Assembly (NCBI GenBank): GCA_039815185.1
Contig: JBCBZT010000055.1
Span: 1-51,469, forward strand
From: Cyanobacteria bacterium P01_A01_bin.123
GTDB taxonomy: Bacteria > Cyanobacteriota > Cyanobacteriia > Phormidesmidales > Phormidesmidaceae
Reading direction: 5' to 3'
Length of the DNA stretch: 51,469 bases
The notes below the pieces were generated by a model. It was not told the origin of the DNA, did no database searches, and saw only the letters and a program-made list of their open reading frames with translations. Below are positions 1-51,469 of this stretch, piece after piece (position 1 is the stretch's first letter; the number at the start of each line of letters is the position of its first letter). Made by a program: the position numbers and the translations under genes.

Positions 1-264
1 ATCTAACCTGCGTGTTCAAACCCTTTTTGCCTGGTAAACCCTTTTAACCCCGCGCCCCCATTATCTATATCTATCGCCCCGACGCTGCTTAAAAGATCGT
101 TTAGCAATATGGCAGTGCAATTCAGTGCGACTCGGTGCAGTTAGCAATTGGGTTAAAGCTAACTGATTGTCTTAGGCAAAGCGATTCAACCTTATTCGAG
201 GCTCTGAGCCATGGGCTAAAGTTATATTTCTCGGAGGTTCCGCTATACTGGCCTTTGAAATTTT

Positions 265-1467
265 GTGATTCGGACTAGAGCCTTGCCCCAAAGTGACCTG
301 TTCTCGATTTTTGATATATCTACCAGCGGTTGGGCGATTGAAGCCCGTTTGCTGCGTTGGCTAACGCTATTTTGGGTGGTTTTGGGCCTCGCTGTGCTCT
401 ATTCTGCGTCTTACTCTGTAGGGATTGCTGAAGCGGGAGACGGTCTACGTTACTTTAAGATTCAAGTGCTGTGGGTCTGCCTCGGGTTGGTGGGGTTAAA
501 TGCCATTGTGCATATCCCCTTAAGGTATTTGCTTAGGCTGGCAGGGTTTGGCGTCATCGTTTTGCTAGGGCTAATCTTAGTGACGCTAACGCCCGCCTTG
601 GGAGTTACTGTCAATGGCGCTACGCGATGGCTTTCCCTTGGGCCTTTTCTAATCCAGCCCTCTGAACTGATCAAACCATTTTTAATTTTGCAGGCGGCTT
701 ATTTGTTTGGCCAGTGGCGATCGCATTCCTGGCGTGTGCGCCTATTTTGGCTAAGCGCATTTTTGGTTTTGATCGGGGCAATTTTAACTCAACCTAATTT
801 GAGTACGGCAGCAGTTTGCGGTATGAGTCTCTGGTTAATTGCCCTAGCGGCAGGATTGCCCTACTGGCAGCTTGGCTACACTGCCTTGGGTGGCCTGAGC
901 GTTGGTTTATTGAGTATTAGCATCAAAGACTATCAACGCCAGCGGGTTATTTCTTTTCTAGATCCTTGGGCTGACCCGACAGGCCATGGTTACCAGCTGA
1001 TTCAAAGCTTGCTCGCCATTGGCTCGGGGGGGCTTTGGGGCGCAGGTTTTGGGTTGTCACAGCAAAAATTGTTTTACTTGCCGATTCAATACACTGATTT
1101 TATATTTGCGGTCTACGCGGAAGAATTTGGCTTTGTCGGTAGCATCTCTTTGGTTTTACTGTTGGCAGTCTATGCCACCTTGGCTTTTTGGGTAACCCTC
1201 AAAACTAAGCAGCGGGTTCATCGACTGGTTGCTGTTGGGGCAATGGTGTTTTTAGTGGGGCAGTCGCTGTTGAACATTGGCGTAGCTAGCGGGGCGTTGC
1301 CGACAACTGGTTTACCTTTTCCCCTATTTAGCTATGGGGGTAGTTCGATGATTTCGAGTCTGTTGACAGCAGCTTTATTGATTCGGGTCGCGCGGGAAAG
1401 CCGAGAAGCAGTGGTGGTACCGATTGGGCAAAAGCGTAACCTCCCTTCCTTGATCTCTGTAGAATGA
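265..1467 (+). CDS. ftsW: FtsW/RodA (SEDS) peptidoglycan polymerase
   Basis: About 10 TM helices; motifs NGATRW, IQPSELIK, QPNLST, LPIQYTDFIFAVYAEEFG, PTTGLPFPLFSYGGSS; heads the cyanobacterial ftsW-ccdA-ccs1 cluster. Confidence 0.93.
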   Translation: MIRTRALPQSDLFSIFDISTSGWAIEARLLRWLTLFWVVLGLAVLYSASYSVGIAEAGDGLRYFKIQVLWVCLGLVGLNAIVHIPLRYLLRLAGFGVIVLLGLILVTLTPALGVTVNGATRWLSLGPFLIQPSELIKPFLILQAAYLFGQWRSHSWRVRLFWLSAFLVLIGAILTQPNLSTAAVCGMSLWLIALAAGLPYWQLGYTALGGLSVGLLSISIKDYQRQRVISFLDPWADPTGHGYQLIQSLLAIGSGGLWGAGFGLSQQKLFYLPIQYTDFIFAVYAEEFGFVGSISLVLLLAVYATLAFWVTLKTKQRVHRLVAVGAMVFLVGQSLLNIGVASGALPTTGLPFPLFSYGGSSMISSLLTAALLIRVARESREAVVVPIGQKRNLPSLISVE

Positions 1468-1495
1468 AGGGATGGGGTAAATATGCTTGAAATTT

Positions 1496-2239
1496 ATGTG
1501 GGATACGTTGCAAACTGACCTGTATCAACTCAGCCAACTAGCAAATCACTGGGTTGAAGCCCAATTGACCCACCTCTCTATTGTCAGTATTGGCATCATT
1601 GGTTTGGCGGGCTTGTTGACGAGCCTGACGCCCTGTATGCTGTCGATGCTGCCGATTACGGTGGGCTATATGGGGGCTTACGAAACCAAGGGGCGCTCCC
1701 ATGCGATTTTTCAATCTTTGTGGTTTGCTTTGGGATTAGCCACAACCCTAGCGATACTGGGGGTGATTGCAGCTGTCTTTGGTCGTATTTATGGTCAAAT
1801 TGGTCTGGGATTGCCGATTTTGGTCAGTTTTTTAGCAATTCTAATGGGATTAAACCTGTTAGAAGCCCTACCCTTGCGATTACCCAACTGGGGCAACACA
1901 GAGTTTCTAACTGCTGAAATCCCCCAAGGGCTCAAGTCTTACCTAGTAGGCTTGACCTTTGGATTAGTTGCCTCCCCCTGCAGTACCCCAGTTTTAGCGA
2001 CGCTGCTGGCTTGGATCGCGACGACGGGCGATCCGCTTTTGGGTAGTGGTCTACTCTTGGCCTATGGCATCGGCTATGTTTCTCCTTTGGTCTTAGCAGG
2101 GACGTTTACCGCTTCGATTAAACGGTTGCTGGAGCTTAGACGCTGGTCAGGTTGGATTACTCCCGCTAGCGGTATTTTGCTTGTTGGCTTTGGCGTGTTT
2201 TCGCTGGTGTTGCGGCTGTTGCCCACAGGTTTGGCTTAG
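1496..2239 (+). CDS. ccdA: Cytochrome c biogenesis protein CcdA
   Basis: [10 protein letters not shown] and ASPCSTPVL redox-Cys motifs; hydrophobic; ATG 1496 preferred over TTG 1487. Confidence 0.93.
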
Positions 2240-2247
2240 GAGAAATT

Positions 2248-3663
2248 ATGGCGTTAGAAGAGTCTTCTGGGTTCAAATTTTCGGTGGCTCAGCAGTTAGT
2301 CGTTCGATATTTTCGACGTGAGTTGTTGCCGTTGCTGGCTGATCTGCGGTTGGCGATCGCGCTTTTGTTGGCGATCGCGCTTTTTAGCATCACGGGCACT
2401 ATTTTGGAGCAGGGGCAATCCCTCGCCTTTTATCAGCAAAACTATCCAGAAGATCCGGCGCTGTTTGGCTTTTTGAGCTGGAAGGTGATCTTAATTGCTG
2501 GATTAGACCATGTGTATCGTACCTGGTGGTTTTTATCGCTGCTGATTTTATTTGGAGCCAGCCTAACTGCCTGCACGTTTACCCGACAAATCACGGCGTT
2601 ACGCTGGTTTTCGCGCACCTGGAATTTCTACACTCAACCCCGACAATTCAGCAAACTGGCCCTCAGTAGTGAAGTGCCTCAAACCACACTAGAAACACTG
2701 ATGCCGCTGCTGAGCCAGCGACGCTATCGCATTTTTCAGCGTGGCCCGGCCCTCTATGCCCATAAAGGATTAGTCGGACGGATTGGGCCCATTGTGGTTC
2801 ATGCCAGCATGCTATTGATTTTGCTGGGGGCGATTTTGGGTGCAATGACTGGCTTTTTTGCCCAAGAAATGGTGCCCAGCGGTCAAATCTTCCAAATTCG
2901 TAATATTTTTGAAGCCGGGCCTTGGGCCGCATCGCAAATTCCCAAAGATTGGTCGGTCAAGGTCAACCGTTTTTGGATCGACTACACGCCAGAAGGCAGT
3001 ATTGATCAGTTTTATTCCGATTTATCGGTTCTCGATCAGGCGGGAGAAGAAGTTGACCAAAAAACCATCTCAGTGAATCATCCCCTGCGCTACCGCAACA
3101 TCACGCTGTATCAAGCTGATTGGGGCATTGCGGCAGCGCGCGTGCGGATCAACAACAGCCCTGTTTTAGAACTGCCCATGGCTTTACTCGATACCAACGG
3201 TCAGGGGCGCTTATGGGGCACCTGGGTACCGCTTAAGCCTGATTTAAGTGAAGGTGTCTCCCTGGTTGCCAAAGACCTACAGGGGACATTGCTGGTGTAC
3301 GACCAAACTGGGCAGTTAATCTCAACCGTGCGCTCAGGCATGGCGACAGAGGTCAATGGTGCTACTCTGGCGATCGTGGAAGTGATTGGCAGTACAGGGC
3401 TCCAAATTAAAGCTGACCCCGGCATTCCCCTGGTTTATGCTGGTTTTGGTTTGCTGATGGCTGGGGTTTTGATGAGCTATGTGTCCCACTCTCAAATCTG
3501 GGCGCTTGAGCAAGATGGCAGCCTATTCATTGGCGGACGCACCAACCGTGCCCAAGTGGGATTCGAGCGGGAATTAATTGACTTACTTGACCAAATCACA
3601 GACAAAACGGCAGAGTCTGCTCATCAGCCACCTAACTCTTTAGGGTCATTTGAGTTGCCATAG
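2248..3663 (+). CDS. ccs1: Cytochrome c biogenesis protein Ccs1/CcsB (ResB family)
   Basis: [56 protein letters not shown] upstream; follows ccdA. Confidence 0.93.
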
Positions 3664-3695
3664 GCTTAATTGTCCGAGCTTTCTGACAAAATTAC

Positions 3696-4706
3696 TCATT
3701 TCAAGGGGAATTGCGTTTCTCCAGCCCTGGCAAAGGAGTAGCGGTGAGGTGCTTTAGCGATGTCATCTGAGACAGCTATTTGGAAACGATTACCAGATGT
3801 CTCTAGCGTTGCTCCTGAATCTTGAATCCCTGAATCCTTAAGCACAACAGCGGGCCTAGTAGACTTGGCCTCTAAGCTGACTTGATCGTCGTCAGCCTCT
3901 GCTTGGAGCTCACGCATTTTTAACACGATCAGGTATTCGTAAAATGCTTGCAATGTACACCAGGCAAAGCCTGCGCGGCCGTCCCAAATGCCGCCCAGGC
4001 CCAAATACATGTATAGCCATCGGATCAGGGGGCGGGCAGGGAGTCTCAATGAAAGTCCTTTCAAGGCACGGCGACGCTCTACCTCAGAGCGGCCAAGTAA
4101 GAGTTTGTCCCAGGCAATACGACTAGATCCAAGCTGTTTAAGCGTTTCTCGAGCCTCATCGGTGGAGTAGCGATTGTGTTTTTCAACCCAGCGACTGAGC
4201 CCTTTGCTGCAGGTGTAGTGGGGGTAGGTTTCTTTGAGAAATCCCGTGATGCCCTGGCATATTTCTTGTTCGGTATGACCGTAGTCGTCAAACCAGACCT
4301 TGCCTTTTTTCAATAAGCGCAATTGGTGTCGGGGATATTGAGTGCTGTGGCGAATCCAATGGCCCATAAAGATGACTCGTTCAGCGACGTAATAGCCGAC
4401 AGCGTCATCGGATTTTGTGGCCTGCTGACATTCTTCAAACAAAGCTGGTGTCATCCGTTCATCGGCTTCTAGAATGTAGGCCCAATCATACTTTGTCGAC
4501 ACCGTTTCAAGCATCCAGGTGCGCTGGCGACCGTGGCTTTCAAACGAGTGCTGCACAATGCGCACGGGATATTGGCGGGCAATCTCCACGGTGCGATCGC
4601 AACTGAACGAGTCCACAACAATGACGTCATCAGAGACCAGCGCTGACTCAATGCAAGCGGCAATATCGCGCGCTTCGTTGTGGGTCAAAATAAAAATCGA
4701 AACCAT
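3696..4706 (-). CDS. Family 2 glycosyltransferase
   Basis: SIFILTHNE...IVVDSFSCDRTVEIA and LEADE GT-A motifs; ATG at 4706. Confidence 0.88.
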   Translation of the reverse strand: MVSIFILTHNEARDIAACIESALVSDDVIVVDSFSCDRTVEIARQYPVRIVQHSFESHGRQRTWMLETVSTKYDWAYILEADERMTPALFEECQQATKSDDAVGYYVAERVIFMGHWIRHSTQYPRHQLRLLKKGKVWFDDYGHTEQEICQGITGFLKETYPHYTCSKGLSRWVEKHNRYSTDEARETLKQLGSSRIAWDKLLLGRSEVERRRALKGLSLRLPARPLIRWLYMYLGLGGIWDGRAGFAWCTLQAFYEYLIVLKMRELQAEADDDQVSLEAKSTRPAVVLKDSGIQDSGATLETSGNRFQIAVSDDIAKAPHRYSFARAGETQFPLK

Positions 4707-4728
4707 ACGTTTATTAATCAATACGCAC

Positions 4729-4780
4729 GATACGTATAACAGGTGGTTTTGGAGATACGTATAACAGGTGGTTTTGGAGA
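4729..4780. repeat. Perfect 25-bp tandem duplication upstream of the GT2 gene
   Basis: GATACGTATAACAGGTGGTTTTGGA at 4729-4753 and 4754-4778, plus GA. Confidence 0.95.
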
Positions 4781-5010
4781 CGACCTTAAACCATTAAGCC
4801 TTGAATGGGGCGATCGCGCCAATATCAATACGCCACCTGGACGAAAAGTTAATCCAGCGGGATCTCTGAATCAACTAGGGATGAAGCTGATGGCAGGACG
4901 CCTTAAATGAGGCAAGCTTGCTATCTACAGAGAGTGAAATCATGGACTCGCATAAAGCCCAGTTAAATCCCTCAGCATGGCGATTATGACTCATGGGCCT
5001 GAGAATAGGC

Positions 5011-6168
5011 TTAATTTGAAGATGACAAGGCAGGGAGATGGGGCAATTGCCGTAGTCCTGCTTGAATTGCGGCGACCAAATGTTTGTTATCCTCTGGGGT
5101 CCGGACGGCAATGCGAAAGTAACGATCGCCCAGCTCAGGAAAACTTAAACAGTCGCGAATCAAAATTCGATGGTGGGTTAACAAATAGTGCTGTAATTCA
5201 GGTACTGAGAAGTTACAGTGCACTAACAAATAGTTAGCGGTGCCCTTTAACGGCAGCATTCCCGGTAAGTGGCTAAGAGCCTGCCGCAACCCGAGACGAG
5301 CTGCAGACAGCCAGGCCCAACTGGCTGATTGAAATGGATGATCTTGCAAAGCGGCAACGGCAGCGGCAGCGGCCAATACATTCACAGGCCAGGGGTCGCG
5401 CCAGGTTTGCCACTGCTTGAGTCGATTGGGGTGAGCAATGGCGTAGCCCAACCGTAGCCCCGGGAGGCTATAAAACTTCGTCAGCGATCGCAAAATCACT
5501 AGATTAGGACATCGCTGCACCTGGGCTATCAGACTAGATTGCTGGCTGGGGAGTAAAAAATCCATAAAGGCTTCGTCGATCACGACCAGTCCAAACTGTG
5601 GAATATAAGACATCAGCGTTTCCACAGAAAACTGACACCCAATTGGATTGTGGGGATTGTTAATCAATAGCCCCAATTGTTTGGGGGGAATTGGGTGAGC
5701 GGCAATCGCTGCATCAAGGCTATCTCTCAAAACCCCATCCCCAGGCTCCTGATCTTGAGCCAAACGATTGATGGCTAGTGGACAAGGCACAAGCGGGACG
5801 TTAAATGCAGCCAGGGCGCGATGATAGTCTCCAAAGGCCGGGGTTGGCAGCAATACTCCCTTTAAACCAGAAAAATCCCGACTGGCCCAGGTCAGCAGTT
5901 CCGCAGAACCGTTACCCGGCAAAATCCAATCGGGAGGTAAATGATGATGGCGACCGAGAGCCTCACAAAGATCGCCATAGGTTGGATCGGGATAGGCTGT
6001 GAGGTGACCTAAGCTGGACTGAATGGCTGCGATCGCGATCGCAGGCGGCCCCAACGGGCTAATACTGGCAGAAAAATCTAACAATTGATCGGGGGAACAG
6101 CCTGCCAGCGAAGCTGCCCAGGCTAAATTCCCCCCGTGAGTCGGTCGCGTTGAAAGATCGTTTGACAA
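5011..6168 (-). CDS. cobD: Threonine-phosphate decarboxylase CobD
   Basis: HGGN, DFSASISPLG, GNGSAEL, NNPHNP, DEAFMDF, RSLTKFYSLPGLRLGY (PLP lysine). Confidence 0.92.
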   Translation of the reverse strand: MSNDLSTRPTHGGNLAWAASLAGCSPDQLLDFSASISPLGPPAIAIAAIQSSLGHLTAYPDPTYGDLCEALGRHHHLPPDWILPGNGSAELLTWASRDFSGLKGVLLPTPAFGDYHRALAAFNVPLVPCPLAINRLAQDQEPGDGVLRDSLDAAIAAHPIPPKQLGLLINNPHNPIGCQFSVETLMSYIPQFGLVVIDEAFMDFLLPSQQSSLIAQVQRCPNLVILRSLTKFYSLPGLRLGYAIAHPNRLKQWQTWRDPWPVNVLAAAAAVAALQDHPFQSASWAWLSAARLGLRQALSHLPGMLPLKGTANYLLVHCNFSVPELQHYLLTHHRILIRDCLSFPELGDRYFRIAVRTPEDNKHLVAAIQAGLRQLPHLPALSSSN

Positions 6169-6179
6169 CAGAATTTTGG

Positions 6180-6458
6180 TTATTTGGGAGCCACCTTTTC
6201 CTTAAATAGCTTACCAGCCGAGAAGGCCGGTACCCGGGTGGCAGGAATGACCATCGTATCGCCAGTTTTGGGGTTACGACCTTCACGCTCTTTCCGTTCA
6301 CGGGGTTCGAAGGAACCAAACCCAACTAGGGTAACCTTCTCGCCCTCAGATACAGCTTCCATAATGGACTCAATGGCAGCTGTAATTACAGCGTCAGCCT
6401 GTTTCTTCGTGACAGAGGCCTTCTCGGCCACCTTATCCACAAGCTCACCTTTATTCAT
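6180..6458 (-). CDS. hup: Histone-like DNA-binding protein HU
   Basis: MNKGELVD...VTLVGFGSFE...REGRNPKTG...PAFSAGK; GAGGAG SD. Confidence 0.97.
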   Translation of the reverse strand: MNKGELVDKVAEKASVTKKQADAVITAAIESIMEAVSEGEKVTLVGFGSFEPRERKEREGRNPKTGDTMVIPATRVPAFSAGKLFKEKVAPK

Positions 6459-6712
6459 GTCAATCTCCTCAAACGGTGTACAGAGTTAATGGAGTTACAG
6501 TTTCCCAACTAGCGGGAATCGTCTAGATAAACTGCCCCAAGGGACAAAATCACCAGATCGCTGAAACCCTTAGATAACGGTAAATTTACTGCCCCATTCT
6601 AAGGGCAACCTTAGGAATATGGATCGCCAAAAGCTTGAATTTATATAGATTTCGGAGTTTTTTAGCCAGAACCCTGATTTTTTGATTACATAACGAAACA
6701 CTTTACGACGAC

Positions 6713-6752
6713 AAAAAAGGCTGAAAGCCTTAACTAAAAAGACTTTCAGCCT
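6713..6752 (-). terminator. Intrinsic terminator after pilQ
   Basis: AGGCTGAAAG / CTTTCAGCCT stem followed by a T-run on the minus strand. Confidence 0.75.
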
Positions 6753-6798
6753 GTTCGCACCGTTTACCCAGTAACTTAAAGAAGCTTAGCGAGAAAGA

Positions 6799-8970
6799 CT
6801 AGGGTTGCTCTACCTGCGACCGATCCAGAATTTCCTGAATGTCTTCGCTGGGTTGATAGCTATAGCCATACACCGATTGATCAGAATCATCCAAAATCTG
6901 TGGCGTCACTAGGATAACTACCTCAGCCCGAGAAGTTTGTCGACTGGTACTCCTGAAGAGTGCACCAATGATGGGCAGATCACCCAAGATTGGAATCTTA
7001 CTGACGGTATCTCGCTCCGAATCTTGAATAATGCCGGTGAGTACCAGGCTTTGCCCATCTCGTATCCGCACATCGCCGGAGGTCAACTCCCGCTCCTGAA
7101 TCAGGGCAAATGTGGCATTGGTCAGCCCTGGGAAGGCCTCAATAGAGGCAATGGAGGTAATGTTAGGGCTGACATTGATGGTAACAAAGCCGTTGTCATC
7201 AACTCGATCCACAGAGAGGGTCAGCACCAAGCCAACCGGCTCTGTCGTCAGCGTTACCGTGGTTTGAGTGATGTTATCACTAACAGTCGTTTCTTCTTCA
7301 ACCTCTGTGACGACTTCCTGTGTTAGCCGAACTGCTGCCGTTTGACCTTCCTGAATGACAAGAGTAGGATCGGTCAGAACCTTAGCATTGCCGTTGGTGA
7401 TCTGAGCTTGAAGCTGCAGGACGAACTGGTTGGCAATATTGACTGCAGCCTGACTCGGCTGAACCGGCGAACCAATTGTGGCGGGTGACGTTGCAGTGGC
7501 AGGGGAAGAGTTACCAAAATTAATCAGTCCAAACCCGGCATTGTTGAGGAAGCTAGTGTCATCAATGCCAAACGAAAAACTCACCCCGAATTCGTCTGTC
7601 GCTGACAAGTTAATGTCAACCACCTTAACGTTAACAGCCACTTGGCGGAGTCTGAGATCGAGCTGAACTAAAAACTCAGCGGCTAAATCAATGAGATGGG
7701 GCTCGCCAATCAAGGTGACTGAGTTGAGCCGAGAATCTGCGATTGCCTGTAGCCCGATTAAAGGTCGAGGAGCATCGGTAGCTGTGTAGGTCAGTGCCTG
7801 AATTTGAGTTTGGGTCGATGTAGTCGCCTGGGTAATCGGAGGTGCATCTTCAACGCCAGTATCAATGCTAATGACGTCGGTCTGTTCTGTGGTCACCGTT
7901 TGAGTGGTCTCTGCGCCCATAGTGGCCAGAAATGCCGCTGCTCCATCGGCGCTGACTTGATTCACCCGGAAGGTGCGACTGATCACATTCCGAGCGCCGT
8001 CTGGTAAGAACGGCCCAACAAAAATGGTACGCCCGACCCGATTGGCCTGGAGTCCACTTAGGCGCAGCACATAATTAAAGACATCTTGTACCGGTTCATT
8101 CTCGATATCAAGGGAAATCCGGGGGCCCTCATCGCCTCCTTCACCGCCATCGCCAGTGAAGGCCAAGTTTAAGCCAGCGGCGCGGGCCAACAAAGCCAAG
8201 ACATCGCGTGCAGGGGCCTCTCGTAACACCAAACGAGGGACTCTTTCGGCAGTGCCTAGGTCGATTCCAGGGGGAGTGGCATCGATGGTGGAAATTGAGA
8301 TGTCACCAACGGGCGGCGCAACGGCTCTAGGCAAAAAGGGAGGTGCAGTTTGCAGTGTCGGGTTGGGGATGGTCACCCCATCAATGGTGACGTCTGGGTT
8401 AGGCACCATGACTTCGGGATTCTGCTCGGTTTGCTGAGGGCCTGGATCGACCTCTTCGGGTTCAGCTTGCGGTTCAGCTTGCGGCTCGGGATCTTGGGCG
8501 ATCACGTTGCCTGGAACTGTCTCCAACTGATTGGGAACTGGGGTTGCCTGCTTGGTAGCTGCGTCGGGAGTGGTGTCTAAATTGATTACCAAGCGATTAT
8601 GATACTTTTCAATGACAGCCGCAGGAGATGCGGTTTCACCTACGACTTTGACCCGCACACTTTGATCATCCAGTTGGGTTAGGGTAATCGACTTAATCCC
8701 TGGAGCTGGATTGGTTTGGGTAAACTGCTCACCCTCCGGTAACTGCAGTTGGGTGTTAACCAAATCTGCCTGGTAGATATCACCCTCATTAAGGGCAAAA
8801 ATTTCAGGATTTTCACCCCTTTGAGTTTTTAGGCGCAATTCAAGCCCAGACTGGGTTGAGTTGAGATTGACGCCGGTGATTATGGTCGCGGCAGCATGGG
8901 CAGGGTTAGCCGCGATCGCGGCCAAGACGGTTCCTGCGAATAGACTTTTAAGCCCTAAGTGGCGTTTCAC
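6799..8970 (-). CDS. pilQ: Type IV pilus secretin PilQ (AMIN plus secretin domains)
   Basis: Signal peptide, AMIN-like N-terminus, PPFLPRAVAPP, KIPILGDLPIIGALFRS...VILVTPQI secretin C-terminus; last gene of pilMNOQ. Confidence 0.93.
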   Translation of the reverse strand: MKRHLGLKSLFAGTVLAAIAANPAHAAATIITGVNLNSTQSGLELRLKTQRGENPEIFALNEGDIYQADLVNTQLQLPEGEQFTQTNPAPGIKSITLTQLDDQSVRVKVVGETASPAAVIEKYHNRLVINLDTTPDAATKQATPVPNQLETVPGNVIAQDPEPQAEPQAEPEEVDPGPQQTEQNPEVMVPNPDVTIDGVTIPNPTLQTAPPFLPRAVAPPVGDISISTIDATPPGIDLGTAERVPRLVLREAPARDVLALLARAAGLNLAFTGDGGEGGDEGPRISLDIENEPVQDVFNYVLRLSGLQANRVGRTIFVGPFLPDGARNVISRTFRVNQVSADGAAAFLATMGAETTQTVTTEQTDVISIDTGVEDAPPITQATTSTQTQIQALTYTATDAPRPLIGLQAIADSRLNSVTLIGEPHLIDLAAEFLVQLDLRLRQVAVNVKVVDINLSATDEFGVSFSFGIDDTSFLNNAGFGLINFGNSSPATATSPATIGSPVQPSQAAVNIANQFVLQLQAQITNGNAKVLTDPTLVIQEGQTAAVRLTQEVVTEVEEETTVSDNITQTTVTLTTEPVGLVLTLSVDRVDDNGFVTINVSPNITSIASIEAFPGLTNATFALIQERELTSGDVRIRDGQSLVLTGIIQDSERDTVSKIPILGDLPIIGALFRSTSRQTSRAEVVILVTPQILDDSDQSVYGYSYQPSEDIQEILDRSQVEQP

Positions 8971-9035
8971 GGTTCACTCCTTCAAACATCTAGCTGGGTA
9001 ATTGGCAACTGTTAATACGCTTGAGACACTCTACT

Positions 9036-9100
9036 GAAATCACACCCGATTTGAAAACTTGGGATCCTAGCTCAGAATTAGGGGTGTTGGCGAAGATCAA
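9036..9100 (-). repeat. Degenerate copy of the TA-ended dispersed repeat between pilO and pilQ
   Basis: GAAATCACACCCGATTTGAAAACTTGGG is the reverse complement of the repeat right end (CAAGTTTTCAAATCGGATGTGGTTTA). Confidence 0.7.
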
Positions 9101-9129
9101 AACCCCGCTTTAGAGCCCAATCTTTGGGG

Positions 9130-10017
9130 CTAACCTTCGGGCTCGGCTGCCTCATCTCCTTCTCCTCCTTCTCCCGCTTCTCCTTCTGCCCCTTCTTCTC
9201 CTTCTGGGGGAAGTTCAACGGTAGGTAACTCGTCAGGATTTTGGGTCGGTAATAAAGCTTCCATTTGGAAAGAAACGCTAATCAAAGCTCTAGGCCGCAG
9301 TGCCACACGGCCATTGCCATCGACAACAGTTTCCTCAATTGTGTCGTCAATTGAGACATCGAAATTTTGCACAATTAAGAGCGGCTCAAGGCGCTCAAGA
9401 TTGCGAATGATCGACTCAACTTGAGAAAAGGAACCCGTAATTTGCACCGTGGTAGTTTGAACCTCGACCTTACCATTGAGGACAGGACCATAGGTTTCAT
9501 CCTCCTCAATGACAGCGGGCAATCCTGAAGGGGTAAATGCCTGAATTTTGGCCTCAATCACCTCAGGTTCTAAATCAAGTCCAAGGGCGTTGATTCGCTC
9601 TCTGACTCGATTTTTTTGGGCCTGGATCCCAGCATTGGTATCCTGAACCCGTTGATTGAGATCTAACAATAAAGTTTCTAAGTCGGTTTGACTGGCTAAC
9701 AATGAATAAATGTCCCGTCGCTGGGCAACGACGCGATCTAATTCTGCACGAATCTCTTCAATGTCTTCGAGTTGTTGCTTCTGGGTAATCAATTGCTGCT
9801 CTTTTTGTTCAATCGTGTCGCGCAGCTCTGCATTACCCACACGCTGGGGATTGACCAAGCGAACAAACCCAAATACTGCTAACCCTACCCCCAACAACCC
9901 AATCAAAATACCTTGAATTTGAGGAGTCATTTCAACGCCAAAGGCCACGGGATATGTTGGCCCCGCGTCTTCAAATCCTAGGTCGTCGTTAGCGGGAAAA
10001 TCTCCACCTGCGGTCAT
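9130..10017 (-). CDS. pilO: Type IV pilus assembly protein PilO
   Basis: TM helix plus coiled coil, LETLLLDLN, IIRNLERLEPLL; position in operon; acidic tail. Confidence 0.85.
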   Translation of the reverse strand: MTAGGDFPANDDLGFEDAGPTYPVAFGVEMTPQIQGILIGLLGVGLAVFGFVRLVNPQRVGNAELRDTIEQKEQQLITQKQQLEDIEEIRAELDRVVAQRRDIYSLLASQTDLETLLLDLNQRVQDTNAGIQAQKNRVRERINALGLDLEPEVIEAKIQAFTPSGLPAVIEEDETYGPVLNGKVEVQTTTVQITGSFSQVESIIRNLERLEPLLIVQNFDVSIDDTIEETVVDGNGRVALRPRALISVSFQMEALLPTQNPDELPTVELPPEGEEGAEGEAGEGGEGDEAAEPEG

Positions 10018-10790
10018 GGCTCAACCACTCCTGTTTGCTGAAGGGCTCGAATGCGGGCAACAAGACCAACCGTGCCTTTTTGCTCCAAAATCTGAAGTAG
10101 TTCCGAGGCCGGGACGTTATTGATATTGCTGCTAACGGTGTATTCCACCAATTGAACGCTAGTATCCGATTGGGCCCCTTCTCCAGGGCATCGGCCATCG
10201 ACCTCATCACCAAGGGAAGCCTGAACTAGCTGCGTCGTTTCACCGTCTAAAAAGGGCGATCGCTGAAGGGTTAAAAAGAAATCGTTAACATCGTCGTAGG
10301 AACAGGCCGTACCTAAAACCTGAACCCCACCATTTTCTGGGGGAATAGGCTCCTCTGAGCCTTCTACATCAACGGCTAAACCGGGCGTTTGCTGGATGGA
10401 GGTAATCTGAGCCCGAGCCGGAATCCGATCTCGAGAATCTTGTAATAAGGCTGACCAAGGCCGAATTTGCTCGAATACCTCAACCCAGGCCCGATTCTCT
10501 TCGACAATCAGATCTGTTTGAGCCAGGATTATCCTGACTTCTTGCAGTTGATTTTGTAGCGCGCTGAGTTCTTCATCCAGTTCTGCCTGACGGGCGTTTA
10601 GTCGGCTTTCTTCGTACTTGAGATAGCCAAAGTAGCCGCCAACGATGGCTAAAGCTGCTACTGCAGCGCCAATGCCCAAGAACAGCGGGCGACGATCCCC
10701 AGCAGGGGGTTGCCCGCCCCCCTGAAACTGTGATGGCTGAACCTGGCGGATTTCGCGATCGCTTAAAAAGTTAATATCAACGCCATACAT
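10014..10790 (-). CDS. pilN: Type IV pilus assembly protein PilN
   Basis: MYGVDINFL, TM plus coiled coil, IRPWSALLQD, DVNDFFLTLQRSPFL; 4-bp overlap with pilO. Confidence 0.9.
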   Translation of the reverse strand: MYGVDINFLSDREIRQVQPSQFQGGGQPPAGDRRPLFLGIGAAVAALAIVGGYFGYLKYEESRLNARQAELDEELSALQNQLQEVRIILAQTDLIVEENRAWVEVFEQIRPWSALLQDSRDRIPARAQITSIQQTPGLAVDVEGSEEPIPPENGGVQVLGTACSYDDVNDFFLTLQRSPFLDGETTQLVQASLGDEVDGRCPGEGAQSDTSVQLVEYTVSSNINNVPASELLQILEQKGTVGLVARIRALQQTGVVEP

Positions 10791-10792
10791 GG

Positions 10793-11893
10793 CTATACCT
10801 CCCGGAGTCCTAAACCAAGTACCGTAGCCAATCCTGGACGCTGGGCCACTGGAATGTCTTCATCCACCTCTAGGGACAGCGCTGCAATTGGGTCAATTTG
10901 GCTTGCTGGTAAGCTAAGCCGCTGTGAGAAAAACTCATCAAGTTGTCCAATCGCCCCTCCGGGCCCGGCTAATAGTAATTGCGCCACTTCCATGTCTTCT
11001 CCTTGGTTGAGATAAAAGTCAATGGAGCGGCGCAGCTCGTCGGCTAATTCACCGAGAACCCTTAGCATTGCGGCTGTACCTGGATTTGTCCCACCCATTT
11101 GAGGCGCACCCACGCTGTCCATTGGCGCGGACGGTACCGTCATGCCCTGCAGCAAGTCCGTGTTGCGAGAGGGGGGCAGGTTCATGGCTCGACTCAGCGC
11201 ACTTTGAATCTGAAAGGTGCCGATAGGAACTGTGCGAGAAAAATGGGGAATGCCATCAACGACAATGGAAATCTCAGTGCTTTCAAACTCAATATCAACG
11301 ATGGCCGCTGCTTCTTGAGGCGTAAACTGACGCAACTGCTCTCGAATGGTTCGAATCATTGAGAAACTGGTCGTTTCTAGAACATTCAGTGCTAACCCGG
11401 CTTGCTGGAAGGTCTCTACATAGAGATCGGTAATTTCTTTGCGGATGGCGACTAGCAAGACCTGCACTTTCTCAATGCCGTCTTCATCGACAAAGAATCC
11501 CAATTTTTGATAATCCACATCCGCTTCGTCTCGAGGGAAAGGTAGATAAAGACTGGCTTCTTGGTTGAGCACCATTTCTCGCAGTTCTTGATCATCGAGT
11601 TCTGCAGGCACGGGGATCACACGTGTAATGGCTCGACCGGGGATCGCTGATGAAGCTCGTTTGATCTTAAGCTTGCTCTCTGCCAAGGCAGCTCGAATTG
11701 CCTCTGCCATCGCCGCTGAGTCTCGGATTTCACCTTCCTCGAAAATGCCTTCCTCTAGCTCAACTGAGGCCAGGGTTTCCAGCTTGAATTTTTGACCTTG
11801 CTTGCGTAAACGGGCGATGTTCACCCGTTCTGGGGTGAGTTCTATACCCACACCTTTTGGTTTTCCAGAAAACAGGGATTTGAAAGTATTCAC
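10793..11893 (-). CDS. pilM: Type IV pilus assembly protein PilM
   Basis: Actin-like fold: GIELTPERVNIA, EASLYLPFPRDEADVDYQ, ELRRSIDFY, LAGPGG. Confidence 0.95.
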   Translation of the reverse strand: MNTFKSLFSGKPKGVGIELTPERVNIARLRKQGQKFKLETLASVELEEGIFEEGEIRDSAAMAEAIRAALAESKLKIKRASSAIPGRAITRVIPVPAELDDQELREMVLNQEASLYLPFPRDEADVDYQKLGFFVDEDGIEKVQVLLVAIRKEITDLYVETFQQAGLALNVLETTSFSMIRTIREQLRQFTPQEAAAIVDIEFESTEISIVVDGIPHFSRTVPIGTFQIQSALSRAMNLPPSRNTDLLQGMTVPSAPMDSVGAPQMGGTNPGTAAMLRVLGELADELRRSIDFYLNQGEDMEVAQLLLAGPGGAIGQLDEFFSQRLSLPASQIDPIAALSLEVDEDIPVAQRPGLATVLGLGLREV

Positions 11894-12154
11894 GGCAATG
11901 TCCGCTGTCCAAAATTAGAGCGTTTAAAGCACAGGCACGCAGTTTAGAACCGAAGGCAAAAGGAGAAAATCGACTCCTCTTAAAAATTGTGCTAACGAAT
12001 AGTACACAATCTAGACGAGTTTAGCCACCTATTTTTGGGGAAACTGCAGTTTAAGAAATATATCTGCTATTTCCCGACTCAAAATGAACTGGGCAAGCCT
12101 TTTCTAAGCTACCCAGATTTCCAAAGCGATCTCTCCTAACTCAAAGGTCAGGTT

Positions 12155-12230
12155 TATGCCTTGGCTAAACTCAGATCTTTAATATTTGCCGAACGAAAAA
12201 ACTGTGCTTCCCTTCAACTAGGCTGAAACT
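12155..12230 (+). repeat. Degenerate copy of the TA-ended dispersed repeat upstream of pilM
   Basis: TATGCCTTGGCTAAACTCAGATC...GAAAAAACT resembles TAAACCTTGGCTACATCCAGATC...CTAAAAACT. Confidence 0.5.
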
Positions 12231-12817
12231 GCACTAGCGACATCCCCGATGGTTGTACCCGATCTAGCTCAAGCTAGACATTGTTTTCCATGCGACAAAT
12301 TGCAAGCCATAAGAAAACGTTGGCTTACTATCTCCTCAGCAGAATAGAAGACAAGTTTTGAATTCTATTTCCCTAAGCGATGGAATTTTTTATCTGAGAT
12401 GTTACCTATAAATTAAGAAAACGGCGCAGTTTTTTGGAAAAAAAGTCAGTTTTTTGGAAAATTGCGACCCATGACTTCTCTTGAGTGGTGAAACCGACGA
12501 TGAGTGCTTCCGTTAAGGGGCAAAGGGCTGTATACACCAAGCCTGCTGTCATCACTGTCTGGGCTGATGCCCACGGCAGTAGTTGCGGCTAGGCAGAAAA
12601 AGTGATTGTCAAAGGCTTTGTCGAGTGTGAAACTGAGTTTGGGCTGTCTGTGCGGGCGATCGCAGAGTTGCCCATTAGTAGATAAGAGTCACGCTTGAAC
12701 TCATCCACCCCGATGCCTCTGTCGTGATTCTGGCACCGGGGTCTAGCGAAACACCTCAGTTTTTGATCAGTTTGAGGGGATTGCCACTACTTTGAATTTA
12801 TCCAAAAGCAACCTGCG

Positions 12818-12847
12818 TTTTTGTGGCAGACCACACTGCCACAAAAA
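12818..12847. terminator. Hairpin, possible terminator
   Basis: TTTTTGTGGCAG-ACCACA-CTGCCACAAAAA perfect 12-bp stem; the T-run precedes rather than follows the stem on both strands, so it is atypical. Confidence 0.45.
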
Positions 12848-12999
12848 CCTCTCCAGGCGGATCACTCTTGCTCTAGTCGACGCGATTGGGCAGGCTTAAC
12901 AGAGAACAACCGCCTGTGCTGCTCAAGTTGAAGGTGTGTTGTGGGGGGTTGATCTTAACCCCTCGGGTTGAATGGCTTTGAAGTGCTCTGGAGTAACGG

Positions 13000-13365
13000 C
13001 TACAGGCCAAACCCAACCTTGGCTAACACCCAAAACAAAATGCGGTTGACAATCGAAAGCGCGATCGCACCCAATACTGCACTCCAAACGCTCTTAAGCC
13101 GAAAGCCTTCCACCAGCTTCGCCGTCAGCCCAAAGATCAAAGCATTGAACAACAGCAAAATTGGAAACAGCAAAATATTGATGATGGGCAACGAGAGTAG
13201 GGCCAACAACGGCCAAGCGATCGCGTTGAGGACGCCAAACACCGCTGCTGAAACAAAGGCTTTGCCAGGGCTGTCGACCTGGATACCCAGGGGGAGCTTA
13301 GAAATGATCAGCAAGCTGACTGAAGTGACAATCAGCGTGACTAGAATACCGATAATCCAAGACAT
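13000..13365 (-). CDS. YvlD/DUF360 'phage holin family' 4-TM membrane protein
   Basis: KAFVSAAVFGVLNA, NALIFGLTAKLVEGF, SAVLGAIALSIVN; GTAGGAG SD before ATG 13365. Confidence 0.85.
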   Translation of the reverse strand: MSWIIGILVTLIVTSVSLLIISKLPLGIQVDSPGKAFVSAAVFGVLNAIAWPLLALLSLPIINILLFPILLLFNALIFGLTAKLVEGFRLKSVWSAVLGAIALSIVNRILFWVLAKVGFGL

Positions 13366-13893
13366 AGGAAATCTCCTACCCAGAAGGGAATGGGGCTTAT
13401 AGGTCAATGGGGGTTGATGGCTAGACTCCCAGGTTCAGCAATCGAGCTTGGGTGATCTAGTGGGCTAGCGAGCAAGCCGTTTAGCCATCTAAATGATAGC
13501 TAGGCCCATTCACAGCTGATCTGGAAGGGAATAACTGCCTATCGCCCACGTAGCTCATATTTTGACAGCCTAGGATCACCACCATGGGTAATCCAAAACA
13601 CCTTGCAGAAATTAAAAGAACTTAAAGATGATTCAAAAACGACAGTTTCCTGTGTGCTCCCTCGTTATTCTTTGGAGGAAGGCTAAGGCATCGTTTCGTC
13701 ACTCTCCTCCTGTGGCACCGTTGCGGCAGGTTTTGTGTGTCGCTCCCTTACAGTGATACCCTACTATAGGCTGGTGCAGATGCTAGGAGTAATTCCGAGC
13801 ATTGATCGAGATCGGCCAGGGTGGTAGATAGGGCTGCGGTTAATTCACCGTACTGAACATCCACCGGGTTAAGTTGGGCTCAGAGATACATAA

Positions 13894-15126
<1,233 letters not shown>

Positions 15127-15244
15127 GGATCGCTCGTTAGGGCTCAATTTGCCCTGTGCTTGTAGACGCTGATTTTGGTAAGGCGTGAGGGATGAGGGGT
15201 TAGATTACCGCGATCCCTTCCGGTTTGGTTAGCGAAGAGATGTG

Positions 15245-15279
15245 AAATAGGGAAGCGTTTTAGCGCTTCCCTATTTTTT
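15245..15279 (+). terminator. Intrinsic terminator of petH
   Basis: AAATAGGGAAGCG / CGCTTCCCTATTT 13-bp stem ending in a T-run. Confidence 0.85.
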
Positions 15280-15283
15280 GTCT

Positions 15284-15330
15284 TCTGGCTCGCAGTCGCG
15301 CAAAAAGCTTTGTCGCGACTGCGAGCCAGA
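15284..15330. repeat. 17-bp perfect inverted repeat with AAAGCTTTG in the loop
   Basis: TCTGGCTCGCAGTCGCG-CAAAAAGCTTTGT-CGCGACTGCGAGCCAGA. Confidence 0.9.
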
Positions 15331-15394
15331 TTGTTTGTGTGATGAGCATCCCAGCGATACTCGGTGCATTAAGCAATCTGGCCAGCGCTATCTA

Positions 15395-15589
15395 TCAGGC
15401 GCGCAGGAGGGGAATGAGGAAGATAAAGCAGGCGATCAAGAAAAACAGGCTGCCTAAGATGCCTAAGCGATCGCCTGCTTGAATCGTTGAGCCCGTGAAA
15501 AAAACAGCTGAAACAATGAATAACAACCAGCCGATAATCTCGTAGACTTTTGCAGATTTGTCAATATTGGGGTCTGGGCGATCTGTCAC
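15395..15589 (-). CDS. Small two-TM membrane protein of unknown function
   Basis: 64 aa, two clean hydrophobic helices (GWLLFIVSAVFF; GSLFFLIACFIFLIPL); GTG start. Confidence 0.7.
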   Translation of the reverse strand: MTDRPDPNIDKSAKVYEIIGWLLFIVSAVFFTGSTIQAGDRLGILGSLFFLIACFIFLIPLLRA

Positions 15590-15712
15590 GGGCTAGCCAT
15601 CTTTTGAAGGAGATGTTGCTAAGCTTATCCTGTCCTACTCACAATCACAGAAGTTCCTTTAGGGTTTGGGCTTGAGTAGACTTCTTTCATGAATGTTTAG
15701 ACGTTTGTGTGG

Positions 15713-15812
15713 TCCCCTTAAATCCCCAAATTCTGGGGGACTTGACACTCAAACCCATTCACAGGAGCCATCTGATCCTTGCCAATGAACCAAATCTTGG
15801 ACGGGGGATTGG
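15713..15812. repeat. Degenerate cyanobacterial CCCCTAAATCCCC...GGGGGACTT-type miniature repeat
   Basis: TCCCCTTAAATCCCCAAATTCTGGGGGACTT at 15713-15743; eroded opposite end GGGGGATTGG near 15803-15812; family recognised from memory. Confidence 0.55.
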
Positions 15813-15904
15813 TGCTTGCCTACTTGAGCACTGCCCACTTGGGCAAAAATGGGAGATGATGAGTCGCAGATGATGATCTGTGATGGTGTGAACTGGAAAC
15901 GGAG

Positions 15905-17677
15905 ATGCGTAATTTAAGTGAATGGGCGCTTTGTGGATTAGCCCTGGGAACGACAAGTGTAATCAGTATGGCTTTACCCAGTGCGGCCCAAACTGGGTTA
16001 ACAGTGGTGTACCCTCCCGAGCAGCATCAAACCACCGCAGATCGCATTTTTTTGATTGGCACAGCCTCCCCCGAGCAGCCTGTACAAGTCAACGGACAAG
16101 CGATCGACAGTCGCAGTGCAGATGGACATTTTGCACCCAGCTTTCCGCTAAGCCTGGGCGAGAATACATTTACGCTGACTCAGGGGGATGAAACCCTAAC
16201 GCTGACAGTGACTCGTCTATCAAATGTACCTATGGCCCCAGCGGGTGTCGCTTTTGCTGGAGGGTCACTGCTGCCTGCCGTAGATATTGCGCGTCAGCCG
16301 AATGAGTTGGTTTGCTTCAGCGCGATCGCGCCTGCCAATGCCCGCGTGTCTGTCAATCTAGCTGGAGAAACCATCCCGCTGACGGCCCAAACCTCGGCAA
16401 TGGTGTTACCCGCCAACTTTGCGGTGCTGGTGGGCGATAATGCCCCATCCGCTGTACCCAGTGCGATTCAATATGAAGGTTGTACCCAATTTGATGCGCC
16501 TGGGAATTATGGCGTTCCCCAGTTTCAACTTGCCCTGAATGGACAAGCGGTTACTCAACTGGGTAGTGGTGGCGTCACCGTGTTGCCACCTACACCATTT
16601 CAGATAGCTGAGGTGATCAATCCAACGGGCACTGCTCGCACTGGCCCCAGCACCAGCTATTCGCGGATTACTCCCTTACCCAGCGGCACCCGCGCCGCGA
16701 TCACTGGACGGGAGGGTGATTGGCTGCGGCTCGACTATGGCGGCTGGATTCAGGCCAGCGAAACTCGCATTTTTACCAGTACAGCACCCCCGCGATCGCT
16801 GATTCGTAGTGCCCAATCGCAGCAGATTCCCGGCTGGACTGAGGTGCTATTTCCATTGCAGGTGGCTGTCCCCGTCAACGTAACGCAAACCGACGATCGC
16901 CTAACCCTAACGCTCTACAACACCACGGCCCAAACCGACACGATTTACTTTGACACCAACCCCGTAATAGAACGCATGGACTGGCGACCGATTTTGCCCG
17001 ACCAAGCTGAATACACATTTCACTTTAGAACAGATCAGCAGTGGGGCTATAACTTGCGCTACGACGGCACTACCCTCGTACTTTCCCTGCGCCATCCCCC
17101 CCAACCCAATGCCGATGCCCCCCTAGCCAACACGACAATTTTGCTTGATCCAGGCCACGGTGGCGAAGAACTGGGAGCACGGGGCCCCACGGGCTATCCC
17201 GAAAAGGATGTGAATCTAGTCGTGTCTACTTTGTTGCGGGACGAATTGGAAGCGCGTGGGGCTAGGGTGGTGATGACCCGTGAAACTGATGTGGCCGTGT
17301 CTTTGCGCGATCGCATCGATCAAATCAATCAGTTGGAACCTACCCTGGCCCTCAGTATTCACTACAACGCCCTGCCCGACAATGGCGACGCCCTCAACAC
17401 CGCTGGGATTGGCGCGTTTTGGTATGATGCCCAAGCCCATGACCTAGCAGAGTTTTTGCACAATTACCTGGTTGAGAACCTCAACCGCGATAGCTATGGC
17501 GTCTATTGGAACAACCTGGCCCTAACTCGCCCCCATGTGGCCCCGACAGTCTTGCTCGAACTGGGCTTTATGATCAATCCAACGGAGTTTGAGTGGATCA
17601 CCGATCCCGAATCTCAACAACAGTTGGTTACGACTCTGGCCGATGGTATTGAAGCCTGGTTAACCCAACCACGATAA
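15905..17677 (+). CDS. N-acetylmuramoyl-L-alanine amidase (signal peptide, SH3-like, Amidase_3)
   Basis: ARTGPSTSYSRITPL SH3-like; ILLDPGHGG, EKDVNL, LSIHYNA, VLLELGFM zinc-amidase motifs. Confidence 0.92.
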   Translation: MRNLSEWALCGLALGTTSVISMALPSAAQTGLTVVYPPEQHQTTADRIFLIGTASPEQPVQVNGQAIDSRSADGHFAPSFPLSLGENTFTLTQGDETLTLTVTRLSNVPMAPAGVAFAGGSLLPAVDIARQPNELVCFSAIAPANARVSVNLAGETIPLTAQTSAMVLPANFAVLVGDNAPSAVPSAIQYEGCTQFDAPGNYGVPQFQLALNGQAVTQLGSGGVTVLPPTPFQIAEVINPTGTARTGPSTSYSRITPLPSGTRAAITGREGDWLRLDYGGWIQASETRIFTSTAPPRSLIRSAQSQQIPGWTEVLFPLQVAVPVNVTQTDDRLTLTLYNTTAQTDTIYFDTNPVIERMDWRPILPDQAEYTFHFRTDQQWGYNLRYDGTTLVLSLRHPPQPNADAPLANTTILLDPGHGGEELGARGPTGYPEKDVNLVVSTLLRDELEARGARVVMTRETDVAVSLRDRIDQINQLEPTLALSIHYNALPDNGDALNTAGIGAFWYDAQAHDLAEFLHNYLVENLNRDSYGVYWNNLALTRPHVAPTVLLELGFMINPTEFEWITDPESQQQLVTTLADGIEAWLTQPR

Positions 17678-18357
17678 TGGCCCAATCCTTCAGCGATCAG
17701 AAAATCATTGAGTCTTGGTGCAAAAACGTGGATCCGTGGACAGCAGCGGTACGCCAAGGCCAAATACCCAGTCGTAAATTGGTGACTAATCAAGCCATTG
17801 TGGATGCGATCGCGTCACAAGCACCCCGCAGCGTCCTCGACATCGGCTGTGGTGAGGGTTGGCTAGTCCGTGAGTTAACAGCCCGAGGCATGATTGCTAC
17901 AGGCATTGACGGGGTACCGGGGTTAATTGAGCAAGCACAGCAGTGGGGGCAGGGTGAGTTTAAGGTAGTGACTTACGAGGCGATCGGCCAAGGGCATTTT
18001 ACGACAGCAGTGGATGTAGCCGTGTGCAATTTTTCTCTGATCGGCAAAGATGCTGTGGATGGCGTGATCGGGGCAGTCGGTGACCTGCTCACGCCTAATG
18101 GTGTCGTGATCGTGCAAACCCTCCATCCAGTAGTCGCTTGTGGAGAACTGCCCTATCAAGATGGTTGGCGATCGGGTGCTTGGATAGGATTGGGCGATGA
18201 CTTCTGTGATCCGGCCCCCTGGTATTTCCGGACGCTGGCCAGTTGGCTACAGCTATTTGTCCGGAGTGGTTTACGGCTGATTGACTTGCGTGAACCCATT
18301 CATCCGCAAACCCAACGCCCCGCTTCGGTGATTTTCATTGCAGAGGTAGTCCATTGA
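17677..18357 (+). CDS. Class I SAM-dependent methyltransferase
   Basis: VLDIGCGEGW motif I; TAATG stop/start overlap with amidase. Confidence 0.88.
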   Translation: MAQSFSDQKIIESWCKNVDPWTAAVRQGQIPSRKLVTNQAIVDAIASQAPRSVLDIGCGEGWLVRELTARGMIATGIDGVPGLIEQAQQWGQGEFKVVTYEAIGQGHFTTAVDVAVCNFSLIGKDAVDGVIGAVGDLLTPNGVVIVQTLHPVVACGELPYQDGWRSGAWIGLGDDFCDPAPWYFRTLASWLQLFVRSGLRLIDLREPIHPQTQRPASVIFIAEVVH

Positions 18358-18382
18358 GCAGTCGAGTCATAAGTTGTTACCC

Positions 18383-19054
18383 ATGTCAGAACTGCCTTCT
18401 TTTCGCGATCGCGCCCTATTGCAGCAAGCCCTCACTCACAAGTCCTACACCAATGAAGAGGCTAGTGGTGGAGACAACAATGAGCGGCTGGAGTTTTTAG
18501 GCGACGCCATTCTGACATTTTTGATTGGCGACCTCCTTTACAAACGCTTTCCAAATCAAGCAGAAGGCGAGCTTACCCCCCTGAGGGCTTCCTTGGTTGA
18601 CAAACAGCAATTAGCAGAAATTGCCATAATGCTTAAGCTAGGTCCGCAGCTTCTGATGGGCAAAGGGGTTGAAGGCAGTGATGGCCGTCGCAACCCCCGC
18701 CTGTTGTGCAGTGCTTTTGAAGCCCTGATTGGGGCTTACTACCTTGACTGTGGGTCAGATATTGAAGCTGTGCGGCAGTATGTCGCCCCCCTCTTTGAGC
18801 CTGCCATTCAACAACGGAGTCAAACTGCCGTTCGCATCAACTACAAAAGTCGTTTTCAGGCTTGGGCTCTAGAAACCATTGGCCAGATCCCTCAATATCG
18901 CATCATCAATGAAACTGGTCCGGATCATGCCAAATGCTTTGTCGCTGAAGTTTTAGTATCCAGGAAAATCTATGGGACGGGTCAAGGCCCCAAAAAACAG
19001 GATGCTGAGAAAAATGCGGCTAAGGATGCTTTAGAAAAACTGGGCTTGATTTAG
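18383..19054 (+). CDS. rnc: Ribonuclease III
   Basis: ALTHKSY, NERLEFLGDA signature, AFEALIGAYYLD, dsRBD (NYKSRFQ...GPDHAK...KKQDAEKNAA). Confidence 0.93.
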   Translation: MSELPSFRDRALLQQALTHKSYTNEEASGGDNNERLEFLGDAILTFLIGDLLYKRFPNQAEGELTPLRASLVDKQQLAEIAIMLKLGPQLLMGKGVEGSDGRRNPRLLCSAFEALIGAYYLDCGSDIEAVRQYVAPLFEPAIQQRSQTAVRINYKSRFQAWALETIGQIPQYRIINETGPDHAKCFVAEVLVSRKIYGTGQGPKKQDAEKNAAKDALEKLGLI

Positions 19055-19142
19055 GATCGGTCGCGGCGTCTCCATCTCTGCTGAACTGTTCTAAGTTAGG
19101 GGCGAAAAATGCGATCGCGGCTGACTTCAACGTTCTGAAACG

Positions 19143-19176
19143 AAAAAAAACCAGGTATTTCAATTGAAATACCTGG
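19143..19176 (-). terminator. Intrinsic terminator of the PEP-CTERM gene
   Basis: Perfect 26-bp palindrome CCAGGTATTTCAATTGAAATACCTGG plus T8 on the minus strand. Confidence 0.8.
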
Positions 19177-19245
19177 GGATGATTGAGAGAGTATAGATGA
19201 AGTCAGTCGAGGGTTAGTTGCTCCTTTTAACCTTGGTCAAACTGA

Positions 19246-20100
19246 TTACGCAACAGCTCGCTTACGACGTAGACGACGTCCTCCAGCTACCATGCCAAGC
19301 AACAAGACACCGCCGAGAGCAGAAGGTTCGGGTACATCTTGCAAGTCACCGTCGAGAGCAACGCCATCGTTAGCACACTCGATGAAGATGTTAGCCACAT
19401 ATTCGCCAGTAGGTACAAATGCACGACTAAAACTAAAGGCAAGGGTCTCAGAGCCATCAGTGTTGAAGTGATCAAAATCTAGACCTTCAGCTGCCATCTC
19501 ACTCTCAGAGAGATAGGTCAAGCCTCCTTCATAAGTGCCTGAATCAATTACGTTAAGAACTGGTGAGGTTTCACCAAATTCATCAAAGGCTGCCTGCTTG
19601 GTGGCATAGTCTGTACCCATTGTGTTGGTCTTGCCCCAACCATAATCGTGGTACATCTTGAGACTGCTATAGCCATTGTTATCGGCAGTGACGCTCTTAG
19701 CAGTTACGTCACTATATACTCCAACCTCAGGAGCACCGGAGTCATTGGTTCCAGCAAAATTGATGCCAATCAAATCACCATTTTGGCTAGCAGTTTGAAA
19801 GTCATCACCAGAGAAATTGAGGAACAAATCTCCCCAACCAATATTGCCATCCTGTGCACCAGAGGCGCTGTTGCCGAGCAAAGATAGGTTGGCATTGATG
19901 GCAATAAAGATATTATCTCCAGACTCTTTAATAGCTAATCCCTGAATGTCATAGACTGAACCACCAGAGCCATCACCAAAGGCATCAATACCATAGTTCC
20001 AGCCGTTGTGGAGTTGACCTGCCTGGGCAGATTGGGCGACACCAACGGTTATCATGACTGTGCCGATGGCAGCGATTGAAAGTTTATGCAAAGCGGACAT
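19246..20100 (-). CDS. Exosortase-dependent PEP-CTERM surface protein (XDD3-like)
   Basis: Signal peptide ending AQA; C-terminal VPEPS, TM helix and RRLRRKR; GWNYGID...GNIGWGDLF...ECANDG recalled as XDD3-type. Confidence 0.88.
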   Translation of the reverse strand: MSALHKLSIAAIGTVMITVGVAQSAQAGQLHNGWNYGIDAFGDGSGGSVYDIQGLAIKESGDNIFIAINANLSLLGNSASGAQDGNIGWGDLFLNFSGDDFQTASQNGDLIGINFAGTNDSGAPEVGVYSDVTAKSVTADNNGYSSLKMYHDYGWGKTNTMGTDYATKQAAFDEFGETSPVLNVIDSGTYEGGLTYLSESEMAAEGLDFDHFNTDGSETLAFSFSRAFVPTGEYVANIFIECANDGVALDGDLQDVPEPSALGGVLLLGMVAGGRRLRRKRAVA

Positions 20101-20792
20101 GGTTTTCCCTCAGAAGCGGTTTTGGATTGTTTTTTGGTTTTCAGTACACCCTTGGTTTCTGCTAATCGCTTCTCCGCTAAATTAGGCCTTTCAAGGATGA
20201 GATGAAAGTAATTAAAGATCAGTTATCGAGCGAAATCATAATCAAGTGTGCTTGTAGATGCCTCAAGTTAACAGTTGAGTTCAGTCACCAATTGACTAAA
20301 AATCCTTTGCTCAACTGAACACAGTATGGTCTGCTCAGGCCGCTAACAGAAGAGGATAGCTGAGATCTTTGCCTGAATTTGTTACTGCGACGTTAAAGAT
20401 AAAAGCGACTTAAATAGATTAGCCTATTGATTAGATTGTCTTAGGTAATTTTGTTTAGATTTCTGATGGCGGATGGCGGTATTTAGGTATTTTTGGATAA
20501 ATAAAATCTGGAATGCTTCTAGATGTTTCCTTTGGTTCTCGATTACCTACACATTGCTAACTAGGCAGACCTGATTTTATATGACTTAAGTCTGTATAAA
20601 TACTGATCTCTCAACCTAATTCAATTCGATTCCCTTGCCGTTGTTGCTAAAGTTGACTGGATGAAAAGGTAATGGTTACGCCAGATCAACCTCTAGCATG
20701 CAGACTTCTGCCTCGGAATTGAGGACTGAAGAGGGCAGAAATACAGACTCCAATGTGCCAAGATGAGGAAATGTCAGCTTTTCTAAGTTTCG

Positions 20793-21200
20793 ATGACTTC
20801 TTCTAACCTTTCTTTTGAGCATAAAGTGCAACGGCTGAAGGATGTGCGGTTGCAGCTACTCCGACTCCACAAAGCCCTACTCGAATCAGAACGTACCGTT
20901 TACGAGCAAGTTTATGGCCACATTCACTCAACGGGGGAATTTTTTCAACTGGTATTGAGCCATGAGTGGTTTAGCTGGTTGCGACCCATGTCTCAGTTTA
21001 TTGCACGGGTCGATGAAGCCTTTGATGCCAAAGAAGAGCCGATCACGGCCGAACAAGTGGACGGATTTTTGGTGGAGGTGCAGCAGTTGGTGCAGCCTGC
21101 CAAGGGCGGCACGCCTGCGGAGATGCGCTATTTTGATGCGATTCAGCGCGATCCCAACATTGCCCTAATGCATGCGGATATCGCGAAATTGCTGAAATAA
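20793..21200 (+). CDS. Conserved hypothetical helical protein
   Basis: 135-aa ORF with family-like motifs LLRLHKALLESER...FSWLRPMSQFI..IDE...RDP; fills the gene slot. Confidence 0.8.
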   Translation: MTSSNLSFEHKVQRLKDVRLQLLRLHKALLESERTVYEQVYGHIHSTGEFFQLVLSHEWFSWLRPMSQFIARVDEAFDAKEEPITAEQVDGFLVEVQQLVQPAKGGTPAEMRYFDAIQRDPNIALMHADIAKLLK

Positions 21201-21301
21201 TTTTCCACATTGCGATCTGTCGCAAAAGTGATCGTCTAGTCCCACGATTCGGTTAAATAGGGAATCGTCATCAACCACGGCTTGGGAGCCTAGGAGGCGG
21301 G

Positions 21302-22399
21302 ATGAAACGGCGAGCACTGTTGGGTTGTGCTGCAACAGGATCGATGGCAACTGGTTTGAGCTCGATCCATCTTCCGCGGGCTATGGCCCAAAATGATGCT
21401 GTCGACTTACCCAACGTCGAGTGGCGTATGGCCACCAGTTGGCCGCCTGCCCTTGATACCCTCTACGGCACTGCTGAAGAAATCAGCGATCGCGTCAAGA
21501 TCCTCACCGCTGGTCGGTTCACTATCGAAGTTGCCGCTGCGGGTGAAATCGTGCCTGGGTTGCAGGTGCTAGATGCCGTCCAGGCTGGCACGGTGCAGTG
21601 TGGTCACTCGGCTGCCTACTATTACATTGGCAAAAACCAGGCGCTTGCCTTTGGCACGGCTATGCCCTTTGGCCTCACGGCCCGCCAGCAAAATGCCTGG
21701 TTTTACGAAGGCGGCGGCATTGATGTGATGAATCAGGTTTATGCCGATTTCAATACCTTAGCTTTTCCTGCGGGTAACACTGGGGTGCAGATGGGGGGCT
21801 GGTTTAAGCAGGAAGTGCCAACCCTAGATGCGCTGAAAGGGTCAAAAATGCGCACAGCGGGCCTTGCTGGAGAGGTTTTTTCTCGATTGGGGGTGAATGT
21901 ACAAGCCCTACCCGCAGGAGAAATTTTGATCGCCTTGGAACTGGGCACCATCGATGCGGCGGAATGGGTTGGCCCCTACGACGATGAAAAGCTGGGGTTA
22001 CACGAAACTGCGCCCTATTATTACGGCCCTAGTTGGTGGGAGCCGGGCCCTAGCCTGGATTTGATGATCAACCGTGAGGCTTGGGATGCCTTGCCCCAAC
22101 TCTATCGCGATGCCCTGAAAACCGCTGCCGCTGAGGCTAATGCGTCGTGTTTGGCTAAATATGATGCTCGCAACCCCGCTGCACTGACCCGACTGATCGA
22201 GGGTGGCACCCAATTGCGCACGTTTAGTGAAGAGATTCTGGTCGCCTGTGCCCGTGAATCGGCAGCTTTGCTAGAAGAATATGCGGCAGACGATGCCATG
22301 TTTAGAGCCGTTTATGAGGCATGGAAGCCTTTCCGCGATCGCGAGTATGAGTGGCACCGCCTTAGTGAGTTGAGTTTCTCTGCATTTGTCGCTCAATAA
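21302..22399 (+). CDS. TRAP transporter substrate-binding protein (DctP, TakP-like), Tat-exported
   Basis: MKRRALL twin-arginine signal; WRMATSWP, GNTGVQMGGWF, IDAAEWVGPYDD; AGGAGG SD. Confidence 0.92.
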   Translation: MKRRALLGCAATGSMATGLSSIHLPRAMAQNDAVDLPNVEWRMATSWPPALDTLYGTAEEISDRVKILTAGRFTIEVAAAGEIVPGLQVLDAVQAGTVQCGHSAAYYYIGKNQALAFGTAMPFGLTARQQNAWFYEGGGIDVMNQVYADFNTLAFPAGNTGVQMGGWFKQEVPTLDALKGSKMRTAGLAGEVFSRLGVNVQALPAGEILIALELGTIDAAEWVGPYDDEKLGLHETAPYYYGPSWWEPGPSLDLMINREAWDALPQLYRDALKTAAAEANASCLAKYDARNPAALTRLIEGGTQLRTFSEEILVACARESAALLEEYAADDAMFRAVYEAWKPFRDREYEWHRLSELSFSAFVAQ

Positions 22400-22434
22400 C
22401 CGTGGGTGCAGTACCCCCTCTAACTTGCTAACCT

Positions 22435-22908
22435 ATGGACGACCGCTATCCGTTAATCGTGTGCGCTTCGCTGGTGCAAAACCCGATGAACTTGGGGGCG
22501 TTGTGTCGAACGGTGGAGGGGTTTCGTTTGGCGTCTTTGGTGTTGCCCAGTCAAGCGGTGATTGATGATTGGGAGTTTCGCAAGTTGGCGGTTTCGGCCC
22601 AGCAATGGCAACCTTTGGCGGTTTGTGCGCCGGCGAGCTTACCTAAATGGATTCAGCACCAGCAACACCAAGGCTATACGGTTCATGCGCTTACTCTATC
22701 GCCCCAAGCCGAAGTGCTATCTAAGGTAATTTTTCCGCAAAGAACTGTAATCCTATTGGGACGGGAATTGACGGGGATTCCGATGGAAATTGAGAAGTTG
22801 TGCGATCGTCGGGTGGTGATTCCCCAATATGGCCAGGTGGATTCGCTAAATGTGGCGACTGCGGGCGCGATCGCGATGTATGAGTACATGCGACAGCAGG
22901 TTGGATAA
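22435..22908 (+). CDS. TrmH/SpoU family RNA methyltransferase
   Basis: QNPMNLGALCRT, LLGRELTGI, IPQYGQVDSLNVATA SPOUT motifs. Confidence 0.9.
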   Translation: MDDRYPLIVCASLVQNPMNLGALCRTVEGFRLASLVLPSQAVIDDWEFRKLAVSAQQWQPLAVCAPASLPKWIQHQQHQGYTVHALTLSPQAEVLSKVIFPQRTVILLGRELTGIPMEIEKLCDRRVVIPQYGQVDSLNVATAGAIAMYEYMRQQVG

Positions 22909-22936
22909 ATAGCGGATTGCTTTAGTTTCTAAACGC

Positions 22937-23281
22937 TCACGGTTGTTTGGGTAATAAAGGTTCGACATGTTGACGTAAGACAGGGATGTCAATACTGGCT
23001 GTTCGCCAAACTTCGTCTAAGTCGATGTCGTCATAGTTATGAATCAGATTGTCTCGCATCTCTGCAATGGCATTCCAGGGAATTTGAGGATGCTTGCCAC
23101 GATAGGGAAACGAGATACGTTTAACGGCTTCCCCAATGATTAGAAGTTGGAAGACAACAGCAGACTGAGTTTTGTCATCAGACAGAAATTCAACCTGATC
23201 GCAACCTTGAATATATTTCAGGACTTTGCCTGCGGCTAGAAAGATATCGAGCAGAGCAGCATCGTCACGGTTGGCAGACAT
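22937..23281 (-). CDS. hepT: HepT-like HEPN (DUF86) RNase toxin
   Basis: IIGEAVKRIS, IPW, RX4HXY motif RDNLIHNY; overlaps the MNT gene. Confidence 0.9.
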   Translation of the reverse strand: MSANRDDAALLDIFLAAGKVLKYIQGCDQVEFLSDDKTQSAVVFQLLIIGEAVKRISFPYRGKHPQIPWNAIAEMRDNLIHNYDDIDLDEVWRTASIDIPVLRQHVEPLLPKQP

Positions 23282-23588
23282 GAATAACTTTGGCAGTGGA
23301 GAGAATATTATGACGACGAATCCAGTTTTGGCTGCGCTCGATGGCTCGTTTGCTGACGAGATCGACTTTGCGATTCAGTATGGCTTCGAGTTCTTTCTGC
23401 ATTTGAGCGTGGTCGAAGAGTCCCCATTGGGCTTTTGGGGAAAAGGTGACAAGGAAGTCGACATCGCTGTTGTCGGTGAAGTCATTGCGGAGAACAGAGC
23501 CAAAAACAGCAAGTTCGGCAATTTGCCAACTTTGACAAAAGTCGGTTAGATCTGGCAGTAAAGCTTGGAAGGTGGGTATGGTCGCCAT
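23265..23588 (-). CDS. mntA: MntA-like minimal nucleotidyltransferase antitoxin
   Basis: FGSVLRNDFTDNSDVDFLV (GSX10DXD), RKVDLV. Confidence 0.9.
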   Translation of the reverse strand: MATIPTFQALLPDLTDFCQSWQIAELAVFGSVLRNDFTDNSDVDFLVTFSPKAQWGLFDHAQMQKELEAILNRKVDLVSKRAIERSQNWIRRHNILSTAKVIHVCQP

Positions 23589-23643
23589 AGTGAGTCTGAC
23601 TAAGTTGTACCCTGCTGACTTATCTTAAGTATGCAACGATGAC

Positions 23644-23750
23644 GCGATCGCCGAATGGTAATTTCCCAGTATGGCTAGGTGGATTCGATAAATGTGGCGA
23701 CTGCGGGCGCGATCGCGATGTATGAGTACATGCGACAGCAGTCCGAATAG
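23644..23750 (+). pseudogene. Displaced duplicate of the 3' end of the TrmH-family gene
   Basis: Ungapped alignment of 22802-22899 with 23644-23741 (offset 842); CAG>TAG in-frame stop; own terminal TAG. Confidence 0.93.
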
Positions 23751-23777
23751 AGCTAAGAATAAGGGCTAATATTCTGC

Positions 23778-24148
23778 TTACCAGACTCTGACCATCTGGA
23801 GTGAAAAACCAGACAATTCAGGCTTGCAATCAACAAACACTATCAGGATTAGTCAAAATTTTAGGCGATTGCCCAGGATGATAGACATGAACTGTGCAAT
23901 TCTTTCGATCAATGAGTAATCCTAAAAGCACTCCGTTTGCTATGTATTCTTCCATCTTCTCCTGTAAAGTCTTCAATGCATCACTGGCTGAGCGTAGCTC
24001 TACAACAAAATCAGGACAAATCGGCGCAAATGATGCCTGCTGTGTCGGGGAAAGCGCGTTCCATCGCGCCAGCCTGATCCAAGCAACATCTGGGGATCTC
24101 ATAGCACCATTGGGTAGCGTGAACCCAGAACTTGAATCAAATACCTCC
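23778..24148 (-). pseudogene. Uma2 (DUF820) endonuclease remnant, 5'-truncated and frameshifted
   Basis: EVFDSSSGFTLPNGAMRSPDVAW...ICPDFVVELRS...KMEEYIANG; no N-terminal third; 4-bp TGTT duplication near 23835 separates the tail DCKPELSGFSLQMVRVW*. Confidence 0.9.
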
Positions 24149-24218
24149 TCATCGTTTATGGCCGTCGCAATGCGAAAGCGTTGAATTCCAGGCAGACATC
24201 TTCCGTCAAGTCTAGCAA
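24149..24218 (-). ncRNA. ssrS: 5' fragment of 6S RNA (ssaA/ssrS), apparently truncated
   Basis: GCTAGACTTGACGGAAGATGTCTGCCTGGAATTCAACGCTTTCGCATTGCGACGGCCATAAACGATGA matches my recall of cyanobacterial 6S 5' strands; lies just downstream of purK; -10-like TACATT at 24229-24224. Confidence 0.7.
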
Positions 24219-24271
24219 AGGCTAATGTAGACCTTTGAACTTCTGCGATCGCCAATGGGATGATTTGAACC

Positions 24272-25501
24272 TCAGGCAACTTGCGGATACCAGATAGACT
24301 CAATGCGGGCGATCGCATCCTGAACGGCCTCGCTCTCCTTTTCAGCATCACCGTGCAATAGCACCGTGACATGCCCCAGCTTCCGTCCCGGTCGTGCTTC
24401 TGTTTTGCCATACCAATACACGTGACTGTTGGGCAGTTGTTCAAGCTGGCGGCGTTTGTCTAAATATTCATCCGTTGAGGTTTCATACCCCAACAAATTC
24501 ACCATCACCGCTGCTCGACAGGTCATCGTTGGCGACCCCAAAGGCTGGCCACTGACGGTGCGCAATTGCTGTTCAAACTGGGATGTTTTGCAGGCATCCA
24601 GGCTGTAGTGACCCGAGTTGTGCGTGCGGGGGGCAATTTCATTGATCAGTACCTGGCCATCCGCAGTCAGAAACAATTCGATGCCAAAGATGCCCACAAC
24701 TTTAAGACTTTCCATCAGCGATCGCGCCATGGATTCCACTGCTGTTTTTACCGCATCAGTGATTGGAGCTGGGGCAATTACTCGCCGACATATCTGATCG
24801 ATCTGCTGAGTTTCTACCACAGGATAGGTAACGACATCACCCGTCTGCGAACGTGCCACCATAATTGCCAGTTCTCGATCAAAGGGCACGAATGCTTCCA
24901 GTAAAACCGGCTGATAGCCCAGTTTTTGCCATGTGGATTCTACCTCAGCTGGGCTATGCAAAATAAACGTGCCCTGGCCGTCATAGCCATGACGACAGGT
25001 TTTGAGCACCACAGGCGTCCCGAGGTGAGAGATTGCGGTCTTGATCGTTTTGGAATCTGGCTTTTTTCCAGGCTCAAGGATTAACGACACAAACTTTGGC
25101 GTCGGTAAGCCCAGATTTTGACAATAAGCTCGCTGTTCAGCTTTATCCAAAAGCGGTTCTAGGGCACTCAGTTGAGGATAAAATCGCACATTTTGCGCGG
25201 CCAATGCTTTTAACGCAGGCAAATCGATAAATTCGTTTTCAAAGGTGATGACATCGCAGTGGCTAGCCAGTTTAGCGGTTGCTGCAGCATCAGCTACCGG
25301 AGCGAGGACAGTTTCTGACGCGATCGCGACGGCAGGATCATCCACTTTTGGGGTTTGCACCACCAGTTGCAAATTCAGTTTCTTTGCCCCTGGTGCCATC
25401 ATCCAAGCCAGTTGACCACCGCCAATGATGCCAACACGGGCGATCGCCGGAGCAGACGCATCATCTTTTGGAATATGACCAGAATTGCGTGGGGCAGACA
25501 T
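24272..25501 (-). CDS. purK: N5-carboxyaminoimidazole ribonucleotide synthase
   Basis: GIIGGGQLAWMM, DVITFENEF, GYDGQG, NEIAPRTHNSGH, YGKTEARPGRKLGHVT. Confidence 0.97.
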   Translation of the reverse strand: MSAPRNSGHIPKDDASAPAIARVGIIGGGQLAWMMAPGAKKLNLQLVVQTPKVDDPAVAIASETVLAPVADAAATAKLASHCDVITFENEFIDLPALKALAAQNVRFYPQLSALEPLLDKAEQRAYCQNLGLPTPKFVSLILEPGKKPDSKTIKTAISHLGTPVVLKTCRHGYDGQGTFILHSPAEVESTWQKLGYQPVLLEAFVPFDRELAIMVARSQTGDVVTYPVVETQQIDQICRRVIAPAPITDAVKTAVESMARSLMESLKVVGIFGIELFLTADGQVLINEIAPRTHNSGHYSLDACKTSQFEQQLRTVSGQPLGSPTMTCRAAVMVNLLGYETSTDEYLDKRRQLEQLPNSHVYWYGKTEARPGRKLGHVTVLLHGDAEKESEAVQDAIARIESIWYPQVA

Positions 25502-25523
25502 CGTTAAATATTGAGGAATTAGT

Positions 25524-25560
25524 TAGGATGTGCACGCAAAGCTTTGCGTGCACATCCTAC
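25524..25560. repeat. Perfect 36-bp palindrome, GTAG-REP-like
   Basis: TAGGATGTGCACGCAAAG|CTTTGCGTGCACATCCTA then C; begins GTAG on the minus strand. Confidence 0.9.
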
Positions 25561-25596
25561 GATATATGCCTTTATGAGATTGTGTTGACTGAAAAA

Positions 25597-26481
25597 TTAG
25601 ATGCCAAAAACAGCTTGGTGCCCTAACCGATTCGGCAAAGTCTGCTCTAGTGCTAACAACCGCTCAATCCGGGCTTGGGTTGAAGGATGGGTCGAGAACA
25701 GATTGTTCAAGCCAGCTTTGGGCATAGCGTTGACGATCAACAGCGGCGCAAAGGCCGGATTGCCTGCCAGAGGCCGACGCTGGGCACTGGCTTCTAACCG
25801 CTGCAGGGCTTGGGCCAGGGCTCTGGGGTTACCCGTGAGTTGCGCTGCCCCTGCATCGGCGGCAAATTCACGGGTACGCGAAATCCCTAACTGAATCACG
25901 GTTGCTGCTAACGGTGCAAACAACACTGTCGCTAATATGCCCAAGGGGTTGCTGCCTTCGCTGTCTCGGGAAGCCCCACCAAACCATAGGCTGTAGCTCA
26001 AAATTTGGGCCAAGAATGAAATAGCTCCAGCAATGGTGGCAGCAACCGCTTGGGTCAGCGTATCACGGTTCAAAATGTGGCTCAGTTCGTGGGCAATCAC
26101 CCCTTCGAGTTCGGCTTCACTGAGCAAATTGAGAATGCCTTGGGTCACGGCCACTGCTGCGTGCTGGGGATCTCGTCCGGTGGCAAAGGCATTAGCTGCC
26201 TGCCCGGGAATCACGTAAACCTTTGGCGTAGGGATATTAGCTCGCTGTGCGAGTTTAGCGACGACTCGATGGAGTCCTGGCGCTTGAGCAGCGCTAACAG
26301 GCTGGGCTTGATAAGCAGCGAGGGCAATGCGATCGGAGTAGTACCAAGCGCCTAAATTGGTGATAGCCGCGAAGGCAATCCCTAACAACACGCCAGCGGC
26401 ACCGCCAATGACGCTGTGGCTGATGGTGATCAACAGGGCACTCAGCAGCCCCAGCAAAGCAACTGTCTTAAATTGATTCAT
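25597..26481 (-). CDS. htpX: Zinc metalloprotease HtpX
   Basis: NAFATGRDP, HELSH (HEXXH), ISRTREFAAD, LFSTHP; AGGAGG SD. Confidence 0.95.
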   Translation of the reverse strand: MNQFKTVALLGLLSALLITISHSVIGGAAGVLLGIAFAAITNLGAWYYSDRIALAAYQAQPVSAAQAPGLHRVVAKLAQRANIPTPKVYVIPGQAANAFATGRDPQHAAVAVTQGILNLLSEAELEGVIAHELSHILNRDTLTQAVAATIAGAISFLAQILSYSLWFGGASRDSEGSNPLGILATVLFAPLAATVIQLGISRTREFAADAGAAQLTGNPRALAQALQRLEASAQRRPLAGNPAFAPLLIVNAMPKAGLNNLFSTHPSTQARIERLLALEQTLPNRLGHQAVFGI

Positions 26482-26866
26482 TCACGTCCTCCTGTAACGG
26501 TAGCGATGCGGTTGTATGAGCAGGATTGACTGCTATGAACTGGCAAGTCACCGTCTGCACGAACTGACAAGTTAGCGTCGGCGCGATCGCGACCGGGGTT
26601 AACAATTAACTTTCTTTACGAAAATGATAGCGATCGCACTTAGAAGCTTGAGTGAAGGCACCCCGCCCTGAAGAGTACGGGTTTGCGCACCCAGCACTTA
26701 GCGAGATCGCACTAAAGGAGTCACTTGCCGATTGGATAGCCTAAGACAATGTCTTAATGCCTCGACAAATAGCGGACGTAGACGAAAAGAGTGTGTTTAA
26801 GTTTATAGGACTGAGGGGTTTGTCTATCCCGCTAGTTCCTATTGCCACGGTTTTTCCCAACACGCC

Positions 26867-28867
26867 ATGAGACGATCTTTGCTGCCCATTTTGTCTATCT
26901 TGTTTGCGGTGCCTACCGCGATTGCGCCCCTCAGCCTCAGCCGCGCTGACGAACCTCAACCCCCTGCCAGTGCCCAACTCCTGCCTAGCAACACAGCTTT
27001 TACCATGTTGCTAGACACGACAGCAGCCCAGTGGGGTAGCCTCACCCAGTTTCAATTGTTCAACCTGGCGCAGGAATTCTCTGGCGAACCCCTGAGTCCT
27101 GGGAGTCTCTCTTTAATTTCTCCCGATATTGACTACGCTAACGAAATTGAGCCCTGGCTTGGGGAGACTGTCACCATCGCGCTATTGCCTTTGCCCAATG
27201 CTGGGGTTACTAACCGCACCACGATTGATACGCAATTGCTTGTGCTAGCGCCGATTGAAAACCCCGACGCCTTTAATGGGTTTGTGGATCGGCTAGTGGC
27301 AACTCGGGATCAGCCTCCCCTAGAAACAACCTATGAGGACATTCCCATTCTCTATTGGGAGGCGGTAGAAGCTCCCCTACCCGGATACGAAGAGCCCTTT
27401 GAAAACTCCCCAGAAAATTTCCCAGAGTCGCCTGATGTTCCCTTAGATGAAAGCCCGCTAGAAGAGGCACCCCCTACCCAACCTGATGCGCCGTCAGCCC
27501 CCGAAGCAATGCCCGAGGTCATGCCAGAATCATCTTCAATCAACGGCCCTGGCGAAAAGACGATTTTGGACGAGGATCCCCCCATTGACTTTGATCTGGA
27601 GATTGAACCGCCTTCAACCTATGTGGTTGAGCCCGGTCTCGCGATCGCTGTACTGCCCGGTCATCTGGTGTTGGGTTCTGATCCTAGGGCAATCCGCCAA
27701 CTCATTGATGCTCAAAATGCGGCTACCCCTGCTTTGGCTGACACCGAACAGTTTCAGCGCACCCTCAATAATCCTGACTATGACGCTTCCTTGATGGTGA
27801 TGTATGGCAACGCGGGTGAAATCAATCAGTATTCCCTAAGGCAAATTCTTCTGGAAGATTTTCCGTTTCCCTTGCCGCTGCCGCTGCCGCTACCCGATGT
27901 TGACCTGTCGCCCTCTGATGTAGAGCAGTTGTCCGCCATCGACGCCACCATCGAGAGCTTTGTCAAACTGCAACCCGAAGGTATTCGCATTCAAGGGCGG
28001 ATCCACTTGGACGATCCGCTGTTTGCCTTACTTGATCCGCCCCCTGCGGCAGATGGCAGCACCCTGTTTTCGTTGATGCCAGCACCTACCTATTTCATGG
28101 CCAACAGCCGAGATTTGGCTCAGGTCTGGCAAGCTGTGGCTCAGCTCTTAGGTAGCTTTGACGAAACCCGCAACTGGCTGGATTTTGCCCGCGCTGCCGT
28201 CACTGGGGCTACGGGGCTTGATCTCGATCGCGATATTTTTGGATGGATGGATGGCAACTATGCAGTCTTTTTGTTCCCAACGCGGCGGGGGCTAATTCCC
28301 GAATTTGTCCCCTGGGTCGAAATGGGCGTTGGGGCGATGATTCAAACGAGCGATCGCGCCCGGGCTGAGTCTACCTTTGCAGCCTTAAATGACTTTATCG
28401 CCAGCTTTGATCTACTGGTGGAAGAACAAACCATCAATGATGTCCCAGCAGTGGGGTGGGGGGTAGATGTTTTTGGTGATGGCGAACCCGACTACGATTT
28501 GTTGGGCTATAGCTGGATTACTGAAGATACTGTAGTGTTAACCTCCGGTGCCCGGACGTTGCCGCAGTTGCTCAATCCGACTTTGGATGAACCCTTGTCA
28601 GAGCACTATACGTTTCAACGGGCTACAGAAAGCCTCACCACCCCGAACCAGGGCTACTACTACGTCAACTTTGGCTCGTCCCTATCTATGATCTACCAAG
28701 CCCTCAGCCTGTGGATTCCTGATAGTGAGGATACGATCTTGTTTAAGCAGTTTTTAGGCAGTATCCACAGCTTTAGCCTGACAACTTCCCAAACCGAAGC
28801 GTATATTCAATTGGACTTTCTAACCGTGTTAGCCCCCGCCAGAACTACCGAAGAGTCATGGGACTGA
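26867..28867 (+). CDS. DUF3352-like exported protein with Pro/Glu-rich insert
   Basis: Signal peptide; DYANEIEPWLGE and DLDRDIFGWMDGNYA repeat motifs typical of DUF3352. Confidence 0.8.
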   Translation: MRRSLLPILSILFAVPTAIAPLSLSRADEPQPPASAQLLPSNTAFTMLLDTTAAQWGSLTQFQLFNLAQEFSGEPLSPGSLSLISPDIDYANEIEPWLGETVTIALLPLPNAGVTNRTTIDTQLLVLAPIENPDAFNGFVDRLVATRDQPPLETTYEDIPILYWEAVEAPLPGYEEPFENSPENFPESPDVPLDESPLEEAPPTQPDAPSAPEAMPEVMPESSSINGPGEKTILDEDPPIDFDLEIEPPSTYVVEPGLAIAVLPGHLVLGSDPRAIRQLIDAQNAATPALADTEQFQRTLNNPDYDASLMVMYGNAGEINQYSLRQILLEDFPFPLPLPLPLPDVDLSPSDVEQLSAIDATIESFVKLQPEGIRIQGRIHLDDPLFALLDPPPAADGSTLFSLMPAPTYFMANSRDLAQVWQAVAQLLGSFDETRNWLDFARAAVTGATGLDLDRDIFGWMDGNYAVFLFPTRRGLIPEFVPWVEMGVGAMIQTSDRARAESTFAALNDFIASFDLLVEEQTINDVPAVGWGVDVFGDGEPDYDLLGYSWITEDTVVLTSGARTLPQLLNPTLDEPLSEHYTFQRATESLTTPNQGYYYVNFGSSLSMIYQALSLWIPDSEDTILFKQFLGSIHSFSLTTSQTEAYIQLDFLTVLAPARTTEESWD

Positions 28868-28908
28868 GGTCGTGGCTTGCCCCACTGCCAATGACTCAAA
28901 CGATGAAC

Positions 28909-28938
28909 AAAAAAAATCGGCACGATCGCGCCGATTTT
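28909..28938. terminator. Bidirectional terminator, longer U-tract on the minus strand
   Basis: A8-TCGGC-ACGATCGC-GCCGA-TTTT. Confidence 0.75.
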
Positions 28939-29151
28939 GTATGTAAAGGGATTGAAATTTTTGATTCAAGGTTTTGATTTATAGCTGTTTTTAAGGAAGA
29001 GAGTTGTCTACTACAAGCTCCTGATAGGCTTAAGTGCTCTATAGACATCACCCATCTGAGTATCTATATTAGCGCGCCAAAACATCAAGAACCGTGAGTA
29101 AGCATATCTCAATAGCTTAATCAAGCTATGGGTCTAAACGTAGCGCTATGC

Positions 29152-29191
29152 AAAAAAATGAACTGTTACGTAAATAACAGTTCACTTTTTT
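29152..29191. terminator. Terminator downstream of the HMA chaperone gene
   Basis: A-run, TGAACTGTTA / TAACAGTTCA stem, T-run. Confidence 0.75.
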
Positions 29192-29257
29192 ACCACGCTA
29201 TGTTGGCAAAATCACTGTGTTGAATCAATTGATCCAGGCCACAGCATTGAATTAAGG

Positions 29258-29461
29258 CTAGGCCGATTCTACGGGATATCCTGCCGCCGCGATCGCCTCT
29301 GTCACAGCCATCGAAGCGGCTTGAGTCTCGATCTGTACCTGCTTAGTTTTGGGGTCAGCTTGGACAGACGCCTGCGGATCAACCTTTTGTACAGCCTGGG
29401 TAATAGTATCGGCACAGGCAGAACAGGCCATACTGGGCACAGTTAGCTGTAGATTTGCCAT
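29258..29461 (-). CDS. Heavy-metal-associated copper chaperone (CopZ/Atx1-like)
   Basis: 67 aa, MACSAC metal-binding motif, AIAAAGYPV. Confidence 0.92.
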   Translation of the reverse strand: MANLQLTVPSMACSACADTITQAVQKVDPQASVQADPKTKQVQIETQAASMAVTEAIAAAGYPVESA

Positions 29462-29866
29462 AGTTCTTCCTCTGGACTGATTTGAGTTTAGTCTAAAAAA
29501 TTATCTCAGCCGCGATCGCGACGTGTTTTCATAGGAGATTTGCTGCCTAACCTGCACGACTTGCCCAGCGGTCATCCAATTGAAGTCTGCTTGATAGGGC
29601 CAGCGCCCCGGAAACTTTATTCAAGCTTCATCTAGGACTGACCTGATTTGATGAATGCTTTATTCACAAAGACGCTTGACTTTAGATCAGCGCTATATGC
29701 TGACAATATGATGAGCAACTCGTTCAAACCTGATGAGACCGTGCAACGCCAAGTCTAGCGGGGAAGCCCACTTAGAGCCGATGCCAAATACTTTGCAGTA
29801 TGGCTGACCGCCAAAGTGCCTTTTTAAGTCAGGCGCTGTAACCTTACCAAATTGATGGTGAAGCTA

Positions 29867-30034
29867 ATGACACACTTGCTGAAAGATTTTTTGAAAAGCC
29901 TCAAAACGTATATCATTGCTGAGGTTCCGGCTGATGTTGCAGCTTGCGAATTTGACTGCCGAGAGTTGGAGTGCCAAACGAAAGATTGGGAAACTTGCCC
30001 CAGGCGACTGCAGAAGGCGAATGCTCTCAAATAG
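29867..30034 (+). CDS. Small 4-Cys hypothetical protein
   Basis: EVPADVAACEFDCRELECQTKDWETCPRRL (C-x3-C-x4-C-x7-C); alternative starts at 29852 and 29855. Confidence 0.7.
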   Translation: MTHLLKDFLKSLKTYIIAEVPADVAACEFDCRELECQTKDWETCPRRLQKANALK

Positions 30035-30151
30035 CGCTTGGGCTGATTGTGAGAGCCCTGCAAGCATAGGCCATGGTTAAGTCAGAGATGATGGTTTCTT
30101 GCGATTTGTGGCCATGTCTGTACAAACACGGTGCTTTTACTGCCATTGATA

Positions 30152-30526
30152 TCAGGCGACTTTGGCTACTACTTCTGCTCCCAGCCGCTTCAGCACTTGT
30201 AATACGGCATGGATGCTTTCGTCTTCCATCTCGATTTCAACGCTGGGTTCTGTCTCAATCCGAAAGGGCTTGTGATAAAAGCCTGCGAGGTCTAACAATG
30301 GCGCAAGGATCACCATCTTGACGCTGTTTTCTAGCATTGGCGGGTCTTCTATCAACGCCTCGAAGTTGATCTTGACTCGATCTAAAAACTGTTGCTCTAA
30401 GTCGCTCAAAGCGTCACCAGGTTCCGACCATTCCGGGAAAAAAGCTGGATCTGGAGTCGGTTCTAACCCAAAGGATTGCTTGAGGTCACGCAATGTCACT
30501 TCATTTGCGGCAATGGTTTGAACCAT
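30152..30526 (-). pseudogene. Restriction-endonuclease-like (HSDR_N-type) gene with probable in-frame internal deletion
   Basis: N-terminus (MVQTI...FFPEW...LENSVKMVILAPLLDLAGFY...EDE) runs straight into the family C-terminus (VLQVLKRLG); the GRID..IESK core recalled for ~200-aa homologs is absent. Confidence 0.7.
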
Positions 30527-30655
30527 CCTCGGCTTTCTCCTCTCAAGTTGCTCTTGTCAATCATCGTAGAACAAGCAAAGCGCGATCGCTTACTCAAGTC
30601 TTATCCTGTCATCGCTGATAGGATAAGACTCCATTCGCTGTTACTCCCGCGCTCG

Positions 30656-32461
30656 ATGACTCGTCTCTCCCCCGCATCTACCCATCCTCTCAAACGGCTA
30701 TTGGTTTATGGTCGTGCCTATCGGCGACAGATTTGGTTGGCCAGTGCCTGCTCTGTATTCAACAAGTTATTTGATCTTGCGCCTCCGGTGCTGATTGGCC
30801 TGGCCGTCGATGTGGTGGTCAAACAGCAAGATTCTTTGATTGCCAACTGGGGCATTGCAAACATCCGGGGACAGTTTCTCGTCCTGGCGGTGTTGACCTT
30901 TGTGTTGTGGAGCTTTGAGTCCATTTTCCAATATGCCTACGCTCGGCTATGGCGCAACCTGGCCCAAACGATGCAGCGGGATATGCGGATTGATGCTTAT
31001 AGCCATTTGCAGGAGTTAGACTTGGCCTATTTTGAAAACCGCAGCACGGGTGGGTTAATGGCGATTCTTAACGACGACATTAACCAGCTTGAGCGGTTTT
31101 TAGACGTGGGGGCTAATGAAGTGCTCCAAGTGGTCACCACGGTGATCATCATTGGCGGGGCGTTTTTTGTGCTGGCCCCCACCGTGGCCTGGATGGCGAT
31201 GCTACCGATGCCGGTGATTATTTGGGGCGCGATCGCGTTTCAAAAACAACTCGCTCCCCGCTACGCCGCTGTCCGTGAACGGGTGAGCGGTCTGAATGGG
31301 CGGCTTTCTAATAACCTGGCGGGTATTTTGACCATCAAAAGCTTCACAGCAGAACCCTATGAAGTGCAGCGCGTGACTGCTGATAGCGAAGCGTATCGCC
31401 AAAGCAATCAGCACGCGATCGCCTTGAGTGCTGCCTTTATTCCCCTAATTCGGATTTTGATTTTGATTGGCTTTACCGCCACCCTCTTGTTCGGTGGACT
31501 CCAGGCTGTGGCAGGGCAACTGGCGGTGGGCACGTATAGTGTGCTTGTCTTTCTTACCCAGCGTCTACTATGGCCCTTGACTCGCCTTGGCGAAACCCTA
31601 GACCAATATCAGCGAGCCATGGCTTCCATCCAACGGGTGATGGCCCTACTGGATACCCCGATTACCCTGCCCCCAGGGCATATTCGCCGCCCTGTAAGTG
31701 AGATCGAAGGGGAAATTCGCTTTGAAGACGTCACTTTCGCCTATGAGCAAACCCATCCCGTGGTCAAGCACCTGACCCTCAAGGTACCCGCAGGTCAAAC
31801 CATAGCCATCGTTGGATCAACAGGATCGGGTAAAAGCACCTTGGTGAAGCTGCTGCTGCGCTTTTATGAGGTGAATCAAGGGCGAGTGGTGCTTGATGGC
31901 ATTGACTTAAGAGAACTCAACCCCCAAGATTTGCGCCAGGCAATTGGGCTTGTCAGCCAGGATGTGTTCTTGTTCCACGGCACAGTGGCGGAAAACATTG
32001 CCTACGGAAGCTTCTACGCTTCTGCTGAGGCGATTGTGGAGGCCGCTAAAATGGCTGAAGCCCATGACTTTATTGAAGCCTTACCTCGGGGGTATGACAC
32101 CATCGTGGGGGAACGGGGCCAAAAGCTCTCTGGGGGGCAGCGACAACGCCTGGCGATCGCCCGAGCGCTGTTGAAAAATCCACCGATTTTGATTTTGGAT
32201 GAGGCCACCTCAGCGGTGGACAACGAAACAGAAGCGGCCATTCAACGCTCCCTAGACAAAATTACTCAGAATCGCACCACAATTGCGATCGCCCACCGTC
32301 TCTCCACCATCCGCAATGCCAACTGCATTTACGTGATGGAGCATGGGCAACTGGCTGAATGGGGCACCCACGAAGAGCTTCTAGAGCGTAACGGCATTTA
32401 TGCAGGGTTGTGGCGGGTGCAAATGGGGCTGCGACATGGGGGCCAACCCCATCTGATTTGA
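30656..32461 (+). CDS. ABC exporter, fused TMD-NBD (MsbA/MdlB-like)
   Basis: 6 TM helices, Walker [37 protein letters not shown] 30656 avoids overlap with the divergent gene. Confidence 0.93.
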
Positions 32462-32532
32462 AAACTTGCCCAGGAACACAAAGCTTCGCGCCCCCACGGG
32501 GAAAAGATGGAGCTGGACTTGGTCAAGGTTTA
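32443..32532 (-). mobile_element. MITE-like dispersed repeat, full copy with REP-like core
   Basis: Minus strand: TAAACCTTGACCAAGTCCAGCTCC...GTGGGGGCGCGAAGCTTTGTGTTCC...CAAGTTTTCAAATCAGATGGGGTTGG. Confidence 0.8.
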
Positions 32533-33498
32533 AATCTGCTGTTGGCGATGGTCTCGCTTTTGAATTTGCATGCGCTGAGTGGCTTGCGCCAAGGCAAATT
32601 GTAGGGTCTTGCTGGGGTCGCGGATTGACCAACCCAGGGAAGCTGGGATGTTGGCTTCTTGGAGCCCCTGTTCAATGCGCAGCGCCAGATTTTCAAGGGT
32701 TTCGGAAGACACTTCTATCGCCAAAACGCCAAACTCATCTCCACCCAACCGCGCGACCATATCGTTAGTGCGAATGGAACGCCGCAAAATCTGAGCGGTT
32801 CGCTTGAGGCGCAAATCCCCGGCTTGGTGCCCTTGGGTATCGTTAAGCTGTTTGAGATTGTCAATATCAATCATCACCACCCCCGCAGGCACTGCATAGT
32901 TTTGACAGCGTGTCTCTTCGAGCGTGAGTAGCCGCTCCCAACCGCGGCGATCATAGATTTCGGTCAAAAAATCGAGCTGGGCTCCGGTTTCTGTCCGTTC
33001 CAGCGATCGCGCTGTCGCTTCAGCCTTGAGTTCTGCATGGAGAAGGGTGGCTAGTAATTTGCCTTGGAGTTCAATAAACGCCAGATCCTGCCGAATTAAG
33101 TCGGGTTGGGGGTGAGGATCAATTGCGCATAAAGTGCCAAATAGCTCACCACTGGCATAGCATAAGGGGATGCCTATATAGGCATTAATGGTCATGGCGT
33201 TGCTACTAGGTGCTGTAGCATAAGCGTCAACCTTCTTCACGTTGGGCGCAATCTTTGGCCCCAGCCCTTTGATCATGCGCGAGCACAACGAGTCTGACCA
33301 ACATAGAACATCTCCTGGATTGACGCCATAACCCTGATCATGAACCGACAAGACAATACAGGCACCTCCTTCTTGACGGGTGACCATCCAGAGTTGAAAT
33401 TTTAAATGCTGATGCAAGAGCGCTAAAATTCCGGCGGCGGCAGCAGCAAAATTTTTAAATGGCGTTACACCAGCGACTTGTAAAATATCATCTTTCAT
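32530..33498 (-). CDS. GAF-GGDEF diguanylate cyclase
   Basis: GAF (YIGIPL...FGTLCAIDP); DIDNLKQLNDTQGHQAGD; RxxD I-site RTND; RLGGDEF. Confidence 0.9.
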   Translation of the reverse strand: MKDDILQVAGVTPFKNFAAAAAGILALLHQHLKFQLWMVTRQEGGACIVLSVHDQGYGVNPGDVLCWSDSLCSRMIKGLGPKIAPNVKKVDAYATAPSSNAMTINAYIGIPLCYASGELFGTLCAIDPHPQPDLIRQDLAFIELQGKLLATLLHAELKAEATARSLERTETGAQLDFLTEIYDRRGWERLLTLEETRCQNYAVPAGVVMIDIDNLKQLNDTQGHQAGDLRLKRTAQILRRSIRTNDMVARLGGDEFGVLAIEVSSETLENLALRIEQGLQEANIPASLGWSIRDPSKTLQFALAQATQRMQIQKRDHRQQQI

Positions 33499-34029
33499 CG
33501 GTCATAGCTTACCGTAAGAAATATGATGCAAAGGAGCCATTCAAATTACAAGTAAAGGATACGAAAAGAGAAAATCGAGTCTATGTCTTAGATAGTTCAA
33601 AACCGTTCTTTCTGAGTCGTTTAGATCGAAACTTAACCCGATCATAAAAAGCTAATCAAAAAAGGCTGAATAGATTCCGGAAGTGTAGGGGATTGAGCGT
33701 AATTTTTTAGCCAATATCTTGATGTTTAGAACAACATTTCCCTATCCCAACCGTAGCTAAGCTCAGGGCTGGAGTTTTGTTCACGAGAAAGATCCACATC
33801 AGAGCTGGACGTGGTTGAGAAAACGACTATTCAAGCTTTTAGACTGCAATGTATTAAATTGTTGGGAAACATTATTAAGCTTAAGACCAAGCTCTTTAAC
33901 TCTCGAACATAGTTTAACGATTTTCTTCGGCTTAAGTGCCGTTTTGCCTACGTAATAACGCTGAATTTTTAACCAAAGCATTGCATCTAGTTCAAATTAC
34001 TTCGTTAAGTTTTCTGATAAACTCAATTC

Positions 34030-34770
34030 ATGAGCGTGATCCCCAATTCCCCATGGTTTTATCCCTACCCAGAACTTCACCCTGGCATTTTGGTCAAGCG
34101 ATACAAACGATTTTTAGCAGATATTGAATTGGACGCTGGAGAAACTGTGACAGCCCATTGCCCCAACACCGGCCCCATGACCGGAGTTTGCCACGTGGGG
34201 GGTAAGGTTTGGGTCTCTCACAATTCTTCCCCTAAGCGTAAGCTGGCGTATACCTGGGAACTATCAGCCGTTGAAGATACGGTACCGACATGGGCTGGGG
34301 TTAACACCGCATTACCCAACCGGGTGATGAAATCTTTGCTAGAAGCAAGGCTGATTCCAGAGCTGGGAAACTACACAAAAATTCGGCCTGAAGTGACCTA
34401 CGGACGCGATCGGAAGAGTCGGATTGATTTCTTGCTGACAACGGATGATGATGCCCCACCGATTTATCTGGAAGTCAAGAACACAACTTGGGCGAAGGAT
34501 GATTTGGCCCTATTTCCTGATACGGTCACGACACGCGGGCAAAAACATTTACGAGAGCTGACGGCCTTGCTGCCTGGAGCTAGGGCTGTGATGGTGTATT
34601 TCATTAATCGGGGAGATTGCACCCGATTTGCCCCAGGAGATGAGGCCGATCAAACTTATGGTGAATTATTGCGTCGGGCAGTGGCAACTGGGGTGGAAAT
34701 ATTGCCTTGCCGCTTTAATGTTTCCCCTGAAGGGATTAGCTATGTTGGGTTGGCCCAGTTAGCGCTTTGA
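34030..34770 (+). CDS. sfsA: DNA/RNA nuclease SfsA
   Basis: KRYKRFLAD, AHCPNTGPM, SRIDFLL, YLEVKN, FPDTVTTRGQKHLREL. Confidence 0.95.
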   Translation: MSVIPNSPWFYPYPELHPGILVKRYKRFLADIELDAGETVTAHCPNTGPMTGVCHVGGKVWVSHNSSPKRKLAYTWELSAVEDTVPTWAGVNTALPNRVMKSLLEARLIPELGNYTKIRPEVTYGRDRKSRIDFLLTTDDDAPPIYLEVKNTTWAKDDLALFPDTVTTRGQKHLRELTALLPGARAVMVYFINRGDCTRFAPGDEADQTYGELLRRAVATGVEILPCRFNVSPEGISYVGLAQLAL

Positions 34771-34906
34771 TGGTTGCCTTGAGTGGGGGAACTAGGGGTA
34801 TGGGTTACATAGCAAGGGCAGCACCTTTGCGATCGCTTCCCCTCAACGCGCAATCATTGGAAAGTCTAGGTATAGTAGATATGACACATTCTTATTCTAA
34901 ATTATC

Positions 34907-35641
34907 ATGACCGTCAATCCTGCCCTGGTCTCTCCTCCGGCAAGGGTTATGGCGCAGGATGCTCTAGCCATTAAACAGGTCTTTCAATCCATTCATGTTG
35001 AGAGTTGTCCTTCATCCTATAACTTTCATATGCACACGGTGTGCTCCGATGGCCGTCTAGAACCTGAAGCGTTGGTTGAGCAAGCGATCTCCCTTGGCCT
35101 CAAAGGATTTGCAATTACCGATCACCATAGCGTTCGAGGCTATCAGCGGGCCAAAAACTGGCTGGAAGATTGGCAGTGGCGTCACCCGCTGCCCCGTCGT
35201 CGAGCGAATGGATGCTTGAAGCCGAGCTTACCGCGACTGTGGACTGGGGTAGAAATTACTGCGGATTTAGTGGGTACCGAAGTCCATATTTTAGGATTCG
35301 CTTTTAATCCTGAGGATACCGCTATGCAGGTCTATCTGCACGGCGCTCCACGGGGTGGCGATCGCTTAGCCGCTGCCGTTATCAAAGCCATTCAAACCGC
35401 AGGCGGGCTGGCCGTGCTGGCCCATCCAGTGCGCTACCGTACTATGCCGGAGCAACTGATTCCTGCCGCTGCTGACTTAGGTATTGATGGCGTTGAAGCC
35501 TATTATGCCTACGATAACCCCACAACTTGGCGACCCAGCCCGGAGAAAACTGAGACCGTCGAAGCACTAGCAAAACAGTTCGATTTGCTCAAGACCTGTG
35601 GCACTGATACCCATGGCAATAGTTTGCTAAAACGAATCTGA
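34907..35641 (+). CDS. PHP-domain metal-dependent phosphoesterase
   Basis: FHMHTVCSDG, AITDHH, GVEI, VHILG, LAHP, CGTDTHG. Confidence 0.9.
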   Translation: MTVNPALVSPPARVMAQDALAIKQVFQSIHVESCPSSYNFHMHTVCSDGRLEPEALVEQAISLGLKGFAITDHHSVRGYQRAKNWLEDWQWRHPLPRRRANGCLKPSLPRLWTGVEITADLVGTEVHILGFAFNPEDTAMQVYLHGAPRGGDRLAAAVIKAIQTAGGLAVLAHPVRYRTMPEQLIPAAADLGIDGVEAYYAYDNPTTWRPSPEKTETVEALAKQFDLLKTCGTDTHGNSLLKRI

Positions 35642-35842
35642 AGCATCATTTTCAGTGGGGCTAAGTCTGGGGGATGACGATTTAGCCCTAAAATTTTCTT
35701 AAAGATTCCGTTTCTTTAGACACGGTTTGTCCCTAAGGTGGCAGGCTAACGTTATGCATAGCCCGTTATCCTCTGTCCTTAATCAAGAGCTTGGTGCAAG
35801 GAATAGAGTGGGCTCACCGGATATCGATTTGAAGACCAACAG

Positions 35843-36934
35843 ATGCAGTCAAACCATCGTTTAAACTCCCGACAACAACGGGTACTGTGGGCAACCGTTC
35901 GCCATTACGTTGCGACCGCTGAACCGGTGGGGTCTAAGTCGTTGGTCGAGGAATATAACCTGCAGGCCAGCCCCGCGACCATCCGTAATGCGATGGGGGT
36001 TTTAGAAAAGACGGGATTGCTGTATCAACCCCACACGTCTGCAGGGCGCGTGCCGTCTGATTCTGGCTATCGTACGTATGTTGATCAGTTGATGCAGCCT
36101 GCTGATGCCATTGCCCAAGACGTGAGCACCTTGTTTGATACTCAGCTTGACTGGGAAGGATCGAGTTTGGAAGTCCTACTGAAAGGGGCGGCGCAAATTC
36201 TTTCAAGTCTGAGCGGCTATATTACGCTGGTTACCTTGCCTCGTACCCGCACTGCGGCACTCCGCCATATTCAGTTAGTTCAGGTCGCACCAGGACAAAT
36301 TTTGTTGGTGGTCGTGCTGGATTCCTATGGCACTCAGTCTGTCCTGATTCGTTTACCCGGAACCGTAGAGGAGCGCCACCATGATCTTGAGCAACTGGAT
36401 CAAGAATTACAGTTACTCTCCAATTTCTTGAATCACCAACTCCGAGGGCAACCCTTAGAAACCGTCACTCAGATTAATTGGAGCGACCTCGATCGTGAAT
36501 TTCTGCGCTACGCCGAAGCCCTAAAGCAAGCCATGGGCGATTTAGCCCGTCAGAGCCAATCTCCGGCGGCGGCGCAAATTATGGTGAGTGGTTTGGCTGA
36601 GGTATTACGCCAGCCAGAGTTCGCCGAATCCCATCAAGTGCAGGCCATCGTGCGACTGTTGGAGGAAGAACGACAGCAGCTTTGGCCGTTGATGTTTGAG
36701 ACCAATGATCCAGATAAACCTGGTAAGCGGGTACGCATTTTGATTGGGGCTGAAAATCCCCTAGAACCCATGCACGGATGCACGCTGGTATCTTCTACCT
36801 ATCAAAAAGGGGTAGTTCCTATCGGCAGCATTGGCATGGTAGGCCCAACTCGGATGGTGTATGAAAATGCGGTTGCCCTGGTAGAAGCGGCGGCTGATTA
36901 TTTTTCTGAGACGCTGAGTCCGGAGATGAGTTAA
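35843..36934 (+). CDS. hrcA: Heat-inducible transcription repressor HrcA
   Basis: [41 protein letters not shown]. Confidence 0.97.
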
Positions 36935-37521
36935 GAATGGCTGGGTTTAGTTTTGGCTAAGAGGCGTGCCGCAACCGCGCCACCGATAAACCCAAACAGG
37001 TGTCCCTCCCAAGAAATCCCCGGTTGGCTGGGTAAGACGCCCCAAATTAAGCTGCCGTAGAGTACAAAGACCAATAGTGCAAGGGCGATGCTGGTAACGC
37101 TGCGCTCGAAGTATCCCCGCAGTAACAGAAACCCAAGATAGCCAAAGACAACGCCGCTAGCTCCAATGTGAACCGAGCCAGATGCGCCGACAAGCCAAGT
37201 GCCTAAGCCGCCTATAATCGCAGCGAACAAGGTCACAATGAAAAAGTCGCTGATTTCTCGCACCATGACGAACCATCCCAGGGTTACTAATGGGAAGGTA
37301 TTAGCAATGAGATGTTCAAAATTGCCGTGGAGCAGAGGCGCAAATAAGATACCCCATAACCCTGAAAGTTCGCGTGGACGAATGCCGTACTGGTTTAACG
37401 CGCCTCTAAAGATCAGTGCATCCAAAATCTCAACTCCCCAGAGGAGGACAACAAACCCACCCAAAATGATCGCTTGCTGTTTGAGTTCCCCTGCGATGCC
37501 ACGTGTTGCTTGTTTTGCCAT
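36931..37521 (-). CDS. Rhomboid family intramembrane serine protease
   Basis: [18 protein letters not shown] catalytic Ser, SWEGHLFG catalytic His. Confidence 0.92.
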
Positions 37522-37827
37522 GAATCATTGACTCGTCTAAACTTTGCGAAATCGTTGCAAAATTCCTGTAAAAGATTGCTGCAGAAGCGCTGTTCTACTA
37601 ATTTAGCTTTGATAATTAGTAATCGGTGGCGATCGCCTAAAAGCTTCATAGAGGAGCCGCTGAGTCAAGGGGTAAGTTCTGTTAGTAGGGGACAACACGT
37701 CACCTAATGACGATGGCAAACTGGATTAAGCGATCGCAGCGATTCGGGTTGCCCTCGGTCAACCGTTACACCCCGCTGTTTCAACCGTATGTCTTCGAAC
37801 CGTATTTGTTAACTGACCCCTCAGATC

Positions 37828-38430
37828 TTGATTATTACTGAACTACTGGCGGTACTTTCTGTTTCAGCAGCGGCAGGATTTCGCTTTGCACTGCCGCTGC
37901 TGTTGATTGGGTTGTTCTCAGGCACTGCCCTTTGGTCTAATGTGCCGATTTTGTCTCAATTCTCGCCCAGTTTGGTAGTTGGGGTTCTGGTCAGTTGGTC
38001 CGTGTTGGAGCTAGTGCTTTCAAAAGATCGGCCCGTTCGACGACTTTTGCAAAGTTTAGAGCTGCTGTTTAGCCCTTTTGCCGGTGCGATCGCGGGTATT
38101 GCCATTGCGCGAACGGTGGGCTTGGTACCCTGGTTGATACTCCTCTGTGGGATGATCAGTGGTTTATTGGCGTTAGTCATTCAACTGGTACAAGTAGGCT
38201 GGCTGTATCGCATCCGTCGTCCTCCTTTGTGGGCTTTATTTTTGCAAGATGCCCTCTGTATTTGCTTAGTGGCCTTTGCCTTTGATGCTCCGCGTCAGGG
38301 GGGCTTAATTGCCTTACTGCTGTTGTGGTTTGCCATTCGCAGTTCAAATACTTGGCGATACTGGTATTTGGCCCAGGCAAAACTAAACATGCGCCAAAAT
38401 CCGCGACGCTACAAGCACAATCCAGATTGA
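37828..38430 (+). CDS. DUF4126-like membrane protein
   Basis: LSVSAAAGFRFALPLL N-terminus; multiple TM helices; TTG start. Confidence 0.78.
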   Translation: MIITELLAVLSVSAAAGFRFALPLLLIGLFSGTALWSNVPILSQFSPSLVVGVLVSWSVLELVLSKDRPVRRLLQSLELLFSPFAGAIAGIAIARTVGLVPWLILLCGMISGLLALVIQLVQVGWLYRIRRPPLWALFLQDALCICLVAFAFDAPRQGGLIALLLLWFAIRSSNTWRYWYLAQAKLNMRQNPRRYKHNPD

Positions 38431-38439
38431 GGACCCGAT

Positions 38440-38526
38440 TAAACTTGCACCACATCTAGATCCATCGTTTAGATCTATCGTTTTGGCTTAGCTAAAAACT
38501 CAAGTCTTTAAATCGGCTGTGGTTTA
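38440..38526 (+). mobile_element. MITE-like dispersed repeat, full copy with internal 13-bp duplication
   Basis: TAAACTTGCACCACATCTAGATCC...TAGCTAAAAACTCAAGTCTTTAAATCGGCTGTGGTTTA; TAGATCYATCGTT twice (38457-38482). Confidence 0.82.
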
Positions 38527-39447
38527 GTGGTTCCGGCCTAGGGTAATCGCGCAGCCATCTTGGGTAATAAAGACGGTATCTTCCCAATGCGGTGCTGGGG
38601 CCAGGGTTTCTGAGCGCTGTTGTTCTAGCTCTACTAGGTAGACATTGGTATACAGGCTGGCAATGATCCGCCGCCCCGCTTTAGTCACAGCCAAGTAGCG
38701 CAGGCTATCGCAAATATAAGGGTAGATCACATCCCAGTAAAATCGGGGATAGCTGGCACGCAGCTCTCCCACATGCTGGTAACCCAAGGCTTGATTCATA
38801 CCCGTTTCTTCAAATTCACGGTAAAGCGCAGGGAGTTTTTGGAGATAGCGGGGGTCGCTAAGCTGACCCACTAAGTCGGCAGCTCGACATAGCCCTGGGT
38901 AAGTCAGCGTATCGGCGTAACGCTCCCCAGTTGGAATCGGAAAGCGGGTCATCTCAATATTTTCGGTCACGATCTTTGGGTCAATGCCATCGTGATTGGC
39001 CAAAAACACCTCAACAAAGCGTTGACTGCGATCGACATGGTAAGGGGTGAGGCTGGCATCTGTGGTTTGGGGGGGGAGTATGATTGGCCGATCGCCTTTG
39101 CCGGTCATATACCGATGGTAGGCGGGTTGGTCCCCAGGACAAATCCCTTTGAGATAGCCCACATCATGGCACAGTAGCGCCATCATAGTGTGCAACCAGT
39201 CAGAGCCAGTGACGGTACGTTCGTAAGTATGCTTGCCCTGTAATAGGCTATGGCCCACCCAGAGTACGAGCAGGGTGTGATCGACGGTATGATAGGCTGC
39301 GTCACTTTGGGCGATCGCCCCCAAAACTTGTCGGGCTAAGGGCTCAAAGGTTTCCAGATAGGGGGAGGTTGCGTCAAAGCAACTGGCGTAGGTGACCTTG
39401 ATCTGTTGGAAAAAGGCGTCGACGGTCATTTGAGTGGAATCGAACAT
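38524..39447 (-). CDS. HD-domain metal-dependent phosphohydrolase (Npun_R2479-like)
   Basis: DAAYHTVDHT, LLCHDVGY, LTPYHVDRS, RAADLVGQLSDP; ATG 39447 (MFDSTQ) preferred over TTG 39627. Confidence 0.85.
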   Translation of the reverse strand: MFDSTQMTVDAFFQQIKVTYASCFDATSPYLETFEPLARQVLGAIAQSDAAYHTVDHTLLVLWVGHSLLQGKHTYERTVTGSDWLHTMMALLCHDVGYLKGICPGDQPAYHRYMTGKGDRPIILPPQTTDASLTPYHVDRSQRFVEVFLANHDGIDPKIVTENIEMTRFPIPTGERYADTLTYPGLCRAADLVGQLSDPRYLQKLPALYREFEETGMNQALGYQHVGELRASYPRFYWDVIYPYICDSLRYLAVTKAGRRIIASLYTNVYLVELEQQRSETLAPAPHWEDTVFITQDGCAITLGRNH

Positions 39448-39648
39448 AATATTTGGGTAAAGACTTTCAAGAACGGTCAATTGTGTCCAGTGATGACGCT
39501 GGATTAGGTGCTTTAAGAAACAGGTTTGGGATGTTAGCGCCTGGGTAGGACAGGCGTCAGAAGTCAGAAGGAAGCAGCTTGTTGACTGGATTCTAGATTC
39601 GATTTCTACACCCTGATTTTCTGTCAAGCTAATTTAGACTCGCCTAAT

Positions 39649-39740
39649 TAAACCTTGGCTACATCCAGATCCACATTTCTCCTGATAGGAACGCATAGCT
39701 CTGCGCCCCTACCTCAAGGCTTTAAATTGGATATAGTTTA
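39649..39740 (+). mobile_element. MITE-like dispersed repeat, full copy with REP-like core
   Basis: TAAACCTTGGCTACATCCAGATCC...GATAGGAACGCATAGCTCTGCGCCCCTAC...CAAGGCTTTAAATTGGATATAGTTTA. Confidence 0.82.
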
Positions 39741-40759
39741 AGTGACTTAACCGTGGCTCAAATCTATGGATTTGAGAACCATAAAAACTCATGGTGGAAA
39801 TTTGAACTGTCTCAGATTTAATCTGTCTTAGAACAAAAGCCTATGGAAATGAGTTGATCTCACCACAAATCCTCAAAAAATGTCGTAAAAGCTCATTTTC
39901 TGCGGATCTTAATTTTGTCAAGGCGCTAATTTTGCTTGGATTAGCCCTACTATAAACGCTCCTGACTCCCCTGCCGCTGTGATTTATAGAGCGTGATAGA
40001 TAGGGTTTAGATCAACTTTTCTTGTGATCGAGATCAATTTCATTTTCTATCAACAGGGATATCTTAAATACACAACTTAGTTCTAATTGAGTTGAAAAAA
40101 ATTGGCTTCCCTAGTATCAGCCCTCAATTTTCGATCATTGAAGTATGATCGGATAGGCGCTATCTTGATGCTCGTCGAGCACCAGTATGCAGGATTTTTG
40201 TGACTCATTATTTGATGCTGGAGGGATAGCTTAATAAAGTTGATTGGTTTACTGGATTTCTATTTGTACGCAGCGGTTTGTTATCTCATCAAAATATCTT
40301 GGGATTCCCTTTTAGCATCAGCCACTTTTAGTCTTTCGGAACTTGGGAAGCGTTTAGCCATACTAACCCTTCGATAAAAGCGCCGACGCTAGTTTTCGAT
40401 TATGCTGAAGTCTCTAAGAGACTCAACTTTTAGTCTTGCATTGTGCGCAAGCGCTTACTGCTTCAGAGAAACATTTAATACCCCATCGTTATCCATTGCG
40501 TCTTCAGATAAGAAATGTAACAAAATCCCCTAAAAATATGAAAACAAACCTAATAGAGCCAAAGGATAAAACTTATTGCTCTTCTGGTTCTTAGATTTGG
40601 TAATTAAAGCCTGCCTTTTGGTTTTTTTTGGCAATTCCTGAGTTGATCGCTCCCAAAGTTTTTTCGGGGTGCTAGACTGAGCCGTAGAGAATAAATATTC
40701 GGTTGCAGCATTTGTTTCTAGCATTAACGGATTTTCACGTTTTTCCATTGACAGGTTTC

Positions 40760-40806
40760 TCTCCGAAATTTCGCTCTGTACATTTCTTAAGGTTTGGAGA
40801 AAATCT
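40760..40806 (+). promoter_or_regulatory. rbp 5'-UTR anti-SD/SD pair
   Basis: TCTCCGAA (40760-40767) can pair with TTTGGAGA (40793-40800), which holds the SD; similar boxes recalled for cyanobacterial rbp leaders. Confidence 0.6.
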
Positions 40807-41097
40807 ATGTCTGTATATGTAGGCAATCTGTCCTATGACGTTACGGAGGCCGACCTCACTAGCGTATTCACAGAATACGGAACCGTAAAGCGAGTTCAGC
40901 TTCCCACCGATCGTGAGACAGGTCGTATGCGTGGCTTTGGTTTCGTTGAGATGGGTGCAGATTCTGAAGAAGAAGCTGCCATTGAAGCTCTAGATGGGGC
41001 AGAGTGGATGGGACGTGATCTAAAGGTTAATAAAGCGAAGCCCCGTGAAGATCGAGGCGGACGCAGAAATAGTAATAGCTTCTCTCGCGGCTACTAA
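40807..41097 (+). CDS. rbp: RRM RNA-binding protein (Rbp family)
   Basis: RNP2 VYVGNL, RNP1 RGFGFVEM, WMGRDLKVNKAKPRE. Confidence 0.96.
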   Translation: MSVYVGNLSYDVTEADLTSVFTEYGTVKRVQLPTDRETGRMRGFGFVEMGADSEEEAAIEALDGAEWMGRDLKVNKAKPREDRGGRRNSNSFSRGY

Positions 41098-41365
41098 TTT
41101 GATCTAGGTCACTTTGTGCTCTAAATCACCTTGTGATTTTAGTCGCCTTGGCGCTCAGATATTGATTGAGGCGAATTGTTTTTGGATTTGCTGAAGTTTT
41201 TGTCATAGACGCCAAATGTGATTTTGGGAGGTTCAGGCATTTATGCTTGGGCCTTTTTTGTCGTATTGGCGAATTGGCAACATCGTGCTCACCCATGACT
41301 TGAAAAGCGGGTGACTTGCTGTGTAACCTTATTGGGCATTCCTCTTTTTTCGCCCCTAGACGCCC

Positions 41366-41668
41366 ATGCAGCTCTCTCCCCAAGAAAAAGATAAGTTGTT
41401 AATCTTCACTGCAGCCCTGGTGGCTGAACGACGTAAAGACCGGGGACTTAAACTTAACCATCCTGAAGCCGTAGCCTATATTTCAGCAGCGATTTTAGAA
41501 GGGGCACGGGATGGTCGTACTGTAGCCGAGCTCATGGGCGATGGCACTACGCTCTTGACCCGAGACGATGTAATGGTAGGCGTGCCTGAAATGATTCATG
41601 AGGTGCAAGTGGAAGCCACGTTTCCCGACGGCACTAAACTGGTAACGGTTCATGACCCTATCCGCTAA
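41366..41668 (+). CDS. ureA: Urease gamma subunit
   Basis: [11 protein letters not shown]...GLKLNHPEA...[19 protein letters not shown]. Confidence 0.98.
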
Positions 41669-41683
41669 GGGAGGGATGATACT

Positions 41684-42769
41684 GTGGCAGATCTAGAGCC
41701 GTCTAATAATCAAAATGCTGAAGCCTTGGCTGCTGAGGATATGATCGTTGATGCTGCCTTGCGTCAACACCTCCTGACTGCCGTGATTGACGCCTTGGAT
41801 CAATACGTTTTTGCCGATAAAGGAGCTGCGATGCAGCAAGATCTGCGTCAGCGAATTGAGGGGGGGGGATACGGTGATATTCAAGGGGCGATGCAGTTGG
41901 CCGATACCCTGACGACCCAGTTGCAGGTGATGGGTCAAGATAGCCATCTAAAGGTGTACTACAGCCCTCAACCCCTACCCGATCTAAGCCCCGACGATGA
42001 GCCGCTGCCTGAAGAAATTGCCCGTCAGCGATATCTGAGTGGGTGGCGTAACTTTGACATTAACCGGGTTGAACGGTTGGCTGGAAACGTTGGCTATTTG
42101 GAGCTGTACGGCTTCCCACCGACAGAATTTGCGGCAGAAACTGCGATCGCGGCCATGCAGTTTCTCACCCACACCCAGGCATTAATTGTCGATTTGCGCC
42201 ACAACGGCGGCGGTGCACCGGGTATGGTGGCCTTGCTGTGTAGCTACTTGTTTCCTGAGTCTCCCCCCATTCACCTGAATGATCTGTACTGGCGAGCCAA
42301 GGATGAAACCCATCAATGGTGGACATTGCCCTATGTGCCGGGGCAGCGCTATGTGGATAAACCCGTATATGTGCTCACAAGCGAAGAGACTGCCTCAGCA
42401 GCAGAAGAGTTTACCTACAACCTGAAGCAACTGAAGCGGGCTATTGTCGTCGGTGAGACGACCCGTGGCGGGGCTAACCCTGGGGTGGGCCGTCGAATTC
42501 ATGATCATTTTTGGATGTTTGTCCCGACGGGGCGGGCGATTAACCCGATCACTGGGGAGAACTGGGAAGGTACGGGGGTTTTGCCCGACGTCAAGGTACC
42601 CAGTGAACTCGCGCTCAAAACCGCCCACCTAATGGCCTTGGAAAAGCTGCTGGAAACGGCACAAGAATCGGCCTTTGTCCGTGAGATCCAGTCGTCGATC
42701 TATCGTGTACAGCAAGACCTGAACGAACTCCGAAAAGATTTAATCGCTCAACTAAAGGTGAAGCCATGA
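41684..42769 (+). CDS. S41 family peptidase (IRBP-like), no signal peptide
   Basis: [25 protein letters not shown] catalytic Ser, [32 protein letters not shown] start. Confidence 0.9.
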
Positions 42770-43071
42770 TTCCTGGGGAACTATTGCCCGCAATGGGCGA
42801 GATTGAACTTAATGCGGGGCGGCAAACCCAAGCCTTGACGGTGTCGAATACGGGCGATCGCCCGATTCAAGTTGGCTCCCATTTTCATTTTTATGAAGTC
42901 AACCCAGCGCTGACCTTCGATCGTGAAGCGGCTAGAGGCATGCGACTCGATATCCCCGCAGGCACTGCCGTGCGGTTTGAACCGGGAGATCAGCGGGATG
43001 TAACGCTGGTGGCGCTGGCGGGGAGCCGTCAGGTTTATGGGTTGAACGGGCGGATTAACGGAGCGCTGTAG
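42766..43071 (+). CDS. ureB: Urease beta subunit
   Basis: MIPGE...[19 protein letters not shown]...[15 protein letters not shown]. Confidence 0.98.
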
Positions 43072-43427
43072 AGGCGTTGGAGAAGCGTGGGGGGTAGGGG
43101 CTTGGGCCCTGAGACTCTGGCGTGAGCTCGGTCAAACGCTTGTTGCTGGCTTAGCCTTCCCGGCGGGAATAAGGTCGGAGAGCGGGAAAGAGGAGGTCAA
43201 CTGCGGATGATTCAAATGGACCGCATTAGCAAAAAGTAAGGCCTTGACTCGGTTTGGGGGGAATGTTCATAATCATTTCTTAATATTTTAGGCGTAGATT
43301 CAATTGGGTAGGCGTGTCTTTTGTCTCTAACGCTAAACCTGAAGTATTGATGCCAGGGAGTATGGGGCACTAGGCAGCTTTTAGACAGTGCCAGCTTTTA
43401 AGCCCACCCTAGTTGCATCTTTTGGCT

Positions 43428-44657
43428 ATGACGACTCAATCGGTTTCTCGTTCGGCAAGACTTTGGGAACTGGCGCGGTTGTTTCTCAAGTTGGGGCTGA
43501 TTGGCTTTGGTGGCCCCCAGGCCCACATCGCCATGATTAATGATGAAGCGGTGCAGCGTCGGGGGTGGTTTTCTCAAGATGCCTTCACCGATGGCTTGGC
43601 AATTTGTGAAATGCTGCCGGGGCCAGCGTCGACCCAAATGGGCATCTATGCCGGCTATGTCAGGGCAGGGCAATTAGGCGCGCTGGTGGCGGGGCTATCG
43701 TTCATTGCACCCGCCTTTTTCATTGTGTTGGGGCTGTCTTGGGCTTACTTCCAGTTTCAGCAGGTGCCCCAACTGGCGGCGCTGTTCTTTGGGGTCTCCC
43801 CCGTGATGATCGCGATTATTTTGGGATTTTGCTGGAAACTGGGGCGCAAGTCAATTCGGGATGGCATTGGGGTGGCGATCGCGATCGCGGTTATCATCGT
43901 AGCCCTCACCCTAAAGCTCAACACCCTGCTGTTGTTCTTGTTAGCAGGGACATTAGGGCTTTGGCTCTATGGCCCTAAGCGCCCCCATGGATGGCCGCCG
44001 TTTTTGTTGAGAGGAGCATTTGTGCCGCTGCTGTTAGTTGCTTCGGGGAGTGCGCCGACACCACTGACACTGGCAAGCTTTTGGGGCATAGAGCGGATTG
44101 GGAGCTATTTTTGGCCGCTGTTGAGCTTTTTCCTGCAGGTTGGGGCGTTTATCTTTGGCGGCGGGTTAGTGATTATTCCGCTGCTGGAATTTGAGGTGGT
44201 GCAAAACCTAAACTGGCTAACGACGACCGAATTTCTTAACGGCGTTGCCATCGGCCAACTTAGCCCAGGGCCAGTGGTTCTGACAGCAGCGTTTGTGGGG
44301 TATAAGGTGGCTGGTGTGCTGGGTGCATTGGTGTCAGCGGTGAGTATTTTCACCCCATCTTTTATCTTCATTATGGCGGCGGCACCGTTATTGCTCAGAC
44401 TCCGCCAAAACCCTTGGGTACAGGCATTTTTGAAAGGCGTGAAGCCTGCGGTTGTGGGCGCGATCGCGGCTGCGGTCGTCCCCCTGGCTGAATCGGCTTA
44501 TGGGCAAGCAACGGTGCTCATCAGCGCGATCGCAGTCCTCATCACCCTGGCTTCCCTAGTGGCTCTGATCCGCTTTAAGCAACCTACTTGGCTTTTAGTT
44601 CTATTAGGTGCAGCCATTGGATTGGTCTTGAACCCGGTGTTGCCGCTGGCCGTTTAG
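43428..44657 (+). CDS. chrA: Chromate efflux transporter (long-chain CHR)
   Basis: Duplicated halves LGLIGFGGP...LPGP and GAFIFGGG...SPGP; ATG 43428. Confidence 0.92.
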   Translation: MTTQSVSRSARLWELARLFLKLGLIGFGGPQAHIAMINDEAVQRRGWFSQDAFTDGLAICEMLPGPASTQMGIYAGYVRAGQLGALVAGLSFIAPAFFIVLGLSWAYFQFQQVPQLAALFFGVSPVMIAIILGFCWKLGRKSIRDGIGVAIAIAVIIVALTLKLNTLLLFLLAGTLGLWLYGPKRPHGWPPFLLRGAFVPLLLVASGSAPTPLTLASFWGIERIGSYFWPLLSFFLQVGAFIFGGGLVIIPLLEFEVVQNLNWLTTTEFLNGVAIGQLSPGPVVLTAAFVGYKVAGVLGALVSAVSIFTPSFIFIMAAAPLLLRLRQNPWVQAFLKGVKPAVVGAIAAAVVPLAESAYGQATVLISAIAVLITLASLVALIRFKQPTWLLVLLGAAIGLVLNPVLPLAV

Positions 44658-44691
44658 CACCTGGTTGGTGGCCAAAGTTAGGGATATTTTC

Positions 44692-44729
44692 TGAAATCAG
44701 ACCTGGGGGGTGAAATCAGATCCGGGGGG
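44692..44729. repeat. Imperfect 19-bp tandem duplication
   Basis: TGAAATCAGACCTGGGGGG / TGAAATCAGATCCGGGGGG. Confidence 0.85.
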
Positions 44730-44890
44730 TGCAAGGTTAGGCACTGGTAGCTTCCTTACATTGGCTTGAGATTTGTACGCGTCACGGCTGTGCCAAAAGC
44801 CCATCCGTATAATTAGAGCAGAAACTGCTCAAGGGTTTGACTTTTGAAGATGTGAGTTGCTAATTGCGCTGTTATGGCGCGGAGGATACA

Positions 44891-45295
44891 GTGGGTTTCC
44901 TGAAAACATCTGCAATTCTGGTGGGCATCGCGCTTGTAGGGGCTGGTGGTGTCTTGGTTGTAACAAACCCTGACCGAGTGGATTATGAGCAATATGCTAC
45001 GGATCAGCTGACAGCTTATTTGCAAACCGAAGTGTGTGCAGATGCACCTTCGATCCTCGGTGATTTTACGGGTGCCGCTGAGCTGCTGTCGCAGCAGTGC
45101 GAAACATTGATACAAGACAACCGCACCCAAATCGAATCTTTAGTCTCTAACAGCACAACGCAAACGGACTTATGGATTTTGACGATTTATCAAACGACAC
45201 TGCAAGTTCCAGGAGTTGAAGGGCTACCCGCTTGGGAATTTGAGTCTGTCGGTATCTTTCAACGATTTATTACTTACAAAGCGGCTCAAGTGTAA
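44891..45295 (+). CDS. DUF4359-like membrane-anchored protein
   Basis: N-terminal TM, TNP..DYEQYA..L..YL...C...C motif, FESVGIFQRF; GGAGG SD before GTG 44891. Confidence 0.82.
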   Translation: MGFLKTSAILVGIALVGAGGVLVVTNPDRVDYEQYATDQLTAYLQTEVCADAPSILGDFTGAAELLSQQCETLIQDNRTQIESLVSNSTTQTDLWILTIYQTTLQVPGVEGLPAWEFESVGIFQRFITYKAAQV

Positions 45296-45297
45296 TT

Positions 45298-45370
45298 TAA
45301 ACGTTGGGCACATCCAGATCCGTAGTTTTCCCCTAGCGAAAACTCAAGTTTTCCGGTTGGATATAATTTG
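45298..45370 (+). mobile_element. MITE-like dispersed repeat, short form
   Basis: TAAACGTTGGGCACATCCAGATCCGTAGTTTTCCCCTAGCGAAAACTCAAGTTTTCCGGTTGGATATAATTTG. Confidence 0.82.
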
Positions 45371-45715
45371 GGTTCAAGCCGTAATTTAGGATCCGAAGCG
45401 GCTGAACCCATGACTGCAACGAGAGTTTGCTGTCCCTGATACAGTGATGGCAGGAACCATCCGATATAATCGAAAACCCGTGTTCGCTGAGTCGGTTTGG
45501 ATTTACAGCTTCGACTGCATTGATTAAAGCGTCGAGTATTTCTAACCCCCCCTTGCTAGAGGAGTCATGTCGCTCGTGACCGCACAACATTTTACGGCGG
45601 TTGTTATCAATTTCGTCTCGCGTCCCAATTCAACCCCACAGAGCTGCTAAAGCAAGCGTGCCAGAGTTTTCTGGGCTGGGTTGAAATGTTGTTACTTATT
45701 GGGGAGTTTAGACCA

Positions 45716-46690
45716 ATGGCATCTACAACAGCATACCTTTTGGTTTCCCACGGTAGCCGAGATCCACGTCCTCAAGCTGCGATGGATCGTCTGGCACAGT
45801 TGGTTCGAGAGTGCTTGCAATACCAGACATTAGAAAAGCAATATTTAGCTGCTCCGGCTAAGCCAATGGCTGTTCAAAGCATTCAGCCACTGACTTCACC
45901 GCCGATAGCGTGGCCATCTGCCGGGATAGCGCCACTGACCTCTCGTCAACGCTTAAAGTCTTCTCCAGATCAGCCTCTAGGCCGTCAGCGTGAATCTCGA
46001 AGCGCGATCGCGCAATTAGATCTAGCTCGGCAACAAGTGGGTTGGCAAAGCTTATCTGGAGGAGAATCCCCCCTGCCTTCCTGGACCCCTATTGTTGGCA
46101 CGGCCTGTTTAGAGTTGGGTAATCGGCCTTTAGATGAGCAAATCTGTGACTTTGGACAGCGGGCTAAGGCTGCTGGCGCTAGCTTGGTCAAACTGATACC
46201 GATGTTTTTGATGCAGGGGGTGCATGTGATGGACGACCTGCCCCAAGCCTTGGATCAAGCCCTCTATCGACTGCAATCGGCGATCGAGGTTGAACTTTGT
46301 CCCCATGTGGGCAGCCATCCGGCGCTGTCTCAAATGTTGGCCGATCGGTTGGCGGCAGTCAAGTCGGGTGCGTCTTTGCTAGTGGCCCATGGCAGTCGAC
46401 GGAGCAGCGGCAATAAGGCGATCGCAGCGATTGCCCGCCAGATTAATGCCACTACGGCTTATTGGTCTGTGCCGCCAGATGTAGAGAGCCAAGCTATTGA
46501 TTTGATGCAGCAAGGGCATCAGCGGATTGCGATTTTGCCCTATTTTCTGTTTACAGGTGGCATTACCGATGCCATTACCCAACGGACTGAAGAATTGGCC
46601 GAGCGCTTTCCTAAAATTGGATTTCGCCTCCTGCCCCCGATTGGAGCCACGCGGGATTTAGCCAAGTTGGTTCTGGAACTTACGGCCTGA
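45716..46690 (+). CDS. Sirohydrochlorin chelatase (CbiX/SirB family)
   Basis: LLVSHGSRDP, PMFLMQGVHVMDDLP, LVAHGSRR, LPYFLFTG; GGGGAG SD; low-complexity insert after the first helix. Confidence 0.88.
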   Translation: MASTTAYLLVSHGSRDPRPQAAMDRLAQLVRECLQYQTLEKQYLAAPAKPMAVQSIQPLTSPPIAWPSAGIAPLTSRQRLKSSPDQPLGRQRESRSAIAQLDLARQQVGWQSLSGGESPLPSWTPIVGTACLELGNRPLDEQICDFGQRAKAAGASLVKLIPMFLMQGVHVMDDLPQALDQALYRLQSAIEVELCPHVGSHPALSQMLADRLAAVKSGASLLVAHGSRRSSGNKAIAAIARQINATTAYWSVPPDVESQAIDLMQQGHQRIAILPYFLFTGGITDAITQRTEELAERFPKIGFRLLPPIGATRDLAKLVLELTA

Positions 46691-46695
46691 GGATT

Positions 46696-46770
46696 TAAAC
46701 CTTGGCCACATCGAGATCCGTCGGTTTTCTTTGAGCTAAAAACTCGCAGTTTCAAATCGGATGGGGTCTA
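46696..46770 (+). mobile_element. MITE-like dispersed repeat, short form
   Basis: TAAACCTTGGCCACATCGAGATCCGTCGGTTTTCTTTGAGCTAAAAACTCGCAGTTTCAAATCGGATGGGGTCTA. Confidence 0.85.
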
Positions 46771-47730
46771 CTTGCCGTAGCGAACCCTGGGGTCAAGGAT
46801 GGCATAGAGCAGATCTGCCATTAAGTTAAACAGTACCACCAGCACCGAATAGGCAAACGTAATTGCCATCACGACCGGGGTATCGCCGCGCACAATCGAA
46901 TCCACTAGTAGTGCTCCAATGCCCGGAACGCGAAACACCTGTTCTGTAACCAGGGAGCCGGTGAAAATGCTGGGAATGTCCAAAGCTACTAGGGTGACGA
47001 CGGGAATCAGGGCGTTACGCAAGACATGCACATTGACTACCCTGAAGGTGCCTAGTCCTTTGGCATAGGCGGTTTGCACATAACCCTGGGGCAGTTCCTC
47101 TAACACGGCTGCCCGGACAAACCGCATCAGCACCGCCGTTTGGAACAGCGTGAGAACGCCAATGGGCATCACTGACTGTTTTATCAAGGCCCAAAGCGTA
47201 TCCCAGTTTGTGACCTGTAGGGTGCTGTCATAGATGAAAGGAAACCAACCTAATCGCACGCTAAATAAAATAATAAACAACAGCCCTGTAAAAAACGTGG
47301 GCAAGGAAAACCCCATGAATGCTGTTGTGGTAGCAATGCGGTCAAAGATTGAATGACGATTCAGGGCAGACATTAATCCCAATGGAAACGCTAGGGCGAC
47401 GCTCAACAGGTAAGCTGCCCCAATCACCCATAGGGTGGTCGGCAGTCGCTGCATTAACAGATCGATCACCGGCGCACGGCTGGTAAATGAATAGCCCAAA
47501 TTCCCCTGCATTAACGCCAGCAGCCACTTAACGTAGCGAATATAGATGGGTTGGTCTAGCCCTAGCGATCGCCGAATGTTTTCTCTCACTTCTGCCGTAA
47601 TGGCGGGGTTGGTGGCGAGTTCACCTAGGGGGTTACCTGGGGCCAAGGCTAATACGACAAAAATGACTAAGCTAATCGCTAACAGCGTCGGAATCGCCAT
47701 TAATATGCGGCGCAGCAGGTATAGGGCCAT
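46768..47730 (-). CDS. Peptide/nickel ABC transporter permease (OppB/DppB-like)
   Basis: GLDQPIYIRYVKWL, YVQTAYAKGL EAA loop, HVLRNALIP, DLLYAILDPRVRY. Confidence 0.92.
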   Translation of the reverse strand: MALYLLRRILMAIPTLLAISLVIFVVLALAPGNPLGELATNPAITAEVRENIRRSLGLDQPIYIRYVKWLLALMQGNLGYSFTSRAPVIDLLMQRLPTTLWVIGAAYLLSVALAFPLGLMSALNRHSIFDRIATTTAFMGFSLPTFFTGLLFIILFSVRLGWFPFIYDSTLQVTNWDTLWALIKQSVMPIGVLTLFQTAVLMRFVRAAVLEELPQGYVQTAYAKGLGTFRVVNVHVLRNALIPVVTLVALDIPSIFTGSLVTEQVFRVPGIGALLVDSIVRGDTPVVMAITFAYSVLVVLFNLMADLLYAILDPRVRYGK

Positions 47731-47783
47731 GGGGAACTGAACACAAATGCAAAAGCAAGCATCGTTAGGCTAGCACGGTGCAA

Positions 47784-48182
47784 TTATGCTTTCAGCATGC
47801 CATCGAGCAGTTCGCGGGCGGGCTGGGCTTTGGCCAAAGCGTCCTGATAGTCGCCATAGAATTTCACCAGCTTACCCAGGCCGTTAATGCCGGTCTTGAG
47901 CTGTTCTAGCTCCTCACCTGACACCATCTCGCCATCCAGCAGCCGAATCAGCAGAGGCTTGATATCGCCGACGCTCTGCCGTGCCTTTTGGAGCTTTTCC
48001 ACTGTGCTCAAGAGGGTTTTAAGGGCAGCAAAAGTATCATCGATAGTCTGGTCATCGATAGTCTGGTCATCGATAGTCTGGTCGTTCATGGTGCTGGTGA
48101 GTGCTGTCTCAACTGCTTTAGCTGTATTAACTGGCTCTGGGGCCAGAGAAATTACCGCTTTGTTGTCCTTAGGCTGTGCCAT
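47784..48182 (-). CDS. Hypothetical helical protein with internal 15-bp VNTR
   Basis: AGGAG SD; 132 aa; (DQTID)3 encoded by three perfect 15-bp units. Confidence 0.75.
   Translation of the reverse strand: MAQPKDNKAVISLAPEPVNTAKAVETALTSTMNDQTIDDQTIDDQTIDDTFAALKTLLSTVEKLQKARQSVGDIKPLLIRLLDGEMVSGEELEQLKTGINGLGKLVKFYGDYQDALAKAQPARELLDGMLKA
48037..48083. repeat. 15-bp tandem repeat, three copies
   Basis: TCATCGATAGTCTGG at 48037, 48052 and 48067. Confidence 0.97.
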
Positions 48183-48243
48183 ACCGTCTCCTGTAAGTGT
48201 GATTCCAACGCAGGCAAGGGATGTGTAGCCGCATGACCGCTAG

Positions 48244-48257
48244 TGTACAAGTGTACT
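48244..48257. promoter_or_regulatory. Candidate cyanobacterial LexA box
   Basis: TGTACAAGTGTACT (GTAC-N4-GTAC), one mismatch to RGTACNNNDGTWCB; overlaps TACACT -10-like hexamers on the minus strand. Confidence 0.45.
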
Positions 48258-48439
48258 GTAGTCTGGGGTTATGAATAGCTGTTGATGTTATACCTTGGGT
48301 GCTGGCAAATTGGGGATGAAATTCCATCCTGGCAGTTGTCGCCACCATTACCCCATTAAGATTCAGCGCAGTTCTCCAGATAGGCTCATCGGATTTAGGG
48401 AATCTTAGAAAAAAGTGAAGATTTCCTGACTAAACTTTT

Positions 48440-49900
48440 ATGATTAACTCCCCAAGCGGCTCCCTGCAAAGTTGCCGTCTCGATCTTGCAAGGGAAAAAG
48501 CTCAATTTCAAATTATTTCAAAAATTCGTGAATCCCTAGATTTAGATGCCATTCTTCAAACCACTATTCAAGAAATTCGCCAACTACTGGCAGTTGATCG
48601 AGTAGGGGTAGTGCGTTTAGATTCGGCCAAGGGTTGGGATGAAGGGGAATTCATTGCAGAAACTGTACTGCCCAGGTTTGACTCAGCATTGGCGATGCAA
48701 GTGCGAGATCATTGTTTTGGCAAGCAGTATGCTGAGGCATACCAAAATGGCCGTATCCAAGCTATTGAAGATATTTATGCTGCAGGCTTAAGTGATTGTC
48801 ATATCGAAATTCTTAGCCAATTTCAAGTTCGAGCTAATTTATTGGTGCCCTTATTGCAAGGCAAAAAACTGTGGGGATTATTGTGCATTCACCAGTGTTC
48901 AGGCCCGCGTCAGTGGGCTGCTGACGACATTGAGTTTGTTGCTAAGATTGCGGTTCATTTAGGGGTTGCCATCCAACATGCAGAGTTATTGACCCAAACC
49001 CAAAAACAAGCCCTCGAACTCAACCAAGCCTTACAGAGTTTGCAATCGGTTCATGTCCAGTTGGCCCATGCTGAAAAAATGGCCAGTCTGGGTCAGTTGG
49101 CTGCAGGAGTGGCCCATGAGATCAATAATCCAGTTAACTTTATCCAAGGCAATTTGGCCCATGTCGACCACTATGTCAAAGAGCTCATTACCCTGGTCAC
49201 TCACTACCGAGTGCACTGCCCATCAGATATCCCAGCCATGCAAACCGCTGCTGAGGATTTGGATTTGGATTTGGATTTTCTCTTAGAAGATCTACCCAAG
49301 ATTTTGACGTCTATGCGGGTTGGCACAATCCGCATTAGCGATATTGTCAAAGGTCTGCGCAACTTCTCTCGGCTTGATGAAACTGGCCTAAAAGCAGTTG
49401 ATCTCCACGAAGGCATCGACAACACCCTGCTTATGTTAAAAAATCGCCTCCAGGCCACGGGTGGCCGCCCCGCAATTCAAGTGCGGAAAACCTATGGGCA
49501 TCTGCCTAAGGTGGAGTGTTATCCGGGGCAAATCAACCAGGTTTTCATGAGTCTTTTGACCAATGCTATTGATGTTTTTGACGAGATTTGGGCTGGTGCA
49601 GCATTAGGTGTTAATGATGCACCACCAACCCTTGCCATCAGCACTCAAGCGTTTACGGACGCAGTGCTAATCATGATTGAGGATAATGGCCCTGGCATGA
49701 CAGATGCAGTAAAGGCCAAATTGTACGACCCGTTTTTTACCACTAAACCGGTTGGTCGGGGGACTGGCTTGGGCTTAGCGATCAGCTACCAAATTGTCGC
49801 CCAACATCAGGGAATGTTGCAGTGCGTTGCTGAGTTGGGGCAAGGTACAGAGTTTTCAATTAAATTGCCCATTAAACACCAAACACCTGAAATCCTCTAA
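48440..49900 (+). CDS. DXCF cyanobacteriochrome GAF sensor histidine kinase
   Basis: GAF with DHCF and DCHIEIL cysteines, LWGLLCIHQC...RQW; H-box AHEINNP; DNGPGM, FFTTKPVGRGTGLGL. Confidence 0.92.
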   Translation: MINSPSGSLQSCRLDLAREKAQFQIISKIRESLDLDAILQTTIQEIRQLLAVDRVGVVRLDSAKGWDEGEFIAETVLPRFDSALAMQVRDHCFGKQYAEAYQNGRIQAIEDIYAAGLSDCHIEILSQFQVRANLLVPLLQGKKLWGLLCIHQCSGPRQWAADDIEFVAKIAVHLGVAIQHAELLTQTQKQALELNQALQSLQSVHVQLAHAEKMASLGQLAAGVAHEINNPVNFIQGNLAHVDHYVKELITLVTHYRVHCPSDIPAMQTAAEDLDLDLDFLLEDLPKILTSMRVGTIRISDIVKGLRNFSRLDETGLKAVDLHEGIDNTLLMLKNRLQATGGRPAIQVRKTYGHLPKVECYPGQINQVFMSLLTNAIDVFDEIWAGAALGVNDAPPTLAISTQAFTDAVLIMIEDNGPGMTDAVKAKLYDPFFTTKPVGRGTGLGLAISYQIVAQHQGMLQCVAELGQGTEFSIKLPIKHQTPEIL

Positions 49901-50005
49901 GGCTGAAGCTAACTTAATCATTGGCAATGATGTCGGACACCCGGGCGAAAATCCAATCCTGGCTTCCTCTAGTTAGAGCCCAATTGGAACTAAATCTAAC
50001 AAAGG

Positions 50006-50350
50006 CTAACCTGCATCAGCCTGGGGTGGCCCATACCAACGCTGGGCCAGATCATTGAGCTGATCCAAAATTGTGATCAGTTCCTGGCCGCGGTCTGTTA
50101 ACCCGTAGGTGACCTGGGGCGGAATTGTGGGTTGGTAATGACGATACAAGATGCCCTCGCGCTCTAACATGCGCAGGCGTTCAGTCAACATTTTGGTTGA
50201 AATCCCTTCAATTTGTCGTTTCAATGCGCCAAAGCGATTGGGGCCATTCGTAGAGAGGATCCATAAAATGTAGAGCGTCCAAGGCCCGGATAACAAATCC
50301 ATCAAAATCCCCACGGGGCAAGGATTGGACTCACGCGATCGCCTCGTCAT
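50006..50350 (-). CDS. HxlR/DUF24 winged-helix regulator with N-terminal Cys
   Basis: CPV...LSGPWTLYIL, RFGALKR, GISTKMLTERLRMLE, PPQVTYGLT. Confidence 0.93.
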   Translation of the reverse strand: MTRRSRESNPCPVGILMDLLSGPWTLYILWILSTNGPNRFGALKRQIEGISTKMLTERLRMLEREGILYRHYQPTIPPQVTYGLTDRGQELITILDQLNDLAQRWYGPPQADAG

Positions 50351-50374
50351 TGCTAATTACCTCAACCCGATCAT

Positions 50375-50432
50375 AGTAGTTACTATAGGGTAACTACTTT
50401 ACTTTTGTAAGTAGTTACTTTTAGTATCTACT
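50375..50432. promoter_or_regulatory. Tandem inverted-repeat operators in the divergent HxlR/flavodoxin promoter
   Basis: AGTAGTTAC-N6-GTAACTACT (50375-50398) and AGTAGTTAC-N5-GTATCTACT (50410-50432). Confidence 0.75.
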
Positions 50433-50464
50433 CGAAGCTCAATTAAAAACTCAATGAGGGCACC

Positions 50465-51073
50465 ATGACAACCACCGCAATTGTTTATTTTTCTGGTTCG
50501 GGGCATACGCACTTGATGGCAGAAGCGATCGCTACGGGTGCCCGTAAAGGCGGCAATGATGTTGAGCTGCTGCGCATTACCGGGGAGCAAATTACGCAGG
50601 GGCGTTGGCAAGACGATCAGATGATGGCAAAACTCAACCAAGCTGATGCGATCGTGTTTGGTTCGCCCACTTATATGGGGGGTGTAGCGGCGCAATTTAA
50701 GGCGTTTATCGATGCTGCCAGTTCCGCCTGGTTTGAGCAAGCGTGGAAAGATAAAATTGCGGCTGGGTTTACCCACTCCAGTTCCCTTAGCGGTGACAAG
50801 CAGGGCACATTACTTTACCTGGCGACCAATGCTGCCCAGCATGCCATGTTGTGGCTAAATGTTGGTGATATGCCCAGCCAGTATTTGGGTAAGACCGATG
50901 GGGTCAACCGCCTAGGGTCATTCCTCGGTGTGATGGGGCAAAGCCCAATGAAAATGAATGGGGAAGACGCAGCCCTAGACCCTGGCGATCGCTTGACGGC
51001 TGAAAATCTTGGTCAACGCGTTGCTGAGGCCGCAACTCGATGGAATCTCCAAAAGACCCCCGTTGCAGTCTAA
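50465..51073 (+). CDS. Flavodoxin-family (WrbA-like) NAD(P)H-dependent FMN oxidoreductase
   Basis: VYFSGSGHT, IVFGSPTYMG, WKDKIAAGFT, SGDK, VNRLGSFLG. Confidence 0.92.
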   Translation: MTTTAIVYFSGSGHTHLMAEAIATGARKGGNDVELLRITGEQITQGRWQDDQMMAKLNQADAIVFGSPTYMGGVAAQFKAFIDAASSAWFEQAWKDKIAAGFTHSSSLSGDKQGTLLYLATNAAQHAMLWLNVGDMPSQYLGKTDGVNRLGSFLGVMGQSPMKMNGEDAALDPGDRLTAENLGQRVAEAATRWNLQKTPVAV

Positions 51074-51118
51074 TTTCAACTGCTCGGGATCAATTTGGGT
51101 CGCAGGGTGTGCCACGTA

Positions 51119-51276
51119 AAAATTGTGAACTAGCACCCGGGAATGTTGCAGTGCGTTTCTGAGCTGGGGTGTGGGGGACGGAGTTTTCGATTAAACTGCC
51201 GATTAAACACCCGAAATCCCTTGCCTCTGGCTCAGACATGACCTTAATGGTTACCCTGGAGAATCGTCAGGCATAG
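51119..51276 (+). pseudogene. Displaced, decayed duplicate of the 3' end of the histidine kinase gene
   Basis: 51119-51219 aligns with 49791-49895 (GGAATGTTGCAGTGCGTT...GAGTTTTC.ATTAAA.TGCC.ATTAAACACC); in-frame TAG and a +2 indel; frame closes at TAG 51274-51276. Confidence 0.9.
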
Positions 51277-51469
51277 GGCGTGGGAGCGTGTGGGGTAAGT
51301 TTATTTTATGAATAGCTGCGTCCGCTGAGTACCTGGGAGATAAGCTTTTGGGGGGTGAGCCTGTAGCCCTTTTAGAGGGGGCCTTGAAGATCTTGACAAC
51401 TGATTCAGGAAACAGCATTGGTCACCCTTGGAAGACTCGACTGAAAACTGCCATTTCGCTAGTCGTGGC

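Follow-up and report, generated by a model that had tools for sequence, protein, structure and literature searches.

Introduction

6S RNA measures about 185 nt and, as a stable transcript, binds the sigma70 RNA polymerase. In cyanobacteria, 6S RNA (ssaA, 6Sa or Yfr7; RF00013) is commonly adjacent to purK, as described in the excerpted text of PMC1242208, and the excerpt of PMC5721685 reports a role in nitrogen recovery on the basis of a 6S deletion mutant of Synechocystis. The second family concerned here, Uma2 (PF05685), is annotated in Pfam only as 'putative restriction endonuclease', and its nuclease activity is putative.

The DNA analyzed here, referred to as the window, is a stretch of 51,469 nt from Cyanobacteria bacterium P01_A01_bin.123. 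An earlier note had proposed that about 70 nt behind its purK gene represent the 5' half of a 6S gene, cut by one deletion and fused to a dead Uma2 gene. With cyanobacterial 6S RNA the locus shares only the position downstream of purK; it lacks similarity above the level of shuffled sequences, the invariant core and the rod, and the true gene lies on another contig, C55. With the Uma2 loci L086-L090 it shares 78-84% amino-acid identity over the remnant, a common EVFDSSSGFTLP start, a C-terminal MxxVW/IW end (in a shifted frame in the window) and a matching promoter/5'UTR. Unlike these loci, the window copy is without a start codon and about 82 N-terminal codons, and its C-terminus is frameshifted by a 4-nt duplication. 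Very probably, the locus is an ordinary Uma2 pseudogene behind purK, 348 bases short relative to a related strain, with its likely promoter retained and with 6S intact on another contig.

Results

A Uma2 pseudogene with two lesions lies behind purK

Features of the locus are listed in Table 1. The genome search returned one purK match within the own genome. On the minus strand, the end of purK at 24272 is followed by 124 nt and then by a Uma2 frame entered at EVFDSS (first base 24147). The remnant matched PF05685 with 92.6 bits, above the gathering cut-off of 27 bits, over profile positions 42-156 of 172. All 38 non-self matches, found in 35 of 150 family genomes, start abruptly at about 24151-24141 (query positions 125-150), in agreement with the abrupt switch into the middle of a Uma2 frame that had been described earlier. 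The full-length Uma2 homologues (n = 29) showed 71-84% amino-acid identity to the remnant, and in 28 of the 29 fetched homologues (one was unparsed) EVFD is preceded by 77-82 residues that are missing from the window copy.

Table 1. Features of the purK-Uma2 locus (positions in the window).
Feature	Position	Strand	Remarks
purK (N5-carboxyaminoimidazole ribonucleotide synthase)	24272..25501	-	intact, single copy; Pfam PF02222, PF22660, PF17769 (ATP-grasp, preATP-grasp, PurK_C)
Likely native Uma2 promoter and 5'UTR	24181..24236	-	overlaps nt 1-38 of the claimed '6S half'
Likely -10 element TAGACT	24209..24214	-	counterpart in L087-L090 is TAGAAT/TAAAAT, about 37 nt ahead of the ATG
Leader remainder, 33 nt	24148..24180	-	left flank of the probable deletion
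Junction	24147..24148		348 letters of a related strain missing here
Uma2 (PF05685) pseudogene remnant	23778..24147	-	about codons 83-203 of intact orthologues, no start codon
4-nt duplication	23832..23835	-	last ~17 Uma2 codons out of frame, early stop at 23830
Spurious 204-aa ORF	23830..24444	-	alternative purK frame, leader and Uma2 remnant

No complete Uma2 reading frame with an N-terminal part and a start codon was found at the locus. A frame switch near 23832 is visible in the translation of the remnant; the contigs of the related strain in public runs X3 and X4 are without the duplication that causes it, 4 letters being missing at the place of 23832-23835, and the contig from run X2 is shorter by 4 letters in total. 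The Uma2 gene behind purK is thus a pseudogene with two lesions, 5' loss and the 4-nt frameshift, and its description as dead, based on the missing start codon and the C-terminal frameshift, holds. The arrangement of Uma2 behind purK was absent from the 31 other purK loci and the 29 Uma2 loci checked.

The 204-aa ORF had already been called spurious, and this assessment was borne out, its Pfam match (PF05685) being confined to residues 95-201. In the longer allele of the related strain this frame runs on for only about 9 codons beyond the junction before it stops (the loose end reads HGF, then stop, in frame 0). Since the first missing letters close the frame so early, the ORF is a product of the junction and a by-product of the deletion.

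A related strain carries 348 additional letters at the junction

Parts of the stretch occur in eight public DNA runs, which come from two studies; no RNA run was listed among them. In X3 and X4, both from the second study, 23779-24147 and 24148-24900 are found on one contig, where 348 letters separate them, and the strain represented by this contig is 93-94% identical to the window at the locus. The Logan contigs concerned in X3, X4 and X5 measure 6.4-7.5 kb. The same loose end, with identical first 30 letters of the missing DNA, was found in X3, X5 and X8. At the joint of 24147 and 24148, 0 letters fit both sides in the X3 and X4 contigs. These data show a single break at 24147/24148 and a difference of 348 letters.

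Misassembly at the junction was considered. The short allele is present in X1, where a contig spans the junction without differences, although X1 may be the source of the window. It is also present, with one substitution, in a contig of X2, the second sample of the X1 study, which crosses the junction with 30 letters on its short side, one fewer than the bridging rule requires. Pattern scans for the undeleted allele gave one chance match in metagenomes (a phage nrdA/nrdB contig, L115), 0 matches in both scans of genome contigs, the second with a gap range one base too narrow for L088 itself and hence uninformative, and 0 matches in viral contigs, and the loose-end motif had 0 matches in the own genome.

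The missing Uma2 codons amount to 246 nt in the orthologues, which fits within the 348 letters and leaves about 100 nt of leader. From the end of promoter homology to the EVFD codon the undeleted allele measures 381 nt compared with 252 nt in the orthologues, that is, about 129 nt extra. We infer that the 348 bp were lost here by deletion rather than inserted in the related strain, and that they comprised the 5' coding part of Uma2 and about 100 nt of leader, of which the first 30 letters were read. These 30 letters scored 9.6 bits against 6S columns 60-125, and 77 of 200 shuffles scored as high. The single deletion proposed earlier probably holds for the 5' part of Uma2; a lost 3' half of 6S has no support from the first 30 of the 348 letters, which are not 6S-like.

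The spacer resembles the promoter region of Uma2 orthologues

Two blocks of 24236-24181 align with the DNA just upstream of the L088 ATG, with 28 of 37 and 14 of 16 positions identical. This alignment gave the best score (36) over 29 Uma2 upstream regions, a value reached by 0 of 300 shuffles (maximum 30). Loci L086-L090 align at identical offsets, four of them at no more than 50 of 1000 shuffles and L090 at 106 of 1000. When the window was left out and profiles were made from the orthologues only, two of the three had the promoter site as their top match in the 8.1-Mb genome (E values of 0.16 and 0.0025). The profile without L088 placed it at rank 5 (E = 4.4), so that the match depends largely on L088. 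The 70-nt piece alone scored 25 against the Uma2 upstream regions, and 14 of 300 shuffles reached this score. Judging from these alignments, nt 1-38 of the 70 are thus likely to be the promoter and 5'UTR of the Uma2 gene itself.

A -10-like TACATT had been reported after the purK stop, and it is indeed present at 24229-24224, 43 nt from the stop codon. It has no conserved counterpart in the orthologous Uma2 promoters, in which TAGACT aligns instead with a TAGAAT/TAAAAT box and would serve as the -10 element, with a predicted transcript start near 24202. A strict sigma-70 scan of 23500-24500 found no promoter.

The 33 nt that remain of the leader had no significant match to 6S, Rfam or the 172 other family genomes, and they are almost unchanged in X2, X3, X5 and X8. 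BLAST of the spacer against 61 genomes (E up to 1) returned only short chance matches outside the window, and in a search of 173 family genomes (E up to 0.002) the window itself was the sole match. A fluoride riboswitch, suggested by a shared short word, was dropped for want of an Rfam match.

Across 24148-24271 the spacer shows about 1 difference in 124 nt from the X3 strain (~99% identical; X3, X5 and X8), while the flanking genes differ by 6-8%. For the X3 strain the differences number 52 of 629 in purK and 21 of 365 in Uma2, giving the spacer a binomial P value of 0.0003 and 0.006, respectively, with a uniform rate assumed. This is more conservation than a dead leader needs.

Such conservation, together with the ~129 nt by which the leader exceeds that of the orthologues, speaks for a mini-gene or small non-coding RNA that lay downstream of the promoter and ahead of Uma2 and comprised about 24200-24148 and some 100 nt of the deleted DNA. 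The deletion would then have truncated an undescribed, lineage-specific small RNA or leader element of about 150 nt that is transcribed from the Uma2 promoter and near-invariant between strains. We consider this improbable. The element has no Rfam match, folding of the leader in three windows gave no signal (z = 0.00, 0.52 and 0.33), and the leader was not found in the 172 other family genomes. In X2, a further strain retains the promoter, yet its leader diverges below 24198; above that point it has 7 substitutions and a 10-nt insertion at 24256. Moreover, a short block may seem conserved merely through recombination among strains.

As a separate observation, 24180-24161 resembles by eye (13 of 20 positions) a segment of the undeleted allele beginning 43 nt further on, counted with the loose end at 24148, and the extra leader length of 129 nt equals 3 x 43 nt. 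The two may reflect a decayed tandem duplication or may be a coincidence.

Part of the leader also bears on the direction of the 348-letter change. In a gap-tolerant MAFFT alignment 24180-24148 falls tentatively on the RIERTATGEV codons of the orthologues, as if the segment were decayed Uma2 coding sequence, the window allele the older and multiply deleted one, and the 348 letters an insertion in the X3/X4 lineage. The placement is not the best local alignment, the joint shows no letters that fit both sides and hence no target duplication, and the X3/X4 allele, free of the 4-nt frameshift, looks less decayed; we rate an insertion as less probable still than a truncated small RNA, and keep to a deletion in the window.

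The 70 nt lack detectable 6S similarity

An alignment of 30 cyanobacterial 6S sequences, A1, was used as the basis of a sequence profile. The 5' strands of these RNAs are strongly conserved, with invariant columns 7-44. The region 24230-24148, which contains the 70 nt that had been matched to the 6S 5' strand, scored 10.4 bits against the profile, where shuffles averaged 12.0 bits and 159 of 200 scored as high; the first 70 nt of the true 6S gene of this genome gave 84 bits. After 30% random mutation the true half still scored 34 bits (minimum 21), and after 40% a mean of 19 (minimum 9), values that are optimistic as the control sequence is itself part of the A1 profile. A relic diverged by more than about 40% is below detection by this test.

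Other sequence comparisons agreed. The best match to the invariant 22-nt 6S core in the locus was 11 of 22, as high as in 528 of 1000 shuffles, and pairwise comparison of the 70 nt with 6S stayed at shuffle level (47-158 of 300 as high). Of eight comparisons of the 123-nt spacer with 6S 5' halves under permissive scoring, two came out borderline (12 of 300 and 21 of 300 shuffles as high); with stringent scoring the spacer was not significant (40 of 300 as high). A genome-wide nhmmer search with the 6S profile placed no C63 match among the top 20.

Structure-based searches pointed the same way with less power. RF00013 had no match at or above the gathering score of 46.4 bits at 24149-24218, the covariance model being weak for halves: a true 70-nt 6S half scores just 10.6 bits. 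The family-specific covariance model R1 gave -0.4 bits on the minus strand at the locus. An Rfam scan of the region (E up to 10) returned two chance matches, and that of the whole window at gathering scores returned none. With a custom 6S covariance model, of low power for halves, the window gave 73 matches at E up to 10, the best of 10.8 bits and none at the locus. As reported earlier, no 3' half of 6S was found in the window by covariance-model and Rfam scans. Together, the tests show that the 70 nt after purK are without detectable 6S similarity.

Short words shared with 6S (CTGCC, TGGCAG) are visible by eye in the 70 nt. In A1 itself, columns ~20-27 and 80-90 carry a near-invariant ACUGCCA and a complementary UGGCAGU, left unpaired by the RNAalifold consensus; these may form an alternative helix of cyanobacterial 6S.

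An intact 6S gene lies on another contig

In a search of the whole genome with RF00013, a truncated match at 24149-24218 and no full-length one would have supported the earlier claim. The opposite was found: a full-length 6S gene at G000:C55:56298-56480 on the minus strand (99.4 bits, model positions 1-187), the sole match over the cut-off in the genome. Its fold is stable (z = -3.21; 0 of 200 shuffles as stable), and TATGAT lies just upstream, as in most relatives. This intact ssaA refutes the claim of a 6S-null strain.

Contamination of the genome is 5.99%. The GC content of C55 is 0.500 compared with 0.502 for the genome, and its tetranucleotide distance ranks 32 among 89 large contigs (C63 ranks 47). 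The genes on either side probably encode an M16 peptidase and a SAM-dependent chlorinase-like protein. Between this same pair of neighbours, the same-genus genome G001 carries a 6S gene with 88.5% identity over 227 nt. Because of this native composition and shared neighbourhood, the C55 6S gene is native and not a contaminant.

All 41 genomes searched carry 6S, and 18 of 41 purK places have it within 500 nt downstream, a count that leaves out the second piece of the split purK match of G001. The premise that 6S commonly lies downstream of purK is thereby upheld, in line with the excerpt of PMC1242208; since only 18 of the 41 have 6S behind them, adjacency to purK is not defining for 6S. Among 30 sampled 6S loci, the M16 gene adjoins 20, purK 15 and both 9, and a chlorinase-like gene lies upstream in 4, as here. 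The purK gene of G001 on C181 has no 6S behind it. G001 carries both 6S and purK twice (C589 = L083, C133 = L084), and the purK-6S pair, which lies on the 2.5-kb C589, may be contamination or a second copy.

The older order was likely purK-6S-M16. A later break would have detached purK from the 6S promoter, and this separation would predate the split of the two sampled species of the genus. As 6S was kept beside its usual downstream neighbour and purK was the part separated, no 6S relic is expected behind purK. This argues against reading the 70 nt as the strongly degraded remains of an ancestral copy of 6S or of its promoter, left after the working gene moved or was duplicated. The frequency of 6S behind purK, the borderline permissive scores of the spacer and the short words shared by eye speak for such a relic; the A1 profile and core tests are at shuffle level, and the same bases align better with Uma2 promoters. 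The relic is very unlikely, slightly more so than an insertion, and no evidence was found for the relic duplicate held out earlier as a fallback. That a functional 6S gene was halved here, yielding a 6S-null strain or a chimeric RNA, is scarcely credible: the deletion and the junction are real, and with 5.99% contamination the C55 copy could in principle be foreign, but that copy is full-length with native composition and genus-level synteny, and neither side of the junction resembles 6S.

A toxin-antitoxin-type pair adjoins the locus

A 98-nt direct repeat (92% identical) at 22802-22899 and 23644-23741 duplicates the 3' end of a SpoU-family methylase gene (22435-22908). Between its two copies sits a toxin-antitoxin-type pair of the MNT-HEPN kind (NTP_transf_2 and HepT-like) at 22937-23588. 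The arrangement suggests a small cassette that inserted at the 3' end of the SpoU-family gene. In the X3/X4 strain the pair is not covered, and the DNA after Uma2 is different.

Discussion

In the favored reading, that of an ordinary Uma2 pseudogene, one deletion likely removed the start codon and the first ~82 codons of Uma2, while the likely promoter (24236-24181) would have stayed in place and may still be active. A transcript, if any, would run from a non-coding leader into the Uma2 remnant, which is frameshifted and has no start codon, and would yield no product. The separation of purK from 6S would be the outcome of an older rearrangement, before the two sampled species of the genus split.

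A practical lesson concerns claims of half genes: because a covariance model hardly detects half a molecule, any such claim has to be checked with a sequence profile. A cyanobacterium naturally devoid of 6S would be notable, given that 6S is present in every genome searched, and the window does not come from such a strain. The locus comes down to a routine pseudogene in a variable slot behind purK, which matters little.
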